Virus record (IMG/VR): IMGVR_UViG_3300012943_000031
Location: 1-64,000 of that record
Origin: a virus
Direction: 5' to 3' (one strand)
Length of the DNA stretch: 64,000 bases
Every line of letters begins with the position of its first letter. The stretch's first letter is position 1. Below the pieces are notes generated by a model. That model did not search any database and was not told where the DNA came from. It saw only the letters and a list, made by a program, of their open reading frames with translations. Shown one piece after another: positions 1-64,000 of this stretch. Both the position numbers and the translations under genes were made by a program.

Positions 1-803
1 TAAATCTCAACATCACTTATCCCTAGTTCATCACAGACTTTCACAGCATTCTTACTGGTCGTTGAGGAATAGGTCACGTTAGGAAATATTCCATGTTCCA
101 TGTCCAACAATATACCCTGAGAGCCCTCAAATATGTAGCCAGCAAAGTACTCAGTTAAGTCGGTATATGTCATTATTCCTTTAACTATGGTTTTGGTATA
201 CGTAGAACCAACTGCATCATCCCATCTCTGTTTCTCATTGTCGGCTTGAGAATAGAAATAGTCTACCATTTCTTGTGAGCAATTGAGGTCTTTGACCTTT
301 TCCCCGTAATATCTACCTATGCCTCGTAATTTCTCTTCAAGTATCCTAGGATACCTTAAATCACACACAAACAGCTTGTAGGGGCTTTGTTCTTGACGTG
401 CCATAGTTGCACCAACACCTATACCACATGATCCGTGGTTGTAGATTCTTTCCCGTAATCTCCCCCAAGCCACGTCCCAGTACGTAGTCAATTTGGCTAA
501 AGGATGTAAGTAGAGAAGGTTCTTATAACCCTTGTCAATGAGCACATTATGCTCATTCAAGGCATTTGGGGGATAAAAGGTACAATACTCTGACAGGTAA
601 GTGGGTAAACCTCTGCCAGTTCCACTACCATAAGTAGCATAAGTATGCTTGACATCTCCAATTTGTACAGTATGTCCGGCTTGTTGGCCTCCAGAAAACC
701 GGACTACTATGCATGAACCGGGTGACTGTTTGCTGAGGAAATCAGTTGTTATACCTTTTCCCTCATCTCCCATACCCAGTCCTACTACAATCTTGGCTTC
801 CAT
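1..803 (-). CDS. purA: Adenylosuccinate synthetase-like protein (3' end runs off the window)
   Basis: Not in the ORF track. Manual translation from ATG at 803 gives MEAKIVVGLGMGDEGKG...VVRFSGGQQAGHTV...HGSCGIGVG...IFEGSQGILLD...FPNVTYS, the hallmark PurA motifs. Confidence 0.88.
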   Translation of the reverse strand, partial: MEAKIVVGLGMGDEGKGITTDFLSKQSPGSCIVVRFSGGQQAGHTVQIGDVKHTYATYGSGTGRGLPTYLSEYCTFYPPNALNEHNVLIDKGYKNLLYLHPLAKLTTYWDVAWGRLRERIYNHGSCGIGVGATMARQEQSPYKLFVCDLRYPRILEEKLRGIGRYYGEKVKDLNCSQEMVDYFYSQADNEKQRWDDAVGSTYTKTIVKGIMTYTDLTEYFAGYIFEGSQGILLDMEHGIFPNVTYSSTTSKNAVKVCDELGISDVEI

Positions 804-807
804 AGGC

Positions 808-1746
808 TTAAAGAATTATAGGTGTGCCTGATCCTACAGTAGGCTCAGGATTTTTAATGGTGTCACCACCTTCCTGAGGAGCATCTCTGTTGATAACAGA
901 TGCTTTAGGTGTAGCATGAGAGTAGGAAACTACAATATCGGCAATTTTATTTGCCAAACCATCATAGTCACTTCTTCCACAATCAACTACATTTTCTGAT
1001 CCTATCAGGGTAGACCATGTATGTTTGCAGTTACCCAAATCCATGTGGTAAATATTCCACTTGTCTTTTAAGGCATCTACCAAATGTTCTGTTTTTACTG
1101 ATTCTTTAGAAGCAGCAACAGAACCCATTACTTCATCAATTTCCCTAACTGATAAAGTATCATGGCAATGGTCATCACCAATAGTGAAGATAAATCCTTT
1201 CTGTTTGCGTTTATCCCATGCATCTGTCTGAACATGGTTTAAAGCATAGTAGTAGGGCCAGTTGTAGCTTTCACCACCATTACCACCACCACCATTACTG
1301 ATCCATATCCTTTCCAGCCACATATCCATTTCCTTATCACCACTTTCAAATTGGCCCAGTTGGAATACTCCATTATCAGCATCACAACGGCTATCACCAA
1401 CAGCCATAATGAGGATTTGAGGATCGGCAACACCTTTTTCCATGATTTTACTCACGATTTTGGGTAAGCCTTCCCTGATTAAGTTTTCGGGAATATCTCC
1501 CATACTTCCTGTAACATCCAGAGCTATGATAACAGGTACTGAATTAGGATGTGCGTCACTGTCACGTGATTCACGTAAATGTGCCTTATTTTTGGCATTA
1601 GGAATCATACTTTCATGTGCTGTATGCTTCCTGTTTTGTTCAAAGAGTGCATCTCTAGTTACTGTATAATTACCACTCTTATCTTTTGTGTTCAAGGAAG
1701 CTGTTTTAGCTGACCTTGCATTAAAATTATAGGAACTTCCACCCAT
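808..1746 (-). CDS. vWA-domain protein (Ter/PurA-associated type)
   Basis: MIDAS-like IIALDVTGSMG, GGGGNGGESY and FIFTIGD motifs. Confidence 0.8.
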   Translation of the reverse strand: MGGSSYNFNARSAKTASLNTKDKSGNYTVTRDALFEQNRKHTAHESMIPNAKNKAHLRESRDSDAHPNSVPVIIALDVTGSMGDIPENLIREGLPKIVSKIMEKGVADPQILIMAVGDSRCDADNGVFQLGQFESGDKEMDMWLERIWISNGGGGNGGESYNWPYYYALNHVQTDAWDKRKQKGFIFTIGDDHCHDTLSVREIDEVMGSVAASKESVKTEHLVDALKDKWNIYHMDLGNCKHTWSTLIGSENVVDCGRSDYDGLANKIADIVVSYSHATPKASVINRDAPQEGGDTIKNPEPTVGSGTPIIL

Positions 1747-1780
1747 TGTATTGATTTTTAGAGGGTTATGAAAAATAGAA

Positions 1781-2134
1781 TTATGGTGCTATTACCTCTG
1801 CTGCCTCTTCAGGACTGAATAGGTCATCATATTTCTTCTGAGCAATTTCCAGTTTGATTTCGAGATTACGAATCTCTACCCCTTTTTCCAAATCTTTCTT
1901 AACAAAGAGGGCTGCATCAAACTTCTCAACTGTCAGAGAATATGTGTTACCGGGAGATAAATCCAAGGCAGCATCTCTTTCTCTCCTCAGACGTTTTAAA
2001 TCCCTGTCCATATTCTCAATTTCCCTCTTATACTCCAACTCCACATCTTCAATGATGGCAATAGCTCTGTCATCACGAATTTGTTTGTTGTTACGGGTGA
2101 GGATTTTCCCGAACTTGCTGTTTTTTAAGTCCAT
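1781..2134 (-). CDS. Hypothetical coiled-coil protein
   Basis: ORF track 1781..2188. The ATG at 2134 follows an A-rich AAAAACCAATAAA leader and is the more likely start. Confidence 0.7.
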   Translation of the reverse strand: MDLKNSKFGKILTRNNKQIRDDRAIAIIEDVELEYKREIENMDRDLKRLRRERDAALDLSPGNTYSLTVEKFDAALFVKKDLEKGVEIRNLEIKLEIAQKKYDDLFSPEEAAEVIAP

Positions 2135-2403
2135 TTTATTGGTTTTTAAAGTGTTAACTAAATCTTCTCCCTGTTGCATTACGTACACTAGTCCTTCTAG
2201 TTGTAATTCTCAGGGGTTCTGAGATGGGACGATGTGAGTTACCTGTAATAGTACCACTGGTGGGAATGTATATACTCCCAGTCATTTCATCTGTCCAGAA
2301 CTCAGTTTTACTCTTCATGTCTACTTTCTCGAAGTCTACATTAGGTAGTGTCGATTTTGGGTGACTGTTTACCATAGACAGTAAATAGTAAACAGTCCAG
2401 AGG

Positions 2404-3411
2404 TTATGACACCTCTGGCTGTTTTTTAAAGGTTAATAATGATATTCCAATTGAGATTGCTAATACACCTAAAACTATCCATAGGGATAGTGTTCCTCCT
2501 ATATGGAAGAAAGGTGCTGTAACCATCTTTGCTCCTATGAATGCCAATATTAGGGCTACTCCATGTTTTAAATACTTGAAGAGTGGTAGCATGTTGGCTA
2601 ATAGAAAATACATACTTCTTAACCCTAGAATAGCAAAGATGTTACTACTATACAGTATAAAGGGATCTTTACTGACTGAGAATATAGCCGGGATACTATC
2701 CACAGCAAATAGTAAATCAGTAAATTCCACAACACCAACTACAACTAATAGTGGTGTAGCTACCTTAACAAAGGTAATATTATTAGTTCCTGCCTCTTTT
2801 ACCGGTACACTTGCTATAAACTTATCTTCGTGGTAGTGTTTAGTTACCTTATTTTTGAATATTTTCCTGATAAATCTAGCACCTACACTATTATCAAAAT
2901 CCTGTTCCTCCTCATCCGGGACATCATTTAAAGCTTCCTTCATAGCTTTTATACCTGCATATACTAAGAATCCCCCAAATGCTAGTAATAGTATGTTAAT
3001 ATCCATACCAAATACATGTACATCAAGGAATTTCATCAGTGATACACCTGCAAATATGAAGATAGCCCTCAATACAACTGCCCCTATGATACCCCAGAAT
3101 AGTACTTTATGATGATATTGGTCAGGTACTTTGAAGTAGGCAAATATGAGTATGAACACAAATAAATTGTCTACACTCAGTGTTTTTTCAATCACATAGG
3201 CTGATAGGAACTCTGTAGCCTTCTCCTTACCATACAGTCCATAAGTATACCACGCAAATGCCAATGATACACCTACAAATATAGCAGTCCATATAGCTGC
3301 CTCCTTAGTGGAGACTTTGTGGGCCTTTCTACCAACAAATTTCAAGTCAATGATTAATAAAACAATGACTGCTATTATGAAGGGAATGACCAAATCGAGT
3401 TCTGGTATCAT
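2404..3411 (-). CDS. terC: TerC/Alx family integral membrane protein
   Basis: YVIEKTLSVDNLFVF, VLFWGIIGAVVLRAIFI, DLLFAVDSIPAIF and SNIFAILGLRSMYF motifs; multiple TM helices. Confidence 0.95.
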   Translation of the reverse strand: MIPELDLVIPFIIAVIVLLIIDLKFVGRKAHKVSTKEAAIWTAIFVGVSLAFAWYTYGLYGKEKATEFLSAYVIEKTLSVDNLFVFILIFAYFKVPDQYHHKVLFWGIIGAVVLRAIFIFAGVSLMKFLDVHVFGMDINILLLAFGGFLVYAGIKAMKEALNDVPDEEEQDFDNSVGARFIRKIFKNKVTKHYHEDKFIASVPVKEAGTNNITFVKVATPLLVVVGVVEFTDLLFAVDSIPAIFSVSKDPFILYSSNIFAILGLRSMYFLLANMLPLFKYLKHGVALILAFIGAKMVTAPFFHIGGTLSLWIVLGVLAISIGISLLTFKKQPEVS

Positions 3412-3536
3412 GGTATATTATACTGTTTTTTGAGTTTTTTAATACGTCTCCTCCACTTGAAGGAAACTATCCAGTTGGTTACGATTGCAGTTAGAGCTAC
3501 AGCCATAACCAGATAGGTTACAACTAATAGGTTCAT
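3408..3536 (-). CDS. Small single-pass membrane protein (42 aa)
   Basis: MNLLVVTYLVMAVALTAIVTNWIVSFKWRRRIKKLKKQYNIP; its stop overlaps the terC ATG (ATGA). Confidence 0.55.
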   Translation of the reverse strand: MNLLVVTYLVMAVALTAIVTNWIVSFKWRRRIKKLKKQYNIP

Positions 3537-3541
3537 ATAAA

Positions 3542-4270
3542 CTATTTTATGAGTTGTTTAGCACGTGCCTGATGCACATACGAAGGGAACTCAGTTAACA
3601 ATAGTTTATACAGTTCATCATCTGTCTTCTGATCTAAATCATTGACAGAGAAGAAGTTGGCATTATCAATGTTCCTTCCCTGCATGTTATCCAGTTTTTC
3701 AAGGAAGTCAAATCCGGCACGTCCAATACCAACGAACTGGAAGAATATACCTGCATTGGAAGCTTCTTTAACAGCTTCTTCTACACCACTTCTGTTACTC
3801 GTATCACCATCAGTGATAAAAATAACATATACAGGAACATCCATTGTTTTATAGCCACCCAGTCCCAGTAGACCTTTCTTTTCAGCAAAGTCTTTTGTAA
3901 TGGCTTTGATAACAGGAGCATAATCTGTCCCACCCATGCTATATTTGCCAATTACTTTGCTATTAATATAGCCGGGAATGTTGCTGACAGTTAATGCTTC
4001 AGGGAGTTTCTTTACCCCATCGTCGAACAGGTAGAAGTCTACCTCACCATTGTCATCGAAAGCCATACCAATAGGTAATAATCTTTCAACTAAGGTTTGA
4101 ATTTTACCAGATGAATACATCATTGACATACTTCCTGAGAAGTCTAATGCCAATACAACTTGGGCTTTCTGGTGATTTAAGCCCAAGTCTTTACGCAAAT
4201 CCAAGACCTTCTTTTTTCTGAGGTCAAGCTGCTCTACAAGTGTAGGAGCAGGAGTTGTTGTTCCACCCAT
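3542..4270 (-). CDS. vWA domain protein, TerF C-terminal type
   Basis: VVLALDFSGSM, FDDNGEVD, GGTDYAP, FITDG, FFQFVGIG and FLEKLD...RNIDNANFF motifs. Confidence 0.9.
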   Translation of the reverse strand: MGGTTTPAPTLVEQLDLRKKKVLDLRKDLGLNHQKAQVVLALDFSGSMSMMYSSGKIQTLVERLLPIGMAFDDNGEVDFYLFDDGVKKLPEALTVSNIPGYINSKVIGKYSMGGTDYAPVIKAITKDFAEKKGLLGLGGYKTMDVPVYVIFITDGDTSNRSGVEEAVKEASNAGIFFQFVGIGRAGFDFLEKLDNMQGRNIDNANFFSVNDLDQKTDDELYKLLLTEFPSYVHQARAKQLIK

Positions 4271-4437
4271 AATTAGTGTTTTTTAAGATTAGAGGAGTTT
4301 GTTTTGTTACCATTTACTACTACCGGGAGACCTGTAATTTCTCTTTTCCTTTCTGGGAAGTGCTCTCCACTGAGAAGGTTTGAATGATCTAACACACGGT
4401 AAATCAAGCATATAGCTTGGGATGTGTATTTTAATTA

Positions 4438-5277
4438 TCATAACAATTTGTTTTGTAATAGTATTTTTCTCACCTTGGTTATATTCTCGTTATATTCAGG
4501 CATAAGGTGGTAAGAATTACCTATAGCTAAATGATAAATGGTCTGTAATATCTTGAGTGGCTGGAACTGGATGAATGTATCAAACTGCTCATTATCTCTT
4601 TTGAAGATATATTTAACCACACGTGTATTTGGTATCCAATCCTCATTCTTAATTACTTTATCTAAACTATATAAGTCCTTGACAAAGTAATAATTAAGAG
4701 TATTTTCAACCACAGGATTAACATTGGGATTTGCCAATTCTGCAAAGTAGATAAATATTTTATTACATGCATGTTCAAGATTAGGATTAGAATCACTAAT
4801 CATCTTCCTGATGACCTTTTCATGGCTACCAGTAATTTTAATATCATCCATGTAAATGACAGTTTTCCCATCAATAAACTTCCAATCCATGTGGAATTGG
4901 TCATTACTAATCAATCTCATTCTTTCTTCAGCAGATAGTGCTCCATAGTCTTCCTTATATGTTACAGTACGATGAATTTTAGTTTCCTGAACAACAGGTA
5001 AACCTTTCTCAGCCAAATAATCATTTAATTTCTGAACAAAGTAATTCTTCATAGCAAATGTAGCTGTTGGTATGAAATCATACGGTGAGGATGCTACAAC
5101 TATTTGATTTTCAATAGGATGGATGGATAAAAACTGTTTGATAAAACCAGTAGCCAGATCAAAACCAAATTTTCGGGATATGTTTTTATCCCCAAACTTG
5201 AATTTACTGTACTGTTCAGCAGAGAAAGGAAATTCCTTATCACTGTAAATCTTGTGAAGACTATAATGCTCTGTCAT
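4438..5277 (-). CDS. Ter-associated phosphoribosyltransferase-fold protein
   Basis: YSKFKFGD, PYDFIPTA and PRPP-loop-like IYMDDIKITGSHE; lies between HAD and vWA genes. Confidence 0.8.
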   Translation of the reverse strand: MTEHYSLHKIYSDKEFPFSAEQYSKFKFGDKNISRKFGFDLATGFIKQFLSIHPIENQIVVASSPYDFIPTATFAMKNYFVQKLNDYLAEKGLPVVQETKIHRTVTYKEDYGALSAEERMRLISNDQFHMDWKFIDGKTVIYMDDIKITGSHEKVIRKMISDSNPNLEHACNKIFIYFAELANPNVNPVVENTLNYYFVKDLYSLDKVIKNEDWIPNTRVVKYIFKRDNEQFDTFIQFQPLKILQTIYHLAIGNSYHLMPEYNENITKVRKILLQNKLL

Positions 5278-5969
5278 AACAAATCTTTGATTGTGTAATG
5301 TGCCCCTGCTTGATGCTTGGGCTGATTAATAATCATGTAACCAAAACCATATTCATGTGCACCAGCACCATCATACAGTTCACTATCACCTACATGCATG
5401 ACATCTTCTATGTCGTATGGCAGTTTGTCATCAACTGCTCTGAAACATTCTCTATGAGGTTTAGAGTATCCTAATTCGTCTGAATAGATACGAAATAGGA
5501 AATGATTCTTAATGCCCAGTGTTTCAAGAACCACATCGAGAGTTTTACCTCTTATAAATGAGGTGTTAGATAGGAGGGACATTGTTTTAGCTCTCATTTT
5601 CAGTTCCTGTAATACGTCTTTTGTGTCATTATCATATAAGGTAGGAGGATATTTAAGGAATAACTGTTCTAACTCCTTATATATCAATTCCATCTTAAGT
5701 GGTGTAAGGTTAGTTAACTTACCAGTCAATTTGAATAAAACCATAGCATACATCTCCAAGCAATTAGGAGCTTTTCCAAATAGTCTGGATACCTGATCGA
5801 AGTACTTCCAAGTCTCTTGAAAGGCTTCTTCTATCTCATCTCCATTTCTAAGTATCCCATGCTTGGTAAGAAGATATATGTGGAAATATCTCTTCCTTTG
5901 CTCCTTATACTCAGGATTTGGCCGGATAAGGGTATCCCATAAGTCGAATGAATAGTGTTTATGTTGCAT
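5274..5969 (-). CDS. HAD-superfamily hydrolase
   Basis: FDLWDTL (motif I), LLSNT, SKP and HVGDSELYDG motifs. Confidence 0.9.
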   Translation of the reverse strand: MQHKHYSFDLWDTLIRPNPEYKEQRKRYFHIYLLTKHGILRNGDEIEEAFQETWKYFDQVSRLFGKAPNCLEMYAMVLFKLTGKLTNLTPLKMELIYKELEQLFLKYPPTLYDNDTKDVLQELKMRAKTMSLLSNTSFIRGKTLDVVLETLGIKNHFLFRIYSDELGYSKPHRECFRAVDDKLPYDIEDVMHVGDSELYDGAGAHEYGFGYMIINQPKHQAGAHYTIKDLL

Positions 5970-5981
5970 GTGTTTTGTTTT

Positions 5982-6015
5982 AAAAAAAGGGTCTGTGCTA
6001 TCTCAGACCCTTTTT
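5982..6015. terminator. Intrinsic terminator-like hairpin (possibly bidirectional)
   Basis: AAAAAAAGGGTCTG-loop-CAGACCCTTTTT. Confidence 0.6.
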
Positions 6016-6021
6016 ATCTTT

Positions 6022-6594
6022 TTACAGGTATGCCTGACGAAGGCTGTTGATGTCTCCATCTTTTCCTTCACCCAGTGCATTAAATTTCCATTCCCCATCT
6101 TTTTTGTAGAATTCCCCTACTAAGATTGCAGTTCTTGTACTGTAATCTTCATTCAGGTCATACTTAATGATGGATTGTGCAGGATTAGCCGGGTCAAATG
6201 CACGGCAGAATGCACCTTTTACTTGTCCAAAATTCTGTCCGGCCTGAGCATTATAGATGTTAACACCGATAACAACTTTTTCACACTCTGCTGGTAATTC
6301 ACCATGTGTAATAGTGATAACTTCATCATCACCATCACCAGCACCTGTTAAGTTGTCACCACTGTGCTTAACACCCGGTGAGCTTAAATGCCCAAAATAT
6401 ACAGGATTTGCACATTCCTTCCCCTGTGCATTCAACAAGAATGCAAATGCATCCAAGTCAAATGTAACTCCGGGTTGCAAATCCCATCCCAAACCAAATG
6501 CAAATGCAAGAAGTCCGGGGTTTGTTTTTGTCATGTCCACCTTTTGTCCCTTAACAAGGTTCAAAGTAGCTGGAGCTTGAGCTGTTGTACTCAT
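6022..6594 (-). CDS. terD: TerD family stress protein
   Basis: LVKGQKVD, GLGWD, FDLDA, HSGDNLTGAGDGDDE, QNFGQV and EWKFNALGEG motifs. Confidence 0.95.
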   Translation of the reverse strand: MSTTAQAPATLNLVKGQKVDMTKTNPGLLAFAFGLGWDLQPGVTFDLDAFAFLLNAQGKECANPVYFGHLSSPGVKHSGDNLTGAGDGDDEVITITHGELPAECEKVVIGVNIYNAQAGQNFGQVKGAFCRAFDPANPAQSIIKYDLNEDYSTRTAILVGEFYKKDGEWKFNALGEGKDGDINSLRQAYL

Positions 6595-6635
6595 TTTGTT
6601 TTGTTTTTAAATGATTAATAATTATTAAACCGAGT

Positions 6636-6815
6636 TTACTTATCAAACTTGTCTTGTCCAGTGTAACTTTCTTGTTTAGGTGTAATCCATTCATTACAGT
6701 TCAAACACTGACATTCACGTGGTGGGTCTTCAGTAAATATTCTGTCTAATCCCTTTTCAGGATCACAGGTACATTTAGCAACCCACACTATACGTCTTGT
6801 AATTGTTTCGTGCAT
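6636..6815 (-). CDS. Small Cys-rich (putative Zn-binding) protein, 59 aa
   Basis: Manual translation MHETITRRIVWVAKCTCD...RECQCLNCNEW...; below the ORF track cutoff. Confidence 0.55.
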   Translation of the reverse strand: MHETITRRIVWVAKCTCDPEKGLDRIFTEDPPRECQCLNCNEWITPKQESYTGQDKFDK

Positions 6816-6831
6816 ATAATATTATATTTAG

Positions 6832-6903
6832 TACTGAGTACGGGATTCGAACCCGTGTGCCTCCCGTGAAAGGGGAGTGAACTAACCACTATTCTAACTC
6901 AGC
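6832..6903 (-). tRNA. tRNA-Glu(TTC)
   Basis: Acceptor GCTGAGT/ACTCAGT, anticodon arm CTCCC-CTTTCAC-GGGAG, GGTTCGAATCC T-arm; no encoded CCA. Confidence 0.92.
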
Positions 6904-6915
6904 ATACCAGAACCC

Positions 6916-7131
6916 TTATGGGTTCAGTTTCTTACTTCCATTTCCATGCACACGCAGTATTTCTCTTCTGTGTTGTGCCTTAATTACTGCCAATTCAATT
7001 TTCTCCTTAGCTTCCTTCTTAAATACAGAGTAATCTACTCCATGAGTATTACAAGGAGCACCTAAAGTCATGGGTGCATAGCTACTACTACCTTTACTGT
7101 AGCTGAAGAATCTCTCTTTAAAACTAAACAT
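6916..7131 (-). CDS. Hypothetical protein
   Basis: Coupled ORF in the leftward operon. Confidence 0.5.
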   Translation of the reverse strand: MFSFKERFFSYSKGSSSYAPMTLGAPCNTHGVDYSVFKKEAKEKIELAVIKAQHRREILRVHGNGSKKLNP

Positions 7132-7336
7132 ATACCTTTCTCTTTTTTGCTTCGTAAATTTTCATAAGGTTACCATCAGATTCAGCTAAAGCTTTGATTT
7201 CCTTTTCTTTAGCTAAACCTTTTGCATAGATACGAGGGTCATCTGATTTATCATAGAAAAAATCATGTTCCTCCAGAAGCTGTCTCAGTAGCTTTATTCG
7301 AAGGTTTCTTTGCCTGTTGTATTCTGATCTCCTCAT
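7124..7336 (-). CDS. Hypothetical protein
   Basis: Coupled ORF containing HDFFYDKSDD. Confidence 0.6.
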   Translation of the reverse strand: MRRSEYNRQRNLRIKLLRQLLEEHDFFYDKSDDPRIYAKGLAKEKEIKALAESDGNLMKIYEAKKRKVYV

Positions 7337-7688
7337 CGTCTAGTAATTTTCGGTAAATTGATATTGATTGTCTTGCCTCAGAGACTAACCTACCATATTG
7401 TATACGCAGTAAATCTACCTCATGTCTCTCAATGACTAGATTCTTCTTTATATTATTGATGGTCTTCTCATTGTCATCAAGAGTGTCAATTCTATGTGCA
7501 GTGGATAGCAACATGATATTTGCTGTCAGCACAATAGCTAATGAAACAGCCAATATACAGGCATACAAGATGACAACAGATTGATTATGAGGGCCGGGTA
7601 AGAATGTTCCCATTGGATTCACTACACCAAATAGGAATACAGGAATTATCATAATATTGGATAATATAATCCATCTACGTAGTTTCAT
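7263..7688 (-). CDS. Hypothetical membrane protein
   Basis: Two N-terminal hydrophobic helices followed by a coiled coil. Confidence 0.6.
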   Translation of the reverse strand: MKLRRWIILSNIMIIPVFLFGVVNPMGTFLPGPHNQSVVILYACILAVSLAIVLTANIMLLSTAHRIDTLDDNEKTINNIKKNLVIERHEVDLLRIQYGRLVSEARQSISIYRKLLDDEEIRIQQAKKPSNKATETASGGT

Positions 7689-9054
7689 GGTTCCTCCTTT
7701 GTGGTTTAAATTGTTTAATCATTTGTTTCCAATTTCCCTCATTGAGAGTCCCCCTATCCTGCCATTCCAGAGCTTTACCCATTAATGAACCCATTTCTCT
7801 ACCTTGTGTATAACCAATTTCCATTAGTTTTTCACCAGTAACTATTGGCTCCATAGCGTTGGATTCCAATAATTCTTTAGCTCTGTGTTGTCCAATGTCT
7901 GGGGTATATTTAGCCAATGGAGGACGACCAGACAGGTCACACCTGCATACTTCAACCAGTTGTTCATAAGTTAAATTTTTTGCCATTAGTTTGCGTAATG
8001 TTCTCCTAATCACCTTTTCTGACACACCAGTACGAATCATATGCAATTCAACCATAGTTTCTATTTGTCTGATAGTTTTCTTATCAGCAAAATGAATACG
8101 GGTTAACATAGCACGTGTTGGTTTCCATCCTTCAGTCTCGTGACCAATAGACTTTATAGGTAAATCTTTGTTATAGAATACTCCTTTAGTTAAGGGATAA
8201 TCTCCTATAGTTGTAGTTGATACTTTACCTAAATCGTGACAAATCATACATATACGTGTAAACCAATCTTTTGCTTCATCTAGTGTATACATAGTATGCA
8301 TAAACACATCACCTTCTGGATGGTGTAATGGTGATTGTGGTACACCAATGCAATCATGTAGTTCCTTGAAATGATGTGGTAACCATCCAACCTGACGTAA
8401 GAACATAAAGAACACTGATGGCATTTCAGCAGTCTTGAGCATCTTATTTAACTCCATACCTACTCTCTCAGCAGATATATCGGTGGGTTCCATGCTCTTA
8501 CACATGGTAAACAACTCCACTGACGGTTGAAACTCAGGAAAACGTGCCAAGAAACGTGCTGCTCTATATACACGTAAAGAATCCTCCTTAAATGCTATAG
8601 ATGTGGGAGTAAGAAAACTATGTGCAATATGATCTCTTCCCATATATGGATCAACATACTCACCATGAATAACTTCTTTAGCTATTGCATTGATTGTCAA
8701 ATCCCTACGTGCTAAATCCTGTTCAATAGTTACTCCTTCAGTAACTACATCAAAATCTTTACGTGTACCACCAACTAATGTTTCCTTTCTAGCCATAGCA
8801 AAGTCAACTTTTTGACCATCTATATCTGCAATCCATACAGGAAATTTCTGTCCTACTAGTGGAGTTACAGATTCACAGTGTTCAAGGAGTATATCCTCAA
8901 CCTGTCTTGGGTTGGTAACCCCGACCAGACATATATCTATGTCATCAGTCTCGATTCCCATCAATTCATCTCTGACACATCCACCTACATAGTAGGATTT
9001 AATATGATGTTGAGACAAAATCTGGGCTATTTGTTTCAGTTTCTTCTCCAACAT
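7675..9054 (-). CDS. cca: Class II tRNA nucleotidyltransferase (CCA-adding enzyme) with HD domain
   Basis: YYVGGCVRD...DDIDI, ARKE, DLARRDLTINAIA, EDSLRVYRAARF, ISAERV, HHPEGDVFMHT and HDLGK motifs. Confidence 0.93.
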   Translation of the reverse strand: MLEKKLKQIAQILSQHHIKSYYVGGCVRDELMGIETDDIDICLVGVTNPRQVEDILLEHCESVTPLVGQKFPVWIADIDGQKVDFAMARKETLVGGTRKDFDVVTEGVTIEQDLARRDLTINAIAKEVIHGEYVDPYMGRDHIAHSFLTPTSIAFKEDSLRVYRAARFLARFPEFQPSVELFTMCKSMEPTDISAERVGMELNKMLKTAEMPSVFFMFLRQVGWLPHHFKELHDCIGVPQSPLHHPEGDVFMHTMYTLDEAKDWFTRICMICHDLGKVSTTTIGDYPLTKGVFYNKDLPIKSIGHETEGWKPTRAMLTRIHFADKKTIRQIETMVELHMIRTGVSEKVIRRTLRKLMAKNLTYEQLVEVCRCDLSGRPPLAKYTPDIGQHRAKELLESNAMEPIVTGEKLMEIGYTQGREMGSLMGKALEWQDRGTLNEGNWKQMIKQFKPQRRNHETT

Positions 9055-9253
9055 AGTCAATAATTTTATGGAGTTCAGTAACAGCTATTAACTTAACTGC
9101 TCTATCACCCGTTTGTTTTTCAATTTCCTGAATAATTTCCTTGACACTATGAAGATTCTTGAAAGACTCACCAAATGATATAGATTTCAAACCTCTCTCA
9201 CTGGTAATAACATGAGCTTCATATGTGTAAGCAACGAGATATAGTTCTTTCAT
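8999..9253 (-). CDS. Hypothetical protein
   Basis: ORF track; A-rich leader before the ATG. Confidence 0.55.
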   Translation of the reverse strand: MKELYLVAYTYEAHVITSERGLKSISFGESFKNLHSVKEIIQEIEKQTGDRAVKLIAVTELHKIIDYVGEETETNSPDFVSTSY

Positions 9254-9297
9254 TTTACTTTATTTAAAAAAAGGGAGGGTTTCCCCTCCCCATTAGG

Positions 9298-9630
9298 TTA
9301 AACGATTCTTCGGAAGTAATACTTCAAAACACATGTTTTGATGCCACCTGTGGGATACTTTTCACATGTAACTACTTCACTGTCAACAACATACTCAGAA
9401 CGGTCAGCCAATTCAATATTGGTGATTTGAGTGAAGAAACCTGCCAACACTGCATTGGCATTGTGTTTTAGTGTCTCACTATCATTTTCACCTTTGATGG
9501 TTAATAACTGTTCTTCTATATCAGTATCAATAGTAGTTTTTAAGGTCGGTGTAAAATGGGATAACTCTTTTATTACTGTCCCATCTTCGTTGTAGTTCAT
9601 TGTGACGATCCCTATCTCTAAAGTGTTCAT
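9298..9630 (-). CDS. Hypothetical protein
   Basis: ORF track; followed by a terminator-like hairpin at 9266-9290. Confidence 0.6.
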   Translation of the reverse strand: MNTLEIGIVTMNYNEDGTVIKELSHFTPTLKTTIDTDIEEQLLTIKGENDSETLKHNANAVLAGFFTQITNIELADRSEYVVDSEVVTCEKYPTGGIKTCVLKYYFRRIV

Positions 9631-9639
9631 TATAACGGA

Positions 9640-10575
9640 TTAATTTTGTGTGAAATAATATGGCCTCCCATTCTCATATACCAATTGTAAACCTCTTTCA
9701 ACAGCCTGTTTCCTGTGAACAGTCTCATACTGTCCATTTTCATCAACAAATAATGCTGAATGCCAAGGTGATGTCCATGCTTTTTCTGATGGAATTAATT
9801 GGAATGAGTATTTTTTGCCATTATTGATAGTTGGGTGCATGGAAATACGGATAGAATTTTGAAATTCATTATTGACCATATTGCTGTATGCTTCATTTCT
9901 GAACATCATTTCTCTTGCAACCCTTTTTGCCTCCTTATGTAACTGATTAGTAGAGGAATATGGACGTATTGCTAAATCCACCTCCATAAACTTAATCATA
10001 CCACGATATAACATATTAGTATCAACATCGTTTAATATACGATCTTGTAATACATTACCATTGATACCAAAGTTATTAAGGATTTTGTTTCGAACACCAC
10101 GCATACATATCCTTTTTGGATAGAAATCTGTAGCGTTGTAGAAAGTAATATCAATACCTTTAACCAAATCTCTCATAACTTCCTCATAACCAGCAACTGT
10201 TAAATCACTGATAGAGAGAACATCTGAGAATACATAGCCATCACTGACTATGTTGATATTGACACCGGGTGGATATACATCTCTTACTTGTCTGGCAAAA
10301 TTATCAAAATTATCAATAGATACTTTTTCACCCAAGTCGGGTAACCTGCCAATAACTTTGTCTCTTTCGTTAGGTGACTTCATTGGATAACCCAACATAA
10401 CAAAGTCTATAACTTGTTGTTTATCAATGAATTCAACAAGTCTTTGGCGCAGAATATCTCTACCTACAATAGCATACTGATCTACATTAGGTAGCTCAGG
10501 CATTCTAAATCCCTGAAATATATCAAGAATTCTATCTGCAACCTGAGTCGATGTTAATACAAGTAACTCTTGCAT
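9640..10575 (-). CDS. Isonitrile (isocyanide) synthase, PvcA/IsnA/Dit1 family
   Basis: FVMLGYPMKSPN..KVIGRLPDLGE, VYPPG.NINIVSDGYVFSD, RNEAYS, IRISMHP and TSPWHS follow the Dit1/PvcA motif order. Confidence 0.85.
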   Translation of the reverse strand: MQELLVLTSTQVADRILDIFQGFRMPELPNVDQYAIVGRDILRQRLVEFIDKQQVIDFVMLGYPMKSPNERDKVIGRLPDLGEKVSIDNFDNFARQVRDVYPPGVNINIVSDGYVFSDVLSISDLTVAGYEEVMRDLVKGIDITFYNATDFYPKRICMRGVRNKILNNFGINGNVLQDRILNDVDTNMLYRGMIKFMEVDLAIRPYSSTNQLHKEAKRVAREMMFRNEAYSNMVNNEFQNSIRISMHPTINNGKKYSFQLIPSEKAWTSPWHSALFVDENGQYETVHRKQAVERGLQLVYENGRPYYFTQN

Positions 10576-10592
10576 ATAGGTGTGTTTAAAGG

Positions 10593-11618
10593 TTATTGTA
10601 ATACTGTTGCTTCAGGCCAGTGTACTTCATCATCATGTACACTGATACCATGAAATTCAAGGAATGCTTGTTTAGCTTTATCCTTTAACTTCAGTAATGT
10701 CAACCCCATCTGAGGTTCATAACAATCCAATAACTTCACACCATCCGGGGCATGTATTGCTTTATCCTGTGGACGTAATCCATGCTCTTTCAGAACGGGA
10801 TGACCTGTGATGACAATATAATGGTCACCATATTCAGGTACATTTTCACTTCTTACTAAAGCAACATCACCAATACGTAGATACATACCTTCCTGTGCAG
10901 TAATACGTTGTACATCATCCACAGTCATTTGATAGGAATTATCAAAATACTCTACACTGAAGGTATTATCTCTACCATCACGTGTATGTTCTGATAGGTA
11001 ATGCAGTGATGCAGAATATCCTATAGATGTAAAATTGTGGATTAATGTTTGCCTTTTAAATGATTCATTTTTAGGACGTTGGTAAAGGGAGGCAAACATA
11101 CCCTCTCCAACAATAATAGTTTCAACAGGTCGTACTACGGCCTTATCTTTGTGTATCATCCGGTATGTGTTGACACGCATTTTACCGAATAATATTTCTT
11201 CATGAATATACCCTATAGCATGTCCATGAACAGGGGATGTATGTCCATCACCCCAACGTGCCATAACTAATTCAACACCCTCCTTGTAAAGAGGTTTGTC
11301 TTCGTTTTTGAGTAGGACAGGAGCTTCCAGTGCTAAAATAGTTCTGTTAAAACCATTCTTACCCGGTGGCATATCTTTAGCCACCCAAGGAGCTATCCTT
11401 AATTTTCCTGCCAGTTTGGTCATAATTGATTTAGTTAGTTCGACCTTTTCTAACAGTAGGGGATCATCATTTCTCAGATGTGGCATTTCATCAAAGAAGT
11501 TTTCATACCCATGTTTGTACATCCTTCTTTCGTAGGGCTGACCATCATACATGATCTTAAGGATGTCTTCTTCTGGTGTGTTGGAGCTAACCAACGTTTT
11601 CATCATTAGTGTTTCCAT
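10593..11618 (-). CDS. Cupin, cysteine dioxygenase-like domain plus an unknown C-terminal domain
   Basis: ELVMARWGDGHTSPVHGH...ILFGKM...Y...LIH...ASLHY resembles the CDO WxPGxxSxxHxH...H...SLHxY pattern. Confidence 0.7.
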   Translation of the reverse strand: METLMMKTLVSSNTPEEDILKIMYDGQPYERRMYKHGYENFFDEMPHLRNDDPLLLEKVELTKSIMTKLAGKLRIAPWVAKDMPPGKNGFNRTILALEAPVLLKNEDKPLYKEGVELVMARWGDGHTSPVHGHAIGYIHEEILFGKMRVNTYRMIHKDKAVVRPVETIIVGEGMFASLYQRPKNESFKRQTLIHNFTSIGYSASLHYLSEHTRDGRDNTFSVEYFDNSYQMTVDDVQRITAQEGMYLRIGDVALVRSENVPEYGDHYIVITGHPVLKEHGLRPQDKAIHAPDGVKLLDCYEPQMGLTLLKLKDKAKQAFLEFHGISVHDDEVHWPEATVLQ

Positions 11619-11802
11619 TGTTAACTTGTTGATTTGATTTAGTTAATTTAACAATTTGAAATCCATAGGGTTTAAGTAGCATATCAAGGGACAGAAATGT
11701 TGGAGAACTCATAGTCTGTAATGTTGCAGCTATACCCCTGACTAATACAATTTCTCTTGTTTTAGCCAGTTTTTTCTCCTGTTCTTCTTGTTCAGGGGTC
11801 AT
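11587..11802 (-). CDS. Hypothetical protein
   Basis: ORF track; operon context. Confidence 0.5.
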   Translation of the reverse strand: MTPEQEEQEKKLAKTREIVLVRGIAATLQTMSSPTFLSLDMLLKPYGFQIVKLTKSNQQVNNGNTNDENVG

Positions 11803-11848
11803 GATTACCTCCTTTTCGTTGCTTTTTCATGTTATTTGTTTTAAATGT

Positions 11849-12070
11849 TTATAATTCGTCGGCTATTAATTTATCCATTTCCAAAGCAAGTAATACAACT
11901 TCATCATCAGTCATACTTTCCATAATAGATACTATATTACTCATTTTTAATATAGCACTGTTATCTACACCAACACTTTTCCCCATCTTGTCCACATCAT
12001 TTCTCATCTCTTTTATCCCATCCTTATGATGTTGTATTATCTCTGCTCTTTTTTCTTCAGTTATTTCCAT
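11849..12070 (-). CDS. Hypothetical protein
   Basis: ORF track; operon context. Confidence 0.55.
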   Translation of the reverse strand: MEITEEKRAEIIQHHKDGIKEMRNDVDKMGKSVGVDNSAILKMSNIVSIMESMTDDEVVLLALEMDKLIADEL

Positions 12071-12338
12071 CTTTTAGTTTTTTAAGGTTAGTTTTAATTA
12101 TTTCGCACTGTAGTTTGTCCCTAGTAACATTGACAACAGAAATACCACCTGCCAATTCACTACTACCACGTGCCTGTGTGAGGTATGTAAATACAGCGTA
12201 GTCCATACCATCTATAGTATAATGATCTACAGTTATGTTACCACTATTACCACTACTCTGTGCATGTGCCTGTTTAGGACGTATCTCACAGTTTGATAGG
12301 ATTATAGCTCCTATCAGGCATATGATAAATTTTCTCAT
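12057..12338 (-). CDS. Putative lipoprotein
   Basis: Likely start MRKFIICLIGAIILSNC (signal peptide plus lipobox-like Cys), coupled by TAATG to the upstream gene. Confidence 0.55.
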   Translation of the reverse strand: MRKFIICLIGAIILSNCEIRPKQAHAQSSGNSGNITVDHYTIDGMDYAVFTYLTQARGSSELAGGISVVNVTRDKLQCEIIKTNLKKLKDGNN

Positions 12339-12532
12339 TACTTTTTTGATTTTACTAAACCAGTAATATACAAGGTAGAACCAAGTACAATAATAATAAG
12401 ACCGGGCCAACCTCTTTTAAAGGTTTCATATACCATATAAGTATATTGACTCCATAAACCTCTTGCAAGGTATTGGTATAATATAGCACCTGCAATAATA
12501 AGAAGTGCACCTACAATTTTTAATGACTTCAT
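12338..12532 (-). CDS. Small two-TM membrane protein
   Basis: MKSLKIVGALLIIAGAIL...; the longer start in the track overlaps a tRNA. Confidence 0.55.
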   Translation of the reverse strand: MKSLKIVGALLIIAGAILYQYLARGLWSQYTYMVYETFKRGWPGLIIIVLGSTLYITGLVKSKK

Positions 12533-12546
12533 AATAATGTTTTTAG

Positions 12547-12620
12547 ACTTCACGACAGGATTCGAACCTGTGAACACTTGGTTTGCTGCCAAGGTGTTTG
12601 GGCCACTCACACACATGAAG
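12547..12620 (-). tRNA. tRNA-Cys(GCA), atypical A33
   Basis: Acceptor CTTCATG/CGTGAAG, U73, anticodon arm CTTGG-CAGCAAA-CCAAG, T-arm ACAGG-TTCGAAT-CCTGT. Confidence 0.8.
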
Positions 12621-12772
12621 GTATGTCAGGGAGAGAACTTCCATTTTAATGTCCTCCTTAGTCCTGACAAATAAGATTAAACCCCTATAGAAATAGGGGT
12701 CGGTATTAAGGGACTATTCCAATGAAGAAATGACTACGGTGATATAGTAGATTTAGTTAATCTACCTTGTGT

Positions 12773-13258
12773 TTAAGATTTTGTTTCGTTCAATAGTGGT
12801 TTAATTGCAATCTCCATAGACTGGAGCATAGGTTCTACAGCAGCCTCTGGCATATGTTTGGCTAATTCAACCCTCATAGCTTCCTTATCAAATTTACCTG
12901 TATTTGCTATATCTGCAAATAGTTTATCAATTCCTTTGTGTTCTGAACTGAATAACGGTTTCAATCTTGATGGTAATAATACATCAAGTACATGCATAAC
13001 ATCTGCCTTAGACCTTACCAATTTCTTTGTTTTCATCTCCGGATAACCTGCGTTAACCATCAATTCACGTAATTCTTGCAGTTTACCTATTGTGAAATCT
13101 ATGATACGAATATCCTCAAACTTCAGTGTAGACTGGGGTTTCTTACCCTTCTTAAAATCTTTGGAGGATGTAAATGATGCACGAGCACCACTTTTACCTA
13201 TAGATATAGTGATTGAATTGGCCTTTTTTCGGCCAAGAACTGTAGCTTTCTCTGACAT
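12773..13258 (-). CDS. Hypothetical protein
   Basis: ORF track; AAAACAAAACAT leader. Confidence 0.65.
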   Translation of the reverse strand: MSEKATVLGRKKANSITISIGKSGARASFTSSKDFKKGKKPQSTLKFEDIRIIDFTIGKLQELRELMVNAGYPEMKTKKLVRSKADVMHVLDVLLPSRLKPLFSSEHKGIDKLFADIANTGKFDKEAMRVELAKHMPEAAVEPMLQSMEIAIKPLLNETKS

Positions 13259-13270
13259 ATATGTTTTGTT

Positions 13271-13699
13271 TTAGTGATTTCTATACATGGGTTTACCGAA
13301 TAGTATCTCTTCACACTCATCATATGTTAATGTAGGATAGTCCCAGTGTACTGCATCTAATGCATAACAGTCTGTTCCTTCCTCACATACACTACATCCA
13401 TGAAATACTATTTGATCTTTCATAGTACAGTTCTTATAGGGACAAATATGTTTCTCAAGGTAGAAATATTTCTGGATAGTATCAATTTCTTTAGCTGTCA
13501 TCCAAACAAATTGAGCCTTAACCAGTAGATTTACGGCATTATCAGGTATAGGATTACCTTCCCCATCATAATATGTAGGACAGGTATTAACTTCTTTGTT
13601 TTTGGCAGGGTTAATAATTGCCTGTATGAGTAGTGTAAAGAATATACTACCTATCACTATTCTTATGGCTATCCCTGCTAGTTCAAATATATTTTTCAT
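13271..13699 (-). CDS. Hypothetical protein with N-terminal TM and Cys cluster
   Basis: ORF track. Confidence 0.6.
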   Translation of the reverse strand: MKNIFELAGIAIRIVIGSIFFTLLIQAIINPAKNKEVNTCPTYYDGEGNPIPDNAVNLLVKAQFVWMTAKEIDTIQKYFYLEKHICPYKNCTMKDQIVFHGCSVCEEGTDCYALDAVHWDYPTLTYDECEEILFGKPMYRNH

Positions 13700-13782
13700 G
13701 ATAATAAGTTTAGTAATAAAAAAAGGGAGGTCTATAGAAATAAACCTCCGGCTACTCGGAATTGCTTGATTGCTGAAAACTC

Positions 13783-14070
13783 TTATAGTACACTCTCAGT
13801 CAAATAATCATCGATTACTTCTATTGGTGGTTCTTGTGGGAACGGCAATGGACATACTCTATTATTTATTAGACTATGGAGTGTTATTTCTTCTTCAATT
13901 ACCTGTTTTGCGTGGGCTTCACAAGGTATAAAACCACCACCTGATGTTGCAGCAATATATGCTTGTTCAGGGGATTTTCTACCACCATTACTCTGTATCT
14001 CCTCATATGAAGCAATACAACATGAGGGATACCCAAAGTACTTGCCCAATTCTTCTGTCATGTTCATCAT
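13783..14070 (-). CDS. Hypothetical protein (GKYFGYPxCC motif)
   Basis: GKYFGYPSCCI...GFIPCEAH...RVCPLPFP, a motif type common in phage small proteins. Confidence 0.65.
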   Translation of the reverse strand: MMNMTEELGKYFGYPSCCIASYEEIQSNGGRKSPEQAYIAATSGGGFIPCEAHAKQVIEEEITLHSLINNRVCPLPFPQEPPIEVIDDYLTESVL

Positions 14071-14393
14071 ACACCCATTGTTTAAAGATTAGAAAATCAA
14101 TGTTGGCTTGGAGTATGGCAAGAAAAAAAGGGTTGTTAATACAACCCCTATTATGATAGCTATTTCAAAGGTCAAGAACCTTGTGGTTATCAAGGAATGA
14201 ATTGCTGATATTAATATAGCTTTAAAAAGAAAGAGGGTATTTCTACCCTCCCCTTGGCAACAGCCTTAACTGGAATGGCCGTTAACCGTAAACCTTATCC
14301 TATATACCTGCTCAGGACGGAGCAGTAATTTATTTCCTGTTTAACTTTCTGGACTTCCTTTCCTGTTTCTTTTTCTTTCGTAATTTCTGATCT

Positions 14394-14666
14394 CTACAGT
14401 GAAGATATTGAAAATCTATCATCACCTTCCCTGTCTGATCTGGTTTTTGTTTTACCCTGTTTCCGGTTCTCATTCCTGTCTGGAATCCCACGTTCGGTTT
14501 CATATAGGTAGTTTTTCACTTTGTTGAATAATATTAATGCCTGTTCATCCGTCTGAACTACATCCTGTTCTATTACAACTGCACAAAACATACGAGGCCA
14601 ATGTTCCCACTGCTGATAGAGTCCTACAAAATATGACACTCTAACAAATGAATATATACCTGTCAT
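14394..14666 (-). CDS. Hypothetical protein
   Basis: ORF track. Confidence 0.5.
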   Translation of the reverse strand: MTGIYSFVRVSYFVGLYQQWEHWPRMFCAVVIEQDVVQTDEQALILFNKVKNYLYETERGIPDRNENRKQGKTKTRSDREGDDRFSISSL

Positions 14667-14717
14667 AAGCTTTAAGTTTAAAGCCCCTGCATATCTCTAT
14701 GCAGAGGCTGTTATAAG

Positions 14718-15173
14718 TTACAACTTACGTATAACTCTCTTTTCCTTAGTGTTACCCTGTATAGCCTGAACAGAGAATACTTTTGGAGCATATTGCTTAA
14801 AGAATTCCTTTGTTGCTCTTTCCATACGGGCTGGAATAACAACTGCACCTTTAAATGGCTCCAGTCTCGGTAACTGAACAGCCAATGATTTATTTAATGA
14901 TAGTATCTCAACCTCATCAATACGTGAGTTTGAGCCTACATAATCAGCCTCAAATTTCAGGGCCATAGCAGGTATATCATTGTTAGTTGGTGCAGGGGTA
15001 TTTACCAAACTTTTCTTGTGCTCATCATTCCATTTTGCATATACATTAGCATATGGTCTTTTGAGTTTAGCTGAAAGTTTCGTTAATATCTTTCTTGTAT
15101 TCTGGTCTTTAGGTATGCCAATGACTTGGTGTGTTTCATCAGGTGACCATTTACCTGTTTTCAGTGTTGCCAT
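14718..15173 (-). CDS. Putative DNA-binding protein with Myb/SANT-like N-terminus
   Basis: KTGKWSPDE...LSAKLKRPYANVYAKW spacing resembles a Myb-type helix-turn-helix. Confidence 0.5.
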   Translation of the reverse strand: MATLKTGKWSPDETHQVIGIPKDQNTRKILTKLSAKLKRPYANVYAKWNDEHKKSLVNTPAPTNNDIPAMALKFEADYVGSNSRIDEVEILSLNKSLAVQLPRLEPFKGAVVIPARMERATKEFFKQYAPKVFSVQAIQGNTKEKRVIRKL

Positions 15174-15190
15174 ATATGTTTTGTTTACGA

Positions 15191-15481
15191 TTACGTTTTA
15201 TTTACCTTGTAATAGAACTGTTTGCCCAGTCCATATTTATTAACAAAGGTATTACATATAGTGAATATACCATCCTTGCTTTTAAATTGGGTGGTATTAC
15301 CTATATTCCCTACTTTGGTGGCCTTTATATGACCATCAATAGGGTCTGAACTTATTTGTAGTAACTCGAATGTATTAGGTGACATATACTTCTTTATGAT
15401 CTCAATACAGTCATCGAATAACACATTTCCATTAATATAGGCCAGTTCACGGCCATTTTTTACGTTTAATATATTTCTCAT
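15191..15481 (-). CDS. Hypothetical protein
   Basis: ORF track; coupled. Confidence 0.55.
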   Translation of the reverse strand: MRNILNVKNGRELAYINGNVLFDDCIEIIKKYMSPNTFELLQISSDPIDGHIKATKVGNIGNTTQFKSKDGIFTICNTFVNKYGLGKQFYYKVNKT

Positions 15482-15750
15482 AAGGGTGGATTATTATTTA
15501 ATATAAATGTCACCTTAGTTGGTGACGTTATCAGTGGTAGCCAGTATTTTTCTTGTGTAGTGATGGGTAAATCATCTACTGCTCCACACGTTACACCCCA
15601 TACTATTTTCCTACCATTAGCAAATGAACCCAATGCATGTGTCAAGGCAATTGCACCCTGACACATATGTGGGTTAATTGGAATAGATGATTTAATCATC
15701 TCTTTGGTAATTGTAATAGTAATAGGGAATAGTGACTCTACAGATGTCAC
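15478..15750 (-). CDS. Hypothetical protein
   Basis: ORF track; coupled. Confidence 0.55.
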   Translation of the reverse strand: MTSVESLFPITITITKEMIKSSIPINPHMCQGAIALTHALGSFANGRKIVWGVTCGAVDDLPITTQEKYWLPLITSPTKVTFILNNNPPL

Positions 15751-16082
15751 TTATAACCTGACTGAATGAAGGCCATAACAGTGTTATAGTCTTCATTATT
15801 AAAGTAATAGGAGTATTCCCAATATATAGTGGGCTTACCCTTATACTTTACCTGTCTTTTATACCCATTATAAGACAGGAGAATGGTAGGACGATATTTG
15901 GCCTCTATCTTCTGAGCAGTTAACTCATTAGATATTATGACCCGGAATTTCTTATCACCACTCTTAACTAATTCAACCTCATCAGCAATAGTCACCTTCT
16001 TATCAGGTGGTGCTGTGGGTATTTTCTGTGCACATACACTTAATGAGCACACTACGAGTAACATACAAAGGATTCTCTTCAT
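15747..16082 (-). CDS. Hypothetical secreted protein
   Basis: Bacteroidota-style signal peptide MKRILCMLLVVCSLSVCA-Q. Confidence 0.6.
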   Translation of the reverse strand: MKRILCMLLVVCSLSVCAQKIPTAPPDKKVTIADEVELVKSGDKKFRVIISNELTAQKIEAKYRPTILLSYNGYKRQVKYKGKPTIYWEYSYYFNNEDYNTVMAFIQSGYK

Positions 16083-16238
16083 ATTATATAGTTTAATAAT
16101 TTAATTAATAAAAAGCTCTGGTCATCATTCAGTATCCATCATACTTCATCCTCTGCCCAATGGTATTAGGGCCAAGGCAACAACTACTACTTACTAACCC
16201 ATCCCTAGGTAGTTGATAACCAGAGTCTTAGCTCTTAA

Positions 16239-16293
16239 TTCGTTTCGACCCTCAATTAGGTCTCATCAGTATGAACAATAGTCCATATACGAA
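16239..16293 (-). ncRNA. Type III hammerhead ribozyme (HH1)
   Basis: Minus strand reads TTCGT-A / TATGGAC-tatt-GTTCATA / CTGATGA / GACC-taattgag-GGTC / GAA-ACGAA; full core with GUA cleavage triplet. Confidence 0.88.
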
Positions 16294-16299
16294 AGGAGG

Positions 16300-16863
16300 T
16301 TACCCTCCTTGTTCAATAGATGTAGAATCTGTAATAACCTTCCACCCATCAGCTTTACGAACACCAAAATAGTGTGGTATTAACCATGATATTTTTTCTC
16401 CCTCTTGTGCCCTCTTTGCATATGTAGAGGCAGTACGTGGGTTTTGTTCGATAATCTCAAACTGCTTTTCATCATCCTTAAAGACAACGAAACGAAGACC
16501 TTTTGGGTCAGTCTGAATCTCTGTGGGTGTACCATTGATTACAATCTTTTTTTGTTTAGGGTTATGTATAGCCCTGTGAATATCGATGAACACTTTCTTC
16601 ATATATCTGTTTTTTAGCTGAAATAATTGGGTCATTTGATAGGATGCTGCATTTATCTGCATGTATATCTCTGGATTCTGGTCTAATAGATAGTCCATAT
16701 CATCCTCCGTACATGGTACACAGTTTCTATGTTCATCTATTCTACCTATCTCACCACAGTTAGTACATAAGCAGAAATCACCCTCTTTAGGGCCATTGTT
16801 TTCAATAGAGTTATTCTGTACCAGAATATCCATTGACATACCACATGTTAGACATCTACCCAT
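16300..16863 (-). CDS. Hypothetical protein with N-terminal CxxC...CxxC zinc ribbon
   Basis: CLTC...CTNC. Confidence 0.6.
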   Translation of the reverse strand: MGRCLTCGMSMDILVQNNSIENNGPKEGDFCLCTNCGEIGRIDEHRNCVPCTEDDMDYLLDQNPEIYMQINAASYQMTQLFQLKNRYMKKVFIDIHRAIHNPKQKKIVINGTPTEIQTDPKGLRFVVFKDDEKQFEIIEQNPRTASTYAKRAQEGEKISWLIPHYFGVRKADGWKVITDSTSIEQGG

Positions 16864-16866
16864 AAC

Positions 16867-17109
16867 TTATTTATTTCCCTGCCATTCAGGTTGGTTAGGT
16901 ATTCTGGATTCGTAGTTATACTGTGCAAATACCCAGTCCAGTTCCACAGGTATAGCAGTTTGTGTTTTATCCAATTTACGCATGTGTTCCTCAAGAGCTA
17001 TCTTCATATACTCTACATTCTCAAGATACTCAATAAGGTGGCCTAATCTGTTATCTAACAGGGCATCACGTACTTTTTCAGGATACTTAGCAACAAGTCT
17101 TGGTTTCAT
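16867..17109 (-). CDS. Hypothetical protein
   Basis: ORF track. Confidence 0.55.
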   Translation of the reverse strand: MKPRLVAKYPEKVRDALLDNRLGHLIEYLENVEYMKIALEEHMRKLDKTQTAIPVELDWVFAQYNYESRIPNQPEWQGNK

Positions 17110-17119
17110 GATGTTTTGT

Positions 17120-17341
17120 TTATTCGTATTCTAATTGTATTTTGTACCTTCTCTCACTATCTTTCACCCATTTCCATATATACTTAAGGTTATTCTCATT
17201 TCTGAAACTATGCTTATCATATATATGTGCAATGAAGCGTGTCTTTTTATAGGATAGTCTCCATATTAAAAATCCAACAGTTTGGAGTATGTACACAACA
17301 ATAAGAAATACCATTATTAAGAATCGGTATATGTATCTCAT
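17120..17341 (-). CDS. Hypothetical membrane protein
   Basis: N-terminal hydrophobic helix; ATG at 17341. Confidence 0.5.
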   Translation of the reverse strand: MRYIYRFLIMVFLIVVYILQTVGFLIWRLSYKKTRFIAHIYDKHSFRNENNLKYIWKWVKDSERRYKIQLEYE

Positions 17342-17482
17342 AATCAATGGATTAATAGGATTCTGGGAGGGATATTAGGCCGTAGCTATCCCTCCCATAC
17401 ACAATGTATTGAATCCTTTGTATGTAGAGAAATGAACCTATTGATGGGTAGAACTACGCAGTAGTATAGTAAACCCCCGATC

Positions 17483-17752
17483 TCAAGACTCATCTCCATC
17501 CATACCTTCACAGAATTTATTTGTTAATGCAATTAATTTCTTGCTATCCAATACATCACTGGGATTAGCACGTATTAAATTGAGTGTTATCCCAAATGCC
17601 TCATCCCATTCAAATACGTATCCCTCACCCTGCAAATCATTACCACTTCTCATATATCTGTTATCCTGTATTTGGATAAATCTGCCTAATACATGGTCAG
17701 TACCCCTGACTATAGTGATATTCTCACCATGAGGTTCATATATTCTGGCCAT
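17483..17752 (-). CDS. Hypothetical protein
   Basis: ORF track. Confidence 0.6.
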   Translation of the reverse strand: MARIYEPHGENITIVRGTDHVLGRFIQIQDNRYMRSGNDLQGEGYVFEWDEAFGITLNLIRANPSDVLDSKKLIALTNKFCEGMDGDES

Positions 17753-17753
17753 A

Positions 17754-18191
17754 TTACTGTTTATTTGGGTTAGAAAATTCGATATGTCCCTTGTGTTTGA
17801 TCCAATTACCTTTAATAATCAGATCATCAGGTATATCTAATAGTGATTCTAATACCTCCTCAGCATCATGCTCTAACTCAAAGCAATACCTACCAATATA
17901 CCCAGTCTGATCTATTCCATAGAACAAACCTACAGTAAATGCCATCCTTCTGAGTCCACATAATACCCAATTATCCTCATACCATAACCATCTCAGGTTA
18001 TAATATCCCTCATTATCAGCATCTACCTCTAATTGTGCAGTCTGTAAATCATGCCTGAATTCGTTACCATGTGGGTCTTTCCCATTTGCTTGTATACTAT
18101 CTTTCATACGTGTTGATTTAGGTGTAAAGTATGATTCGACAATATCCCACACCCTATCTAGGGATTCTGGGGAATAGTCTGATATATTCAT
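17754..18191 (-). CDS. Hypothetical protein
   Basis: ORF track; CTCTAAATCAAC leader shared with other early genes. Confidence 0.65.
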   Translation of the reverse strand: MNISDYSPESLDRVWDIVESYFTPKSTRMKDSIQANGKDPHGNEFRHDLQTAQLEVDADNEGYYNLRWLWYEDNWVLCGLRRMAFTVGLFYGIDQTGYIGRYCFELEHDAEEVLESLLDIPDDLIIKGNWIKHKGHIEFSNPNKQ

Positions 18192-18261
18192 AACATGTTG
18201 ATTTAGAGGTTAATGAGAGCCATGTATGGAAATACACGGCTGTTTACGAATGAGAATGGTT

Positions 18262-18498
18262 CTATTTACCTCGTTTAATAATTTCATTTATCTTCTTTGC
18301 TATTCTCTCTGTCTTTATGTGCTTAATGAAGTATAGAATACTCCATACTCCTGAAACTATGAAGTTCCACTGAGCATGTAGTATACCCAGTAATGCAAAT
18401 ATTCCAGCAAATATAAAGAACATAATAGCCAGACGTGCATGTTTCTCGTACTGGATAATTAGCTTATCAACCTCTTCTTTGTCTTGTATATCAAACAT
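18262..18498 (-). CDS. Hypothetical two-TM membrane protein
   Basis: ORF track; ATG at 18498. Confidence 0.55.
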   Translation of the reverse strand: MFDIQDKEEVDKLIIQYEKHARLAIMFFIFAGIFALLGILHAQWNFIVSGVWSILYFIKHIKTERIAKKINEIIKRGK

Positions 18499-18858
18499 AT
18501 AAATGATTTTCAAAAGAAACCCCTATGGAAATAGGGGTCGTATTTTTATCCCAAAATAACCAAGCTTCAGACTGATTAAGCCTTAAGCCTGATATATTTC
18601 ACATCCAGTAAAGCTGTGTCCAACTGCACTGAAACTCTTTATATTGATTATCAATAAGTTAAAGGGAACCCCCTGTAGAAACAGAGGGTGATTAAAAATA
18701 TACCAAAACCCTATCCTAAATGAGCAGATAGTACATTAAATTCAAAATATTGTCCCTCTATAGATATAAAGGGACACGTTATGAAAAACCAAAGCCATTA
18801 AACTGGCCCACTGTCTGTAGACACAGATAGTCTAATATGTCAAATATTCAGAAAAGAT

Positions 18859-18916
18859 TAATGTTTCGGGGCTCAATTACCCCATCATCAGCATAAGGAC
18901 AACCTTATGGACATTA
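18859..18916 (-). ncRNA. Type III hammerhead ribozyme (HH2)
   Basis: Minus strand reads TAATGT-C / CATAAGG-ttgt-CCTTATG / CTGATGA-T / GGGG-taattgag-CCCC / GAA-ACATTA; GUC triplet. Confidence 0.88.
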
Positions 18917-19094
18917 TTTTTAATTATTTTATTATTTTTCGAACATTTACCAAACCATATATGTTATGATTACATCCTATATATGAAGGTAAAGATATGT
19001 GCAGGGCTCCAACTAATAGTCCATGAGTAATAAAAGTAACCGAATTATTCCACTCTGAGAACACTGTACTATATTGGCCTACCCTGCAAATATC

Positions 19095-19409
19095 TCAAGG
19101 TATATAATCATTACCAGCTATGTGTTTCTTTAGTATACTATAACGATCAATCATCTCATCAGGAAACTCCTCATCACTCATCACAATATTCTTAACCTCA
19201 ACATATGCATAATGACCAATCATAGCATATAAAGCCTCAACAAACAGGTAAGTGATTACCCCTAATTTCTCCAAAGATATACGTACATTGACAAAATTAA
19301 TATTGGGTGGTTGTTGGGCTATAATCTCACCCAAACGTTCACTAACAGCCAACATATCATTATCATCAAGATATTCACGTATGTCAGGTAATGGTATAAC
19401 TTTAAGCAT
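19095..19409 (-). CDS. Hypothetical protein
   Basis: ORF track. Confidence 0.55.
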   Translation of the reverse strand: MLKVIPLPDIREYLDDNDMLAVSERLGEIIAQQPPNINFVNVRISLEKLGVITYLFVEALYAMIGHYAYVEVKNIVMSDEEFPDEMIDRYSILKKHIAGNDYIP

Positions 19410-19411
19410 AT

Positions 19412-19639
19412 TTAATTATCAGATGTGCCAAGTATAAGATTGTTTACTTCATTTGCTTGATAGCCCAAGTCCTTACACATAGCTATAAATACCAGATTTG
19501 CCATACTTTCTCCATCTATGGCCACTGTAGCCATGAGTGTATCCCACATCTCTTGAGCTTTATCATCCCCAACCTTACTAGAGAATAACCCAAGTGCTCT
19601 CTTTTTAAAGGTAGCAGCCTCAATTTTAGACATGTCCAT
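19412..19639 (-). CDS. Hypothetical protein
   Basis: ORF track. Confidence 0.55.
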   Translation of the reverse strand: MDMSKIEAATFKKRALGLFSSKVGDDKAQEMWDTLMATVAIDGESMANLVFIAMCKDLGYQANEVNNLILGTSDN

Positions 19640-19911
19640 ATCAAATGTTTTGTTGTGTGAAACGTTAATGTTCCACGATTATAGTAATATAGTGCACCGA
19701 CCCAATTTTTTAAATAGACAACTTTGAGTTGAATATCAATGAGTTATGAGGCATAAATGCACCATTATACAGTACATTCATGCCCCATTATACCCATCTT
19801 TTATTCAACATTAGCCACCTAAATCCAATCCATAATACCCATGCTCAGGTACATAGAACGCTTAAACCCACCAATTCTTACCACTATTTGATATAATATT
19901 AATAGAGCCCA

Positions 19912-19927
19912 TGTTTCACGTGGAACA
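19912..19927. promoter_or_regulatory. parS-like palindrome (ParB binding site)
   Basis: TGTTTCACGTGGAACA; its reverse complement TGTTCCACGTGAAACA fits the TGTTNCACGTGAAACA consensus. Intergenic, with two half-sites at 19657-19677. Confidence 0.65.
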
Positions 19928-20105
19928 TTCCACTCATTTGCAGCATAACTATCAACAGTTTGCCAGTATCCTATCCTTATAGACATAAGTTCTAGGTTAA
20001 AAAGTTGGTAACTTCTTGGTTTTGGGTGTGTGTCGTGGGCTTTTAAAAAAGAGCCAGTACCATTACAGTACTGACCCTATATATCTCCAAGCCGACGGGA
20101 AATCA

Positions 20106-20672
20106 TTAATTCCGTGCTCCTACTACTACCTCAGGTTCTACCTTGGCCCCATCATTACTGGTATTTGTATCAGTTGATGCTGTTGCAGTTTCTGCTGTCA
20201 GATCAATAATACCCTTACCAAAGAATGTAGATGTGAATGAGGAGAGTTTCTCTCTCTGTTGGTTTCTTAATTGTCCACCATTACGAGAGAACTTTGTTTT
20301 GGTCAGCCAAATCTTTGCTGGCTTGGTGACTTCAAACTGACCAGACTGTGCATTCACTCTTCCTGATGGTTTACTTACATCCAAATGCATTGGGCCTTTA
20401 TAGACCAGAATACCATCCTGTTCTACTAAATCCTTCAACATTTCATCGATGTTATCAGATGCAACATAGACTTTTGTGCCTTTAACTCTCATCTCACCAC
20501 CATCAGGTGTAGGATTTGAACCAACGGCTAATACTTCCTTCACTAAGTGAAGAATTTTGACTTCTGTTCCCTCAGTATCCGCAGTACCACCACTACTGTC
20601 ATCCTCAATGAGTTTGATAGCAAGCTCTGTACTCTTGGAAAACTTGAGTAAGTCTTCTTTTTTCATTGCCAT
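20106..20672 (-). CDS. Hypothetical early protein (paralogue family member 1)
   Basis: VYVASD...HLDVSKP...KPAKIWL. Confidence 0.7.
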   Translation of the reverse strand: MAMKKEDLLKFSKSTELAIKLIEDDSSGGTADTEGTEVKILHLVKEVLAVGSNPTPDGGEMRVKGTKVYVASDNIDEMLKDLVEQDGILVYKGPMHLDVSKPSGRVNAQSGQFEVTKPAKIWLTKTKFSRNGGQLRNQQREKLSSFTSTFFGKGIIDLTAETATASTDTNTSNDGAKVEPEVVVGARN

Positions 20673-20850
20673 AAAATACTTATTAAAGCTTTAAAAATAT
20701 TAATATCTAGTCTAACCCCCTCGTCTTGCTTGGAGTTTTGAAATAAAGACACCCAACCCCATTTGTACTGTGTATTTACTACACAATCCACAAGTGATTG
20801 AGTGTCAATTAATTATATATCAGTCGGCTAAGATGATATATTATGGATTA

Positions 20851-21486
20851 TTATTCTTGTTCCTCAAATCCTAGATTCTTTCTACGTGCTATTCTCTCAT
20901 TATACAGCACTCTACCAGCAACTTGCATTGCACCATAACTAATTGGTGTGACCATTGCACGTTTTGGCACTATTATCTTGTCATTTCTATCTGATTTAGG
21001 TGATGTTACATCAATAATACCCTTCTTAAGACGTAATTTGATGATTGTTGTCTCTCTACCCATAGAATCAGTGGCCTTTTCTTCAGTCTCTTCATACTCT
21101 AATAGACCAAGATTGACAGCATCTTCAGGCACAAATATACTCTTGACATTATCCATGCTAATTCTAAGGATTCTATCACCATCACTGACAGTTTTAGTGC
21201 CCTGTATTCTGGCAATTGGTTGTAATAACCTAAATTCCATCATAATCTTAGGTTTAGGTAACAAATCCATCTTGGCTTGGACAAGTTTTGTACCCTCAAT
21301 ATCACCAGCTAATACTGCTCTGGTCATTTCAATTTGTAATGCAGCCCTCTTTTCGTCATAAACTGACTCTGATTGCCAGTAATGACAGAGAAAATCCACA
21401 CTTTGTGTACCATTGTTAACATCAGACCCTGCAACAACTTGTTCCAAAGCCTGTTTTACTACGATGAATTTTGATAAATCTTGCAT
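20851..21486 (-). CDS. Hypothetical early protein (paralogue family member 2)
   Basis: IFVPED...IIDVTSP...PKRAMV. Confidence 0.7.
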   Translation of the reverse strand: MQDLSKFIVVKQALEQVVAGSDVNNGTQSVDFLCHYWQSESVYDEKRAALQIEMTRAVLAGDIEGTKLVQAKMDLLPKPKIMMEFRLLQPIARIQGTKTVSDGDRILRISMDNVKSIFVPEDAVNLGLLEYEETEEKATDSMGRETTIIKLRLKKGIIDVTSPKSDRNDKIIVPKRAMVTPISYGAMQVAGRVLYNERIARRKNLGFEEQE

Positions 21487-21520
21487 AATTGATTGATTTT
21501 TAAGTGTTTATAAATAATTA

Positions 21521-21715
21521 TTATCCTCTTTCTATTTCTTTCCATTCTATTTCATAACCAGCTTGTTCCCAAATTGAAGCAGCTTGACCTATTCCTTCTT
21601 CAGTTGCCTCAAATGTGTAAGAATAGCCAGTTCCGAAATCAATGTAATAAGCATACATGAATGCACCAATAGTTGCACCCATTTTGATCCCTTTCTTGAT
21701 GATGATCTTTTTCAT
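21521..21715 (-). CDS. Hypothetical protein
   Basis: ORF track. Confidence 0.55.
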   Translation of the reverse strand: MKKIIIKKGIKMGATIGAFMYAYYIDFGTGYSYTFEATEEGIGQAASIWEQAGYEIEWKEIERG

Positions 21716-21796
21716 TAACAGTGTTTTAAGATGATTGGCCCAAATATAGCCAGAAATATGAGTATTGCTATCATAGTTGATGATACTCTGTCTTGT

Positions 21797-22216
21797 TTAT
21801 TTTCCATTATTAAACAGTTTGGCAGCAGCTTGTGAGTAGTTATCTCTCATTTTTAATCTCCTGGAATGTAATGTTTCATGTACAATCCATACTCTTGATG
21901 GTTTATCTATTACATGTCCGTCTCTTTGTACTATATGTGGAATACTTACGTCAAGATATAGATTGACTAATACAAGCTTGAAATTGTTGTAGTTACCAAC
22001 ACGAAATGTTTTGACGTATGATACTGTTTCTTCTGCAATAAATACCTCATTAGCACTCTCATAATCAAATCCTATAGAACCATGAACAGTATCCAATGGT
22101 TTGGATAATTTCATACGATAAATCTTTTGTCTACCATTGAATGGCAATTCACTTATTTCACTGATATACAATGTGATAGTTTGAGGATGTTTCTTTAGAT
22201 AATCCTTAAGTTTCAT
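21797..22216 (-). CDS. Hypothetical early protein (paralogue family member 3)
   Basis: VFIAEE...YLDVSIP...KPSRVWI. Confidence 0.65.
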   Translation of the reverse strand: MKLKDYLKKHPQTITLYISEISELPFNGRQKIYRMKLSKPLDTVHGSIGFDYESANEVFIAEETVSYVKTFRVGNYNNFKLVLVNLYLDVSIPHIVQRDGHVIDKPSRVWIVHETLHSRRLKMRDNYSQAAAKLFNNGK

Positions 22217-22233
22217 AACTAATTGATTTAGAG

Positions 22234-22389
22234 TTAATTAAGATTGATTTCGATACCAGTTGTGCAACCACATTCACATGTGACTACATTAATATCAGAT
22301 GGAATTCCTTTGCCCATCTGAATGATTTGACCATTAATGATCCAATCCCATCTTTCTTCAGATAGATTGATAACTTGAGTGATAAACAT
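22234..22389 (-). CDS. Small hypothetical protein (51 aa, CxCxC)
   Basis: Manual translation MFITQVINLSEERWDW...VTCECGCTT. Confidence 0.45.
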   Translation of the reverse strand: MFITQVINLSEERWDWIINGQIIQMGKGIPSDINVVTCECGCTTGIEINLN

Positions 22390-22430
22390 AACTAATTGTG
22401 TTTGAACAGTTTAGCACCTCTGTTGATTGA

Positions 22431-22628
22431 TTAGATGATTGGTTTACGATTGAAATAAGCATAGATTGATGCAGCATATCCCACTATGATAGGAATAAAT
22501 AGGAACATCCTTGCATCATGATCCACCTTATACCAGTTTAAAATGAGTGTCACCAAACCTGCTGATGCACACAGTGCCATGAAGATAGAATACTTCATCA
22601 TGTTAGATACTTGTTTGTTTTGTTTCAT
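22431..22628 (-). CDS. Small two-TM membrane protein, first gene of the leftward arm
   Basis: ORF track. Confidence 0.6.
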   Translation of the reverse strand: MKQNKQVSNMMKYSIFMALCASAGLVTLILNWYKVDHDARMFLFIPIIVGYAASIYAYFNRKPII

Positions 22629-22871
22629 AATTGTTGATTTAAGTGATTGATTGTTAAGTATTTATTGTTTCCTAAATATTTTGACTTTGATTTTTTCCAG
22701 TTTGAAAAATGTTTTTCTCCAAGACTTTTTGACGGGGGATACCGGCAGACCACCCTCTATACCGGGTATCAATTCTATACATCCTCTCTAACTTTACATG
22801 CTATAAAAATTGGAAAATAAAATAGAAAATAAAAATTGAAAAAATAAAATTTAAAAATAAAATAAAAATAA

Positions 22872-22903
22872 TTTGGTATGTTATTTGATATAGTGTACCT
22901 TTG
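22872..22903 (+). promoter_or_regulatory. Bacteroidota sigma-A type promoter starting the rightward arm
   Basis: TTTG-N20-TACCTTTG, downstream of an A-tract region. Confidence 0.8.
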
Positions 22904-22910
22904 TTAAGAT

Positions 22911-23093
22911 ATGATAAACGATTATATTACACAAGGTTACCGTTGTTACCTATTAAAGGACTTGCCTGTTAAGGATTTAGCCTCCCAGTTACCGTCACTA
23001 TGTAGACGTTATAAGTGGGAGTACCTTATTTTGGGCAATATTATTTACATCAAAAACACAAACAAGTATGAATTACGAAACCCATATTTATGA
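22911..23093 (+). CDS. Hypothetical protein
   Basis: First ORF after the promoter. Confidence 0.5.
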   Translation: MINDYITQGYRCYLLKDLPVKDLASQLPSLCRRYKWEYLILGNIIYIKNTNKYELRNPYL

Positions 23094-23277
23094 TTGGGTA
23101 TTCCACTATAACATATATACCAGTAAGTGGAATGCAGTTAGGAGAGAAAATTATCATCAGCTTTTTAATGGTGGGAAGGATGTTCTATCATCTAGTGAGA
23201 TAGATACCTTAATTACTATTATTAATAGAACTGATGGAGATGGTAAGAAACTGAAGAAATTAGTCAATGGAAAATAA
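23068..23277 (+). CDS. Hypothetical protein
   Basis: YDWVFHYNIYTSKW; coupled ORF. Confidence 0.6.
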   Translation: MNYETHIYDWVFHYNIYTSKWNAVRRENYHQLFNGGKDVLSSSEIDTLITIINRTDGDGKKLKKLVNGK

Positions 23278-23518
23278 ATACCCCACATTTGACCAGAATA
23301 ACTATAACGATGATTTGACAATCTTTCGGGATGGTAGTCATGAAATGGATGAGCCATTTGATTTGTTGAAATACAAAGGAGAGTTGATAAAGGAACTGAA
23401 TATGTGGATTATCACAGACAATAGTAGTTTTGAGCATATAGATCAGATTAAGACTAATATAGAGTCAGTTGATATATTGATGGATTTTTTACAAATATTT
23501 GATGATGAAGACAAATAG
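23267..23518 (+). CDS. Hypothetical acidic protein
   Basis: ORF track. Confidence 0.55.
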   Translation: MENKYPTFDQNNYNDDLTIFRDGSHEMDEPFDLLKYKGELIKELNMWIITDNSSFEHIDQIKTNIESVDILMDFLQIFDDEDK

Positions 23519-24224
23519 AATAATAGTGGCTATCTTTGTGATAGCTACGATCCTGTTGATGTTGAATACATGCAGGTTAACAAAAAGACAGGGTAAGGAT
23601 GCAGCAACAATATCTGCACTACAATTAGAGAAGCAGAGGCTTGACTCACTTACCAATAAACAAGGGGAAACTATCCTATATCAGGAGTCTCTCATTACAT
23701 CTTCTACAGATGCTATAGATGAACTGACAGATACAATCTTCAATTTGAGGAAGAAGGATGAGAAGAACCAGCAAACCTTAGCTTACTATAAATCATCTAA
23801 TGCAATCAACTTGGTGGGAGTATCTGTTCCCTATATAGATTCTATAGCAATGAAGGAGTTTGGAGACTCTATATCTGCTCAGTGCAAGGAAGTGATCGAT
23901 TATTATAATATGAATACTATTCCTATAGGAATGATAGCAGAGGATTCTACAGCTAATTATAAGATTTCCCAGACAGTAGAGAGTGGTGGGATCAAAATCA
24001 ATAATCTAGTAATCCCTGATACTCTACAATTACGTTTTGTGGAGAAGAAAGGTGGACTATTTAAGCCTTCTTCCATCCAAGTACAGTTCAAACATAGTAA
24101 TCCTTTAGTAACAACAACCCAAGCCAACTCAGTATTTTACGTTCCAAAGAAGAAATCCTTCTTCAAACGTGTCATCCTACCAGTAGCAATAGGTGTTGGG
24201 GCAGGTATTTTAATAGCAAAGTAA
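23499..24224 (+). CDS. Membrane protein with N- and C-terminal anchors (possible spanin-like)
   Basis: N-terminal hydrophobic segment ending LNTC, coiled coil, C-terminal TM VILPVAIGVGAGILI. The spanin role is inference. Confidence 0.5.
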   Translation: MMMKTNRIIVAIFVIATILLMLNTCRLTKRQGKDAATISALQLEKQRLDSLTNKQGETILYQESLITSSTDAIDELTDTIFNLRKKDEKNQQTLAYYKSSNAINLVGVSVPYIDSIAMKEFGDSISAQCKEVIDYYNMNTIPIGMIAEDSTANYKISQTVESGGIKINNLVIPDTLQLRFVEKKGGLFKPSSIQVQFKHSNPLVTTTQANSVFYVPKKKSFFKRVILPVAIGVGAGILIAK

Positions 24225-24523
24225 TGATATTAGTAGGAGAATTAGAATATACAGATAAGAAGATGGCCCCAGATGGTTTCAGAGGATTCTTATTTGTTGG
24301 AAATAATGGAAATGCATACCAATATAATATATCTCCTTATCCTGAGAAGGAGTCTGCTTGGGTGGGTGACAATTTTGTAAGTGGAAAGAATCTTTCAGTT
24401 ACAGAGTTTCTCCAGTCTATTGTAGATCAAGACATAGAGATAGGTAGAAATGCATATGTGAGATTTAAGGATAATGTTGGTATTCGTCTGAAAGGAATGA
24501 GTGAATGGATAACTAGAAAATAA
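24224..24523 (+). CDS. Hypothetical protein
   Basis: TAATG-coupled ORF. Confidence 0.6.
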   Translation: MILVGELEYTDKKMAPDGFRGFLFVGNNGNAYQYNISPYPEKESAWVGDNFVSGKNLSVTEFLQSIVDQDIEIGRNAYVRFKDNVGIRLKGMSEWITRK

Positions 24524-25056
24524 TGAGTGACTATACAATAAATATGAAGGAATATCTGGATGATTGGGGTAATGGGAACAAAATCCACCCCACAGCAGTC
24601 ATAGGCCCAAATGTGAAGATGGGTAATAATAATTATATTGGGCCATTCTGTATTATAGGGTTTCCAGCAGAACATAAAGATTTCTGGGATGAACCTACAG
24701 GTCATGTAGAGATTGGTAACAACTGTGTATTTACAGGACACGTGACTGTGGATGCTGGTACGGAACAACCTACATACATAGGACATAATGTATGGATGTT
24801 AAAACATTCTCATGTTGGTCATGATGCTTTTATAGGAAATGATGTGACAATCTCCTGTGGAGCTAAAATTGGAGGACATGCTACTATATGTCCCGGTTGT
24901 AATATAGGGTTAAATGCAACTATTCATCAAAGAGTAGAAGTACCACATAACTGTATGATAGGGATGAATGCTGCTGTAACAAAGAAATTAGAAATGAAAG
25001 AAAGTCGTAAATATGCTGGTGTCCCTGCAAAGGATATTGGCTCAAATATAATATAA
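24523..25056 (+). CDS. Hexapeptide-repeat acyltransferase, LpxA-like
   Basis: IHPTAVIGPNVKMG, TYIGHNVWMLKHSHVGHDAFIG and left-handed beta-helix repeats. Confidence 0.85.
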   Translation: MSDYTINMKEYLDDWGNGNKIHPTAVIGPNVKMGNNNYIGPFCIIGFPAEHKDFWDEPTGHVEIGNNCVFTGHVTVDAGTEQPTYIGHNVWMLKHSHVGHDAFIGNDVTISCGAKIGGHATICPGCNIGLNATIHQRVEVPHNCMIGMNAAVTKKLEMKESRKYAGVPAKDIGSNII

Positions 25057-25784
25057 TGGGAATATTTGTAAAATTTGAATGTGCTAAATGTGGACAGTAC
25101 GAGTGTGACTGTTCACTGGAAGAAAGAAAAGGAACTGCAACTCCTAATAATACTCCTCTTTTAAAGAAAGGTAACTTAACTGAAGGAGATATAGTAAAAA
25201 GAGACCATACAAAGCATGATGCTTGGGTATGTACTAATATTGATGGAGAGCTTAAAGGTGTACCTATCTTAACTAAAAGATTCACAGACGAGACTATAAT
25301 TGAGCTTACTGACGACTTAATCAGACTAGCAAATGCTACAACTGCTGATTTAGAGAAATATAAATATTTTGCACCTTCCAGAGAGGACATCTTCATAGGA
25401 TATGAATGTGAATTCAAGTTCAGGTTAGGAATACAAGGTTATGAGTGGAGACCTATAACTGTGTTTGAGACAGATTTGAATCTCTTTCTAAGAGACATTA
25501 AGATGGCAAGAACTCCCTATCTGACTAAAGAACAGATAGAGAAAGAAGGGTGGATAGATAAATCTCATGTATTAAATGTTAACAGTTGGGCTTTTGAAAA
25601 AGGTAATAGATTTGCTGTAATCAGAACAATTGATTTAGAAAACCCTTTTGTTTTAGAAATCATAATAAAAGACCCATCAAAAGAACCCTTTGTATTTGGA
25701 CTTCCTTCTGAACATTTTAGATTTATTTGTCCTTGTCCTTCTATTAATGAGTTTCGTAAAATATGTAAATTATTAGGAATATGA
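25056..25784 (+). CDS. Hypothetical protein
   Basis: N-terminal CxxC; C-terminal domain duplicated in the next ORF. Confidence 0.65.
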   Translation: MGIFVKFECAKCGQYECDCSLEERKGTATPNNTPLLKKGNLTEGDIVKRDHTKHDAWVCTNIDGELKGVPILTKRFTDETIIELTDDLIRLANATTADLEKYKYFAPSREDIFIGYECEFKFRLGIQGYEWRPITVFETDLNLFLRDIKMARTPYLTKEQIEKEGWIDKSHVLNVNSWAFEKGNRFAVIRTIDLENPFVLEIIIKDPSKEPFVFGLPSEHFRFICPCPSINEFRKICKLLGI

Positions 25785-25978
25785 TATTAACATTAGACGA
25801 GATTAAAGAAGAAGGGTGGCAGGGAGCTACTTCCTTTTGGAAGGATAGGTTCTTTCTTACTAAACATGGAGATCACATCCAGATACGGGATGTTGGGTAT
25901 GAGAAAACATTATTTGATGGCAAATGCTATGATTTACAAACATTTAGACTGATATGCAACCTGATAGGTATAGAGTAA
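25781..25978 (+). CDS. Hypothetical protein
   Basis: LTLDEIKEEGW...FRLICNLIGI parallels the end of the upstream ORF. Confidence 0.6.
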   Translation: MILTLDEIKEEGWQGATSFWKDRFFLTKHGDHIQIRDVGYEKTLFDGKCYDLQTFRLICNLIGIE

Positions 25979-26595
25979 CATTATCAATGCCTTGTTGGGG
26001 CAGACCTGAGAGAACTAAACGTGCTATAGAATGCATTGTTAAGCAGTACTTTCAGGGATGGGAAGCTTTAGTTGTGGGTGATGGATGTCCCCACTTCCAG
26101 AAATTACTGGAGAGTGATTGGTTGAAGGAGATGATTGATACAGCAGAAAAGGGTGGAAACTCCCTTGTATGCTACAATTTACCTACTAATCATGGAGGTT
26201 GTGGCTACCATATAACCAATCTTAATATACAGGCAGCCAAAGGAGAGTATCTCCTGTTTATGGGAAATGATGATGTCATCCAACTTAATCATTTTTCCAA
26301 CTACCATTCAGCTATAGAGAATACTGGATTAGATTATATATACTTTAATTCCTTCTTGCATCCTATAAATCAGAAAAGAATAACCAAATATGCTCCATCT
26401 GAGATAGGTCATAGTGAGATTATCGTGAAAACGGAGTTGGCTAAACAAGCACCACCTCATACTAATAAGTATGGACATGACTGGGATTTCCTCAAATTCA
26501 TCAGTGAGAATGGAAGAGGGAAGAAAATCCTCTCATCTCCAACATATTATGTAATGTCATTACCAAATTTTGGTACAAGAGATAAGATTAATTAA
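25954..26595 (+). CDS. Glycosyltransferase family 2
   Basis: SMPCWGRP, WEALVVGDG, AKGEYLLFMGNDD and HDWDF motifs. Confidence 0.85.
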   Translation: MQPDRYRVTLSMPCWGRPERTKRAIECIVKQYFQGWEALVVGDGCPHFQKLLESDWLKEMIDTAEKGGNSLVCYNLPTNHGGCGYHITNLNIQAAKGEYLLFMGNDDVIQLNHFSNYHSAIENTGLDYIYFNSFLHPINQKRITKYAPSEIGHSEIIVKTELAKQAPPHTNKYGHDWDFLKFISENGRGKKILSSPTYYVMSLPNFGTRDKIN

Positions 26596-26618
26596 CAAAA
26601 ATTACTTATATTTGCATT

Positions 26619-27074
26619 ATGAAATTTACGCAAGATCACTTCACCTTTCCAATAGTTATGGTAGATGGTGAAAATGAAGAGAGAAAAGAAAAGAAGAAGG
26701 AGCAGGACAGTAATCTGTTTAATAAGCCTGAACCTGTAGAGGTAGAATATGATATAGTATATGGAGAAGCCAGCTATCCTTACTTTGATTTTGTAGGATT
26801 TGAAGATAGATGGTTACCAACAAAACGTTCACTTCGTCGTGCACTACAGCAGAAGTTCGATGCATGTATGGTACGTTTTGCTAACATAGGTCAATTTCTC
26901 GTACCTATGAGTAAGGAAAAATTCCTTGAAGCAATTGAGGAGTTTGCTGCTGAAAGAGAGAAACCACCAGTAGAATTGCCAGTCAATGCAACTGTTGTCA
27001 AATTTACACCTGAACTATTAGCACAACTGATAGCTAAACAAATAGAAGGATCAGATGAAAAAGAAGGAGAATAA
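26619..27074 (+). CDS. Hypothetical protein (near-leaderless; TATATTTG at 26607-26614)
   Basis: ORF track plus a -7 promoter box 4 nt upstream of the ATG. Confidence 0.65.
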   Translation: MKFTQDHFTFPIVMVDGENEERKEKKKEQDSNLFNKPEPVEVEYDIVYGEASYPYFDFVGFEDRWLPTKRSLRRALQQKFDACMVRFANIGQFLVPMSKEKFLEAIEEFAAEREKPPVELPVNATVVKFTPELLAQLIAKQIEGSDEKEGE

Positions 27075-27606
27075 ATTTTTTAAGGTATCTTTGGAGAAGG
27101 AGTATAACGATACTCTTACTTTGATGCAGAAGATTATGGAGGATGATTGGTTCACACCATCAACTATCCTAGTCAACTGTTCTCCAGACTACTCATCACG
27201 TCTTACACAGGCTCTTAATCATGGATTGTCCATTCTAAATAGACATGAATTGTTTGAGCAGATGGATTTACAGATGCCATATCCTAATAGTAATCAGGTA
27301 TGGAATCCAATCACCAAATCATATGAGACGTTTGATACATACCTAAAAAGTTGGATAAATGAAAATGTTTATCCCTGTAACTTCCTCTTTGTAGATAGTG
27401 GCACATTACGTGGCAAGAACTTCAACAAATTAAAATTATCTCTACGTTCTAGGTTAGAGAATGAGAATTTCCGTTTTGCATCCCTTTACTTACAGGATGA
27501 CAGTATTCTTATACCAGACTACTACGTAGAAAAATTCAATAAACAAACACAGGGTGGACTGCTATTTCAGTGGGAAAACCCATTAAACCCCAACTGGGAC
27601 TATTAA
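27055..27606 (+). CDS. Phosphoribosyltransferase-fold protein
   Basis: FLFVDSGTLRGKN PRPP-loop-like motif, PDYYV and terminal LFQWE as in purine PRTases. Confidence 0.6.
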   Translation: MKKKENKFFKVSLEKEYNDTLTLMQKIMEDDWFTPSTILVNCSPDYSSRLTQALNHGLSILNRHELFEQMDLQMPYPNSNQVWNPITKSYETFDTYLKSWINENVYPCNFLFVDSGTLRGKNFNKLKLSLRSRLENENFRFASLYLQDDSILIPDYYVEKFNKQTQGGLLFQWENPLNPNWDY

Positions 27607-27610
27607 AATT

Positions 27611-27952
27611 ATGGCAAATAAACAATTAAAAACAGCAAATGGAAATCCAAACATCTTAACAGAAGACCAAGAACATATGCGTCTTCAGGTAGTGGATTTA
27701 GAATTAAAGGCACGTTATTGGGAAGCACAGTGGAAAATCCGTTTCTATACATTAGAAGCTGAGAAAATGCAACCTGAATACAATGAGTGGCTTGAGAAAG
27801 AAAAGGCAAAACAAGAGGAAGCATTTAAACGTTTCCAAGAGGAGTTGGAGAACATGACAAAGAAGGCAGAGGCTGACAAAGTAGCTACTGAGAATAAAGA
27901 TTTCCTTGATTCTTTGGCTAAAGATTCAGTATCACCATTAACAATAGTCTAA
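27611..27952 (+). CDS. Hypothetical coiled-coil protein
   Basis: ORF track. Confidence 0.65.
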   Translation: MANKQLKTANGNPNILTEDQEHMRLQVVDLELKARYWEAQWKIRFYTLEAEKMQPEYNEWLEKEKAKQEEAFKRFQEELENMTKKAEADKVATENKDFLDSLAKDSVSPLTIV

Positions 27953-28263
27953 TGGCAGTAGATAGAAAAGCTGACTATGTAGGTAATCATGGTGGGGCAT
28001 ATACAGATGAAACTGGTATGTCCCGTCAATTTACCTATGTGGATCATGATAAGAAACTGAAAATATCCCCTAGAACAGATACTCCCTTTAATAAAGAATG
28101 GGATGCATTAGAACAACAGGTAATCAACAATCCTATATTTACTCAGTATCTTGAGGATAATGAATTGGAGTGGGGACTTAATGTAAATCTAGGTCATTTA
28201 AGGGAAATAAAAAAATTAATAGATGGACAGCTACAGAAAAAGTCTAATAGAAAGAATAAGTAA
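27952..28263 (+). CDS. Hypothetical protein
   Basis: ORF track. Confidence 0.6.
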   Translation: MAVDRKADYVGNHGGAYTDETGMSRQFTYVDHDKKLKISPRTDTPFNKEWDALEQQVINNPIFTQYLEDNELEWGLNVNLGHLREIKKLIDGQLQKKSNRKNK

Positions 28264-28438
28264 TCTACCTGCCTCCATATGTCCTGAGGCATTCAGTGAT
28301 TTCACACTGAGAGGTGAGGGTAGAACACATATCGAATGGGATACAGACATGCTAATAGATGCCGGAGTTCCAGTTGATAGATTGAGAGAGTTATGCACTA
28401 TGCTTGAAAACAGAGCAGAGTTCATGAAATTAACGTAA
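28223..28438 (+). CDS. Hypothetical protein
   Basis: ORF track. Confidence 0.55.
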   Translation: MDSYRKSLIERISNLPASICPEAFSDFTLRGEGRTHIEWDTDMLIDAGVPVDRLRELCTMLENRAEFMKLT

Positions 28439-28526
28439 TACATTATTATAACATACCACATTATTTTCAAAAATAAATTTGGAAAGTTATTTATAATAGT
28501 GTATATTGATATTAAACAAAACCAAC

Positions 28527-28952
28527 ATGGTTATCAAATCATTTCCTGACAAAATCCTACTACCAACACGTAGAGATGTCCTTAGGGTACATCTGTATGC
28601 CAAGTTTTTGGAACATGGTATCAGACCATTTGAGGCTGATATAGACATGGTTGTGGAGTTATATTGTTATGGTGGGTATAATGAAAGTACCCAAAAAGGG
28701 TTTTTTGATATTTGTTTGGAGAAAAAGTATCGTAAATCTGAGCAGTCAGTACGTAACACCCTCTCTAAATACACCACATTGGGAGTTTTAGAAAAGCCCA
28801 GAAACAGGCAACTGAAGGTAAGTCAGAGATTTATCCAATCGGTAGATTGTGATTTACTAGTTCTGGAACATAAAATTACTCATGCAGACAGATTACAAAC
28901 AAATATATCAGGAACTGTCCCAACAAACAGGGAAGTCGGAGCAGATGTTTAA
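28527..28952 (+). CDS. Putative winged-helix DNA-binding protein
   Basis: KSEQSVRNTLSK...GVLEK helix-wing pattern; ATG at 28527 after AAAACCAAC. Confidence 0.55.
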   Translation: MVIKSFPDKILLPTRRDVLRVHLYAKFLEHGIRPFEADIDMVVELYCYGGYNESTQKGFFDICLEKKYRKSEQSVRNTLSKYTTLGVLEKPRNRQLKVSQRFIQSVDCDLLVLEHKITHADRLQTNISGTVPTNREVGADV

Positions 28953-29304
28953 AGACATAGGCTCTTTTGTGTTTCAGGAAACAGCCAGAATGATGAAGAA
29001 CCCAGAGTCCCTCATCATAAAATTAAAAGGAGTTGGATCATGGCACTTACGTAAGAAGAGAATGGAAATAGTTGTTAACGAATACTCAGATAGGGGTATT
29101 ATCAAAACAAGAGACGAGTTCGAATCAGACAGTGGATGGAATGAATACCTAGATAAACATAATCAATATAATATCTTTAAAGATAGGTTAGAAGAATATG
29201 ATAGGTATTTGGCAATTAAAAAAGAAGTAAACGAAAAAAGACGTGAGACTCAAGTACTATTGGAACCTGATAAAGGGGAAAACCAACGCTTTAAATCCAG
29301 CTAA
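28882..29304 (+). CDS. HU/IHF-like DNA-binding protein
   Basis: IYQELSQQTGKSE...IIKLKGVGSW resembles the HU/IHF helix plus IxGFGxF motif. Confidence 0.55.
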   Translation: MQTDYKQIYQELSQQTGKSEQMFKDIGSFVFQETARMMKNPESLIIKLKGVGSWHLRKKRMEIVVNEYSDRGIIKTRDEFESDSGWNEYLDKHNQYNIFKDRLEEYDRYLAIKKEVNEKRRETQVLLEPDKGENQRFKSS

Positions 29305-29596
29305 ATTGGATTTGAAACATATCTGGGCAGTAATACAAAGCTGGTTCAGGTCATTATTTCCCCAACCTAAACATATTAAAGAACAGATTATATGGAGACG
29401 TACTGAAGTAATTAAGAAATCTCCTACATGTTGGATAGCTGGCAATTGTGTCCAATGTGGCTGTTTTATGGTTGAGAAAACCACAGCAGATATGGGTTGT
29501 GAAAATGAACCATACTGTTACCCTGAGATGATGGATAAGAAGACTTGGAAGAAGTTTAAGAAAGACAATTCTATCCGTCTCTTTGAATTGCTATAA
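29243..29596 (+). CDS. Hypothetical Cys-rich protein (crAss-like conserved type)
   Basis: EQIIWRR...CWIAGNCVQCGC...CYPEMM. Confidence 0.65.
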   Translation: MRLKYYWNLIKGKTNALNPAKLDLKHIWAVIQSWFRSLFPQPKHIKEQIIWRRTEVIKKSPTCWIAGNCVQCGCFMVEKTTADMGCENEPYCYPEMMDKKTWKKFKKDNSIRLFELL

Positions 29597-29606
29597 AACC
29601 ACCTAT

Positions 29607-30101
29607 ATGAAAAAGAAACCAATAAAGGAAATTATTGTCAACTTGGAAGATATGGGACTTCCTGATTCTATTGCTGAAGTTGATTTGTTTAGTCCACGTG
29701 AACAACAGCATAGGATAATACAAGAAGTTCCTAAAAAACCTGATCTTACTGTATCAGAGTATGAGGAATTATGTGCCTTATTGAAGAAATCATTTGAAGA
29801 ATTGAGTAGAGCAAAGGATAAATTATCTGATCTACAAAAATTATTTCATGTAAATAAGGAAGGTGAGGATTTTGATGTATCCTACAAGGTTGTATTTGGG
29901 AAAGAAATTCCATCTGAACAAGATGAACACACCATGATAATAATGGATAACTTCATAGCAACATATTCCCTTGACTTATCTAAGATAACAAGAGATTTTA
30001 AGTTGATTTTAAATGCAACAGAAGCTAAGTTATTAAGAGGTGCACCAAGTTATTGTGAAGTTGATTTATTTGACAAAGAAAAAGAGCCAGTAGAATGTTA
30101 A
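29607..30101 (+). CDS. Hypothetical protein
   Basis: ORF track; ATG at 29607. Confidence 0.55.
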   Translation: MKKKPIKEIIVNLEDMGLPDSIAEVDLFSPREQQHRIIQEVPKKPDLTVSEYEELCALLKKSFEELSRAKDKLSDLQKLFHVNKEGEDFDVSYKVVFGKEIPSEQDEHTMIIMDNFIATYSLDLSKITRDFKLILNATEAKLLRGAPSYCEVDLFDKEKEPVEC

Positions 30102-30394
30102 AAGTTAATGAAGAAGTAAAGGACTTAGGTACTATACAATATGGTACAGTCCATTCATTTGAGATTGAAGTGGAGAATACAACAGCAAAAGATGTGCCAA
30201 TTAATAAGGTACAGGTGTCATGTTCTTCATGTACTAAAGCAACAATCACAAAGTTAATAAAAGGTAGTAGCAAAGAAAAGTTAAAAGTTACATTTACTCC
30301 GGGTGTCGTAGGACAAACCAATAAGTGGGTGGACTTAATATATGATGGAGATCAGACACTTCGTATCAAATTTAAAGCGTTAGTAAATGGATAA
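30095..30394 (+). CDS. DUF1573-like Ig-fold protein
   Basis: DLGTIQYG...FEIEVEN...VQVSCSSCT...LKVTF pattern typical of Bacteroidota DUF1573. Confidence 0.7.
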   Translation: MLKVNEEVKDLGTIQYGTVHSFEIEVENTTAKDVPINKVQVSCSSCTKATITKLIKGSSKEKLKVTFTPGVVGQTNKWVDLIYDGDQTLRIKFKALVNG

Positions 30395-31169
30395 GGTTAA
30401 ATTCATAGAGAAAACACACCAATACCTTACAGAGGATGATAGAGAATTAATATCAGTATCAGCATTTACTGAGAGATTTAAGGAGAAAGTAGACTGGGAA
30501 GCTATAGCCAAACGTTCAGCAGCCAAAGCTAGGAAAGAAGGTAAGAAAGTAACAGCCAGAGACTTACTTGTAAAATGGGAAAAGAAGAGAGTTGAATCAG
30601 CTAATGTAGGAACAATATACCATTCTATTAGGGAAAAAGAACTAATAGATAGTGGGTGTCCAACAAAACAATGTGATTTTGTGGGTGACTTAAAATGGTC
30701 TATACCTATATCTACTCTGGAAGATAATACTACATATCCTGAATTGATGATATATGACATGGATTATATGATCTGTGGACAATCAGATAAAATCATAGTT
30801 AAGGATAAAACTATAAATGTGTGGGACTATAAGACTGACCAAGAGATTAAATTTAAAGGATGGTCTTCAGAATGGAAGTCTGCAACTAAATTAAAGAAAC
30901 CACTCCAGCATTTAGATGAGTGTAATGGGAACATCTACTCAATTAAGATGTCCTTATATATGTATCTACTCTGGAAAGCTAATAAGGGAAAACTAAAGGT
31001 AGGTGACATCATAATTGAACATGTACATCTGGAAAGAGACCCTGAAAACGACAATATACCAATACTAAAAGATGGTAAACCTGTCGTCAAAAAGATTGAG
31101 CAGATAAAACTACCATACCGTAAAAAGGAAGTAGAAGCAATGCTTGCCACTATTAAATTAAAGACATGA
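30387..31169 (+). CDS. PD-(D/E)XK nuclease
   Basis: GTIYH...PE...ICGQSD...VWDYKT...YSIKMSLY; usual position upstream of crAss terminase. Confidence 0.85.
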   Translation: MDKVKFIEKTHQYLTEDDRELISVSAFTERFKEKVDWEAIAKRSAAKARKEGKKVTARDLLVKWEKKRVESANVGTIYHSIREKELIDSGCPTKQCDFVGDLKWSIPISTLEDNTTYPELMIYDMDYMICGQSDKIIVKDKTINVWDYKTDQEIKFKGWSSEWKSATKLKKPLQHLDECNGNIYSIKMSLYMYLLWKANKGKLKVGDIIIEHVHLERDPENDNIPILKDGKPVVKKIEQIKLPYRKKEVEAMLATIKLKT

Positions 31170-31399
31170 GTTTACCTGCTGTTAGATTTATTGGAGAGAT
31201 TATTCCTGAGAAAGGACTAGAGAAAGTTGTTACATATAAGTATCATCCTAGTACTGAAATGAAGGAACAGATTCTCACTGATGTCAAAAAGCATTTGAAG
31301 TGTGATGATTTAGATGATTACACAACTGAATTAAATATAGAAGTTCACTTAAAACAATATAAGAAACCAACAAATGACACCAAGAATTCTGGAATATGA
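31166..31399 (+). CDS. Hypothetical protein
   Basis: ORF track. Confidence 0.5.
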   Translation: MSLPAVRFIGEIIPEKGLEKVVTYKYHPSTEMKEQILTDVKKHLKCDDLDDYTTELNIEVHLKQYKKPTNDTKNSGI

Positions 31400-31886
31400 G
31401 GATGGAAGAGTTAAGGTAACAGCATATGCTTATGCTATACCTGAAGTTAAGGCATTGATTGATAAGTATGATATGGGTGCTGAACCCTACCTTGCTTTTG
31501 TACATGCCATGACTGCTCCCGATTCTCCATATGTAAATGTACCTGATGATGAGAAAGTAGAAGTAATTGTGTTTGATGTACAGGAAACAATGGGTGATTT
31601 TGATTATCAAGATGAGTTGGTTGAAAATGCAATAGCAAAGTTTAATAGTTTATACACCTCTACTACTAAACGTTACTATGATGGGTTAAAGAAATCCATT
31701 GAAAAGATGGCTAAATACTTGGCTGACGCTGAGATTGAGGCTGGTAAAGAAGGGAATCTATCAGAATTGATTCGTCTTCACAAAGAAGGGGGTAGTACCA
31801 TTCGTAACTTCAAAGACATTGAAAAACAAGTAGATGAGGAATTGAAGGTAAAAATGAAGGGTAACAATGAATTAGGAGAATATTAA
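31374..31886 (+). CDS. Conserved pre-terminase protein (possible small terminase)
   Basis: Lies immediately upstream of TerL; function inferred from position only. Confidence 0.55.
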   Translation: MTPRILEYEDGRVKVTAYAYAIPEVKALIDKYDMGAEPYLAFVHAMTAPDSPYVNVPDDEKVEVIVFDVQETMGDFDYQDELVENAIAKFNSLYTSTTKRYYDGLKKSIEKMAKYLADAEIEAGKEGNLSELIRLHKEGGSTIRNFKDIEKQVDEELKVKMKGNNELGEY

Positions 31887-31888
31887 TA

Positions 31889-34177
31889 ATGTTTTGGACG
31901 TATCCACTGAGAGTACAAACCTATTACTCTGCAACCAACCAATGGACATTTACTGAATTTGCAAACAAGCAAGAGCATCTGGAATTTTGTAAACAACAAT
32001 TCCGTATGCCCAAAACTTTTGACGATGATTTGGGGTATAACATTCAGGATTCATCTCTCTTCCAGACAGAGGGACTGAGGTATGCTGCAACTGTGACGAA
32101 ACCCAATTTTGAGGGAGGTTATTATACTCGTGCCATCAAAGGAACCCATAAGTGGAAAACGTACTGGGCCAATGAGAAAGATAAAGTTCTCAAAGGTGTT
32201 ATTATTGACGGGATATTCCTCCCTCCCTTTTACTACTGGTATCTGAACTTTTGTCCCATCTATGATGACGTAGCAAAGAAGAGAAGGTTACCGGATGTGT
32301 GGGATGGTGACTTGTGGTATATGCATTATTGCATGGTATGCATTCTACATGGAAGACATATAGGTGGTATCAAAGGTCGTCAGAAAGGTTACTCATTTAA
32401 GCACATGGCTATATTATACTGGTCATACTGCTGGTTTGAGGGTTCAGTTAATACTGTAGGTGGATACATGGAAGATTTGGTTAAGAAGTCATGGAGATTC
32501 CTTGAGGGTTATCGTAACCATATCAACAGATATACAGCTTGGAAAAGAGGGCCAACTATAGCCAAAACACTAGAATGGTATGAGAGAACATTAGGTGTTG
32601 ATAATATTACCTACGGTTTGGATAGTAAGTTAGTGGGTGTAACCTTTAAACAGTCATCATCAAATGACGTAGGGGGATCACAGACATTCTTTAACTATGA
32701 AGAGCCGGGTGTATCACCAACAATTTTGGAAACACTGGAGTTCGTGCGTCCTGCCTTGGAGAAAGGTTCCGAGACTACTGGTATCATTATAGCTAATGGA
32801 TCAGTGGGTGATTTGGATGATGCCCAAGGTATAAAATCCATATTCTACAGTCCATCTGATTATAACTTCCATCCTGTTAAGAATATATGGGATAAGAAGT
32901 CAGGAATCGAAGAGTGCTGTATATTCATATCTGAAGCCTATAATATGATAGGTACAGATGATTTAACTGGTCAACCATTCATGGATAAGAATGGTAACAG
33001 TAATGTAAAATTAGCTTTGGCGTGGATTGCACGTCAAGAGGAAAAGATTAAGAAGAGTACACAGAGAGCCGAACTTAAACAACTTCGTCTATCACAAAAG
33101 TGTACTTCTCCAGAACAAGCCTTTGCACAACGTGCATTAGGTGAGTTCCCAATAGAGTTATTACGTAAACAACAGGAACGTATTCTACTTAAGGAGAAGG
33201 AGAATTCATGGGACTTCAAACCTATCAAAGGTCTTCTTTATGAAGATGATAAAGGTAAAGTTTACATGGAGTCAGCAAATTCTCCACAGGAACACGAGTA
33301 TCCTATTAAACCTGACTGGGAAGATAAGAGAGGTGTATGTACAATGTACGAACCACCTGATGAAAACCCTGAGATGTTTACCTACTTTGCCTGTGTCGAT
33401 GCCATTGAGGTTGACCAAACAGATACCTCAAAATCAGTAGCATCACTTGATATATTCAAGACAGCAGTAGAAGTTACTTACGAAGACCCTAAAGATAAGA
33501 AGATTAAGACAAGGATAGAGGGGGATAAGTTAGTATTCACATACAGAGGAAGGTTCGAAACTGCTGAACAGACTAATCATCAATTATGGTTAGCAATTAA
33601 AATGTATAATGCATTTACATATGCAGAACGTAATAAACCTAACTTCATCAACTATATGAGAAGAATAGGTAAAGCTGAAAGATACTTAGCTAAAGAACAG
33701 GATGTACCTGTCTTTAAGGACTTAAATATAAAGAACGGAAATGCAACAAATAACTCCAAATTTGGATTCCATAAAGGAGACAACACAGAGATTTGGAAGT
33801 ATTTCAAAGCCACAGCAAAGGAATATTTTTTTGCAGAGTATGGAAGAAACACCTTCATGAAAGGTGATGTAGAACAAACTTTGAAGATATTCACAGGTAT
33901 TGATAGAATCGATGACTACTGGTTACTCGAAGAATTCTGTCAGTATGTTGAGGTGAATGGTAAACAGAAAGGCAACTATGACCGTCTTGTGTCATTTATG
34001 GGTGCACTGTTTATCTGTAAAGTATACCAACAAAATCGTTTCATTAAGAGACGTAATGATGTACCAAAAAAACAGGAGGATCAAACTTATAGACCTCCTA
34101 GATCAATAAACATGCTTGGTGGAGGCATGAACACTTATTCTAATGGAAGAAGTGGTAAAAGACGTTCCATGTTATAA
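31889..34177 (+). CDS. terL: Terminase large subunit
   Basis: Walker A-like KGRQKGYS, Walker B FNYEEPG, nuclease motifs ACVDAI and NYDRLVS. Confidence 0.92.
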   Translation: MFWTYPLRVQTYYSATNQWTFTEFANKQEHLEFCKQQFRMPKTFDDDLGYNIQDSSLFQTEGLRYAATVTKPNFEGGYYTRAIKGTHKWKTYWANEKDKVLKGVIIDGIFLPPFYYWYLNFCPIYDDVAKKRRLPDVWDGDLWYMHYCMVCILHGRHIGGIKGRQKGYSFKHMAILYWSYCWFEGSVNTVGGYMEDLVKKSWRFLEGYRNHINRYTAWKRGPTIAKTLEWYERTLGVDNITYGLDSKLVGVTFKQSSSNDVGGSQTFFNYEEPGVSPTILETLEFVRPALEKGSETTGIIIANGSVGDLDDAQGIKSIFYSPSDYNFHPVKNIWDKKSGIEECCIFISEAYNMIGTDDLTGQPFMDKNGNSNVKLALAWIARQEEKIKKSTQRAELKQLRLSQKCTSPEQAFAQRALGEFPIELLRKQQERILLKEKENSWDFKPIKGLLYEDDKGKVYMESANSPQEHEYPIKPDWEDKRGVCTMYEPPDENPEMFTYFACVDAIEVDQTDTSKSVASLDIFKTAVEVTYEDPKDKKIKTRIEGDKLVFTYRGRFETAEQTNHQLWLAIKMYNAFTYAERNKPNFINYMRRIGKAERYLAKEQDVPVFKDLNIKNGNATNNSKFGFHKGDNTEIWKYFKATAKEYFFAEYGRNTFMKGDVEQTLKIFTGIDRIDDYWLLEEFCQYVEVNGKQKGNYDRLVSFMGALFICKVYQQNRFIKRRNDVPKKQEDQTYRPPRSINMLGGGMNTYSNGRSGKRRSML

Positions 34178-34189
34178 ACAAAACGATAG

Positions 34190-36979
34190 ATGGCAAACAA
34201 AGCAATATGGAGTTCCGATCTCCTAAAAGGATTCAAACTAGACAAAAATAAACTACTTGGTGGTGCAATAAATGACATCTTACCATTCCAAATGCTTACT
34301 CTTGAAGAGAAGGATGAGGACTGGATTAAAGGTGTTGCTGACTACTATGAAGTAGCTGGTTGGGCTAATGTTGAAAGAAAGGCTGGTAAAATTCAAAAGA
34401 ATTATTGGATGAGATATGGTAAGATTAACCCATCTGACTATATTATTAATCCTACTTCTAATGATTATTATCAGGCTATTGGATTCATATTACCCCCAGA
34501 GTCCCAATCTCCACTTGAACAATTCTATCCATTAGCTCCTAACTTCGTAGATGTACTACGTGGTGAGTTCATCAAAAGAGATAATACATGGACAATTGAG
34601 GCAATTGATGAAATGTCAACTGCTGAAATGTTTGCTGAGAAAAGACAACAGTTTGAAGATATAATCATGCAACAAGCTATGCTGGAGAAACAAAATGCTC
34701 TGGCACAGATGGGTATTGAACCAGAAATGGCTCCTGAAGAGTTTCAAGCAGAAATGCAGAAACTACAACAGCAGATGACTGAGGTTGAGTTTGCATCACG
34801 TAATTTCCGTACTACAGGTATTAAATGGGCTGAAAAAGTACTTAAGATACATGAGAAGCGTTATAATATGCATGAGTTAGAACCTGATGCATTTGAAAGT
34901 GGGTTGATCTGTGACAGAGAATTCTGGCACTTAGACTTACTGGATGACGACTTTAAGGTAGAATTACTGAATCCTAAATGGTGTGATTACCATAAAGGCC
35001 CAAATGTTAAGTATGTTAGTGATGGTGACTACTTCCTATGGTTTGATTTTATGTCTGCCGGGGATATAGTTAACAAGTTTGGTAGAAAGATGACTGAGGA
35101 AGACATCCTTAAAATGAAGGACATCTACGTAAAAACGTCTAATATCATTGTACCTGACTATCTGAAATCTCACCAAGGATCATATTATGATTTGTCCAAA
35201 TCATGGTTACAGGCAACTGACATGGATCCAAAGATGAATGATGCTTTACTAGGTAAAGAGTTAGCCTATAACTTCATGCGTTCTCCCAACTTCGACCATA
35301 ATATGGAGGTTGATATTCTCAATCCTGTGTGGGGTCGTCGTGTCACAGGTCATCCACAGATGTTCCGTGTTATGAGATTATACTGGAGATCACTGAAACG
35401 TATTGGTTGGTTAACAAAAATCAACAGAGATGGTACTACATCTACACCTGATTGGGTAGACGAGAACTATAAAGTTACAGTTGAGCCTGTATATGACAAA
35501 TCAGTTAATAGAAAAGAAACAAAAGACAATCTGGTATATGGTGAACATATTGACTGGACATGGGTTCCTGAGTGGAGACATGTGCTGAAAATATCACCTA
35601 ACCAAAAACATACGTTCTGGTTGAATAGTAATAATAGCATGGAGTCCATTTATATAGATGGAGCCCCAGTGAAGTTCCAATTCAAAGGTAGAAACAATCC
35701 ATTTGATAGTTTACCACCAGTAGAAGGTTGTGAGTACAGCTATATTAATACTGATACCCACTCCTTTATAGATCGTATTAAGCCACTACAGATCATCTAC
35801 AATATCTGTATGAACAAAGTTCCTAAGAAGTTCCTTAAGGACTATGGTAATAAAGTGGCTGTAGATAAAAGACTTATCCCACAAAATAATTTATCATCAA
35901 GTGCACCAACAATTGATCCGGTGGAAGATTACGAGATGCAGTTACAGGAGAGTGATATTCTTCCGTATACCATATCACGTGATATACTAGATGGAGTAGG
36001 ACAACCTGCTCTACCAACAGTAATCCCACTGTCTACAGTGCAGGAGGCACAGATGTATTTTGCATTGGGTCAACAAATCAAATGGGAAGCAGGAGAGTTG
36101 ATTGGTATTACTCGTAACAGAATGGGCCAGAATAAGGCTTCAGAAACTGCTACAGGTATCAATCAGGCTATTGTTTACTCAGAAGCACAGACAGAAAAGT
36201 ACTTTGAACAACACAGTAATTTAATGCAGAGAGTACGTCAACGTATGTTAGATGCTGCTCAATACTACTCTACATTCCAAGAATATTCACGTTCAGTGTA
36301 TATGAATGAGATGGATGAGAATGTGTTCCTAGATATTGAGGGTATGGAGAATTTATTCCCTCACTACAATATCTACCTACAATCTCGTGCAAATGTTAGA
36401 GCTGCCCTACAAACTATCAGCCAATTCCTACAGCAGGATAATACATTAGATATTAGACCTTCAGCTAAGATTGGTGCACTGGTAGAACAGTCTCTACCTA
36501 AATTAATGTCTCTTATCAGAGAAGGAGAAGCTAAAGCTGACCAGAAAGAAAGAGAACAAATGGCTGCACAACAACAAATGCAGGAATCTGCACAACAGGC
36601 TACACAACAACTTGAGGAAACTAAGTTGGCATTTGAAGCTGACCAAAATGAGAAAGACAGACAAACTGACTTGGATGTTGCCAAAATCAGAGCATTGGGT
36701 GGATTACAGTCTGATAACAACAAGGATGGTCAATTAGATGCTGCCCAGAATCTGGATGCCCTAATCAAGACACGTCAGTTAGCTCAGGATGGATTACTTG
36801 CACAACAACAGACTGATAATCAGAAACAAGCAAATGAACAATCCCTAATTGCTGCACAAGCAAAAGCACAGGCTGATTTGGACAAAGAAATCATAAAAGG
36901 TGAATATGCCTTGAAGGTAGCAAAGGAAAATAAAACTGCTGCTGAATTAAAAAAGAAACAATCTAAACCAAAGAAATAA
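34190..36979 (+). CDS. Portal protein (crAss-like)
   Basis: 929 aa directly after TerL; LRGEFIKR, GITRNRMGQ...ETATG and a C-terminal Q-rich coiled coil. Confidence 0.88.
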   Translation: MANKAIWSSDLLKGFKLDKNKLLGGAINDILPFQMLTLEEKDEDWIKGVADYYEVAGWANVERKAGKIQKNYWMRYGKINPSDYIINPTSNDYYQAIGFILPPESQSPLEQFYPLAPNFVDVLRGEFIKRDNTWTIEAIDEMSTAEMFAEKRQQFEDIIMQQAMLEKQNALAQMGIEPEMAPEEFQAEMQKLQQQMTEVEFASRNFRTTGIKWAEKVLKIHEKRYNMHELEPDAFESGLICDREFWHLDLLDDDFKVELLNPKWCDYHKGPNVKYVSDGDYFLWFDFMSAGDIVNKFGRKMTEEDILKMKDIYVKTSNIIVPDYLKSHQGSYYDLSKSWLQATDMDPKMNDALLGKELAYNFMRSPNFDHNMEVDILNPVWGRRVTGHPQMFRVMRLYWRSLKRIGWLTKINRDGTTSTPDWVDENYKVTVEPVYDKSVNRKETKDNLVYGEHIDWTWVPEWRHVLKISPNQKHTFWLNSNNSMESIYIDGAPVKFQFKGRNNPFDSLPPVEGCEYSYINTDTHSFIDRIKPLQIIYNICMNKVPKKFLKDYGNKVAVDKRLIPQNNLSSSAPTIDPVEDYEMQLQESDILPYTISRDILDGVGQPALPTVIPLSTVQEAQMYFALGQQIKWEAGELIGITRNRMGQNKASETATGINQAIVYSEAQTEKYFEQHSNLMQRVRQRMLDAAQYYSTFQEYSRSVYMNEMDENVFLDIEGMENLFPHYNIYLQSRANVRAALQTISQFLQQDNTLDIRPSAKIGALVEQSLPKLMSLIREGEAKADQKEREQMAAQQQMQESAQQATQQLEETKLAFEADQNEKDRQTDLDVAKIRALGGLQSDNNKDGQLDAAQNLDALIKTRQLAQDGLLAQQQTDNQKQANEQSLIAAQAKAQADLDKEIIKGEYALKVAKENKTAAELKKKQSKPKK

Positions 36980-37085
36980 CTTTTAGTATATAATGTTGAA
37001 ATCTAATTAGTTATATTAACAAAAATTTGGTAGATTAATTTATAATGTTTATTATCATATTAATAGAAAGCTAAAAACCAACAAC

Positions 37086-38297
37086 ATGCCAGAAAATGTA
37101 AGAAATTTAACTGAGGCTGATATAGCTGACATCTTTGGGACAGCATCTCAAAGTAACGCTTATTCAACCCCATCATTTAGTGGAACAGGAGCAGAACAGT
37201 CAGCAGATTTGTTCAACACTATACCTGCAACTCCTCCTAAAGAGGAAGATAAGGTAGACCCTCCTATAGAAGGTGACGACAAAACTAAAAAGGTAGAAGA
37301 AGCACCAAAAGAAGAAGCAGACTTATTTAATCCTGACACTACAAAGGTTGAGGATAAAGTGATGGAAATCACGGGTTTAGCTGACTATTACAAAGATCGT
37401 CTGACAAAGGGACAATTCGTTGAGATTAAATCAGAAGACGAAGCCGGAAATCAGGTAGCATTCATACCACAGACACCAGAAGAATTTGACGAAGTTATCC
37501 AAATCCAAGTGGATTATCAGGTAGACAAAGCAAAGAAAGAACTGGAAAACTCATGGTATCAAAGCAAATCTCCAGCTTGGAAAGCAATTTCCCAGTATGC
37601 TGAGATGGTTGATGATCCAACCCAACTAATACCTTTCCTACAGGGTGTAAAGAGCATTCAATCTGTATCTACCCTAAATGAAGAAGACCCAGAACAAGCA
37701 GAGGTTATCATACGTTCACGTATGGAACAAAGGGGTGATCCAGAGGGATTAATAAAATCTCAGATAGATGCCCTGAAATCCACAGATAATCTGATTAAAA
37801 CTGCCCAACAAATAAAGCCCTTAATGATTGAGGAAGAAAGGAGAAACCTTGCTACCCAAATCCAAAGAGCAAAAGAAGAGGAACAACAGTACCTACGTGT
37901 CGTAAATGACATTAGAGAAAATGCTCACAAAGCTATTGAACAACCATTATTTGGTAAGACAAAGCTTAAACAGGAAGAAAAAGCAGCAATCTATGATCTG
38001 ATTGCCGTACCACAGGAACAAACTGGTGGATATGGAATATACTCAGTAATAGATAGTTTGTTTGACAACAAAGACTTTGAAACCCTGAAAATGATTGCCC
38101 TACTTGCTGCTAAGAAAGATGCTTTCCTACAGTATATGGGAACAGACATAGCTAATCAAACAGCTACAAAACTACAGAAGAAATTGACGGTTGCTGGTGA
38201 AATGAGGGGTGGTAAAGACTCCTTCTCAGAAGAAGATAGACCTGTAGTACAAAGAAACCAGTTTAAGAAAACACCAAGATTTGGTGCTGGTGGATAA
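37086..38297 (+). CDS. Putative scaffolding/structural protein
   Basis: Acidic N-terminus, helical; lies between portal and capsid genes. Confidence 0.65.
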   Translation: MPENVRNLTEADIADIFGTASQSNAYSTPSFSGTGAEQSADLFNTIPATPPKEEDKVDPPIEGDDKTKKVEEAPKEEADLFNPDTTKVEDKVMEITGLADYYKDRLTKGQFVEIKSEDEAGNQVAFIPQTPEEFDEVIQIQVDYQVDKAKKELENSWYQSKSPAWKAISQYAEMVDDPTQLIPFLQGVKSIQSVSTLNEEDPEQAEVIIRSRMEQRGDPEGLIKSQIDALKSTDNLIKTAQQIKPLMIEEERRNLATQIQRAKEEEQQYLRVVNDIRENAHKAIEQPLFGKTKLKQEEKAAIYDLIAVPQEQTGGYGIYSVIDSLFDNKDFETLKMIALLAAKKDAFLQYMGTDIANQTATKLQKKLTVAGEMRGGKDSFSEEDRPVVQRNQFKKTPRFGAGG

Positions 38298-38325
38298 AAT
38301 TAAAATTTAAAAACAATCTATAATT

Positions 38326-40035
38326 ATGTTAATTCCCGGAACTGATAACAGAACAGGGTTAGGTACTTTAGGGATGCCCGGTATTTTTATCGGACAAGCA
38401 CGTTCACTTGGTATCAAAAACCATGTTGATATTCCTTATGTAACGGCACTTGCCCCTTCAAAGCCACTTGATTTTGGTGTGTTGGACTTATGGGCTCTTA
38501 AACAGAGAACTGACTCCCCACTTTTAACTTTGGCTATTGACAATGCTCAGGTAATCTACAGTGATGCTGAGTACTACACATTTGAACTTCCATCTGCTGC
38601 TGACTCAACTACACGTTTAGTAAGTGGTGGTACAGGACAAGACCAACAGGGTCGTGATGGTGAGCCTATCCCATTCATTGTTACTCGTAGAGACTTGTCT
38701 GCTGGTTCAATCTTCAAATTTGACTTGACTTCTCGTATTTCATTCACAGTAACTGACCAAGCTATTGAGCAAGTAGGTGAACACTACAAGGTTTGGGCTG
38801 TGTTAAATACTAACGCACAAGTTAAGTATGTATCTCAAGCTGAATTCCAGCCACAAAGACAAATCATTAAATTAGCTGACATCAGAGGTCTTGACTTCTC
38901 TTCTTACAAATCTGTATGGAGTATTTCAGGTGTACCTTCACTGATGAAGTTTAAAAACTATCTATCAAATGCTATGCTACAACAGTCTTACAGAGTAACA
39001 TCTGGTGCTGTTGAGTACTTAAATACAAACACACGTATTGACAGTAAGCAAATTGGTATGATGGAACAGACAGTACTTCAATTCTACCAAGTAAGAGGTA
39101 TTGCTGACAACAAGGTTATAAACCTAACAAATCCTGAAAGCTACAAAATGTATTTTGAAAGACTTCAGGAAGAGAAAGCAAAAGGTAATGGTGAAGCTGC
39201 TTTCGTTAACTTACTTGATAGCATTGCTATCAATCTGATGATGAAACAGAATAACGACCTTATGATCTGGTCTGACCAAATCAACATCCTACGTGATGGT
39301 TATGACACTACACGTCTTGTACCGGGTGTATGGTTCCAGTTAGACATGGCAGGTTATAAGCACACTTACTCAATCGAAACATTTACTCTTGATACTATCA
39401 CTGATGCTATTAAGGACTTCGAATTTGGTAAAGTGCCTCTGAGAGAGTCAATCTCTGACAACACATACACAATCAGAACTGGTCGTGGTGGTTCAGAATT
39501 ACTTTATCAGGCTTTCTTGAAGAAAGGATTCCAGATTCCTGCTCAAATCATCAATGGTAACAACGGATTATCCTTCATTGAAGGGCCAAACGTTGCTAAC
39601 ATGCAGTACAATGCTCCACGTTTCATCAAGTATCAGATACCAAATATCGGTTACCTTGAGGTAGTTTGGGAGCCAGGATTTGACCCAGTTAAAGCTGATG
39701 AGTTCGTAAACCCAATCTTAGCAGGTGGTTATCGTCTATCTTCATACACAATGTTGATTGAAGACTATAACACTTCTCGTGATAACATTGCAATCATTCG
39801 TAAGAATGGTTCAAAAATGAGAATGATTGTTGAGGCAGGTGACCAAACTCACCCACTTCTTAGAACAGGTGCTAACATCAACGGTCAGAACATCCAAGTA
39901 CATGCTGCTTCAGATGAGTTGACTGGTTATCAAGTAAAATTCGTTGGACGTGCTGACACAGCAATTGTGAAAGACCCAACTAAGTTACTGAAACTTGTAC
40001 CTAAGAACCCTCGTACTGGTATAGCTGCTCTATAA
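38326..40035 (+). CDS. Major capsid protein (crAss-like)
   Basis: Synteny, strongly biased high-expression codons, TGRGG and C-terminal KDPTK motifs. Confidence 0.82.
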   Translation: MLIPGTDNRTGLGTLGMPGIFIGQARSLGIKNHVDIPYVTALAPSKPLDFGVLDLWALKQRTDSPLLTLAIDNAQVIYSDAEYYTFELPSAADSTTRLVSGGTGQDQQGRDGEPIPFIVTRRDLSAGSIFKFDLTSRISFTVTDQAIEQVGEHYKVWAVLNTNAQVKYVSQAEFQPQRQIIKLADIRGLDFSSYKSVWSISGVPSLMKFKNYLSNAMLQQSYRVTSGAVEYLNTNTRIDSKQIGMMEQTVLQFYQVRGIADNKVINLTNPESYKMYFERLQEEKAKGNGEAAFVNLLDSIAINLMMKQNNDLMIWSDQINILRDGYDTTRLVPGVWFQLDMAGYKHTYSIETFTLDTITDAIKDFEFGKVPLRESISDNTYTIRTGRGGSELLYQAFLKKGFQIPAQIINGNNGLSFIEGPNVANMQYNAPRFIKYQIPNIGYLEVVWEPGFDPVKADEFVNPILAGGYRLSSYTMLIEDYNTSRDNIAIIRKNGSKMRMIVEAGDQTHPLLRTGANINGQNIQVHAASDELTGYQVKFVGRADTAIVKDPTKLLKLVPKNPRTGIAAL

Positions 40036-40148
40036 TTAGACCATTCGAAATATAGGAACCCCGTAAGGTTCCTTGGTACTACGCAAACCCCTCCACGTGG
40101 GAGTACTGGATAATCAACCAAGATTTGCCTAACATAAAAACCAACAAA

Positions 40149-41147
40149 ATGTCAGTTAAATTTGCAATTAAAAACACTGCAAGTAAAGCAGAGAAAGAAA
40201 GTGACGGTACAATACTGAGATATTCAGGTACTGCCGAGCCATTTAGAAGACACTCTGAAAGAGCCTGTAAAAAAATAGGGGTTGACGCAAAAGGAAATCC
40301 ACGTTTAGTATTTAATACAGGGCTAGAAGATGAACAAATCCAGCATTATTCATGGTATTCACCAGAGGATAAAGCAATTATCAAAGAAACAATTGCTCAA
40401 TTGAAACCTTTGATTTCTAGTTTCTATGGAGGAGAGGAAGTTATAGACAAATCTAACTATTTCTTCTGGAAAGAGGACAGAGATGTAAACAGGCTATCAC
40501 TATCTAATGAAGATATTGATGTATTTTTTGATACAGAGAAAGCACCACATGCCCTTCTGTATCTATCAATAATAAGTGGAGCATTCATTGATTTGGTTGC
40601 ACCCACTAAAGATTGGGCAGAAAGATTTCAGATACCACACTATATGGCTTTAGAAAAAGATGAGTCATTATATGGTGAAGATGAAGAAGATATTACTCGT
40701 TCAGATGCACATGGAGAATTGGCTATGTTAAGAAAAGAGTTCGGTAAAGATGCTCTATATATCATAGCATGGTGCTTACAGTATGACACAAATGCGTTTG
40801 GAGCATACAACTACAACACTTCTGAAAAGGACTTACTTAAATATCATGTGAAATACATTGATGGTAAGTTAGTTACTAAGAGAAAAAAGAACATGCCTAA
40901 AACCTTCATGGAATACGTGAAGAAATGGAGAGGTCAACAAACTCGTCAGCAGTTATATGTTGAGGCTTATATTAAGGCAGGTGATTACTTTAACTTTGTC
41001 ACACAGAGAGAGAAAAAGTACGTTACATCAGATGGAACAATACTGGGTAACACAATTGCTGACGCTGTAAAAGCTTTAATGCAACCTAAATTCAGCGTTG
41101 ACTTGGAAAAACTCCGTAGTCAGGTTGAAGCTAAATGGAAAGAATAA
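40149..41147 (+). CDS. Conserved virion protein after MCP
   Basis: Synteny; ATG at 40149 after AAAAACCAACAAA. Confidence 0.65.
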   Translation: MSVKFAIKNTASKAEKESDGTILRYSGTAEPFRRHSERACKKIGVDAKGNPRLVFNTGLEDEQIQHYSWYSPEDKAIIKETIAQLKPLISSFYGGEEVIDKSNYFFWKEDRDVNRLSLSNEDIDVFFDTEKAPHALLYLSIISGAFIDLVAPTKDWAERFQIPHYMALEKDESLYGEDEEDITRSDAHGELAMLRKEFGKDALYIIAWCLQYDTNAFGAYNYNTSEKDLLKYHVKYIDGKLVTKRKKNMPKTFMEYVKKWRGQQTRQQLYVEAYIKAGDYFNFVTQREKKYVTSDGTILGNTIADAVKALMQPKFSVDLEKLRSQVEAKWKE

Positions 41148-41806
41148 TGACAATTTCTCAAATATCTGCTAAAATTAATCTAAGGCTAAATAAAGATGCC
41201 TCTCAAGACTACGATAACATATGGAGTTACGTTAAGTCTGAGGCTTTCAATAAGGCTGTAAATGATTGGATACGTAGACAGATAAGGGGAAAGAATCAAA
41301 CACAGGAAGGAGATGAAGAAACTGTAGCAAGAGTAGATGACTTGCAATGGCTACTAAAGAATGACTTCCTAACAATAAGAGATAAAGGTGTATTTGTAGA
41401 GACTAATAAACTCCCATCAGATTACTTATATTATAAAAGAGTTACCCCCTACGTGAGCAAAGGCTCATGTATGGGAGTAACAATAAAGTCACACCTGAAA
41501 GAAGAGGCAAATGTGGATGATTTACTTCCATCTCTCCCTTCTTTTGATTTTGAGGAGACATTTAATACCTTGATTAACAACAAGATACGTCTCTATCATA
41601 ACAAGGATTTTGCAGTAGATAAGTTAGAATTAACCTACTACAGAAAACCAAAGGTATACGACTTTAAAAAACTTAGTGACACTACAGAGTTCAAGGATGA
41701 TGTAGCTGACATTATAACAGATGAAGCTTGTAAGATAATTGCAAGTGACATAGAATCACTTAATCAAAAGGCTCTTGCTGAACAAAGGGCTGAATTCAAT
41801 AATTAA
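41147..41806 (+). CDS. Head-tail ring/connector-like structural protein
   Basis: LRLNKDASQDYDN, LPSDYL and LTYYRKP motifs; synteny. Confidence 0.65.
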   Translation: MTISQISAKINLRLNKDASQDYDNIWSYVKSEAFNKAVNDWIRRQIRGKNQTQEGDEETVARVDDLQWLLKNDFLTIRDKGVFVETNKLPSDYLYYKRVTPYVSKGSCMGVTIKSHLKEEANVDDLLPSLPSFDFEETFNTLINNKIRLYHNKDFAVDKLELTYYRKPKVYDFKKLSDTTEFKDDVADIITDEACKIIASDIESLNQKALAEQRAEFNN

Positions 41807-41830
41807 CAACAAAAACAACAACAAAGTTTT

Positions 41831-43885
41831 ATGGAAAATTACAGCTATCACGTACCGTTTTACGTAGTTACAGGTGGAATTGCCACAGCAGGACATTCTG
41901 CTGATTTAACTGGTGGTAAGGTGGGTCTATATGATAGATCAACTTTCTCTGTAGCAACGTCTATTGGAACTGGCAAGGAGTTATTCTTTGCACAGGGAGC
42001 AATAGGTGGTTTTGACTGGTACGGCCAGCCCATAACAGAGTCTCACAAATCACCTTTCTTCTTCGGAAAGGATGTAGAGAGAATGCGTTTATCTCTTCCA
42101 CAGAGAGTACGTAATGAAGAGTGGGTAATCGGTTACAATGGTTCTCCTTCTTCAGTAAGCCTGAAATATGTAAAGGGTGAAAGTATCCGTCTTAAATTCT
42201 ACTTCCACGGAGAAGTAGCATACCGTTTCTTCAACGGGCCAAAAGAGTATGTAGTATCATATACTCCAAAAGAAGATTGTACTACTCCTTGTGAGGCAGG
42301 TGACTGTCCAGAGGGTATTACAGACTGTGAAGTTCACACAAAGAACTTTATAGATTTAATTAATAATCACACTGAACTGAAGAAATTTGGTGTAACAGCT
42401 AAGTATGTTCATGCTGACTTTTCAGAAGCATCAACAACTATGACAAAATGGTGCTTAACTGTGTGTGACAATGGAACAGGAGTTGATTTACTTGCTGTAC
42501 AGGCTCAAGCTCCAACAGGAGTTGTAGTAACTCGTACAGAAAGAGTAGGTTCATTATCTACATATCAATTCTGTCAATCTGATGACGAAGCTAACCCTTC
42601 AGCATTTACTCAAACATCATCTGTTTTACAGGCAGTTTGTGGTGAATGTCCAGCAGATTCATTCTTGATTCCAGCTAAAGATGTGTATATTGTTAAACGT
42701 CCAATTGTTGGTGGTGAGGATTTCTCTACTGCTGCAACACGTGATGCTTATGCAAATGCCATCTGGACAGCTTATGCTTCTCAGGAATCAGTAACAACAA
42801 CTACATCAACTACCTCAACAACAACAGCTTCTGGTAGCTTAACTAACCCTGATGCTACATTCGTAGGACAGGATGGTTCACTAGCTATTGTGAAACTGAA
42901 ATTTGAAGAAGGTACAGTATTAGACCCAGTAATTGGTACTGACACAATAGAATTCTCTCACACTGAACAAGCTGTGTGTGTATTCGAAACTCCAGCATCT
43001 ATTGCATGGACTAGTTGTGGTACAGGTATTTCTTCATCTCGTACACTGAGATTAAAGAACATCAACCGTCCTGATTGTGATCCTGATGCTGATAGAATTG
43101 ATGACATTGCTGCTACATTAGCAGGTGTTAAAGGTATTGACATTGAATCACTTACTCTTGTAGAAGGTGATGCATGTATGGATGACTATACTGTAGAACA
43201 AAATTCACTAGATTGCCTAGATGAAGGATGTTTAACATCTAATGTAACATTCACTTACGACAAATTACCAGCATTTGAAAACAGTGCATGGGAAGTTGTT
43301 CCTGAGGATGTTGAGGAAGATGAAACAAGAAAATGTGGTATTCGTGTAACTGCTGGTTATGTTGACCCACGTTTCGGTGATTGTTCATTCAATCCTATGG
43401 ACTACTACAACGTAGAACCAGTGAAAATGGAAATCTCATTACTTGGTGAAGACTGGGATAGATGTGATTTTGCAGATGCTCCAACTGTAGCACAGTCTCA
43501 AATTGGGCAGATTTCAAGACAATCTGGTGAATATGTGATAAGAGAAGTTATCATGAAAACTGAAGCTTACCTGAAACACATTGACCAATTCTCTCCTGAA
43601 CCTCGTATGAGAGAAGCATTTGACATGAATTTACTGAATATGGTTGACAGAAAAGCCTTCTACAAACTATACTACGTTAGATTCAAATCATCTTATGGTA
43701 ACTTCCAGTTCCGTAAGAACGAACAAGAGAAATTCACTGCTGTATTTGCCTTCAAAGAAGGAGATGCTAGTGCTCAATTGTTCGAGTCTCAAATACTAGA
43801 TGTACTGACACTGAAATCAGGTGTTCTTCTTGAAGTAGAAGAAGCCAATGTAGGTGGAACATCAGGTATGCAAGGAATAGGTTAA
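41831..43885 (+). CDS. Structural protein (auxiliary capsid-like), Cys-rich with Thr tract
   Basis: Synteny, high-expression codons, followed by a terminator. Confidence 0.65.
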   Translation: MENYSYHVPFYVVTGGIATAGHSADLTGGKVGLYDRSTFSVATSIGTGKELFFAQGAIGGFDWYGQPITESHKSPFFFGKDVERMRLSLPQRVRNEEWVIGYNGSPSSVSLKYVKGESIRLKFYFHGEVAYRFFNGPKEYVVSYTPKEDCTTPCEAGDCPEGITDCEVHTKNFIDLINNHTELKKFGVTAKYVHADFSEASTTMTKWCLTVCDNGTGVDLLAVQAQAPTGVVVTRTERVGSLSTYQFCQSDDEANPSAFTQTSSVLQAVCGECPADSFLIPAKDVYIVKRPIVGGEDFSTAATRDAYANAIWTAYASQESVTTTTSTTSTTTASGSLTNPDATFVGQDGSLAIVKLKFEEGTVLDPVIGTDTIEFSHTEQAVCVFETPASIAWTSCGTGISSSRTLRLKNINRPDCDPDADRIDDIAATLAGVKGIDIESLTLVEGDACMDDYTVEQNSLDCLDEGCLTSNVTFTYDKLPAFENSAWEVVPEDVEEDETRKCGIRVTAGYVDPRFGDCSFNPMDYYNVEPVKMEISLLGEDWDRCDFADAPTVAQSQIGQISRQSGEYVIREVIMKTEAYLKHIDQFSPEPRMREAFDMNLLNMVDRKAFYKLYYVRFKSSYGNFQFRKNEQEKFTAVFAFKEGDASAQLFESQILDVLTLKSGVLLEVEEANVGGTSGMQGIG

Positions 43886-43905
43886 TCCTAAATATTAAAA
43901 ATAAG

Positions 43906-43942
43906 AAAAAGCTGGTAGGCAGATATTGTCTGCCAGCTTTTT
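43906..43942 (+). terminator. Intrinsic terminator after the capsid operon
   Basis: AAAAAGCTGGTAGGCA-gatat-TGTCTGCCAGCTTTTT. Confidence 0.8.
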
Positions 43943-43997
43943 GTTTTTAACGTATACAATTATTTTAATTTATCACATTTTTTAACTATCTTATACT

Positions 43998-44543
43998 GTG
44001 GCTAAACATGACTTATCATTAGAAGTATCTGATTCTTGCAACCCAAAGGTTCTAAGAATATATGACACTTCACGTTATACTGAGGAAACAGTAGAAAACT
44101 ATCTTGTAGAGGTACTACCTCCACAGAAATCTGCTTTTGTACCATTCTATGTACAGAAGGGATTTAGTATTGCTACCAACTCCTCTTCCCTAAAGTATAG
44201 AATTGTAAATGATGTGGATGAACTACGTAATCTGCCAGATGGCATATATGAGATAAAACAGTCATACAAACCTAATCTCCAGACAATTGTAATCTTTTAC
44301 CACCTACGTACAGTAGAGTTACGTCTTAAGATTAAAGCTGAATGGAACAAACTTCTTAAGGACGAATGTAAACTTTCTCGTGAAGAGTTCTTTAAAAACA
44401 GGGACAAACTAAGAGAAATTGATGAATATGCAGCAGCAGCTAAATATTCCGTTGAAGAGTGTCATGATAAGAAGAATGGTAAGGAAATGTATGAGTGGGC
44501 TTTAAAACTATTAGAACAATATAGCAATGAGTGCAAGTGTTAA
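43998..44543 (+). CDS. Putative structural protein
   Basis: LPDGIYEIKQS motif; structural module context. Confidence 0.6.
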   Translation: MAKHDLSLEVSDSCNPKVLRIYDTSRYTEETVENYLVEVLPPQKSAFVPFYVQKGFSIATNSSSLKYRIVNDVDELRNLPDGIYEIKQSYKPNLQTIVIFYHLRTVELRLKIKAEWNKLLKDECKLSREEFFKNRDKLREIDEYAAAAKYSVEECHDKKNGKEMYEWALKLLEQYSNECKC

Positions 44544-44706
44544 ATGTAAGTTTGCCGATCTTAAGTATGAACAACTTCTGAGTGAGAAGTATTTCGTAGA
44601 AACCTGCTTTTCTAAAAAATATGAGTCTTATACATCTAAACAGAAACTGAGAGATTGGTACATGCAGATAAAGATGGATGGATGTGTAAAACCCCCCAAT
44701 TGTTAA
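44527..44706 (+). CDS. Small hypothetical protein (59 aa)
   Basis: Manual translation MSASVKCKFADLKYEQ...GCVKPPNC fills the gap between neighbours. Confidence 0.55.
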   Translation: MSASVKCKFADLKYEQLLSEKYFVETCFSKKYESYTSKQKLRDWYMQIKMDGCVKPPNC

Positions 44707-44709
44707 TAA

Positions 44710-45978
44710 ATGAAAAAAGTACAACACTGTGAGACTGAAAACTGTATCCCTACTCTAACATCATGTGTAGAGTGGAATGGAGGCTCTATTGAGTTTCTTG
44801 GGATATGCAACGGTGACTCACTAAACAATTTGGTTTGGGAGATTATTACCAAATTACAGGATATTGCAGGTGATGATTTATCCCAATTTGATATTGATAC
44901 ACTATTGGATATTTGTAATCAACAAGCTCCAACAGAGGTAACAATCATTTCCATTCTTAACTTAATAAAGAATAATCAGGTTTGTTTAAAGGATTACATT
45001 GATACTCTCAATGAAAAATTAAACGAACTATTTAATAATACTGGAGTAACAGTTAACTTAAAATGTTACTCACAATTTGACAATCTGGGTAACGCACTCT
45101 CTATAACTAGGGATCAGTTAGACCAGCTTGTAATAGACAACTTATGTAATCATAAACTACGTATAGAAACCCTTGAGGGTAAGGTAGTTAGCTTACAAAG
45201 TCAAATAGACAATATCAATAGTAATGTTACAGTTGATGAATTGTCATTCGGAACTTGTGTTAATCCAGCTTCATTACCTACATCTACACAGGTCATCAAT
45301 CTAGCAAATGCTCATTGTGATCTTGAAGATGCTACAGGTGATAGTAGTGACATTGCTTCAGCATTAGGTAATACACCTACTGATCTGAATGCAGAGTTTG
45401 GGTTGATAACAGGTTGGATATTAGCTCCCCAGAACTGGGCAGATAATTATAATAACTTACTACTTGAGGTAGAAAACTTACGTCAACGTATTATCTTCAT
45501 GGAAGAAAACTGTTGTGCATCTACTTGTGATGATGTTGGAATTGGATTCAGCGTTGTTTACAATGAGGATGGTGATGGTATTATCTTACGTTTCACATCT
45601 GGTGCAGGTACATCAATTCCTACTGGATTTGAAGATTTAGGTTCTACTGGTATTGTAACAGACATCAATGGTGATACAGTTGAGTTCAACTTAGCTATTG
45701 AGAATAATGCTGAAGTAGAGGTAATTGTTAGCTCACTTGATTTAACAGGTGATCTGAATGTAAGTGTAACAGGTAGAATTGGAACAGAAGCTCTGACATG
45801 TGAGAAATGTTTCGGTAGAGTAATCAAATCTAACAGTCGTTGTGCATTATGTACAATCACTAATAATGGTGATACTGACATAGTATTAATTTACGATGAT
45901 GCTAATAGATTGATTGTCAATCCAATAATACCGACAACTACTACATCAACAACTACAACTACTACAACAGGAGTTTAA
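44710..45978 (+). CDS. Putative tail/fibre-associated structural protein
   Basis: CVEWNGG..FLGICNGDSL N-terminus, coiled coils, terminal poly-Thr. Confidence 0.65.
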   Translation: MKKVQHCETENCIPTLTSCVEWNGGSIEFLGICNGDSLNNLVWEIITKLQDIAGDDLSQFDIDTLLDICNQQAPTEVTIISILNLIKNNQVCLKDYIDTLNEKLNELFNNTGVTVNLKCYSQFDNLGNALSITRDQLDQLVIDNLCNHKLRIETLEGKVVSLQSQIDNINSNVTVDELSFGTCVNPASLPTSTQVINLANAHCDLEDATGDSSDIASALGNTPTDLNAEFGLITGWILAPQNWADNYNNLLLEVENLRQRIIFMEENCCASTCDDVGIGFSVVYNEDGDGIILRFTSGAGTSIPTGFEDLGSTGIVTDINGDTVEFNLAIENNAEVEVIVSSLDLTGDLNVSVTGRIGTEALTCEKCFGRVIKSNSRCALCTITNNGDTDIVLIYDDANRLIVNPIIPTTTTSTTTTTTTGV

Positions 45979-45988
45979 AACTAATAAA

Positions 45989-46543
45989 ATGGCAACAGTA
46001 AATTACGATGGTATAAATACTATAGTGTTAAGACCGGGAGAGAGTGTATCAATCCCGGCTAACATTAAGATTACTGGTATAATTGGTAGTAATTTTACTA
46101 CAGATTGTAGTAATCTACCTGATCCAGAACAGTATCAATGTTACTATATGGGTTGGGGTTATTCAGCTACATCAGGAGATGATGCTGCATTAGAAAATGA
46201 TGCAGGTGTAACACTAGACTGGATTTCCGTAGGTGGTACACAATACAATATCAACCAATCTATTACAACAGATGCAGCTACTGTAAAAGGTTACATAGAA
46301 GCAGGGGTTCCACAAGCACTATTTAAAGTGTACTCTATGGCTAAAGATATATTTAGCAGAAGAGAGGAGTTTTTAGTTAAATTTAAAACAACTGCTACAC
46401 TTGTACCTACTATCAGAATGCATATCACAGGTCTATCATTCCCTGATGGTTTAATCCTAGTTCCTATTCAGGACAGTGATTGTAACTGTTTCTCAGGACA
46501 TGATGAAAATATCTGTGATCCTACTGAAGATGGTGACGAATAA
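45989..46543 (+). CDS. Putative structural protein
   Basis: Structural module context. Confidence 0.55.
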   Translation: MATVNYDGINTIVLRPGESVSIPANIKITGIIGSNFTTDCSNLPDPEQYQCYYMGWGYSATSGDDAALENDAGVTLDWISVGGTQYNINQSITTDAATVKGYIEAGVPQALFKVYSMAKDIFSRREEFLVKFKTTATLVPTIRMHITGLSFPDGLILVPIQDSDCNCFSGHDENICDPTEDGDE

Positions 46544-46568
46544 TTAATAACTAATAAAAATACTTACA

Positions 46569-47675
46569 ATGGCTTGTAACGAACAAAATCCATGCAATCA
46601 AGACCCATGCCCAGATTTATATGACAACTGTGGCTGTGTTAATCCAAATACGTTTGGATGTACTACCTATACAGGGACATCATTAGAATGTCTTGATATA
46701 GACAATGGTACAAATGGGGATGATGTATTGGGTAAAATTGAAGAGGCTGTATGTGACCTTCAGGAGAACAAAGGTAAAGTTCTTATTGATGGCACAGATA
46801 CATGTCCTGAATACCTATTTGATAAACTAGAAGAAGGTACTAATATCTCTTTCAATATCACTGGAACAGGATGTGATAGAAAATTAGTTATTAATGCAGT
46901 AGAAGGTGGTGAACCAGTAGATGTTAATGTAAAAATTACATCTAATGACACAACTTCTGGATACCTTGACCAAAAGATTCAGACAGGTACATACTTAACT
47001 AAATCTGTAGTTTCTCCTACAGCTAATGAAAAACTAAGATTAGACGTAAATGTAGCATCTTTAGTATCTGGAGATTCAGGTAACCAATTAACAATTGGAG
47101 GTGATGGTGGTCTTAAGACTTTATATACTGCACCTGATGGAAGTGAAACTAAGGTTATGCAGGGTACAGGAACTACTGTAACAGGTACTGGTACTGTAAG
47201 TGATCCTTACATAGTATCTACTAACCCGACTATCCAAGTAGCACGTCCATGTTTTGATGGAGTATGGAGAAACATAACATTGGCCCTAACAGGTAATGTG
47301 AATGTTGTTTATGCATCAGGAACACCTCAGTTCAGGTATCGTTTTGATGGTACTATTGAGTTTAGAGGTTCAATTACCTACACAGTTGATTTCGGAGCAT
47401 ACACTACTGCTAACAGAAAATACACCATCCCTATGGGAAGTATTGCTGTAACATGTGTAACTGCTGGTGAATTAATTGGCACAAAAGACTTAAAAGGAAT
47501 AAATTATATAGATGTACCACAGGCTGGTGCTGACCAATATACACAAATGTATGGATACATACTACGTATGTCAGCACAGAACTTAACTTTAGAGTTCCAG
47601 TCTTCGTTTATTAACAGTACATCAAAATCTATAGTGGTTAATTTGGAAGGAGCAGTAGTTCATCCAAATATATAA
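46569..47675 (+). CDS. Putative tail fibre protein
   Basis: Cys-rich N-terminus, repeated VxxxxxDTxxxYLxxK, VTGTGTVSDPY motif, beta-rich C-terminus. Confidence 0.6.
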   Translation: MACNEQNPCNQDPCPDLYDNCGCVNPNTFGCTTYTGTSLECLDIDNGTNGDDVLGKIEEAVCDLQENKGKVLIDGTDTCPEYLFDKLEEGTNISFNITGTGCDRKLVINAVEGGEPVDVNVKITSNDTTSGYLDQKIQTGTYLTKSVVSPTANEKLRLDVNVASLVSGDSGNQLTIGGDGGLKTLYTAPDGSETKVMQGTGTTVTGTGTVSDPYIVSTNPTIQVARPCFDGVWRNITLALTGNVNVVYASGTPQFRYRFDGTIEFRGSITYTVDFGAYTTANRKYTIPMGSIAVTCVTAGELIGTKDLKGINYIDVPQAGADQYTQMYGYILRMSAQNLTLEFQSSFINSTSKSIVVNLEGAVVHPNI

Positions 47676-47720
47676 TAACTATTGAAAACCTCGGTTGTTG
47701 GTTCTCCGAGAACAGTTTAT

Positions 47721-47744
47721 AGGGCCATCTCTATGGCCCTTTTT
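47721..47744 (+). terminator. Intrinsic terminator insulating the tRNA island
   Basis: AGGGCCAT-ctct-ATGGCCCT-TTTT. Confidence 0.75.
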
Positions 47745-47852
47745 ATCTGGCACAATTTTTGAACATTATAAATATAAAAGCTATGACAATCTTAAAAGGT
47801 GGAGGATGTGGATGTGGTGGAAAAAAATAATTTCCCATTTTCACAAAATAAA

Positions 47853-47884
47853 TTTGGAATTTGCCAAATTACTTCGTATATTTG
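47853..47884 (+). promoter_or_regulatory. Promoter of tRNA operon 1
   Basis: TTTG-N20-TATATTTG. Confidence 0.85.
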
Positions 47885-47888
47885 CATT

Positions 47889-47978
47889 ATGAATTTACAT
47901 CGTACACATACATGGTTTACTACTTGTCCCCAATGTCCATTTGGAGGAGAAGGGTGTTGTATGTGTGAAAATAAATAA
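47889..47978 (+). CDS. Leader peptide 1 (attenuator), MNLHRTHTWFTTCPQCPFGGEGCCMCENK
   Basis: ATG 4 nt after the -7 box. Codons 4-18 use only H,R,T,W,F,C,P,Q, the amino acids of the downstream tRNAs. Confidence 0.8.
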   Translation: MNLHRTHTWFTTCPQCPFGGEGCCMCENK

Positions 47979-48039
47979 GTTTTTTCTTATTCATACTTAA
48001 AAACCCTTCAGTAATCCAATCACAACTGAAGGGTTTTTT
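47904..48039 (+). terminator. Attenuator 1 (1:2, 2:3 antiterminator, 3:4 terminator)
   Basis: 1:2 ACACATACA 47904-12 / TGTATGTGT 47958-66. 2:3 GAAGGGT 47949-55 / ACCCTTC 48003-09, plus GTATG/CATAC and AATAAG/CTTATT. 3:4 AAACCCTTCAGT / ACTGAAGGGTTT with U-tract. Confidence 0.8.
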
Positions 48040-48047
48040 CTTTTTAT

Positions 48048-48123
48048 CGGGTAGTGGGAGAATGGTTAGTCCACTATGTTTGGGGCATAGAAAATGTCAG
48101 TTCGAGTCTGATCTACCCGACCA
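48048..48123 (+). tRNA. tRNA-Pro(TGG)
   Basis: Cloverleaf, anticodon arm CTATG-TTTGGGG-CATAG, CCA encoded. Confidence 0.92.
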
Positions 48124-48129
48124 AATAAT

Positions 48130-48205
48130 GCCAGTGTAGCACAACAGGTAGTGCAGTACTCTTGTAAAGTAAAGGTTGCAAGTTCGATTCTTGTCACTGG
48201 CTCCA
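48130..48205 (+). tRNA. tRNA-Thr(TGT)
   Basis: Loop CTTGTAA, CCA encoded. Confidence 0.92.
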
Positions 48206-48213
48206 AATTATAT

Positions 48214-48287
48214 GGCCGTATAGCCAAGTGGTAAGGCACATGTCTGCAAAACTTTGATCCCCAGTTCGAATCTGGGTACGGCTTCCA
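48214..48287 (+). tRNA. tRNA-Cys(GCA)
   Basis: Loop CTGCAAA, U73, CCA encoded. Confidence 0.92.
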
Positions 48288-48290
48288 TAT

Positions 48291-48365
48291 GGTGCACTAA
48301 CTCAATGGTAGAGTTCCTCCCTGAAAAGGAGGGTGTTCCCAGTTCAAGTCTGGGGTGTACCACCA
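48291..48365 (+). tRNA. tRNA-Phe(GAA)
   Basis: Loop CTGAAAA, CCA encoded. Confidence 0.92.
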
Positions 48366-48368
48366 CAT

Positions 48369-48439
48369 ACGGGTATGGTGAAATGGTATCATAACAGTCT
48401 CCAAAACTGCTGTTCAGGGTTCGAATCCTTGTACCCGTG
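48369..48439 (+). tRNA. tRNA-Trp(CCA)
   Basis: Loop CTCCAAA, G73. Confidence 0.9.
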
Positions 48440-48491
48440 CTTTTTCTTATTCCCACATTTCCCTGAGAAATCAAACTTGTGGGTTTCGTAT

Positions 48492-48565
48492 TGTCTCATG
48501 GTGTAATGGCAACATAAGAAGCTTTGACCTTCTTGTTTCAGGTTCGAGCCCTGATGGGACATCCA
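48492..48565 (+). tRNA. tRNA-Gln(TTG)
   Basis: AGAAG-CTTTGAC-CTTCT, CCA encoded. Confidence 0.9.
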
Positions 48566-48570
48566 AATAT

Positions 48571-48641
48571 TACCTTATAGTGTAATGGTAACACACCACT
48601 CTCTGAAAGTGTTGTTTAAGGTTCGAGTCCTTATAAGGTAA
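48571..48641 (+). tRNA. tRNA-Gln(CTG)
   Basis: Loop CTCTGAA. Confidence 0.9.
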
Positions 48642-48643
48642 CT

Positions 48644-48717
48644 GTGACTATAGCTTAATGGTTTAGAGCCCTTGGTTGTGACCCAAGGTAGTGTCAGTTC
48701 GAATCTGATTAGTCACC
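48644..48717 (+). tRNA. tRNA-His(GTG)
   Basis: CTTGG-TTGTGAC-CCAAG, C73; T rather than G at -1. Confidence 0.9.
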
Positions 48718-48722
48718 TAAAT

Positions 48723-48793
48723 GCCCTATTAGTATAATGGAAGTATCTGAGAATACGAATCTCAGGGTAGGAGTTCAAATCTTCTATAGGGTT
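48723..48793 (+). tRNA. tRNA-Arg(ACG)
   Basis: TGAGA-ATACGAA-TCTCA. Confidence 0.85.
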
Positions 48794-48820
48794 CTGGTAC
48801 ACTTCTTGCTATATGAAAGT

Positions 48821-48997
48821 ATGGTAATGAAAGGTAAAAATAAACTAGAAAGAATGGAATTACGTGCTGCTAAAAGATTTAACAGACGTTCTAAGAAAAT
48901 AAAATTCCATCTTACTAATGATTGGAGTTGGACATTTCCTATCCCTAAAGAGGGAATTCCAAAAATAGTTGAAGAAATATTTGGAAACGGCAAATAA
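48821..48997 (+). CDS. Small basic hypothetical protein
   Basis: MVMKGKNKLERMELRAAKRFNRR...; the longer start in the track overlaps tRNA-Arg. Confidence 0.5.
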   Translation: MVMKGKNKLERMELRAAKRFNRRSKKIKFHLTNDWSWTFPIPKEGIPKIVEEIFGNGK

Positions 48998-49011
48998 ATG
49001 TCGTATCTTTG
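48980..49011 (+). promoter_or_regulatory. Promoter of tRNA operon 2
   Basis: TTTG-N20-TATCTTTG. Confidence 0.85.
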
Positions 49012-49038
49012 TATTATAAAATTTAAAAGCAGCAAATA

Positions 49039-49113
49039 ATGTACTTAATAAATATGATAGTGGATAGAATTAATGGGGCAGAGAAATCTGGCTCTGGACT
49101 TCTATTGTCATAA
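49039..49113 (+). CDS. Leader peptide 2 (attenuator), MYLINMIVDRINGAEKSGSGLLLS
   Basis: Codons 4-16 give I,N,M,V,D,R,G,A,E,K, exactly the ten amino acids of the downstream tRNAs. Confidence 0.8.
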   Translation: MYLINMIVDRINGAEKSGSGLLLS

Positions 49114-49177
49114 TCATAGTACTGATTACCAATATTTTAGAAGCCCAGAGCCTACGAAAGTTAGCTCTGGGTTTTTT
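49053..49177 (+). terminator. Attenuator 2
   Basis: 1:2 TATGATAGTGGA / TCTATTGTCATA. 2:3 GGCTCTGGACTTCTA 49090-104 / TAGAAGCCCAGAGCC 49138-152 (14 of 15 pair). 3:4 AGCCCAGAGC / GCTCTGGGTT with U-tract. Confidence 0.85.
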
Positions 49178-49180
49178 AAT

Positions 49181-49253
49181 GCCCTTGTAGCAAACTGGTT
49201 GTAGGCAATAGTCTTTTAAACTATGGGGTCTGGTTCGATTCCAGACGGGGGTA
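49181..49253 (+). tRNA. tRNA-Lys(TTT)
   Basis: ATAGT-CTTTTAA-ACTAT. Confidence 0.88.
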
Positions 49254-49261
49254 CACAATAT

Positions 49262-49333
49262 GCAGGATTAATTCAATGGTAGAAATCCATCTTTACATGG
49301 TGGAAGCTGGGAGTTCGAGTCTCTCATCCTGTA
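49262..49333 (+). tRNA. tRNA-Val(TAC)
   Basis: CCATC-TTTACAT-GGTGG. Confidence 0.88.
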
Positions 49334-49339
49334 CAATAA

Positions 49340-49411
49340 CTCTCTATAGCACAATGGAAGTGTAACTGCCTTCTAAGCAGTTTGGTATAGGTTCGAATCC
49401 TATTAGAGAGT
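49340..49411 (+). tRNA. tRNA-Arg(TCT)
   Basis: ACTGC-CTTCTAA-GCAGT. Confidence 0.9.
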
Positions 49412-49456
49412 CAGGTCAGTTTTCCAATTCTGCGTGGAGTACAAAATTGGATATAT

Positions 49457-49528
49457 TCCTCATTAGCTCAATGGTAGAGCGCAAAGCTGTTAACTTTGGA
49501 GATTTAGGTTCGAGTCCTAAGTGGGGAG
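49457..49528 (+). tRNA. tRNA-Asn(GTT)
   Basis: CAAAG-CTGTTAA-CTTTG, G73. Confidence 0.92.
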
Positions 49529-49538
49529 CATAATTACA

Positions 49539-49613
49539 TGTAGGGTGGACTGGAGATGGTTCCAGCTTGGTCTCATAAGCCAAATGACAGGGGTTCGAAT
49601 CCCTTCCCTGCAT
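49539..49613 (+). tRNA. tRNA with CAT anticodon (Met; initiator vs elongator unresolved)
   Basis: TTGGT-CTCATAA-GCCAA. Confidence 0.85.
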
Positions 49614-49618
49614 CTATA

Positions 49619-49771
49619 CTGTAAGGTGGTGAAATAGGCAGACACATCCACTTGTCTCGTGGACACAGATAAAGAAATAGATTAGGTATAATGGGGTTGA
49701 CCACTAATGTTTAACTTATTGTGTATCTAATTGAATCTCTGTATGAGTGGTTCAAATCCCTCCCTTACAGC
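49619..49771 (+). ncRNA. tRNA-like RNA (GTC anticodon) with an ~80-nt hairpin variable arm
   Basis: Acceptor CTGTAAGG/CCTTACAG, D-arm GTG-AAATAGGCAGA-CAC, TCCAC-TTGTCTC-GTGGA, long hairpin 49664-49744, T-loop TTCAAAT. Confidence 0.7.
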
Positions 49772-49776
49772 AACAT

Positions 49777-49850
49777 TGCACATTAGCCAAGAGGTCTAAG
49801 GCATCACTCTCATAAGGTGACATTCATGAGTTCGAATCTCATATGTGCAA
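49777..49850 (+). tRNA. tRNA with CAT anticodon (Met or lysidine-Ile2)
   Basis: TCACT-CTCATAA-GGTGA, A73. Confidence 0.88.
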
Positions 49851-49879
49851 CATTTGATAATTTTCCTTATATTTGTAAA

Positions 49880-50347
49880 ATGGAAAAGTATTTCAGAACA
49901 GAGCAAGGAGAAAGAGTAAATATAGTTGAACACACTTTGGAACAAATCCAGAAGTGGCCCAACCTAGAGATTTACATAGCAACAGACTCTCAAGACCAAG
50001 GTGGAAAGAGTAGATATGCTACAGTAATTGTCTACAGATATGGGAAAAGAGGTGCTCACTATATATACTTTAGAGAAGACGTACCACGTTGTAAGGACAT
50101 GTATACTCGTCTATATGATGAGGCTGTTCGTACAATTGATACAGCACAGTTAATAGACAGTGAGATACCTGTTAAGTTTGCCGGGTTAGAGTTTGACTAC
50201 AATAACCTACCAAGACATAACAGTAACAAATTACTCTCTTCTGTAAGAGGATGGGTAACAGGATTAAATTACAATGCTGTCTTCAAAGGTGATGAATTAG
50301 TAGCTGCAAAAGCTGCTGACCATGTTTGTAGACACAAGAATATATAA
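49880..50347 (+). CDS. RNase H-like YkuK/DUF458 family protein
   Basis: IYIATDSQ...YATVIV...RLYDEAVRTI...DYN...AAKAAD motifs; ATG after TATATTTG. Confidence 0.8.
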   Translation: MEKYFRTEQGERVNIVEHTLEQIQKWPNLEIYIATDSQDQGGKSRYATVIVYRYGKRGAHYIYFREDVPRCKDMYTRLYDEAVRTIDTAQLIDSEIPVKFAGLEFDYNNLPRHNSNKLLSSVRGWVTGLNYNAVFKGDELVAAKAADHVCRHKNI

Positions 50348-50382
50348 GAGATGGATTGCAGCACTCTTTAAAATGCTGATTT

Positions 50383-50456
50383 GCAGAGGTAGTTAAATGG
50401 TATAATGCCTTCCTTCCAAGTAGGATTTGGGAGTTCGATTCTCCTCCTCTGCTCCA
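50383..50456 (+). tRNA. tRNA-Gly(TCC)
   Basis: Loop CTTCCAA, U73, CCA encoded. Confidence 0.92.
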
Positions 50457-50457
50457 T

Positions 50458-50529
50458 GCATTAGTAGCTCAATGGTAGAGTACTACCTTGCCAAGGTAGG
50501 AGTTGACAGTTCGAATCTGTTCTAGTGCT
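50458..50529 (+). tRNA. tRNA-Gly(GCC)
   Basis: CTACC-TTGCCAA-GGTAG. Confidence 0.92.
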
Positions 50530-50535
50530 CAATAA

Positions 50536-50609
50536 CATGCTGTCATCTAATGGCTTAGGATAACGGACTTTCAATTCGTTCATGTCGGGTTCAATTCCCA
50601 CCAGCATGA
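50536..50609 (+). tRNA. tRNA-Glu(TTC)
   Basis: ACGGA-CTTTCAA-TTCGT. Confidence 0.88.
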
Positions 50610-50632
50610 CTAACAACTAAAGTCGAAGGACA

Positions 50633-51031
50633 ATGAGTAAACAAAGTAACCAAAAGAAGACTGAACAATTGGGTATGCCAATTGGTACAGCAAGTAATAG
50701 ATTGAGGAAATCAATTATCTTTAATCTGTTAAAGAAAGCAAATGAGAATTTCTGTTTCCAATGTGGAGCAGAAATAGAATTAGAGAATGAATTATCAATA
50801 GAACATAAGACTCCATATCTGGATTCTGAAGACCCACAAGGTCTGTTCTTTGATTTAGATAATATAGCTTTTTCTCACCTGTCATGCAATGTAGGTGCTG
50901 CAAGACAGACTCATAGAGTAAAGAATCATGGCCTGACTCTCTACAAAGATGGTTGTAGATGTGGTATTTGTGTGACAGCACAAAAAGAATCTTGGTCAAA
51001 ATATGATAAGAAGAGAAGAGTAAAAACGTAG
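50633..51031 (+). CDS. HNH endonuclease (free-standing, homing-type)
   Basis: CFQCG...LSIEHKTP...NIAFSHLSCN and C-terminal GCRCGIC. Confidence 0.8.
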   Translation: MSKQSNQKKTEQLGMPIGTASNRLRKSIIFNLLKKANENFCFQCGAEIELENELSIEHKTPYLDSEDPQGLFFDLDNIAFSHLSCNVGAARQTHRVKNHGLTLYKDGCRCGICVTAQKESWSKYDKKRRVKT

Positions 51032-51103
51032 GTGTAGTGTAACGGTTTAGCATATCTGCCTGTCACGCAGACGGTAGGAGTTCGAATCTCCCATCTACGG
51101 CCA
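51027..51103 (+). tRNA. tRNA-Asp(GTC), apparent 8/4 fold
   Basis: CGTAGGTG/CATCTACG 8-bp acceptor plus G-CCA, 4-bp T-stem GGAG/CTCC, anticodon arm TCTGC-CTGTCAC-GCAGA. Confidence 0.88.
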
Positions 51104-51105
51104 AT

Positions 51106-51178
51106 GTTGTTGTAGCTTAATGGTTAAAGCTCATGTCTTATACACATGTGAGTGAGAGTTCGAGTCTCTCCAACAACA
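51106..51178 (+). tRNA. tRNA-Ile(TAT)
   Basis: CATGT-CTTATAC-ACATG. Confidence 0.88.
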
Positions 51179-51187
51179 CACAAATAT

Positions 51188-51262
51188 GTTGATATAGCTC
51201 AATGGTGGAGCACTTGTCTGATACACAAGAGGATGAAGGTTCGAGTCCCTCTATCAACACCA
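51188..51262 (+). tRNA. tRNA-Ile(GAT)
   Basis: CTTGT-CTGATAC-ACAAG, CCA encoded. Confidence 0.92.
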
Positions 51263-51265
51263 TAT

Positions 51266-51338
51266 GGGGGTGAAGTTCTAGTGGATGAACACCTGTCTTG
51301 CACACAGGAAGTTGTGGATTCGAGTTTCACCACCTCCA
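51266..51338 (+). tRNA. tRNA-Ala(TGC)
   Basis: G3.U70 pair, CCTGT-CTTGCAC-ACAGG. Confidence 0.9.
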
Positions 51339-51341
51339 CAT

Positions 51342-51372
51342 AACCTACTGATAATCAGTCAGTAGGTTTTTT
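51342..51372 (+). terminator. Terminator ending tRNA operon 2
   Basis: AACCTACTGA-taatcag-TCAGTAGGTT-TTTT. Confidence 0.8.
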
Positions 51373-51409
51373 ATTTGGTAAACTGGCAGGATTTTTGTAC
51401 CTTTATAGT

Positions 51410-51883
51410 ATGATAACAGCAATAGTTATGCTCAGTATAGCACTTATAGTGGCAATTCTTCTTCTCCTTAGAAAGGAGGAATGTGAAGAGTCAGGATATA
51501 TTGAAATATCATTTATTATTAATAATACAAAAATAACAGGAAAAAACATGGCATTAACAGCATTCCCACAACAAAAAACACCTTTCATTCTACAGCCGGT
51601 AGATAGAAAAGGTAATCCAGCACAAGTTGAAGCTGGAACAGTAGTTTTCACAGTAGATGATCCATCAATTGCAGAAGTTCAGGTAGACCCAACAAATGAG
51701 TTGGCAGGTACTATCATAACTAAAGCAGTAGGTGTAACACAGATTAATTATTCTGCTGATGCTGACTTAGGAGAAGGTGTAACAACTATTTCAGGTTTTG
51801 ACGCAATTGAAGTTAAAGCTGAACAAGCAGTTGGATTTGGTATCACTTTTGGCCCATCAGAGGACATAGAGGAAACACCTTAA
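51410..51883 (+). CDS. Membrane-anchored Ig-like (Big-2-like) protein
   Basis: TTTG-N20-TACCTTTA promoter, N-terminal TM, FTVDDPSIAEV...ITKAVGVTQI pattern; an alternative ATG lies at 51548. Confidence 0.6.
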   Translation: MITAIVMLSIALIVAILLLLRKEECEESGYIEISFIINNTKITGKNMALTAFPQQKTPFILQPVDRKGNPAQVEAGTVVFTVDDPSIAEVQVDPTNELAGTIITKAVGVTQINYSADADLGEGVTTISGFDAIEVKAEQAVGFGITFGPSEDIEETP

Positions 51884-51891
51884 AAGAAAAA

Positions 51892-51923
51892 TTTGGAATT
51901 TTATTCTCAGTACCGTATATTTG
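51892..51923 (+). promoter_or_regulatory. Promoter of the suppressor tRNA / Pth2 unit
   Basis: TTTG-N20-TATATTTG, overlapped by a 12-bp inverted repeat (51908-51941). Confidence 0.8.
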
Positions 51924-51934
51924 TGAAAGTATAC

Positions 51935-52006
51935 GGTACTGTAGTTTAATGGCAAAACAGCAGTCTCTAAAACTGAATAGTGTGGGTTCGATCCCCATCA
52001 GTACCA
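51935..52006 (+). tRNA. Amber suppressor tRNA (CTA anticodon)
   Basis: Acceptor GGTACTG/CAGTACC, A73, CAGT-CTCTAAA-ACTG, GTGGG-TTCGATC-CCCAT. Confidence 0.88.
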
Positions 52007-52023
52007 CAATTAAACCAAATACA

Positions 52024-52500
52024 ATGAGTAAGTAGATGGAAATCCAGAAACTGGTAACTGTGACCAGAACTGACTTACCTGAAGGTTATCAGGCAGTACA
52101 GTCAACACATGCAGCAATTGATTTTGTTTTTGAACATCCTACACGTGCTGGCCCTTGGCATAAAAACAGTAATACGTTAGTGATGTTAACAGTAAAGGAC
52201 ACGAAAGGTCTCCTTCACCTAATGAGGAAGTGTGATTATCTGTCTATAGCTTATACTGTTTTCAGGGAACCAGATATTGGTAACCAAATCACAGCCATCT
52301 GTATGGAGCCTCATGAGGAGGTTTACAAGATGGTTAGTAAGCTACCTTTATTAATACCAAAAACACAATCAAATGAATACCAAGACACTATCAATCAAAG
52401 CCAAGTTAGCCAACCAAGTGAGAACAATCTTCTACAAGAAGTGGGATGTGACGAAAATCACAGAACACGAACAGAAGAGGATGTTGAGAGAGTTAGCTGA
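52024..52500 (+). CDS. Pth2-family peptidyl-tRNA hydrolase-like protein, with in-frame TAG at codon 4
   Basis: KLVTVTRTDLPEGYQAVQSTHA...LVMLTV...FREPDIGNQITAI fits the PTH2 pattern. ATG AGT AAG TAG ATG at 52024-52038, with the A-rich leader before the first ATG. Confidence 0.75.
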
Positions 52501-52648
52501 GTTAACTAAAGAAGTTCACTATGAGTTAAATCTCTACAAGGGTAAGAGAAGAGATAAGAAAATACTCTTAGAAAAGAGGTTAGAAGCCCCTCAAACAAAG
52601 ACCATGAAGAAGAAACTGAAAGGTCACAGAAAAGAAATTTCAAAATAA
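52373..52648 (+). CDS. Basic hypothetical protein
   Basis: ORF track; AAAAACACAATCAA leader. Confidence 0.55.
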   Translation: MNTKTLSIKAKLANQVRTIFYKKWDVTKITEHEQKRMLRELAELTKEVHYELNLYKGKRRDKKILLEKRLEAPQTKTMKKKLKGHRKEISK

Positions 52649-52649
52649 A

Positions 52650-52681
52650 TTTGGAAATCGTGAAAAAAGGTTGTATATTTG
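52650..52681 (+). promoter_or_regulatory. Promoter of tRNA operon 3
   Basis: TTTG-N20-TATATTTG. Confidence 0.85.
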
Positions 52682-52685
52682 CAGT

Positions 52686-52733
52686 ATGAAAATAACATCA
52701 ACATATAGTTCCTTGTCGTTACTCTATAGCTAA
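52686..52733 (+). CDS. Leader peptide 3 (attenuator), MKITSTYSSLSLLYS
   Basis: Codons 7-15 are only Y,S,L, the amino acids of the downstream tRNAs; ATG 4 nt after the -7 box. Confidence 0.8.
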   Translation: MKITSTYSSLSLLYS

Positions 52734-52814
52734 TAGAGCCGGGAATACTATGTGTCAAAAATAACTATCTTGATTTTACATAACATGACCCGGTATTTCT
52801 ATACTGGGTTTTTT
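52702..52814 (+). terminator. Attenuator 3
   Basis: 1:2 CATATAGTTCC / GGAATACTATGTG with inner CTCTAT/ATAGAG. 2:3 CCGGG 52739-43 / CCCGG 52789-93, plus TATGTG/TACATA. 3:4 ACCCGGTAT-ttct-ATACTGGGT-TTTTT. Confidence 0.78.
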
Positions 52815-52821
52815 GTTTTAT

Positions 52822-52895
52822 GGCATTGTGATGGAACTGGGATACATACCTGTCTTAGAAACAGTTTTTTGTGGGTTCGAATCCCACCTTTGCCA
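52822..52895 (+). tRNA. tRNA-Leu(TAG), short variable region
   Basis: CTGT-CTTAGAA-ACAG; acceptor stem has two T.T mismatches. Confidence 0.8.
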
Positions 52896-52898
52896 CAT

Positions 52899-52977
52899 GC
52901 TCCTATGGTGGAACGGTATACACGTCAGACTTAAAATCTGATCTTAATTGATGAGAGTTCGAATCTCTCTAGGAGCA
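52899..52977 (+). tRNA. tRNA-Leu(TAA)
   Basis: TCAGA-CTTAAAA-TCTGA, A73. Confidence 0.9.
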
Positions 52978-52978
52978 C

Positions 52979-53204
52979 AACAACCATAAACTATCGAGTT
53001 ACAACTTGCTGGGTACTTACTGGGTACTTGCGGGGTGTAATTAGGAAACTCAGCACATCTCTGCTTAAAATGGGAGGACTAGCAATCCGTTATTACCAAA
53101 GAGGATGAAACTCAAACAGACTAAGAAGGTGAGCAGTTCTATGAAGTCGGGTTAGAGGATTAGACAAATGATAGTTGATACAGAAAGCTGGTTATTGGGT
53201 TGTT
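52979..53204 (+). ncRNA. rnpB: Minimal RNase P RNA (~226 nt)
   Basis: P1 AACAACC/GGTTGTT, P2 AACTATCG/TGATAGTT, CR-I AGGAAACTCAGC, TAGACAAATG, CR-V ACAGAAAGCTGGTTA; P4 AAC(T)CAGC/GCTGGTT with the bulged U. Confidence 0.82.
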
Positions 53205-53209
53205 AAATT

Positions 53210-53299
53210 GGTGGGCCCCAGATGACAGAGGTACTCCGTCTTGAAAACGGCTATAACGGTAATCATTCCGTTGTAAGGGTTGGACTCCCTTGCCCACCT
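53210..53299 (+). tRNA. tRNA-Ser(TGA), atypical D-arm and T-loop
   Basis: GGTGGGC/GCCCACC, CCGT-CTTGAAA-ACGG, long variable arm, T-loop TTGGACT. Confidence 0.78.
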
Positions 53300-53306
53300 C
53301 AAATAA

Positions 53307-53396
53307 GGAGAATAGACGAATATTGGTTTGTCGTAACTACCTGCTAAGTAGTTCTGTGTAACAGCAGTAAGAGTTCAATTCTCTTATTCTCCGCCA
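53307..53396 (+). tRNA. tRNA-Ser(GCT)
   Basis: ACTAC-CTGCTAA-GTAGT, variable arm, G73, CCA encoded. Confidence 0.9.
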
Positions 53397-53400
53397 ATAT

Positions 53401-53473
53401 GGGATAGACAGCAGGGCACTGTAGACGGTCTGTAAAACCGAACTATGTAGAGTTTCGAATACTCCCTATCCCA
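53401..53473 (+). tRNA. tRNA-Tyr(GTA), short variable region
   Basis: GGGATAG/CTATCCC, A73, CGGT-CTGTAAA-ACCG. Confidence 0.8.
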
Positions 53474-53512
53474 CATTAACTTTTCTTTAACAGAAAAAAG
53501 TCTTACCTTTGT

Positions 53513-53537
53513 AGCCTCCTTCGGGAGGTTATTTTTT
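53513..53537 (+). terminator. Terminator ending tRNA operon 3
   Basis: AGCCTCC-TTCG-GGAGGTT-ATTTTTT. Confidence 0.75.
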
Positions 53538-53823
53538 GCCACCCAGTTATGGTACTGAGGTAAACGCCTACACGAGGTAGGATAGTTCCTTACAGAAGTT
53601 GGATTGGTAGCCCTAAATAAGGGTGAGATTTTCTCCAATAGTGGCGCAATGTTTTGAGTAAGAGGTAGTTGGTATCCAAGGGATTGGTCATTTCTATGAC
53701 GTGTGAGGAGGATACTGGGGTAACAATGCACTGGCTATCTTCAAGTGAGAAACAGTAAGTTAAAAAATTCATAAGGGATTGGTGTGTCTAATTGATGGCA
53801 CATTAATTGATTACATATTAAGT

Positions 53824-55125
53824 ATGATTATAAACAACATAACACAGAAATTTTTAGACAATCCGGGATACCTGAAAAATGGTGCTGGATACTTAGCAGA
53901 ACAATGGAAATGTTCAAAGGACGAAATTTATGAGGCCAAATCACAAGCCAGACAAATAATGGCAATGACTGAGGCAATAGAAAGAGCTAATGATACAGCA
54001 AACAGTTTTGAAGTTCAGGTTAAATCAGAACCACTGAAGTATACTGGATCAGAAACTACTCCAGATGGAACTGTAAAGAAATACGAATCAGACAAACCTC
54101 TAACACCAAAAGAAATCGAAGAGTTAGCAGGAGTTGATGGGATAAATACATACGTAGCTAGAGTTTGGGATAAGTTACTACCAAATGGTAAATGGACATA
54201 CTCAATCGATATTAGATACAGAGTAAAAGATTTCTATGATAGAAAGGAGCTAAACAGTAAGTTACTGGAAATCATGTCTTCTGTAGAAAGAACACCATTC
54301 AATCCAATGTCTGTTCCAAAAGGATTTAACAATAGATGCTTAAACATTCTCCTAGCTGATGACCACGTAGGTGCAATCAACGTAACTAACTTGTTTGATA
54401 ATCCTCATGTCACCTATAGGGATAGACTGTTAATGATACTAGATGAAGTAGCAGATTTGGGACAGGAATTTGATGAGGTACATATCATCTCATTAGGTGA
54501 CCAACTAAATGGATGGAACTCTCAGACTACTAGAGGTGGTCATGAGGTAAAGAGTAAGAGCAATAAGGAACAGTTTGACGAGTATGTTGCTGCAAGAATG
54601 GAGTTCTATACTAACATATTTGAATCAGGAATATCTCAGAACTACTATGTACATGATGTGGAGAACAGTAATCACTCAGGTCTGGGAATGTCATATATGG
54701 CTAATCAGGCACTGAAGTTGTGGATAGATGCAAAATATCCTTGGGTAATCCAAGAATCCATAACTGACATGGTAGGTGGGTTCCAATATGGACAACATGT
54801 TGTTATGTTTGGACATGGTAAGGATGAGAAATTCCAGATCAGACCTATGCCAGCAGTACTAAATGACAAGACTGACTTGTTTTTATATGACTTAGCACAA
54901 AATAAAGGTTACTCACCATATAATGATTCAATCACTTTCTATAAGGGAGACTTACACCAGCATGGTTTACAGAATGGTAAGTTTGGTAGATATGTGAATG
55001 TACAATCATTGGCCGGTAATTCCGACTATGGTGACTTAAACTTTGGAAATACTAAAGGTGGGGCTCTACTTGAAATACTACAAAAAGATAGTTACAAGAT
55101 AACCTCACAAGCAATTTGGTTCTAA
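53824..55125 (+). CDS. Calcineurin-like metallophosphoesterase-fold protein
   Basis: LADDHVG, SLGDQLNG, NSNH, GHG and GDLH motifs; ATG at 53824. Confidence 0.75.
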   Translation: MIINNITQKFLDNPGYLKNGAGYLAEQWKCSKDEIYEAKSQARQIMAMTEAIERANDTANSFEVQVKSEPLKYTGSETTPDGTVKKYESDKPLTPKEIEELAGVDGINTYVARVWDKLLPNGKWTYSIDIRYRVKDFYDRKELNSKLLEIMSSVERTPFNPMSVPKGFNNRCLNILLADDHVGAINVTNLFDNPHVTYRDRLLMILDEVADLGQEFDEVHIISLGDQLNGWNSQTTRGGHEVKSKSNKEQFDEYVAARMEFYTNIFESGISQNYYVHDVENSNHSGLGMSYMANQALKLWIDAKYPWVIQESITDMVGGFQYGQHVVMFGHGKDEKFQIRPMPAVLNDKTDLFLYDLAQNKGYSPYNDSITFYKGDLHQHGLQNGKFGRYVNVQSLAGNSDYGDLNFGNTKGGALLEILQKDSYKITSQAIWF

Positions 55126-55166
55126 AATCCTAGAACAATAGTAGAAATACTACTTCCTCGTAAGGT

Positions 55167-55201
55167 AAAACCCTCCTTCTCAATGAGTTGGAGGGTTTTT
55201 T
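55167..55201 (+). terminator. Intrinsic terminator
   Basis: AAAACCCTCC...GGAGGGTTTTTT. Confidence 0.75.
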
Positions 55202-55290
55202 AATTTAGCAGGTTAATTTTTATATGACTAAATTATTGTGTATATTGTAAGGGAGAATAGCTATAATGTATGAAATAAATAATTTGTGAA

Positions 55291-55821
55291 GTGAAACCAA
55301 CCTATTCAAATGACAGAAAAGCCCCTCGTATGAAGAAGGGACAATTTTCTAAAATGGTGATAACCAAGGATTTATGGAGAAGATTCAGGAAAGAATACCC
55401 TGAATATGCTGAAATAGAGTGGAGAGAGTTCTATGATACTTGGTGTGAGATTGCAGAGAGAATTCGTTATCACTGTATTTATAATCCATTAGGAGTTAAA
55501 TTAGGAGCATATACAGGAGAATTAAAGTTTCAGTATTTGCCACATAACTTCAAAGCAAAAGATCATCACCTATCTGAACAAGAGGGTGTACAAATAAACC
55601 ATCTCAATATTGATGCTAAGGGAAAAGTACCTAAGATAAAATGGGAGAGAAGGTGGGCCGTCAAATTCAATAAGATACTCCAGTTCTACGCATTTGATGA
55701 GACCAGAGAAATCAACGTCTTAGCCTATAAATACATGTTGGATAATCCTGATAAACTACGTGTAGCACGTAACACATTAGGTGGGCCATCAGTCTGGAGA
55801 CAAAAAATGAAAAAACAATGA
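55291..55821 (+). CDS. IHF-like protein of the crAss tail module
   Basis: GVKLGAYTGELKF...KIKWER pattern; synteny before ring and muzzle genes. Confidence 0.6.
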   Translation: MKPTYSNDRKAPRMKKGQFSKMVITKDLWRRFRKEYPEYAEIEWREFYDTWCEIAERIRYHCIYNPLGVKLGAYTGELKFQYLPHNFKAKDHHLSEQEGVQINHLNIDAKGKVPKIKWERRWAVKFNKILQFYAFDETREINVLAYKYMLDNPDKLRVARNTLGGPSVWRQKMKKQ

Positions 55822-56492
55822 CAAAAAGACAAGCAATTGATTCATTACGTAACAAGTTAAGAGAAAGGAATGCTGATAGTAATTACAGCAATCAGTTTCT
55901 CTATCAGTCGTTGGTGGAACATGCTAAATGGTTAATCAAGAGAGATATATCAAGTGGACGTATCTATAAGAATACCTACTTCTTCCAGACATTAGGTTGT
56001 CAAAGAGTAATAGAAGTTCCAAGTACTGATCCATGTTGTCCAGTGAAGACGAACTGTAAAATGTATCGTACTGAATGTAAAGTTCCCGATATATGGATTG
56101 ATAACAATGGGCCTATTGTAAAGAGTGTAACATCTGTCGATGGATCAACAGATTTCTTTATAACTACTCCAACTACGTGGCAGAATAAAAGACATGACCC
56201 ATATCAAAAAAAGAGTAATCAAAATTATGTATTCTTTTCTGATGGATATTACTGGTTCCCAGAAGTAAACCCACACTATATTAACATCCTAGGGTTCTGG
56301 ACTGATGATGTTACTCAATTAAATGGATGTGATCCAAATAAGGAATGTGTTCGTTACTTAGATACACGTTTTATGATACCTGACTGGTTAGAAGCAGAAA
56401 TGTTTGCAAAAGCATTGCAACAACTTGCAGGAATAAGTAAACGTCTACCCGAAGATGAACAAATCGATAAAAACCCAACCCGTAAAAGCTAA
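55818..56492 (+). CDS. Tail ring/tubular protein
   Basis: Synteny; FFQTLGC...CKMYRT..KVP...VTSVDG motifs. Confidence 0.7.
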   Translation: MTKRQAIDSLRNKLRERNADSNYSNQFLYQSLVEHAKWLIKRDISSGRIYKNTYFFQTLGCQRVIEVPSTDPCCPVKTNCKMYRTECKVPDIWIDNNGPIVKSVTSVDGSTDFFITTPTTWQNKRHDPYQKKSNQNYVFFSDGYYWFPEVNPHYINILGFWTDDVTQLNGCDPNKECVRYLDTRFMIPDWLEAEMFAKALQQLAGISKRLPEDEQIDKNPTRKS

Positions 56493-57424
56493 TGGAACTT
56501 CTTAGAGACTACGAAAACTTTGATAGACGTAACTTACCTGTAAACCCTCATGAAATGAAGGAAGCACAGGACAAAATGTATGCTAATAATAGTAGAAATT
56601 TTGAGAACCGTCCTATTAATGAATTGATGGCTATTGTTAAACAGGACTTCAGAAAATTTGACGATGAAGGTTTGATTGATGAGGGTAATCTTATTAAGGT
56701 TATTATGCATTGTAATGAGAGACTTGGAATAGGACTCAGATCAATAAAACAAGCATGTATTCCTGTTGAGGATTTTAGAGCAAGGCTTCCATTAAACTTT
56801 GAGAAGCTTTTCTTCGTTACAGCCCTTAAAGCTACATCTACAATGGTGAGTATTGGAAGAAATCCATTTAATAATAACTTTGATAGAGATGTTATATATG
56901 AGGCAGACCTAGCCAGAGAAGACTTTGGAGGTACTACATTTTATGGTGTAACAATCAAAAGAGAAATGAATGTAACAGTTCATTCACCCGGAGAGTGGAT
57001 ACCATTAGAAGTAGTTCCCGGATCATTTGGATTTTGTCATCCCGGATCACCTAATATGACTAAGAAGGGAAAATATGCTGTTCGTATAGAAGATGGTCAT
57101 ATCATAACTCCTTTTCGTTCAGGTGAATTATATATAATGTATGTGGGCACAATGGCTGATGAAGAAGGTAATCTATTATATCCATTTCATCCACTAATTA
57201 CTCCATACTATGAGTGGTCTTTAAAGGAGAAAATTCTGCTGGATGCTATATTCAACAGTGATTCAACTGATGGAAATCTACTAATATTAGCTCAGAAAGA
57301 GAAAGCCAAAGCTTGGTTAGATGCATTTGATATTACCACATCCAGAGGATTTGGAGAATATGTACAAATGCAGAGGAAAAAAGAAATGGGTTGGTATAAT
57401 CAATACTTTAAATTCTTCCAATAA
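56492..57424 (+). CDS. Tail ring/tubular protein
   Basis: ARLPLNFEKL, IITPFRSGELYIMY and DEEGNLLYP motifs; synteny. Confidence 0.7.
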   Translation: MELLRDYENFDRRNLPVNPHEMKEAQDKMYANNSRNFENRPINELMAIVKQDFRKFDDEGLIDEGNLIKVIMHCNERLGIGLRSIKQACIPVEDFRARLPLNFEKLFFVTALKATSTMVSIGRNPFNNNFDRDVIYEADLAREDFGGTTFYGVTIKREMNVTVHSPGEWIPLEVVPGSFGFCHPGSPNMTKKGKYAVRIEDGHIITPFRSGELYIMYVGTMADEEGNLLYPFHPLITPYYEWSLKEKILLDAIFNSDSTDGNLLILAQKEKAKAWLDAFDITTSRGFGEYVQMQRKKEMGWYNQYFKFFQ

Positions 57425-57741
57425 TGTTAATTAAATTAAAGGCAAAAGTTCTCCTTACATCTGAGGAACAGATGGAAGCAGAAGAGAAATATGATTTAGG
57501 AGATATTGCCAAATCAAAAGAATGGGTCTGGAGACAGATAGCCATTCCTGTTGAAGAGGTTTACAAAGTAATAGAATACAATAAATCAAAAACTATCGTC
57601 CAAACATACGACGATGAAAAGATATTAATCAATGAACCATTTGATGATCTATTTGGAAGATGGGAAGAATTGAAAATACAATTGGGGGAGTTACCTCCCC
57701 ATACCTCTGATACAGAAGAGGAAGAAGAAAATGAAGAATAA
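57424..57741 (+). CDS. Hypothetical protein
   Basis: TAATG-coupled on both sides. Confidence 0.6.
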   Translation: MLIKLKAKVLLTSEEQMEAEEKYDLGDIAKSKEWVWRQIAIPVEEVYKVIEYNKSKTIVQTYDDEKILINEPFDDLFGRWEELKIQLGELPPHTSDTEEEEENEE

Positions 57742-60700
57742 TGGCTGAAAATCTACAGAATACAACTCAGGTAACAACTAATGTTACATCAAAGGCTGGA
57801 CTTGTAAGTGATATGAACTCCTCATACTTAAATGAGGAAAGTTATAGTCATGCACGTAATGCTGTACGTAATAGTAAGGATGGAGACTTGGGGACTATTG
57901 GTAATGAACCTTCAAATGAATTATGCTTCACAGCACCATATAAAATCATAGGTCACGTTGATTTGCCTGATGATAAGCTACTTATATTCTCAACTGATAA
58001 TATAAATAGTGAGATAGGTATAGGTGATCCTATAGCTTGTTCATATGAGAAACTTCTTAACTCAAGATGTCTTAATTTCTCAGATAAATATCCTATAACA
58101 GGTGTTGCTAAGAAGGATTTTCAGAAAGGTGTGATAGCCACATTTACAGATAAATTCAATCCTGTAAGAAGGATTCAATTAAAGAATGCAACATCTATCA
58201 CTACATGTGATGATTTACTGCTGTTTAAGAAGATTGATACACCATGTCTTGAGTTACAAAAAACTCAGGTAGGTAATGTACCTAATGGTATGTACTCTGT
58301 AGCTATTGCTTATGTAGTTGATGGTCAGGTATTTAGTGACTGGTATGGATTATCCCAACGTATCCCTCTCTACAGTGAGAGTGGTAATAATTCCTTTGAT
58401 GTAAAAATCAGTGGGTTAGATCAAGAATTTGACCAGTTTGCTTTAGTAGTTGTTGGTAACTTTATTGACCCTGAAACTAAGGGTGTGTCCAAATTAGCCA
58501 AACAAATAGGTATCTTCTCTACCAAGGTAAGAAGTGTCTCTGTAACAGATTTCATTAATAGCAACTATACTGAAATATTACTGTCCAACTTAGTAATCCA
58601 AAAGAAGACTTGGTTAAAGGCTGGTATCATATCATCCAATGCAAACTATCTTCTGTTAGGTGATCTTGTATCACGTCCTGAAGAAAATTACCAGCTTAAG
58701 GCTATGTCTATAAAAGCTGAGTATGTTGTAGAACAGGTTCCTGTAGATTACTATGAACAGGAAGGATTAGATGTAGGATATTATAGGGATGAAAACTACG
58801 ACTTTTACATACAAGGTGTATATAATACTGGTGAATTAACTGAGAAATATCACATACCCGGAAGAGTAGCAGAATCTAATGATTTATCAATTGTTAGTAG
58901 TGGAGATGTTTATGAGTATGATAAACAGTTTAATGACTGTGATCCTACCGAGAAAATATCACGTTGGAAAGTAGAGAATACAGCAGGTAGAATGATACCT
59001 ACTGGTGATGAATTCAAATGTAATAGAAGAATATTAGGTACAGGTGAGTTAGGATACCACCAATCAACAGATACCTACCCAGACAACACTGATATGTTTG
59101 GTGAGTGGGCAAATACACCCATTCGTTATCATAAATTCCCTGATGAGTGTAAAGTTCCACGTTATCAGAAGATAGATGGAGTAACTTACATTAACATATT
59201 AGGTATTCGTTTCTCTGAAATTCCAAAGTTTGATAATCCAGATATTATTGGATACAAAATTACTCGTTCTGACAGAAAGGGTGGGAATGGTACAGTTGTA
59301 GCAAGAGGTCTTATGTCTAACATACGTTCATACGTAGATGTTACAACAAGAGATACTATCATGTATAACAACTACACAGTTAATGACTTATCTGCTGACC
59401 AGTATTTATCATCTACTCAAACAGTATATAAAAGTGGTAGAGAAACAAACTTTACACCTCTGGTAGATTATTATCAGGATAGATTTGCTTTCTATTCACC
59501 TCATACATCATTTGAACCACGTTACTCACTTGGTACAGAGATTAAGATTGAGAGTGAGGAAATTGCTACTGTAACAGGTCAGTTTGAGAAAGTATTCAAT
59601 CACCCACGTCAGAAGTTGATGAACCAATTCTCATTCTGGTTAGCTGCTGCTGTAGGTTTCATTGAAGCTGCATTAGTAATAATAGGTAAGAGAACTGAAG
59701 GTTCTAATAAACAAGCTAAGATTTCTGCTGAAGGTGTATCATCAGGTACATCTGATACATGGGAATTTGATAGAACATATCCTTTCCAGTCAGTAGAAGA
59801 TTTGATAGGTCTGGACATTGTTGGATATGTGACTGATAGAATATTAGCCAGAAAATTTGATGTATCAACAATTACCTCAATTTTGACAGTAATTGCATCA
59901 TTAGGTATCAAGATACCTTACTCTATCTTCTCAGGTATTAAAGCTGCTGATGATATGTTCCAAATAATCTATGACTTTACTGGGTATACAGACTATGTAT
60001 ATCAGTACAATGCCATAGCTGAGTTTGACAGATCAATATGTACTCCTACAGGTCAGAAAAGAAGAAGGTTAACATTCCCGGCAACATATATTCCAGCAAC
60101 TGTAGTTACTGTAAATAACACGATATTAAATAATTTAAATAGAGAACGTTTTGTTTACCTACAATTAAACAAACCTCTCAATGATCCTTCTGTGAAGGAT
60201 ACCACACGTCAGACAGCTAGTGGATTTGGTGTATGTGATAACTTGGATAAGAAGACGTCTTCAACAGCATCCATGTTTTATGCCACATCAAAAGTGCCTA
60301 ATCCTAATCAGTATGGTCAGTTAGGTTCATCTTCAGCAGTATCAATGCACTCATGTATATTCAAATTTGAAGATGAATTGACAACCACTCCAGTTCTGTA
60401 TGGTGGAGATTGTATTATTACACGTTTCCAGTTCCTTAAGAAAATGCAGTTCTTCTCACAGAACATTGCCGGAACTGATCCTGTAACTAATGCACGTTAC
60501 CCAGATGGTGTAGAATATGATTACAGAAAGTATAGAAATATAGCTTTCCCTCGTTTTTGGATGGATTCAACTAAGTATGATTTCTCTGAGTTAATCTCAG
60601 GTACACGTATTAACTATGCACGTTTCTCACGTACAACCTCGTCTAAGCATAACTTAGACTGTAAGGAAGGTGATAAGAGAAATATTGCACGTATTGATGA

Positions 60701-62345
60701 TGCTTACATGTATCTATTCAATAATGCTGCAATAGACTTCATAGTAGAATGTGATTACCATGCTGAGTTTAGAGAGAAGACAGAAATGCCATTCTACTCT
60801 AAAAACAATAAGGATATATCTCAAATATTCCGTGCAGACAGAATGAATAGAGAAGAAGAATTTGTTGTGTCACGTGCATACAATGATCTGTATCCAACAG
60901 AGGTATATGCTCCACAACAGAGATATAACTTTGATCCTAATGATCCAGTTCCAGCAGAACAGCCAAACAGTGTAATTTACTCACTACCTTCATTCAATCT
61001 ACAGGAAGTAGATAACTGGCAGTATTTCCTACCAGCAAACTACTTTGCTTTTAGAGAGAGTGATTTTGGTTCCCTTACAGGAATGCATAAGTTAGATCAG
61101 GATAGAATTATATTCCTGTTCTCTAAATCATCTCCATTCGTATCTATGGGTAGAGATTTCTTAGAATTAGAACAGTCAGGTAGAAAAGTAACAATCGGAG
61201 ATGGCGGTTTGTTCGCACAAGACCCACGTGAAGTTATGCCTACAGATAATAACTATGGTGCATGTACATCACGTTATGCTTTTGCTAACACACATCTAGG
61301 TAGATACTATCCATCTGCTGTACAAGGTAGAATCATGAATTTCACAGAATCATTAGATGATGTGGCAAGACAAGGTGTATCTTACTGGTGCAAAAACTAT
61401 ATGCCAATATCATTATATGATTACTTCCCAACATATGAAAAACAGGAGAATCCTGTAAATGGTGTTGGATACCTAATGGCATTTGATTCATTCTATGAAA
61501 CAGTGTACATAACTAAGAGGGATTTTGTCCCTGTTCCAGAGTTGGTAGATGATATTGAGTACAGAGATGGTAAATTCTTCTACAGAAATAATGAAGTTTC
61601 ACTACACAATTCAACATACTTCAAGGATATATCATGGACTTTATCTTATTCTCCACTAGAGAAAGGATTCGTAAGTTATCATGATTGGCATCCAGACTGG
61701 GTAATCCAGCAGGATAATCACTTTATGACAGTTAAGGATAATGGGGTATGGAAACATAATGAAAGATATGATAGCTACTGTAATTTCTATACTGTAGATT
61801 GGCCGTTTGAAATAGAGTTTGTTAGTAACTCAGGTCAACAGGTACACACAGTTCGTTCTATGGAATACCTGTTAGAAGTATATAAATACAAGAATTTCGG
61901 TAGAGATCGTTTCCATGTACATCATCAAAACTTTGATGCTCTGATAGTTAGAAACACAGAACAAATATCCCCACTTCTGAAGTTGAATTATTCTTCTTCA
62001 GACCCAGAAAGAGATTTAGCATATCCATCAAAGGACACTGTTAATCCCGTAGCATGGAATGTACTATTCTCTAAAGAGGAGAACAAATACAGAGTAAATA
62101 TGTTCTGGGATGCAACAAAGGACAGAGGTGAATTTACCAATAGTGATTTCCACCTATTCCCAACAGATGAAAGTGGTTACAAAAATGTAATTAATCCTCT
62201 TGGTATGGATGTAGATAAACCAGAGGAGCAAAGAAAGAAATTCAGACATTACTGGAATAAGTTCCGTCTGATTAAGACAGTCTCAGGTGAAAACAAATTC
62301 ATCTGCAAGATATATAATATAAAAAAACAAATATCTATTAGATAA
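57741..62345 (+). CDS. Tail stabilization/muzzle protein (P22 gp10-like, crAss type)
   Basis: 1534 aa; GLVSDMN...YSHARNAV...GNEPSN, CLNF...PI, PIRYHKFP, GGDCII and WTLSYS...FVSYHDWHP motifs. Confidence 0.8.
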   Translation: MAENLQNTTQVTTNVTSKAGLVSDMNSSYLNEESYSHARNAVRNSKDGDLGTIGNEPSNELCFTAPYKIIGHVDLPDDKLLIFSTDNINSEIGIGDPIACSYEKLLNSRCLNFSDKYPITGVAKKDFQKGVIATFTDKFNPVRRIQLKNATSITTCDDLLLFKKIDTPCLELQKTQVGNVPNGMYSVAIAYVVDGQVFSDWYGLSQRIPLYSESGNNSFDVKISGLDQEFDQFALVVVGNFIDPETKGVSKLAKQIGIFSTKVRSVSVTDFINSNYTEILLSNLVIQKKTWLKAGIISSNANYLLLGDLVSRPEENYQLKAMSIKAEYVVEQVPVDYYEQEGLDVGYYRDENYDFYIQGVYNTGELTEKYHIPGRVAESNDLSIVSSGDVYEYDKQFNDCDPTEKISRWKVENTAGRMIPTGDEFKCNRRILGTGELGYHQSTDTYPDNTDMFGEWANTPIRYHKFPDECKVPRYQKIDGVTYINILGIRFSEIPKFDNPDIIGYKITRSDRKGGNGTVVARGLMSNIRSYVDVTTRDTIMYNNYTVNDLSADQYLSSTQTVYKSGRETNFTPLVDYYQDRFAFYSPHTSFEPRYSLGTEIKIESEEIATVTGQFEKVFNHPRQKLMNQFSFWLAAAVGFIEAALVIIGKRTEGSNKQAKISAEGVSSGTSDTWEFDRTYPFQSVEDLIGLDIVGYVTDRILARKFDVSTITSILTVIASLGIKIPYSIFSGIKAADDMFQIIYDFTGYTDYVYQYNAIAEFDRSICTPTGQKRRRLTFPATYIPATVVTVNNTILNNLNRERFVYLQLNKPLNDPSVKDTTRQTASGFGVCDNLDKKTSSTASMFYATSKVPNPNQYGQLGSSSAVSMHSCIFKFEDELTTTPVLYGGDCIITRFQFLKKMQFFSQNIAGTDPVTNARYPDGVEYDYRKYRNIAFPRFWMDSTKYDFSELISGTRINYARFSRTTSSKHNLDCKEGDKRNIARIDDAYMYLFNNAAIDFIVECDYHAEFREKTEMPFYSKNNKDISQIFRADRMNREEEFVVSRAYNDLYPTEVYAPQQRYNFDPNDPVPAEQPNSVIYSLPSFNLQEVDNWQYFLPANYFAFRESDFGSLTGMHKLDQDRIIFLFSKSSPFVSMGRDFLELEQSGRKVTIGDGGLFAQDPREVMPTDNNYGACTSRYAFANTHLGRYYPSAVQGRIMNFTESLDDVARQGVSYWCKNYMPISLYDYFPTYEKQENPVNGVGYLMAFDSFYETVYITKRDFVPVPELVDDIEYRDGKFFYRNNEVSLHNSTYFKDISWTLSYSPLEKGFVSYHDWHPDWVIQQDNHFMTVKDNGVWKHNERYDSYCNFYTVDWPFEIEFVSNSGQQVHTVRSMEYLLEVYKYKNFGRDRFHVHHQNFDALIVRNTEQISPLLKLNYSSSDPERDLAYPSKDTVNPVAWNVLFSKEENKYRVNMFWDATKDRGEFTNSDFHLFPTDESGYKNVINPLGMDVDKPEEQRKKFRHYWNKFRLIKTVSGENKFICKIYNIKKQISIR

Positions 62346-63796
62346 TGAAACACCCAAAGAATTGTAAGAAATGTGGTGGAAAAATGCAAGCAGGTGGATT
62401 GCAACCCTATGTACAGTCCAATACTGTAGCAGGTTCCATAACACCTACAGGTCAGTCATCATTGATAAATAATTCAAATATGACACCTGAGCAAATTGCT
62501 GCATTAGCACAACAGTATGGTTTCCGTACTGACAGTAATAAGAATTTACAGGAAGACTTATTTGGTTATGCCCAGAAAAATCAACCACAAGCATACAATG
62601 CTGTAATGGGAAAGTATGGTCAAACTAACTCAGGTTCATTTGTAGATGGAATGCTTGGTGCACGTACAACAGATTTACTTCAGTCTCTACAGAGACCACA
62701 ACCCCCTGCACCTCAACCAGCAAGAGCTTCTCTTACTGAACACTTCTTTGGCCCTGACCAACATGCTTTGGGTATGGCATCACAGAGGTATAGAGATTCT
62801 CAATCTGTAGAAGATGCAGGTGTTGTTAATACAGCAGCACCTCAGGAATGGGTTGATTTCCAATACTATAAACCAAATAGTACAGATATTGATGAATCAA
62901 GAGGTCGTTATAAAATACCTAACTCTGTTTGGACAAACCAAATATCAAGAGGTACAAATCGTATCACTGATCCTACATTATTAGATCAATACAGAATGGA
63001 CTCTCCTTCAATAGCTTCTAAAATGAGAGGTGGTATACTACAATCTGGTGGTAGGATTGATTTGAGTAGTTATAATCAACTAATCAGACCTGAGGATATA
63101 ATTTACCCAGAAATGGATACATCAGATTTAGGAATGTCACCACGTGTTCCAAGATTTATTGAAGGTGTAGAAAAGGGTATTGTTGATTTACCAAAAGGTT
63201 ATACTTCTGCACAGGAGTACTATAACTTTGTCAATTCACCTGCTGAGAGAAAAAGAAATCCAGCTACTCCAAAAAACTGGAGACAGAATCTAGGATTAGG
63301 TATAATGGGATTAACAGCTTTGGGTTCAGAGATTTCAGGTAGAGTTGCTAGAGCACGTCAAAATCAATATGATTATGACCAGCAAACAGCTTTAGGTATG
63401 ATGAATCCTATGCCAACTACAGACTACCAACCAAATCCTTACTCACTTTACTCAAAGTATGGTGGTAAACTTAAGATGAAAAAATATGGTGGTTTACAAC
63501 ACGTAGATTACTTTGGGCCTCCATTCTCTAATGGAGCAACATATAAATTTTCTGATGCAGAGAAGTATGATAAAACAGTGGTTTCCAGAAAGTTAGTACC
63601 ACAATTATTCCTAAGTAAATTTGTAAAGAAGAAAGAAGGTGGTATTCACATTAAACCTGAGAACAAAGGTAAATTTACAGACTACTGTGGTGGAAAAGTA
63701 ACAGATGAATGTATTCAGAAAGGACTTAATTCTCCTTCAGCAACTATAAGAAAAAGAGCACAGTTTGCAAAAAACAGTAGGTCATGGAACAAGTAA
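62345..63796 (+). CDS. Putative virion cargo/internal protein
   Basis: Low complexity, repeated ..GG motifs, C-terminal GGIHIKPENKGKFT...RKRAQFAKNSRSW. Confidence 0.6.
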   Translation: MKHPKNCKKCGGKMQAGGLQPYVQSNTVAGSITPTGQSSLINNSNMTPEQIAALAQQYGFRTDSNKNLQEDLFGYAQKNQPQAYNAVMGKYGQTNSGSFVDGMLGARTTDLLQSLQRPQPPAPQPARASLTEHFFGPDQHALGMASQRYRDSQSVEDAGVVNTAAPQEWVDFQYYKPNSTDIDESRGRYKIPNSVWTNQISRGTNRITDPTLLDQYRMDSPSIASKMRGGILQSGGRIDLSSYNQLIRPEDIIYPEMDTSDLGMSPRVPRFIEGVEKGIVDLPKGYTSAQEYYNFVNSPAERKRNPATPKNWRQNLGLGIMGLTALGSEISGRVARARQNQYDYDQQTALGMMNPMPTTDYQPNPYSLYSKYGGKLKMKKYGGLQHVDYFGPPFSNGATYKFSDAEKYDKTVVSRKLVPQLFLSKFVKKKEGGIHIKPENKGKFTDYCGGKVTDECIQKGLNSPSATIRKRAQFAKNSRSWNK

Positions 63797-64000
63797 AAAA
63801 GAAAGGACATAGAACTAAATTCATTCAATTCAATTCTGATGGAGAATTATTGTGCTATATTTGTAAGAATTATAAAGATACACCTTTGTTTGATGATAAT
63901 CTTACAAATACACACAGAGATTGTAAAGATAGAAGATGTAAATCATGTAAACATGATGCTTATGAAAGAAGAAGAGCATCTACTAGAGGTCAAAAAGACC
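63784..64000 (+). CDS. Partial Zn-ribbon protein, probably an HNH/endonuclease VII-like homing endonuclease
   Basis: Manual translation MEQVKKKGHRTK...CYICKNYK...F...RCKSC; runs off the window. Confidence 0.5.
   Translation, partial: MEQVKKKGHRTKFIQFNSDGELLCYICKNYKDTPLFDDNLTNTHRDCKDRRCKSCKHDAYERRRASTRGQKD

What the first reader, a model, noticed from the sequence alone, without database searches (positions are those of the whole stretch)
51892..52500. Amber suppressor tRNA next to a Pth2-like gene that has TAG at codon 4
Seen: a CUA-anticodon tRNA with its own promoter. Seventeen nt later comes ATG AGT AAG TAG, in frame with a Pth2-like ORF, and the A-rich initiation context precedes the first ATG. 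The long ORFs in the window contain no internal TAG, so the genome is not globally recoded. Inference: the suppressor gates one gene by read-through, possibly a sensor of release-factor or translation stress that switches on peptidyl-tRNA recycling. An ATG directly after the TAG also allows reinitiation.
Basis: partly seen in the sequence, partly recalled or inferred. Interest (0 to 1): 0.83.

Follow-up and report, generated by a model that had tools for sequence, protein, structure and literature searches.

The report
Suppressor-tRNA-gated phage Pth2-like gene
A large standard-code phage carries its own UAG-reading tRNA directly in front of a tRNA-hydrolase-like gene that has a UAG stop as its fourth codon, and nearly every distant phage relative keeps the same layout, so this looks like a natural, apparently unpublished, tRNA-operated switch, though in this phage a second start codon may let the gene bypass it.

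Summary
A phage promoter motif (51892-51923) precedes a canonical tRNA(CUA) (51935-52007). Seventeen nt later comes ATG AGT AAG TAG, in frame with a PTH2-family ORF (52036-52500). The 107 kb of genome held shows no TAG recoding.

Within this genome the pattern is not beyond chance. Conservation makes it significant. In 57 of 58 non-redundant distant homologues from IMG/VR, the first in-frame stop upstream of the domain is TAG. Other ORFs in the same loci show this in 66 of 361 cases (Fisher 6e-35). Usually the leader reads M-x(1-3)-TAG with no start codon after it. Where the host uses Shine-Dalgarno sites, the site serves the upstream ATG. Fifty of 58 clusters have a same-strand tRNA(CUA) within 3 kb.

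Three close relatives keep the exact layout, including an ATG right after the TAG. So in this subclade the gate can be bypassed.

Best reading: synthesis of the hydrolase-like protein is coupled to suppressor activity. The purpose is inferred, not shown.

Cultured phages share the layout (Bxz1, Myrna, XacN1). The XacN1 paper reported that the targets of its CUA tRNAs were unknown. I found no published description. This scan has already noted the module many times on other DNA.

The parts
51892..51923 (+). Promoter-like site of the unit (TTTGGAA-N17-CGTATATTTG; Bacteroidota-type -33/-7 motif)
   Evidence: Pattern search: 9 matches against 2.8 expected. Near-identical copies lie before other tRNA blocks at 47853, 48980 and 52650. 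No terminator-like site lies between here and 52650.
51935..52007 (+). tRNA with anticodon CUA (reads UAG). Anticodon loop is CUCUAAA, discriminator is A, and no CCA is encoded.
   Evidence: ARAGORN; Rfam RF00005 at 67.4 bits. Its nearest paralogue in the array is tRNA-Gln(CUG), 73% identical.
52024..52032 (+). Three-codon leader ATG AGT AAG (M-S-K), 17 nt after the tRNA
   Evidence: Sequence. The leader length and the 17-nt spacer are kept in relatives L082-L084 while the leader codons differ (MKR, MKK).
52033..52035 (+). In-frame TAG (codon 4), followed by A at +4
   Evidence: TAG at the equivalent place in 57 of 58 homologue clusters, against 66 of 361 for other ORFs.
52036..52500 (+). Pth2-like ORF (154 aa from the second ATG). 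The PTH2 domain is residues 5-106. The tail 107-154 is low-confidence and overlaps the next ORF.
   Evidence: Pfam PF01981; PHROG 1866; PDB profile hits to archaeal Pth2; AF2 model with Foldseek top 12 all Pth2.
52373..52648 (+). Small basic ORF (91 aa) that overlaps the Pth2-like tail in another frame. It is the last gene of the unit.
   Evidence: It is conserved as an overlapping ORF in L083 and L084 and recurs near Pth2 in 8 loci. It has no Pfam or PHROG match.
52650..52681 (+). Next promoter-like site, which marks the downstream boundary of the unit

Best explanation
A short transcription unit (promoter, tRNA(CUA), 17-nt spacer, ATG AGT AAG TAG, Pth2-like ORF, small basic ORF) couples synthesis of a PTH2-fold tRNA-ester hydrolase to the activity of the phage's own amber suppressor. 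Ribosomes that start at the conserved first ATG meet UAG at codon 4. If release factor 1 wins, only a tripeptide is made. If the co-transcribed tRNA(CUA) decodes the UAG, the full-length enzyme is made. The gate sits at codons 2-5 across the family. There an aborted attempt costs almost nothing. From established E. coli work, cited from memory, termination on very short nascent chains is inefficient, and a purine after UAG favours suppression. In this subclade an ATG directly follows the TAG. The gate is therefore probably leaky: direct initiation or termination-reinitiation can give a basal level, and the suppressor raises it. The most likely purpose is to scale peptidyl-tRNA (or other tRNA-ester) clearance to the amount of stop-codon read-through that the suppressor causes in an otherwise standard-code infection. 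What is shown: the anatomy, its conservation, the standard code, and the Pth2 fold. What is inferred: that the tRNA is expressed and charged, that it reads this UAG, the enzyme's substrate, and the purpose.
For: Anatomy in the window. Family-wide conservation across 80 IMG/VR loci in 58 clusters at 41-62% identity:
- TAG is the first upstream in-frame stop in 57 of 58 clusters.
- An ATG lies 1-4 codons before the TAG in 55.
- No ATG, GTG or TTG occurs in the first codons after the TAG in most; 51 of 59 are 'gated-like' against 7 of 361 other ORFs, and TAG enrichment gives Fisher 6e-35.
- The codon after the TAG is often not a possible start: GTA 7, GTT 4, and GCT, AGA, CTT, AGC, AAA once each. 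It begins with a purine in 56 of 57.
- Shine-Dalgarno motifs sit 6-9 nt before the upstream ATG in the SD-using lineages (L051, L062, L066, L067, L069, L075-L077, and XacN1).
A same-strand tRNA(CUA) lies within 3 kb in 50 of 58 clusters and is often the only tRNA in the locus. Two further cases appeared when I looked harder (L047, atypical tRNA; L020, 3.3 kb away). The tRNAs differ widely in their acceptor stems, but 49 of 64 share the loop CUCUAAA. Flanks of the relatives are standard code. The two lineages that lost the leader-TAG frame (L002, L004) have no tRNA(CUA) in the sequence held, which for L004 is a complete 126 kb genome. Close relatives L082-L084 keep tRNA, 17-nt spacer, ATG-N6-TAG-ATG although the leader codons and the tRNA bodies have diverged.
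Against: Nothing here is experimental. In this window the second ATG (52036) has a start context as good as the first (PWM 2.09 against 2.74). All roughly 20 closest homologues begin M-E at that position, so tRNA-independent expression is plausible. In cluster C mycobacteriophages the SD is spaced for the GTG after the TAG, not for the start codon before it. One complete 360 kb genome (G005/L068) has the TAG leader but no detectable tRNA(CUA). TAG ends 8 of 110 of this phage's own genes, so a strong suppressor has a cost. The Lys regarded (from memory) as catalytic in archaeal Pth2 is Tyr18 here and varies across the family, so the substrate may not be peptidyl-tRNA. An earlier audit in this scan priced the bold 'self-contained switch' reading at only 20/100.
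Confidence: 0.6

Rival explanations
1. Bypass or relic: in this phage the protein starts at ATG 52036 independently of the tRNA. The ATG AGT AAG TAG stretch is an inherited remnant, or a three-codon upstream mini-ORF that acts by termination-reinitiation at the adjacent ATG. The tRNA(CUA) serves some other purpose.
For: The ATG directly after the TAG is conserved in the whole subclade. The start-context scores of the two ATGs cannot be told apart. Mycobacteriophages have an SD spaced for the start codon after the TAG. L002 shows that the family can move to a downstream TTG start.
Against: This does not explain why the stop is always TAG, never TAA or TGA, nor why a CUA tRNA is linked. In most clusters there is no start codon after the TAG, and 16 of 57 have a codon there that cannot initiate. 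The subclade still keeps ATG1, the exact leader length, the TAG and the tRNA despite heavy divergence around them.
Confidence: 0.25
2. Negative feedback: the gate works as described, but the hydrolase acts on the suppressor's own ester (aminoacyl- or peptidyl-tRNA(CUA)). More suppression then makes more enzyme, which lowers suppression. The result is a set-point controller that limits read-through of the phage's own TAG-terminated genes.
For: The Pth2 fold is also used by aminoacyl-tRNA deacylases (archaeal DTD2; from memory). The family has lost the canonical Lys but keeps invariant H25, S45, E78, D80 and T86, which suggests altered chemistry. The pairing with the tRNA is tight. TAG still terminates 8 of 110 genes.
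Against: There is no direct evidence. The acceptor stems and discriminator bases of the tRNA(CUA)s are very diverse, which argues against a tRNA-specific enzyme.
Confidence: 0.15
3. Partial genome recoding: the missing ~28% of the genome holds TAG-recoded genes (code 15-like blocks). The tRNA(CUA) serves those genes, and the Pth2 TAG is just one recoded codon among many.
For: The record is only 72% complete by CheckV. Block-wise recoding with suppressor tRNAs is known in crAss-like and other gut phages.
Against: The 107 kb held includes terminase, portal, major head protein and the giant proteins, with no TAG-joined ORFs. Flanks of 52 relatives gain no more coding under TAG-as-sense than under the TGA control. 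The TAG always sits at codons 2-5, unlike the scattered TAGs of recoded genes.
Confidence: 0.07
4. Chance juxtaposition of a tRNA array member and an ORF that happens to have an upstream ATG and TAG.
For: Within this genome about 10% of open frames have an ATG within 8 codons before the preceding stop, whichever stop it is.
Against: 57 of 58 homologue clusters share the TAG (Fisher 6e-35), and 50 of 58 share the tRNA.
Confidence: 0.01

Closest known systems
Stop-codon-recoded phages with phage-encoded suppressor tRNAs ('code 15', TAG read as Gln; crAss-like, Lak, Garnet, etc.) and their 'code change modules' (Borges et al. preprint 10.1101/2021.08.26.457843; Peters et al. PMC9523058)
   Same: A phage-encoded tRNA(CUA) makes translation of phage genes that hold in-frame TAG depend on the suppressor. 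The idea that this gives regulatory timing is the same. The host is likely Bacteroidota, as for many code-15 phages.
   Different: Here the genome is standard code. A single gene family carries the TAG, always at codons 2-5, and it is physically linked to the tRNA. The word 'hydrolase' does not occur in the preprint's text.
prfB (RF2) autoregulation through an early in-frame UGA
   Same: An early in-frame stop codon in a translation-factor gene turns the balance between termination and read-through at that codon into a control of the gene's own expression.
   Different: prfB needs a +1 frameshift, and the product itself reads the stop. Here the frame is continuous, the decoder is a dedicated tRNA, and the product is a hydrolase-like protein, not a release factor.
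Phage lambda bar minigenes and peptidyl-tRNA hydrolase (Pth)
   Same: A two- to three-codon ORF ending in a stop is the class of element whose translation releases short peptidyl-tRNAs that Pth must recycle (established E. coli work, from memory). Here such a mini-ORF sits at the head of a Pth-like gene.
   Different: bar minigenes are free-standing, end in TAA or TGA, and are not fused in frame to a hydrolase or linked to a suppressor tRNA. Drop-off was not tested here.
Archaeal/eukaryotic peptidyl-tRNA hydrolase 2 (PF01981; PDB 1rzw/3erj, 1wn2, 2zv3, 1xty, 1q7s)
   Same: Full-length sequence and fold match. The HA motif and an acidic residue in the 'DAG'-equivalent strand are conserved.
   Different: About 17-28% identity. 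The loop before the Gly-Lys motif is shortened, the Lys position is variable, and the motif is FREPD instead of DAG-T. The family is phage-restricted in the collections searched. Activity is untested.
Xanthomonas jumbo phage XacN1 and cluster C mycobacteriophages (Bxz1, Myrna, ScoobyDoobyDoo)
   Same: These are cultured phages with tRNA(CUA) and a homologous Pth2-like domain preceded by an in-frame TAG. XacN1 ORF364 is preceded by GAGGA-N8-ATG AAG TAG. Bxz1 has ATG TAG GTG. Myrna and ScoobyDoobyDoo have GTG TAG GTG, with a tRNA(CUA) 130-300 nt downstream.
   Different: In XacN1 the domain is fused behind an HD hydrolase domain and the tRNAs lie in the terminal repeats. In the mycobacteriophages the SD is spaced for the start codon after the TAG. 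The XacN1 paper states that no target of its CUA tRNAs could be found.

Membership tests
PTH2 peptidyl-tRNA hydrolase family (PF01981) | Sequence match to the family profile above the curated cut-off, over the whole domain | tested here: met
   30 bits against a cut-off of 23, E 6.7e-7, with residues 5-106 on profile positions 2-115 of 115. A family profile hits archaeal Pth2 structures at E 8e-11 to 1e-6.
PTH2 peptidyl-tRNA hydrolase family (PF01981) | Pth2 alpha/beta fold | tested here: met
   The AF2 model has mean pLDDT 64, with the core at 70-90. The Foldseek top 12 PDB matches are all Pth2 entries, probability 0.99-1.00, target-normalised TM 0.49-0.64. The model is only of moderate quality.
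PTH2 peptidyl-tRNA hydrolase family (PF01981) | Catalytic residues (the Lys of the G-K motif and the Asp of the D-A-G motif in archaeal Pth2; recalled from memory) | tested here: inconclusive
   An acidic residue is kept (E78 and D80 are invariant). The Lys position is Tyr18 and varies across the family. H25, S45 and T86 are invariant.
PTH2 peptidyl-tRNA hydrolase family (PF01981) | Hydrolysis of peptidyl-tRNA | not testable with these tools
   Needs an enzyme assay or complementation of pth(ts).
Amber suppressor tRNA | Canonical tRNA cloverleaf with a 7-nt anticodon loop, U33, anticodon CUA and a purine at position 37 | tested here: met
   ARAGORN; Rfam 67.4 bits; loop CUCUAAA. There is one G-A mismatch at 27:43 (read).
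Amber suppressor tRNA | Expressed, aminoacylated, and decodes UAG in vivo | not testable with these tools
   Only a promoter-like motif and similarity to the phage's own tRNA-Gln(CUG) (73%) are available.
Stop-codon-recoded (code 15) phage | Many genes interrupted by in-frame TAG; coding density rises when TAG is read as sense | tested here: not met
   The gain under TAG-as-sense is about the same as under the TGA-as-sense control. No long ORF pairs are joined by TAG apart from this locus. The same holds in the flanks of 52 relatives.
Stop-codon-recoded (code 15) phage | TAG not used as a terminator | tested here: not met
   8 of 110 heuristically called genes end in TAG.
prfB-type autoregulatory recoding site | A frameshift is needed to pass the early stop, and the product itself recognises the stop | tested here: not met
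   The leader and the ORF are in the same frame. The product is Pth2-like, not a release factor. No RF-1 domain gene is present in the 107 kb held.
bar-type minigene | Start codon, one or two sense codons, then a stop | tested here: met
   ATG AGT AAG TAG. Family leaders are mostly 2-3 codons. The defining phenotype, toxicity when Pth is limiting, is not testable here.

The most novel reading that the evidence does not exclude
Standard-code phages of many unrelated lineages (Bacteroidota phages, jumbo phages, cluster C mycobacteriophages, XacN1) share a self-contained, tRNA-operated translational switch. In this reading the main job of their long-puzzling amber suppressor tRNAs is to control a dedicated tRNA-ester hydrolase. 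In some phages the same unit also holds an HD hydrolase, a CCA-adding enzyme and a UGA-interrupted RF1-like factor. Together they would form a module that takes over host translation termination and tRNA recycling, and that may be the evolutionary seed of whole-genome TAG recoding.
Probability: 0.3. Interest if true: 0.9.

Novelty: new variant of a known kind. Interest (0 to 1): 0.75.

Why it matters
Suppressor tRNAs in phages that use the standard code have had no known target; the XacN1 authors said so explicitly. This locus and its relatives give a concrete, conserved target: the fourth (elsewhere second to fifth) codon of a Pth2-like gene next to the tRNA.

If the gate works, it is a natural equivalent of the amber-suppression switches built in synthetic biology. 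It would also be a new way for phages to couple a translation-quality enzyme to their own manipulation of stop-codon reading, and a plausible first step towards genome-wide TAG recoding.

It has a practical consequence as well. Gene callers systematically truncate or misplace the start of this family.

The idea can be tested in cultured systems (Bxz1 or Myrna in M. smegmatis, XacN1).

Tried and rejected
Steps that failed or gave nothing:
Only three came from the metagenome scan.
- A single-protein scan of viral contigs and a megablast against isolated phages found nothing. The profile-based scan was needed.
- The scan of cellular genomes gave only 5 hits, on MAG contigs. One has the same length (425,361 bp) as a viral contig already found, so it is likely mis-binned phage.
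- Lowering ARAGORN thresholds to look for a hidden tRNA(CUA) in G005 gave mostly implausible calls.

Ideas tested and rejected:
- Whole-genome TAG recoding was rejected.
- TAG itself as a start codon read by an initiator-like tRNA(CUA) was rejected. The tRNA has a paired 1:72 and no G-C run in the anticodon stem (read). An upstream ATG is conserved, and SD sites are spaced for that ATG.
- Reinitiation at the codon after the TAG as the general mechanism was rejected for at least 16 of 57 clusters, where that codon cannot initiate. It stays open for this subclade.
- A second candidate gate in this genome (ATG GAT AAT TAG before ORF 24523-25056) is not conserved in a 79% identical relative, so it is chance.
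- The HD hydrolase and RF-1 domain genes seen beside the module elsewhere are absent from the 107 kb held.

Inconclusive:
- A start-context weight matrix could not separate the two ATGs.

Full report
**What is in the window.**
The window is the first 64 kb of a 106.8 kb IMG/VR viral record that CheckV rates 72% complete. It encodes a terminase, a portal and a major head protein. It holds 28 tRNA genes, 26 of them in a plus-strand array at 48.0-53.4 kb.

At 51935-52007 ARAGORN finds a tRNA with anticodon CUA. Rfam scores it at 67.4 bits, among the best of the array. Its anticodon loop is CUCUAAA and its discriminator base is A. No CCA is encoded.

Directly upstream, at 51892-51923, lies TTTGGAA-N17-CGTATATTTG. 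This fits the Bacteroidota -33/-7 promoter consensus (TTTG / TAnnTTTG; consensus recalled from memory). The motif occurs 9 times in the window against 2.8 expected. Near-identical copies stand before other tRNA blocks and again at 52650. No terminator-like site lies between 52007 and 52650.

Seventeen nt after the tRNA comes ATG AGT AAG TAG ATG, in frame with ORF 52036-52500. That ORF is a complete PTH2 domain:
- Pfam gives 30 bits against a cut-off of 23, with residues 5-106 on profile positions 2-115 of 115.
- A family profile hits the archaeal Pth2 structures.
- An AlphaFold model of moderate quality has only Pth2 entries as its 12 best Foldseek matches.

A small basic ORF (52373-52648) overlaps the tail in another frame and ends the unit.

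**Is the genome recoded?**
No, as far as it is held. Reading TAG as sense raises long-ORF coverage no more than reading TGA as sense. The only long frames joined by a single TAG at a real gene are those at this locus. TAG terminates 8 of 110 heuristically called genes.

**Is the local pattern beyond chance?**
Not by itself. About one open frame in ten in this genome has an ATG within eight codons before its preceding stop, whichever stop that is. A second such case, at 24514, is not conserved in a 79% identical relative. The weight of the finding rests on comparison with other phages.

**Comparison with homologues.**
The protein has 116 homologues in the large protein collection, many on phage-sized contigs. 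A profile scan of IMG/VR returned 80 loci at 41-62% identity, which fall into 58 non-redundant clusters.

In 57 of the 58 clusters, the first in-frame stop upstream of the conserved domain is TAG, 1-9 codons before the homology begins. In 55 of them an ATG lies 1-4 codons before that TAG. The leaders read M-K-*, M-T-*, M-T-H-*, M-S-L-*. In most clusters there is no ATG, GTG or TTG between the TAG and the domain.

Other open frames of at least 100 codons in the same loci are preceded by TAG in 66 of 361 cases. That gives Fisher 6e-35. The full 'gated' pattern is seen in 51 of 59 family members against 7 of 361 controls.

The codon after the TAG is ATT in 35 clusters. In 16 clusters it cannot initiate (GTA, GTT, GCT, AGA, CTT, AGC, AAA). 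It begins with a purine in 56 of 57.

In lineages whose hosts use Shine-Dalgarno sites, a GGAG or GAGG motif sits 6-9 nt before the upstream ATG, too far from the post-TAG codon.

Fifty of the 58 clusters hold a tRNA(CUA) on the same strand within 3 kb, and it is often the only tRNA there. Looking further added two cases: an atypical, D-arm-poor tRNA(CUA) just upstream in L047, and two tRNA(CUA) genes 3.3 kb away in L020.

The tRNAs are very diverse in their acceptor stems and discriminator bases, but 49 of 64 share the loop CUCUAAA. What is conserved is therefore UAG reading, not a particular amino acid. The flanks of the relatives are standard code.

**Exceptions.**
- In L002 the leader ATG is out of frame and the gene is called from a TTG after the TAG. 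No tRNA(CUA) was found in the 86 kb held.
- In L004 the upstream stop is TGA and there is no start. Its complete 126 kb genome has no tRNA(CUA).
- These two fit co-loss of the gate and the tRNA.
- One complete 360 kb genome (L068/G005) keeps the TAG leader, yet I could not detect a tRNA(CUA) in it. This counts against a strict rule.

**The window's own subclade.**
Three metagenome contigs with 79-82% identical proteins show the same layout: tRNA(CUA), a 17-nt spacer, ATG-NNN-NNN-TAG-ATG. The leader codons differ (MKR, MKK against MSK), and the tRNA bodies differ strongly. So ATG1, the leader length, the TAG and the tRNA are all under constraint.

The ATG directly after the TAG is conserved too, and all roughly 20 closest homologues begin M-E there. 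A weight matrix built from 45 confident starts of this phage shows A-rich, G-poor contexts with no SD, as in Bacteroidota. It scores the two ATGs alike (2.74 and 2.09, both within the range of real starts).

For this phage I therefore cannot say whether the protein is made only by read-through. A leaky gate is the most economical reading.

**Cultured phages and the literature.**
tblastn against isolated phages finds the domain in 206 Mycobacterium phage records (cluster C: Bxz1, Myrna, I3 and others), in XacN1, in Stenotrophomonas and Tenacibaculum phages, and in the huge metagenomic phages.
- Bxz1 reads ATG TAG GTG before gp154, with a tRNA(CUA) 300 nt downstream that is annotated 'tRNA-OTHER'.
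- Myrna and ScoobyDoobyDoo read GTG TAG GTG, with a tRNA(CUA) 130-180 nt downstream. In these phages the SD is spaced for the start codon after the TAG.
- In XacN1 the domain is the C-terminal half of ORF364, behind an HD hydrolase domain. ORF364 is preceded in frame by GAGGA-N8-ATG AAG TAG.

The XacN1 paper reports two CUA suppressor tRNAs. It says that reading through the 18 amber stops revealed no target.

Five full-text searches combining peptidyl-tRNA hydrolase, suppressor tRNA, phage, amber and recoding found no description of this arrangement. I also read the recoding survey of Borges et al., which describes code-change modules of tRNA, synthetase and release factor; the word 'hydrolase' does not occur in its text. 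A 2026 jumbo-phage survey does not mention the arrangement either.

This scan's own notebook holds many earlier notes of the same module on other DNA: 394 notes from at least 227 genomes. A later audit in that notebook accepted the observation but priced the bold switch reading low. I re-derived the core counts independently here.

**Mechanism.**
Shown:
- a promoter-tRNA-leader-TAG-hydrolase unit;
- family-wide conservation of an early TAG behind a real start site;
- linkage to a UAG-reading tRNA;
- standard code elsewhere;
- a Pth2 fold.

Inferred: ribosomes that start at the first ATG reach UAG at codon 4. Either RF1 releases a tripeptide, or the co-transcribed tRNA(CUA) inserts a residue and the enzyme is made.

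The very early position makes failed attempts cheap. According to E. coli work that I cite from memory, it also places the stop where termination is inefficient. The purine after the TAG is the context that favours amber suppression.

Output would then track the ratio of charged suppressor to RF1. I consider the most likely purpose to be matching tRNA-ester clearance to the amount of read-through the suppressor causes. A negative-feedback limiter of the suppressor is a serious alternative. The family has replaced the canonical Lys (Tyr18 here, variable elsewhere) while keeping H25, S45, E78, D80 and T86 invariant.

Which amino acid is inserted is unknown. The closest paralogue in the array is tRNA-Gln(CUG), at 73% identity.

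**Verdict.**
Relative to published knowledge this is a new variant of suppressor-tRNA-dependent phage gene expression. It is a single-gene, cis-linked amber gate in standard-code phages.

Noticed in passing
Related loci L008:1051-1728, L019, L024, L033, L042, L048, L079 (also L047, L049, L054): A short release-factor-1-like gene lies 1.5-2.8 kb upstream of the gated Pth2-like gene. It lacks domain 1, carries the P-P-T and GGQ motifs, matches Pfam PCRF and RF-1, and hits RF1 structures at E 2e-40. In 7 phages it holds two conserved in-frame TGA codons, although the flanks are not TGA-recoded. In 3 others the N-terminal part seems to lie in another frame. No such gene is present in this window's genome.
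   Followed up: partly
L101 (Xanthomonas phage XacN1, AP018399: 243756-244595): ORF364 is an HD-domain plus Pth2-like fusion. It is preceded in frame by an SD, ATG AAG TAG and four codons before the annotated ATG. This is a likely target of the two CUA suppressor tRNAs whose targets the XacN1 paper could not identify.
   Followed up: partly
window 52373-52648 (+): A 91-aa lysine/arginine-rich ORF overlaps the low-complexity tail of the Pth2-like ORF in another frame. It is conserved as an overlapping ORF in close relatives, recurs near Pth2 in 8 loci, and is fused in frame to the Pth2 domain in homologue P0021. It has no Pfam or PHROG match.
   Followed up: partly
window 47853-47884, 48980-49011, 51892-51923, 52650-52681 (+): A shared promoter-like motif, TTTGGAA-N17-18-(C)GTAT(A/C)TTTG, divides the tRNA array into several short transcription units. 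It fits the Bacteroidota -33/-7 consensus and points to a Bacteroidota host, as do the A-rich, G-poor, SD-less start contexts.
   Followed up: partly
window 50633-51031 (+): An HNH endonuclease gene (Pfam HNH, 22.8 bits) sits inside the tRNA array, between tRNA-Glu and tRNA-Asp. It ends in TAG, with a second TAG one codon later.
   Followed up: no
window 51106-51179 (+): A tRNA-Ile with anticodon UAU lies next to tRNA-Ile(GAU). The array holds no tRNA-Tyr among its 28 tRNAs.
   Followed up: no
L047:2900-2975: A tRNA-like gene with a CUA anticodon loop and a much reduced D arm lies just upstream of the gated Pth2-like gene. ARAGORN misses it at default settings. Such atypical suppressors mean that tRNA(CUA) counts are lower bounds.
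   Followed up: partly
Alignment A1 / proteins P0022-P0116: Public gene calls for this family start at internal GTG, ATG or TTG codons or at the codon after the TAG. The family's N-termini are therefore systematically mis-annotated in the databases.
   Followed up: partly
genome 70346-91580 (beyond the window, + strand): Three giant ORFs of 1679, 3163 and 2084 aa follow one another, all ending in TAA. They were not examined.
   Followed up: no

Follow-up and report, generated by a model that had tools for sequence, protein, structure and literature searches.

Why and when phages use the tRNAs they carry is a long-standing question, for which the current ideas are codon compensation and the replacement of tRNAs destroyed by host defence systems; two published accounts, by their abstracts, likewise view phage tRNA arrays as codon supplements or as replacements for defence-cut tRNAs (PMC10264068, PMC11464382). 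The locus described here raises a narrower question: is the transcription of phage tRNA genes governed by the demand for their products, and by what element? It lies in a 64-kb stretch of viral DNA (the window, to whose full length all coordinates refer) from a phage whose host, otherwise unknown, probably belongs to the Bacteroidota.

The reading favored here, with a probability of about 0.72 in the absence of expression data, is that a phage tRNA operon is preceded by a ribosome-mediated, leader-peptide transcription attenuator. Because a leader of Leu, Ser and Tyr codons and a switchable stop precede them, the Leu, Ser and Tyr tRNAs of the operon and a mini RNase P RNA are probably made only when ribosomes run short of these tRNAs, a statement for which expression data are also lacking. 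The initial annotation had proposed an attenuator gating this tRNA set, and the proposal is supported: all the features expected at the sequence level are present and are conserved in five relatives, namely an ATG whose register is fixed, a core restricted to Leu, Ser and Tyr, a terminator directly before the first tRNA and a covarying antiterminator. The anatomy of leader, terminator and tRNAs, its conservation and its covariation were established by sequence analysis.

Organization of the Unit

The order of elements is promoter, leader ORF, terminator, two Leu tRNAs, RNase P-like RNA, two Ser tRNAs, Tyr tRNA and a second terminator. The unit is bounded by:

52650..52681, plus strand: Bacteroidota-type promoter, TTTG(GAA)-N20-TATATTTG (pattern match; function inferred)
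53511..53537, plus strand: unit-ending terminator, T-run at 53532-53537 (terminator scan)

The pattern TTTG-N17-23-TAnnTTTG has nine matches in the 64-kb window (2.8 expected) and is found on the plus strand of the tRNA region only at 47853, 48980, 51892 and 52650. An identical box lies 11 nt upstream of a suppressor tRNA, which limits the possible transcription start sites. Since the leader ATG is 4 nt downstream of the -7 box, the leader mRNA is probably leaderless or nearly so, its transcription start being inferred. Scans for the promoter pattern, terminators and T-runs recognized neither a promoter box nor a terminator between 52820 and 53504, which places all six RNAs in one unit.

Leader ORF and Its Codons

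52686..52733, plus strand: leader ORF of 15 codons, MKITSTYSSLSLLYS plus stop, from ATG 52686 to TAA 52733 (ORF reading; register common to six phages)
52704..52730, plus strand: regulatory core YSSLSLLYS, an uninterrupted L/S/Y run encoded by TAT AGT TCC TTG TCG TTA CTC TAT AGC

The codons of the leader are as first listed: five Ser codons, all different (TCA, AGT, TCC, TCG, and AGC), three Leu codons (TTG, TTA, and CTC) and TAT twice. Six-frame translation of the 64-kb window yields a single L/S/Y run of at least nine residues, that at 52704-52730, against a mean of 0.285 in shuffled windows; these three amino acids make up 18.2% of the residues of the phage. The run is located about 90 nt upstream of exactly the Leu, Ser and Tyr tRNAs, and each of the five codon boxes that these tRNAs decode is represented in the core. 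The further suggestion that the leader samples isoacceptors obtains modest statistical support only. Under the codon usage of this phage, five Ser codons that are all distinct have P = 0.012; chance alone would cover every one of the five boxes in roughly half of cases. All six leaders known retain two rare codons, CTC (4% of Leu codons) and TCC (9% of Ser codons).

Terminator, Antiterminator and the Proposed Switch

52701..52755, plus strand: 1:2 hairpin between leader codons and the post-stop stretch, with region 2 partly buried (full-length minimum-energy fold, -31.9 kcal/mol)
52738..52743, plus strand: region 2 (GCCGGG), 5' strand of the antiterminator, beginning 5 nt past the stop codon (nascent-transcript folds)
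52787..52819, plus strand: intrinsic terminator GACCCGGTAT-TTCT-ATACTGGGTT, then TTTTGTTTT; hairpin at 52787-52810, T-run at 52809-52814 (terminator scan)

The terminator hairpin at 52787-52810 has a calculated stability of -13.0 to -13.2 kcal/mol (-13 to -18 kcal/mol across the six homologous units), and hairpin plus T-run end 3-12 nt upstream of the tRNA. The alternative pairing anticipated for CCGGG at 52739-43 was recovered in both of its forms: nascent-transcript folds pair it with CCCGG at 52789-93, and the full-length fold hides it partly in the 1:2 hairpin. With a ribosome stalled in the core, region 2 pairs with 52789-52794 in the nascent-transcript folds, and a ribosome mask placed on the stop codon covers region 2. 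This behavior holds for every homologous unit: the terminator arm is sequestered in six of six when the ribosome is stalled at the first or a middle core codon, and free in six of six when it is on the stop codon. With a simulated ribosome, the folds of these units behave as those of the trp operon do.

On these grounds the following circuit is proposed. Four of its elements are inferred: where transcription begins, that the leader is translated, that ribosome and polymerase are coupled in the host, and the regulatory response itself. Transcription would start a few bases upstream of ATG 52686, and a ribosome would read the 15-codon leader behind the advancing polymerase. With plentiful Leu-, Ser- and Tyr-tRNAs, it would reach the UAA at 52731-52733 and cover GCCGGG at 52738-43; the hairpin at 52787-52810 could then form, and the polymerase would stop at the T-run, short of the first tRNA gene. 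Should a Leu-, Ser- or Tyr-tRNA be scarce or uncharged, the ribosome would stall within YSSLSLLYS and open the 1:2 hairpin, and the freed GCCGGG would pair with CCCGGU of the terminator 5' arm. No terminator would form, and read-through would yield Leu(UAG), Leu(UAA), the mini RNase P RNA, Ser(UGA)-like, Ser(GCU) and Tyr(GUA). Since the molecules sensed are also the products, the circuit would place the supply of these tRNAs under direct negative feedback.

The folds also show where the model is least comfortable. Without a ribosome the 1:2 hairpin keeps the arm free in four of six units, whereas the nascent transcripts of the window and of L005 fold into the antiterminator, contrary to the rule of classical attenuators that no translation means termination. 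The antiterminator of the window is short (6 bp including one G-U, about -12 kcal/mol, vs about -13 for the terminator). When the full transcript is folded to equilibrium, the terminator always appears and the antiterminator never does, so the switch depends on kinetics.

Conservation and Covariation in Related Phages

The unit is kept in five related phages (L002, L005, L007, L053/G004, and L054/G005), with the leader cores, in that order, SYYSSLSLLS, LLSYSSSSLLYL, SLYYSSLSLLS, SYYSSLSLL and LLSYYSSLSLL. These cores are 9-12 residues long and contain only Leu, Ser and Tyr in varying order, and every replacement among them remains within the three amino acids; the window and L005 permute the order and keep the composition. 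All six homologous units have the ATG in the same register, with TAT as the seventh codon, and each also has an in-frame stop just before or inside region 2. The tails that follow the relatives' cores are mutually unrelated (KDIELG, RILE, TTSTGIVLH, IKSRAGRTM, and NLQEIGNSMF).

In each of the six phages the leader tail, or the stretch just past the stop, complements that phage's own terminator 5' arm; the pairs of region 2 and arm are GCCGGG/CCCGGU, GAGCUGGG/CCCAGCUC, GGAAUAGG/CCUAUUC, CUGGAA/UUCCAG, GCUGGA/UCCAGC and AUUGGGA/UCCCGAU. The duplexes with the own arm have a mean of -12.25 kcal/mol vs -7.94 for cross-locus combinations, and only 4 of 720 permutations are as good. The six leaders are homologous and do not represent six independent events; four of them share a near-identical 23-nt core. 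Directly upstream of the leaders of L053 and L054 no consensus promoter was found.

The tRNA Genes

52822..52896, plus strand: tRNA-Leu(UAG), 75 nt, short variable loop (ARAGORN; Rfam tRNA 50.1 bits)
52899..52978, plus strand: tRNA-Leu(UAA), 80 nt (ARAGORN; Rfam tRNA 63.8 bits)
53210..53299, plus strand: tRNA-Ser(UGA)-like, long variable arm (fold and alignment with the Ser(UGA) genes of four relatives)
53307..53396, plus strand: tRNA-Ser(GCU), 90 nt (ARAGORN; Rfam tRNA 41.9 bits in an E-value scan of 52600-53800)
53401..53474, plus strand: tRNA-Tyr(GUA), 74 nt, short variable loop (ARAGORN at relaxed threshold only; cloverleaf fold)

The set of Leu, Leu, Ser, Ser and Tyr tRNAs read from the sequence is canonical for Leu(UAG), Leu(UAA) and Ser(GCU), the last of which is missing from the whole-window Rfam scan in gathering mode. 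The two other assignments are weaker. Tyr(GUA) appears at relaxed threshold only, and its stems show compensatory changes at 13 of 22 pairs across three phages. The Ser(UGA)-like gene, undetected by both ARAGORN and Rfam, has an invariant CUUGAAA anticodon loop and a non-canonical T-loop (UUGGACU). The remark that the operon holds the class II tRNA amino acids is right as to amino-acid identity but not as to structure, since neither the Leu tRNAs (75 and 80 nt) nor the Tyr tRNA (74 nt) is class II. At lowered threshold ARAGORN also reported intron-bearing tRNAs and, at 53073-53396, a permuted tmRNA; these were judged to be threshold artefacts.

The RNase P-like RNA

52979..53209, plus strand: minimal RNase P-like RNA, 231 nt (Rfam RNaseP_arch, 19.9 bits, E 0.002, model positions 12-276)

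Elements of the catalytic domain are present in this RNA and both of its ends directly adjoin tRNAs. In the Rfam alignment the specificity domain (P7-P14) is missing, 14+14+89 model positions being matched by 11+10+18 nt, and a P4 helix with one bulged nucleotide connects the conserved 5' AGGAAA... and 3' ACAGAA...GG.UUA stretches. RNAalifold recovers this long-range helix (columns 73-80 paired with 219-225, column 76 skipped) with compensatory changes in L027. One homolog lies in L001; another, full length and scoring 32.4 bits (E 3e-6), lies in the 642-kb phage LR756502.1, which matches the ribozyme region at 71% by BLAST; a covariance model built in this analysis (R1) scores 213.6 bits at the ribozyme of the window.

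The RNA shares with Escherichia coli M1 RNA (type A, RF00010) the AGGAAA(C)UC and ACAGAAAGCUGGUUA motifs that form the bulged P4 and a terminal P1 helix, and its UAGACAAAUGAU stretch is arranged like the 3' region of M1 RNA. Minimal archaeal type T RNase P RNA is devoid of the specificity domain, and the phage RNA resembles it in this respect. It differs from both types in being only 231 nt long, phage-encoded, placed between tRNA genes and under every Rfam gathering score; among Rfam models the archaeal one gives its highest score (19.9 bits), and it is a putative ribozyme for which neither activity nor a protein partner is known.

These properties leave room for the view that the insert is a decaying or non-catalytic relic of RNase P, or a decoy for the RNase P protein, with no role in processing. 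Such a view is unlikely, although it retains appreciable weight: the Rfam score is far below the gathering threshold (19.9 bits in the window and 32.4 bits in L027, vs 84), so that a scan in gathering mode gives no match for the RNA, the specificity domain is missing, and every close relative examined, including a complete genome, is without the ribozyme. Against it, three distant phages preserve the core motifs and the bulged P4 and show compensatory changes in them, which argues for selection on structure, and the ends meet the tRNAs exactly, as for an RNA freed by tRNA processing.

The initial annotation had placed an "rnpB" inside the regulated transcript and had named a promoter of its own as grounds for refutation. 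No such promoter is recognizable between the two terminators, and the ribozyme is thus part of the gated unit in this phage. The RNA is only RNase P-like, and its position between the attenuator and the final terminators is not conserved: it is absent from the unit in five of five relatives and from one complete related genome. Because the relatives lack it, its gating is specific to this lineage; as far as can be read from the sequence, co-regulation of the ribozyme is a lineage-specific insertion and not a conserved design.

Codon-Matched Units and Alternative Explanations

The Leu/Ser/Tyr unit is one of three codon-matched leader/tRNA units of this phage, which jointly cover all 20 amino acids. 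In the other two (in this phage and G004/G005) the leaders contain runs of 9-15 residues of their own set and runs of no more than five of the other sets. The amino-acid sets used by the three leaders of one phage are nearly disjoint and coincide, unit by unit, with the tRNA sets, Arg being the only overlap (CGT in leader A vs AGA in leader B). The same ten amino acids make up leader B of the window and leader B of L002, in different orders. The L028 unit, which has tRNA-Cys only, has a leader with five Cys codons from which His, Arg, Trp and Phe codons have been lost.

This matching bears most directly on the proposal that the element is a translation-coupled attenuator sensing general translation capacity (ribosome availability or post-infection host shut-off), with codon content as a secondary matter. 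In the folds any slowing of the leading ribosome would have the same RNA outcome, and with the ATG 4 nt past the -7 box initiation itself could be limiting; the proposal is nevertheless improbable, for it leaves unexplained the three near-disjoint leader sets that each equal their own tRNA set, the replacements within a set between phages, and the rare CTC and TCC kept in six of six leaders. The same permutations count against the short ORF being a functional micropeptide or a chance occurrence, with the hairpin and T-run only insulating the tRNAs from upstream transcription or marking a processing site. A conserved peptide might be suspected from the near-identical nucleotide sequences of the cores of L002, L007, L053 and L054, and the CxxC...CxxC spacing of leader A resembles a zinc knuckle. 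Yet the window and L005 permute the order while keeping the composition, leader B does likewise between the window and L002, and the tails, unrelated in sequence and length, each encode the complement of their own arm; as the promoter lies upstream of the terminator, the hairpin cannot serve the preceding gene alone. This explanation is accordingly given little credence.

Still less credible is a switch made of RNA only, in which leader triplets would pair with tRNA anticodons in the manner of a T-box, or bind a protein, without being translated. It would suit the fact that tRNAs are the sensed molecules, as in T-box leaders, and the 1:2, 2:3 and 3:4 alternatives exist irrespective of the ribosome. 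It is opposed by the absence of a T-box or other cis-regulatory Rfam family at meaningful score (for T-box, no match at E up to 10 within 52600-53800) and by the fixed-register ATG and the stop before or inside region 2 in six of six units, features required for a leader to be translated but superfluous for a sensor made of RNA alone; moreover, the specifier of known T-boxes is a single codon rather than 9 to 12. Ribosome-mediated attenuation by the Leu/Ser/Tyr leader remains the preferred explanation. An extension of it, offered tentatively and considered possible rather than probable, is that the three units form a three-channel, codon-resolved sensor of the tRNA pool in which each channel induces the missing tRNAs, the Leu/Ser/Tyr channel of this lineage adding a mini RNase P for precursor processing. 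It could be triggered, for example, by depletion of host tRNAs by the anticodon nucleases of the host or by the shut-off exerted by the phage itself.

Comparison with Known Systems

The trpL, hisL, leuL and pheL attenuators likewise combine a codon-rich short ORF, overlapping 1:2, 2:3 and 3:4 helices and a terminator before the first gene, and in attenuators of the trpL type the position of the ribosome likewise selects the helix. The enterobacterial thrL and ilvL leaders are multivalent, as is the phage leader with its three amino acids. The attenuators of amino-acid operons regulate biosynthetic enzymes, whereas the phage unit regulates five tRNAs and a ribozyme and its product is the molecule sensed; it thus departs from the rule that genes under such an attenuator serve the synthesis or handling of the amino acid sensed. 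The phage-borne element differs further in its probably leaderless mRNA (ATG 4 nt past the -7 box), in sampling all five codon boxes with retention of the rare, wobble-read CTC and TCC, and in occurring as three units with near-disjoint sets (Arg shared) that together comprise all 20 amino acids.

T-box riboswitches also sense the tRNA pool by a choice between terminator and antiterminator in a 5' leader. They bind one uncharged tRNA through a specifier codon and the T-box sequence independently of ribosomes, whereas the phage unit has a conserved ORF, and their targets, aminoacyl-tRNA synthetase and amino-acid genes, are unlike those of the phage unit.

As in the arrays considered in PMC10264068 and PMC11464382, the tRNA genes belong to a large phage and are clustered (about 30 genes). 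Judged by their abstracts, those papers deal with the purpose of phage tRNAs. No account of leader-peptide or demand-sensing control of tRNA genes, nor of a phage-encoded RNase P RNA, was found in the literature covered, which mostly excludes subscription journals.

If the three-channel reading were true, it would be the first example of tRNA genes controlled according to demand by leader-peptide attenuation, and of a virus that naturally regulates a tRNA-maturation enzyme of its own. A leader-peptide switch spelled in the codons of the tRNAs downstream would by itself show that at least one phage family produces its tRNAs on demand, and would extend attenuation of the trp type to a new class of genes, those whose product is the signal. 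The element, about 170 nt from promoter to terminator, has potential as a portable live-cell reporter of the availability of specific tRNAs. The 231-nt RNA would represent a compact, naturally minimized putative ribozyme whose expression would track the supply of its substrates.

Distribution

Among 50,697 phage records, BLAST with 47600-53600 detected nothing closely related; apart from the ribozyme match in LR756502.1, its matches were scattered ones to tRNA and HNH sequences. The Pth2-like neighbor gene used as bait in IMG/VR gave no matches. In bacterial genomes the leader pattern had 110 matches, none with tRNAs downstream, and all were regarded as chance. In L037, Ser-Ser-Tyr tRNAs follow a terminator without a leader, which indicates that control by the attenuator is not obligatory. 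A search with a conserved 20-mer of tRNA-Leu retrieved other phages that have Leu tRNAs and lack the leader; among the loci seen, the attenuator is therefore limited to this phage family. The exonuclease-like neighbor gene, used as bait, led to many loci, mostly without tRNA arrays, and a search with its protein placed relatives on contigs of 160 kb and more.

Layout of the Leu/Ser/Tyr unit

The window derives from an IMG/VR virus record of 106,836 bases (72% complete as estimated by CheckV). It encodes portal and virion structural proteins. ARAGORN detects 28 tRNA genes, 26 of which, including a suppressor tRNA with a CUA anticodon, lie on the + strand between 48048 and 53396. The pattern TTTG-N17-23-TAnnTTTG, which we take to be the Bacteroidota promoter consensus, is over-represented (9 matches vs. 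2.8 expected) and occurs on the + strand of the tRNA region at exactly four sites (47853, 48980, 51892, and 52650). The suppressor tRNA is located 11 nt downstream of the pattern at 51892, and each of the other three patterns precedes a short ORF, a hairpin with a T-run and a tRNA block. The last of these units is composed as follows.

Features of the Leu/Ser/Tyr unit in the window
52650-52681, +, putative promoter (TTTG-N17-23-TAnnTTTG pattern)
52686-52733, +, leader ORF MKITSTYSSLSLLYS, then stop
52787-52810, +, terminator hairpin GACCCGGTAT/ATACTGGGTT, then TTTTGTTTT
52822-52896, +, tRNA-Leu(UAG)
52899-52978, +, tRNA-Leu(UAA)
52979-53209, +, 231-nt RNase P-like RNA
53210-53299, +, tRNA-Ser(UGA)-like
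53307-53396, +, tRNA-Ser(GCU)
53401-53474, +, tRNA-Tyr(GUA)
53511-53537, +, final terminator

The leader codons agree with the list of the initial annotation: five different Ser codons (TCA, AGT, TCC, TCG, AGC), three Leu codons (TTG, TTA, CTC) and TAT. The core YSSLSLLYS is the sole run of at least nine Leu, Ser or Tyr residues in the six frames of the 64-kb window, where shuffled sequences give 0.285 per window; these amino acids account for 18.2% of the residues of the phage. Under the phage's own codon usage, five Ser codons that are all different have a probability of 0.012, and several leader codons are rare (TCG, 1%, AGC, 4%, and TCC, 9% of Ser codons; CTC, 4% of Leu codons). CTC and TCC are kept in all six leaders known from this and related phages and, because among the tRNAs detected in the window they are readable only through U:C wobble by UAG and UGA anticodons, could be the positions most sensitive to shortage.

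Atypical features mark two of the five tRNAs. The Tyr(GUA) gene, matched by ARAGORN only at a relaxed threshold, folds as a cloverleaf with compensatory changes in 13 of 22 pairs when three phages are compared. The Ser(UGA)-like gene has the T-loop UUGGACU and no ARAGORN or Rfam match but, like the canonical Ser(UGA) genes of relatives, has a long variable arm and the invariant anticodon loop CUUGAAA. Bacterial Leu and Tyr tRNAs normally have a long extra arm; the variable regions of the phage Leu (75 and 80 nt; 52822-52978) and Tyr (74 nt; 53401-53474) tRNAs are short, and the related phage L002 encodes both long-arm and short-arm Tyr(GUA) genes.

Elsewhere in the tRNA region, unit B contains an HNH endonuclease gene (phrog_23251, E 6e-35; 50633-51031) whose final codons extend past the start of tRNA-Asp at 51027. 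The 162 nt between two tRNA-Met genes (49615-49776), with tRNA-like acceptor pairing CTGTAAGG...CCTTACAG and T-loop motif GGTTCAAATCC, are called a tRNA with a 74-nt intron by ARAGORN (introns allowed, lowered threshold) and may represent an intron-bearing or degenerate tRNA. The gap of about 300 nt from the final terminator to the next gene (53538-53844) lacks a long ORF, and Rfam gives no match for its 53538-53800 part at E values of up to 10.

Leaders of related phages

Searches baited with the exonuclease-like gene next to the unit and with a degenerate leader pattern recovered five related phages that have a Leu/Ser/Tyr unit: L002 from IMG/VR (neighbour gene 59% identical), the metagenome contigs L005 and L007, and the loci L053 and L054, located in G004 and in the complete genome G005 (164,315 bases, terminal repeats), respectively. 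Leu, Ser, and Tyr tRNAs lie downstream of the leader in all five.

Leaders of the related phages (each followed by stop)
L002, MKRINSYYSSLSLLSKDIELG
L005, MKKLLSYSSSSLLYLRILE
L007, MHIRSLYYSSLSLLSTTSTGIVLH
L053, MKTITSYYSSLSLLIKSRAGRTM
L054, MKKLLSYYSSLSLLNLQEIGNSMF

Given that the ATG register is identical in the six leaders (TAT being codon 7), that the cores consist of Leu, Ser, and Tyr only, in varying order, and that the tails are unrelated peptides, selection is inferred from sequence to act on which tRNAs are called for and not on the peptide. Where the window or L005 differs in codon from the other four leaders, the replacement always remains within this amino acid set; in AGC vs. TCA, for instance, Ser is kept with all three bases changed. 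As a negative control, the leader pattern was searched in one genome per species from 185,579 bacterial and archaeal species, and none of the 110 matches had tRNAs downstream.

The leader stop is TAG in L005 (1185-1187) and L054 (2748-2750), and TAA directly followed by TAG in the window. If L005 and L054 also encode a CUA suppressor tRNA, as the window's phage does, late read-through of TAG would let ribosomes approach or enter the terminator and might override attenuation.

Alternative folds of the leader transcripts

In all six phages the tail, or the bases just 3' of the stop codon, includes a stretch that is complementary to the phage's own terminator 5' arm, with sequences that differ among phages.

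Antiterminator 5' strand (region 2) and terminator 5' arm
Window, GCCGGG, CCCGGU
L002, GAGCUGGG, CCCAGCUC
L005, GGAAUAGG, CCUAUUC
L007, CUGGAA, UUCCAG
L053, GCUGGA, UCCAGC
L054, AUUGGGA, UCCCGAU

Own pairs average -12.25 kcal/mol (RNAduplex) vs. -7.94 for the 30 cross-locus pairs, and 4 of 720 assignments are as good as the own pairing. Nascent transcripts were folded up to, and excluding, the terminator 3' arm, with a ribosome mask covering the A-site codon plus 12 nt. Stalling at the first or the middle codon of the core leaves the arm sequestered by region 2 (6/6), and a ribosome at the stop codon covers region 2 and leaves the arm free (6/6); with no ribosome, the arm is freed in four of the six units by a hairpin that core codons form with region 2, the exceptions being the window and L005. 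These outcomes follow the logic of the trp operon. At 6 bp, the antiterminator of the window is shorter than the other five, and the full-length equilibrium fold of the window's leader transcript contains the core/region 2 hairpin and the terminator. Both fates proposed earlier for CCGGG (52739-43), pairing with the terminator arm or sequestration in the core hairpin, are thus borne out by the folds.

Transcription start, leader translation and ribosome-polymerase coupling are inferred, with no expression data. Leader-peptide attenuation of tRNA genes is not described in the literature searched. PMC10264068 and PMC11464382 present phage tRNAs as answers to tRNA-cutting defences, which would be a plausible reason for a phage to sense tRNA shortage.

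An RNase P-like RNA within the unit

The 231-nt RNA that separates the tRNA-Leu(UAA) and Ser(UGA)-like genes matches the Rfam archaeal RNase P model (19.9 bits, E 0.002, 1.2-kb search) over model positions 12-276, with an internal specificity-domain block deleted. It includes AGGAAACUCAGC and ACAGAAAGCUGGUUA, which can pair as AAC(U)CAGC/GCUG-GUU, leaving one U bulged; this helix is presumably the counterpart of P4 in E. coli M1 RNA. The IMG/VR contig L001 has a homolog of 195 nt, with tRNA-Ser GGA after it, and the homolog in LR756502.1, a phage of 642 kb, scores 32.4 bits (E 3e-6) over the entire model. RNAalifold, applied to the three RNAs, arrives independently at the long-range P4 helix (one column skipped, with compensatory changes), with covariation in 17 of 39 pairs; in the terminal P1 helix, two compensatory changes distinguish the window from L001. 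On the basis of these homologs, the P4 prediction and the compensatory changes, and without activity data, the RNA is judged to be a real, selected RNase P-like RNA devoid of the S-domain. No description of a phage RNase P RNA was found in the literature searched.

The + strand from 52820 to 53504 contains no -7 box or terminator-like site, and the ribozyme would therefore most simply belong to the gated transcript in the window's phage, although expression data are lacking. When the relatives' loci and whole records, the complete genome G005 among them, were scanned with R1, a covariance model of the window, L001 and LR756502.1 sequences, no copy was detected; at this position the relatives have a spacer of 4-74 nt or another tRNA. 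The ribozyme is a lineage-specific insertion in the unit. The initial annotation had placed rnpB inside the regulated transcript: the RNase P affinity, supported by the Rfam match and covariation, and the absence of an intervening promoter or terminator agree with it, but the RNA is not a full rnpB and is not a general component of the unit.

Sister units and distribution of the proposed attenuation device

The other two units of the window's phage have leaders MNLHRTHTWFTTCPQCPF... and MYLINMIVDRINGAEK..., whose cores contain only amino acids of their own tRNA block. G004 and G005 each encode three leaders, in which runs of residues from the leader's own set are 9-15 long and those from the other sets at most 5. 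In the related phage L028 the first unit has tRNA-Cys only and retains (7420-7585) promoter, leader MVMNQNKYQPCCTQCPIEGGCIICIKK, antiterminator GAGGGTGGT vs. ACCACCCT, and terminator; the leader keeps five Cys codons and has lost its His, Arg, Trp, and Phe codons, so that its content tracks the reduced tRNA content. L029 likewise has a single tRNA-Cys. Since L037 carries Ser-Ser-Tyr tRNAs without a leader, and no leader accompanies similar tRNA-Leu genes in unrelated phages, the proposed attenuation device is, among the loci compared, confined to one phage family.

Two further short ORFs were observed. In L005 (459-515), MNTDMNYRRRRYIIPLGN, with four consecutive Arg codons (AGA CGA AGA AGG), overlaps the first base of tRNA-Arg(ACG), and tRNA-Arg(UCU) comes next; because there is no terminator between this ORF and tRNA-Arg(ACG), it would, if a sensor, work differently from the attenuator leaders. 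A Gly/Cys micro-ORF motif, GGGCGCGG(K), of unknown role (candidates are a Gly/Cys codon sensor or a G-rich RNA element), is conserved in the window (47784-47831), L002 (~475-537), L166 (4399-4506), and L167 (reverse-strand sORF at 1507). In the window (MTILKGGGCGCGGKK) and L002 it makes up a small ORF of its own, immediately 5' of the unit-A promoter; in G005 it is joined to leader B as a C-terminal fusion (...LLLSGGGCGCGGK), and in G004 it stands at the N-terminus of leader A (MILDTNIYGGCGCGKPK...).

Follow-up and report, generated by a model that had tools for sequence, protein, structure and literature searches.

Two ribozymes are universal. One of them is RNase P RNA, which trims newly made tRNAs and whose gene counts as part of cellular housekeeping. 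In the bacterial enzymes the S-domain, which reads the tRNA elbow, matters for efficient cleavage of pre-tRNA. The translation toolkit carried by large phages comprises tRNAs, tmRNA, a CCA-adding enzyme and aminoacyl-tRNA synthetases. Strongly reduced RNase P RNAs are known from archaea, where the type T RNA of the Thermoproteaceae (Pyrobaculum and its relatives) measures about 200 nt, has nearly lost the specificity domain and has kept the catalytic core (PMC3579882). The isolated C-domain of the E. coli RNA is catalytically active both with and without protein; it needs a P6-like pairing to be efficient and, with the S-domain removed, can do without P18 (PMC5839562).

The DNA analysed here, referred to as the window, is a stretch of 64 kb from an IMG/VR virus record of 107 kb. 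Positions 52979–53204 of its plus strand are probably a tailed-phage gene whose product is an RNase P RNA of bacterial class A in reduced form, and a role in the 5' maturation of phage tRNAs, assisted by the RnpA protein of the host, is proposed for this RNA. The phage origin that the initial annotation had given to the RNA is borne out by the virus record itself and by the genes for the terminase large subunit, the portal and the major head protein, which lie at 31.9–40 kb of the same window.

Identity and architecture of the RNA

The identity of the RNA was examined using a covariance model (R1) of 155 positions and 29 pairs, which runs from CR-I to the 3' strand of P4 and was trained on 28 viral sequences, with the window sequence and the loci L001 and L002 left out. 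R1 matched the window at 53041–53194 over model positions 1–155 of 155, with 125.5 bits and an E-value of 5e-27. The next best match in the 64-kb window scored 14.7 bits, and a search of the 107-kb record with R1 revealed a single copy. The initial annotation had named covariance-model support as the check on its reading of this element as a phage RNase P ribozyme, and such support was obtained with a model whose training set did not contain the window sequence. The Rfam RNase P models in local mode, which it had proposed for this check, gave only a sub-threshold match. This match was to RF00373 (RNaseP_arch; 19.9 bits, E-value 0.002 in 1.1 kb, threshold 84) and was aligned over CR-I and CR-V. 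RF00010, with a gathering score of 100 bits, gave no match in the window, nor in the record at E-values up to 10, and no member of the Rfam clan CL00002 reached its gathering score on the window. Mini RNase P RNA genes are missed by standard annotation because they score below the Rfam thresholds. Taken by itself, the Rfam outcome would have spoken against the element, and the comparative analysis reversed this verdict. The support for the window RNA as an RNase P RNA is comparative, coming from the alignment of related sequences and not from Rfam.

The positions of the structural elements and of the neighbouring genes are given in Table 1. P1, P2, P4 with its bulged U, CR-I and CR-V were each found by hand where the initial annotation had placed them, and its size of about 226 nt was right. 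The window RNA retains P1–P5, the P4 and P6 pseudoknots, J5/15, the P15-L15(GGU)-P16-P17 arm, CR-I, CR-IV and CR-V, and is without P8–P14 (CR-II/III) and without P18. Most relatives measure 185–215 nt from P1 to P1, and the greater length of the window RNA is due to a lineage-specific long P3. The length of P3 ranges from about 10 to 46 nt across the family and is about 46 nt in the window, where the hairpin is stretched by a near-tandem duplication. This duplication reads CUGGGUACUU-A-CUGGGUACUU at 53011–53032 (+) and is quasi-palindromic.

Table 1. Positions of the RNase P RNA and its elements, of neighbouring genes and signals in the window, and of RNase P RNAs matching RF00010 on other viral contigs (A2, alignment of 32 viral RNAs; R1, covariance model)
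Feature	Position	Strand	Basis and remarks
Promoter-like site	52651–52679	+	Consensus scan
Leader terminator	52787–52810	+	In front of the tRNA / RNase P RNA unit; consensus scan
tRNA-Leu(UAG) and tRNA-Leu(UAA), upstream, co-oriented	52822–52978	+	ARAGORN, Rfam
tRNA-Leu(UAA), 5' neighbour of the RNase P RNA	52899–52978	+	ARAGORN, Rfam
Whole mini RNase P RNA, P1 5' strand to P1 3' strand	52979–53204	+	Sequence; R1 match at 53041–53194
P1	52979–52985 (AACAACC) with 53198–53204 (GGUUGUU)	+	10 of 10 P1 columns changed on both sides in A2
P2	52990–52995 (ACUAUC) with 53170–53175 (GAUAGU)	+	99.5% paired, 4 of 6 pairs changed on both sides (n = 32)
P3, long hairpin	52996–53042	+	MFE fold; base of P3 covaries
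CR-I, AGGAAACUCAGC	53043–53054	+	Includes the P4 5' strand, 53047–53054
P4 pseudoknot	53047–53049 and 53051–53054 with 53187–53193 (GCUGGUU)	+	5' strand AAC(U)CAGC with the bulge in brackets; 7 of 7 pairs Watson-Crick
P5	53056–53059 (CAUC) with 53104–53107 (GAUG)	+	98.4% paired, 4 of 4 pairs changed on both sides
P6 pseudoknot	53061–53067 (CUGCUUA) with L17 loop 53130–53136 (UGAGCAG)	+	4-bp core 89.1% paired
Specificity-domain stub, 28 nt in place of P7–P14	53071–53098	+	Stems 91.1% and 87.5% paired, covarying
P7-like stem	53071–53073 with 53096–53098	+	3 bp here, 5 bp in most relatives; 91.1% paired
Stub hairpin	53076–53078 with 53086–53088	+	3 bp; 87.5% paired
J5/15 (AAA)	53108–53110	+	Two A's (A135, A136) invariant in A2
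P15-L15-P16-P17 arm	53111–53157	+	P15 and P16 covary
P15	53111–53113 with 53155–53157	+	95.7% paired
P16	53119–53122 with 53145–53148	+	93.8% paired
P17	53125–53127 with 53137–53139	+	Part of the P15-L15-P16-P17 arm
GGU of the L15 3' side (GGGUUA)	53150–53152	+	Between P16 and P15; GGU near-invariant in the family
CR-IV, AGACAAAUGA	53162–53171	+	Columns almost all invariant in A2; terminal GA starts the P2 3' strand
CR-V (ACAGAA, 53180–53185) and P4 3' strand (53187–53193)	53180–53193	+	ACAGAA invariant
tRNA-Ser(UGA)-like, 3' neighbour	53210–53300	+	Acceptor, anticodon, variable and T arms by hand; odd D region
Tyr(GUA)-like tRNA gene	53401–53475	+	Short variable arm
Intrinsic terminator closing the tRNA / RNase P RNA unit	53511–53540	+	9-bp stem, then T run
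L090 RNase P RNA	4044–4368		325 nt; RF00010 match
L109 RNase P RNA	3463–3786		324 nt; RF00010 match
L162 RNase P RNA	12457–12742		286 nt; RF00010 match
L197 RNase P RNA	6188–6457		270 nt; RF00010 match
L190 RNase P RNA	10596–10802	+	207 nt; RF00010 118.5 bits

The catalytic centre carries the features that define RF00010. A P4 helix with a bulged U lies between a GAGGAAAGUC-like CR-I and the ACAGAA of CR-V, and the AGAUGAAUGA-like CR-IV that leads from J18/2 into P2 is present as AGACAAAUGA. The bulged nucleotide of the window P4 is U53050, which we take to be the counterpart of E. coli U69. In the 32 sequences of the alignment A2, which is described below, 97.7% of the P4 cells were paired and 6 of 8 pairs had changed on both sides, while the AA of CR-I, the bulged U and the C that follows it were all invariant. 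A P6 pseudoknot between J5/7 and the loop of P17 is typical of, and specific to, bacterial type A RNAs. The core of P6 was formed by different pair types in the 32 sequences (CG 12, UA 10, GC 3, AU 2 and the like). An extension of P5 (53060–53062 with 53098–53100) was considered and dropped, since its 5' strand forms the covarying P6.

Most of the specificity domain is gone, as had been claimed, and its place at 53071–53098 is taken by a P7-like stem and a single hairpin. A test of this segment for membership of the P7–P14 specificity domain found neither the CR-II nor the CR-III motif. The two stems of the stub enclose a conserved asymmetric internal loop, GA / GUUAUUA (GA / GUUnnnA in the family), in which A53075 and A53095 are invariant. 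P18 is missing as well, with 4 nt running from the 3' strand of P15 to CR-IV, and among the relatives an insert at the P18 place is retained only in L212, L152 and L190.

The AA of CR-I, the bulged U, the AA of J5/15, the GGU of L15, CR-IV and ACAGAA are known to serve catalysis or substrate binding, beyond folding, and all of these residues are invariant or nearly so in the viral RNAs. By their position, the invariant A's of J5/15 would match the A248 region of the E. coli RNA. The GGU of L15 presumably occupies the position of E. coli G292-G293-U294, which pair with the tRNA CCA end. Judged by this position and by what is established for the E. coli enzyme, the GGU would bind the CCA end of the tRNA in the phage RNA too.

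Other readings of the segment were discarded. The plus strand has no open reading frame of 40 or more amino acids spanning the element, and on the minus strand the only overlap is that of a 45-aa GTG frame with the 3' end of the RNA. Neither a tmRNA nor a tRNA was found by ARAGORN at 52979–53204. Folding of the single window sequence was uninformative (z-score of −0.65 on the plus strand and 0.05 on the minus strand).

Covariation and distribution of the viral RNAs

Relatives of the window RNA were collected from IMG/VR using two pattern scans, which were filtered for a perfect P4 with a bulged U, the GGA context and a complementary P2. Most of the raw loci were noise, such as L003 in a coding region, and were removed by this filter, leaving at least 39 distinct RNAs on viral contigs. 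A BLAST search of the GenBank phages with the window RNA revealed one relative, in the 642-kb phage LR756502.1, which differs from the window by three compensatory double changes in P4. BLAST searches of the GenBank phages with L090, L120 and L161 gave no matches. The alignment A2 was built from 32 of the listed RNAs, which measure 198–246 bases as extracted, including flanks of 15–17 bases on each side.

RNAalifold recovered P1, P3, P4, the P7-like stem, P15 and P16 from A2 unaided. When the full structure with both pseudoknots was imposed, 50 of the 56 pairs had changed on both sides, and every multi-pair helix showed compensatory changes among the 32 homologues. Standard pairs filled 89.9% of the pair cells, a level that was reached in none of 500 shuffles of the partners; the share was 60.8% for shuffled partners and 31.8–44.3% when the partners were slid by 1–3 columns. 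The covariation score was 0.743, compared to 0.205 for shuffled partners and at most 0.171 for slid ones.

The mini RNA was also identified in named phage genomes. R1 gave 133.6 bits in LR756502 (642 kb), 128.8 bits in LR756501 (735 kb) and 121.8 bits in LR745206 (635 kb). The cultured Stenotrophomonas phage vB_SmaS-DLP_6 gave 91 bits (KU682439.2, 105814–106006, +; 2349–2541 of locus L341). The DLP_6 copy lies in an unannotated gap of the tRNA region, directly upstream of tRNA-Arg-CCG. The phage genomes in which this reduced architecture recurs measure between 168 kb and 735 kb. A spacing-pattern scan of 185,579 prokaryote species, with one genome per species, gave about five mini-type candidates. 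Three of these (L255, L282 and L299) are on MAG contigs of 7–13 kb and the other two are L304 and L308; the remaining matches were ordinary full-length rnpB genes that the pattern had caught incidentally. The mini form belongs essentially to phages.

Five of the viral RNAs passed the RF00010 threshold. L090, L109, L162 and L197 scored 146–188 bits and are near-full-length class A RNAs, whereas L190 is a short RNA that has P8, P9 and P18 and has lost P10–P14 and P15–P17. All five are located in tRNA-rich regions of phages, and in two cases a tmRNA is close by. The RNase P RNAs of phages range from near-full-length class A to the mini form, and L190 suggests that miniaturisation has taken at least two independent routes. 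Separately, tmRNA genes were noted on the viral contigs L090 and L120. Because the Rfam threshold for class A is exceeded by the longer relatives and by the one of 207 nt, the window RNA is assigned to bacterial class A as a reduced member. The identity proposed in the initial annotation is therefore upheld by the family covariance model, by covariation through P1–P7 and P15–P17 including both pseudoknots, and by the relatives that pass RF00010.

tRNA context and proposed function

The RNA had been described as lying between tRNAs, and this was confirmed. Its 5' neighbour is tRNA-Leu(UAA); on the 3' side follows a tRNA-Ser(UGA)-like sequence, called by neither ARAGORN nor Rfam. There is 1 nt between the discriminator base of the tRNA-Leu and P1, and there are 5 nt between the 3' strand of P1 and the tRNA-Ser(UGA)-like sequence, so that the RNase P RNA is at once the 3' trailer of the first and the 5' leader of the second. 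The order along the strand is a promoter-like site, a leader terminator, the two tRNA-Leu genes, the RNase P RNA, the tRNA-Ser-like sequence, a tRNA-Ser, the tRNA-Tyr-like sequence and the terminator. The Ser(UGA)-like and Tyr(GUA)-like sequences fold as cloverleaves or near-cloverleaves and remained uncalled by ARAGORN or the Rfam tRNA model even at E-values up to 10. Among the 39 viral loci listed, tRNA genes occur within 3 kb at 26, always co-oriented with the RNA, and a tRNA lies within 60 nt at 15; at the other 13 there is no tRNA gene within 3 kb.

The tRNA genes of the window at 48048–53475 (+) are separated by spacers of mostly 1–9 nt, which are often AU-rich. With such spacers the 5' leaders presented to RNase P are extremely short and are usually made up of the 3' end of the tRNA before. 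CCA is encoded by about 10 of the 26 called tRNAs and is not encoded by about 16. A 461-aa open reading frame at 7675–9060 (−) of the window matched PF01743 (CCA-adding enzyme / poly(A) polymerase family) with 75.6 bits, which indicates that the phage also supplies an enzyme for the tRNA 3' end. The tRNA region also contains an amber-suppressor tRNA with the anticodon CUA at 51935–52007 (+), called as Pyl by ARAGORN.

A search for the protein partner of the RNA with PF00825 (RnpA) found none in the record of the window, which is 72% complete. None was found either in 37 IMG/VR records with a mini RNA, four of them judged complete, or in DLP_6. The absence of RnpA from complete genomes suggests that most such phages use the host protein, and we infer the same partnership with host RnpA for the window RNA. 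Two huge phages encode RnpA themselves and carry the mini RNase P RNA elsewhere in the same genome. In LR756502 the match scored 52 bits and contains the RNR motif (LR756502.1, 525189–525473; 1501–1785 of locus L342), and in LR745206 it scored 49 bits (LR745206.1, 76444–76752; locus L345). The presence of RnpA and the mini RNA in the same genomes supports a role in RNase P.

The initial annotation had suggested that the RNA might mature atypical phage tRNAs or substitute for a host RNase P RNA that is damaged. In the mechanism proposed here, the RNase P RNA would be transcribed within a single unit, from promoter to terminator, together with its neighbouring tRNAs. Its 5' end would be generated by 3' processing of tRNA-Leu, and its 3' end would arise when RNase P cuts at the start of the tRNA that follows. 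The RNA would assemble with the host RnpA protein, and the resulting mini RNase P would cut the 5' leaders of the densely packed and partly atypical phage tRNAs, supplementing or replacing the host RNase P during infection. In the more general form of this proposal, large phages make their own half-size RNase P RNA, which works with host RnpA, or with phage RnpA in the biggest of them, as a virus-specific, elbow-blind enzyme that processes tRNA 5' ends and matures phage tRNAs independently of the host RNase P RNA. We give this general form about an even chance of being correct. Under it, the ribozyme would be excised from the shared transcript by tRNA processing, partly through its own kind of activity. 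An enzyme without the elbow-reading domain would depend more heavily on the protein, the acceptor stem and the contact between CCA and L15. With the S-domain missing, the activity of the window RNA might be poor or redirected. The phage RNAs have kept P6 and lost P18, which is the pattern seen in the E. coli C-domain experiments, and by this analogy an active phage ribozyme is plausible.

Two alternatives grant the RNA a function other than tRNA maturation. It might act as a sponge or competitor, binding host RnpA or pre-tRNAs non-productively and so throttling host tRNA maturation or diverting the protein. Most phages with the RNA are without RnpA, so that it would have to draw the protein away from the RNase P RNA of the host, and without the S-domain its turnover could be badly impaired. 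Sequestration alone does not account for the strict retention and covariation of the L15 GGU, the AA of J5/15, P6, P15–P17 and the bulged U of P4, which are unneeded for protein binding. Nor does it account for the location of the RNA in the midst of phage tRNA genes, whose transcripts need RNase P. The addition of RnpA in two huge phages also fits the building of an enzyme better than its sequestering, and we regard a sponge as improbable. An active ribozyme directed mainly at non-tRNA or tRNA-like RNAs of phage or host, such as mRNA leaders, tRNA-like punctuation or host transcripts, has a similarly small chance of being correct. The missing S-domain is compatible with such substrates, as are the 13 of the 39 listed members that lie away from tRNA genes, and C-domain constructs cut simple hairpin model substrates (PMC5839562). 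Against this stand the strong, same-strand association with tRNA arrays and the preservation of the GGU that binds CCA.

The RNA could also be the relic of an rnpB gene that a phage once captured from a host and that is now decaying without function, which would explain why it is shorter than bacterial rnpB and does not reach the Rfam thresholds. A relic would not be expected to persist as more than 30 divergent copies with an unchanging set of core nucleotides and with compensatory changes that preserve every helix, nor to recur with the same reduced architecture in phages of 168 kb to 735 kb. This explanation is very improbable and, given the covariation, already close to refuted. The pattern of conservation makes all three alternatives less likely than the maturation of phage tRNAs by a phage-encoded RNase P.

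Comparison with known RNase P RNAs

The window RNA is a known ribozyme in a new type of host, a virus, and in a new natural architecture. No description of a phage-encoded RNase P RNA was found in the open-access papers and bioRxiv preprints to which the search was limited, and it is not described in a 2024 review of RNase P, in the huge-phage paper that released the LR7565xx genomes or in a 2026 paper on RNase P evolution. A conserved viral lineage of RNase P RNA would extend the toolkit of large phages to the maturation of tRNA 5' ends. If the proposed function is correct, no RNase P encoded by a virus would precede this one, which would also be the natural counterpart of the laboratory C-domain ribozyme, and phage tRNA operons with spacers of 1–9 nt and non-canonical tRNAs could mature without the host RNase P RNA. 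It also raises the question of whether phage RNA and host RnpA form a chimeric holoenzyme. As an unannotated member is carried by the cultured phage DLP_6, this question is open to ordinary genetics and biochemistry.

The reduced RNase P RNAs of organelles, such as RPM1 of yeast mitochondria, are also derived from bacteria, belong to small genomes and are often encoded beside tRNA genes. They have usually lost far more, often P15–P17 and P6, and work with organelle-specific proteins. Unlike these, the phage form has a complete C-domain. With the class A RNA of bacteria (E. coli M1 RNA, rnpB; RF00010) it shares P1–P5, the bulged U of P4, P6, J5/15, the P15-L15-P16-P17 arm with GGU, and CR-I, CR-IV and CR-V. 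It differs in length, at about 226 nt (mostly 185–215 nt in the relatives) compared to roughly 330–400 nt for class A, in being without P8–P14, CR-II, CR-III and P18, and in its position within a viral tRNA operon.

The type T RNA of the Thermoproteaceae resembles the phage RNA in its size of about 200 nt, the near-complete loss of the specificity domain and the retained catalytic core, but it is archaeal and works with archaeal proteins (PMC3579882). The phage RNA, in contrast, has the bacterial P6, the GGU loop of L15 and a CR-IV of bacterial type, and it co-occurs with a bacterial-type RnpA in two huge phages. The engineered C-domain of E. coli (Eco CP RPR; Mao et al., 2018, PMC5839562) is likewise a catalytic domain without an S-domain. 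While that RNA is a deletion construct made in the laboratory, the phage RNAs make up a lineage conserved in nature, with a stub of P7 plus a hairpin and conserved loop nucleotides. This lineage would show, as tested by evolution, the size to which an RNase P RNA of bacterial type can shrink and the contacts that it cannot lose, and its retention of P6 and the L15 GGU, together with the loss of P18 and P8–P14, agrees with the deletion studies of E. coli M1 RNA (PMC5839562).
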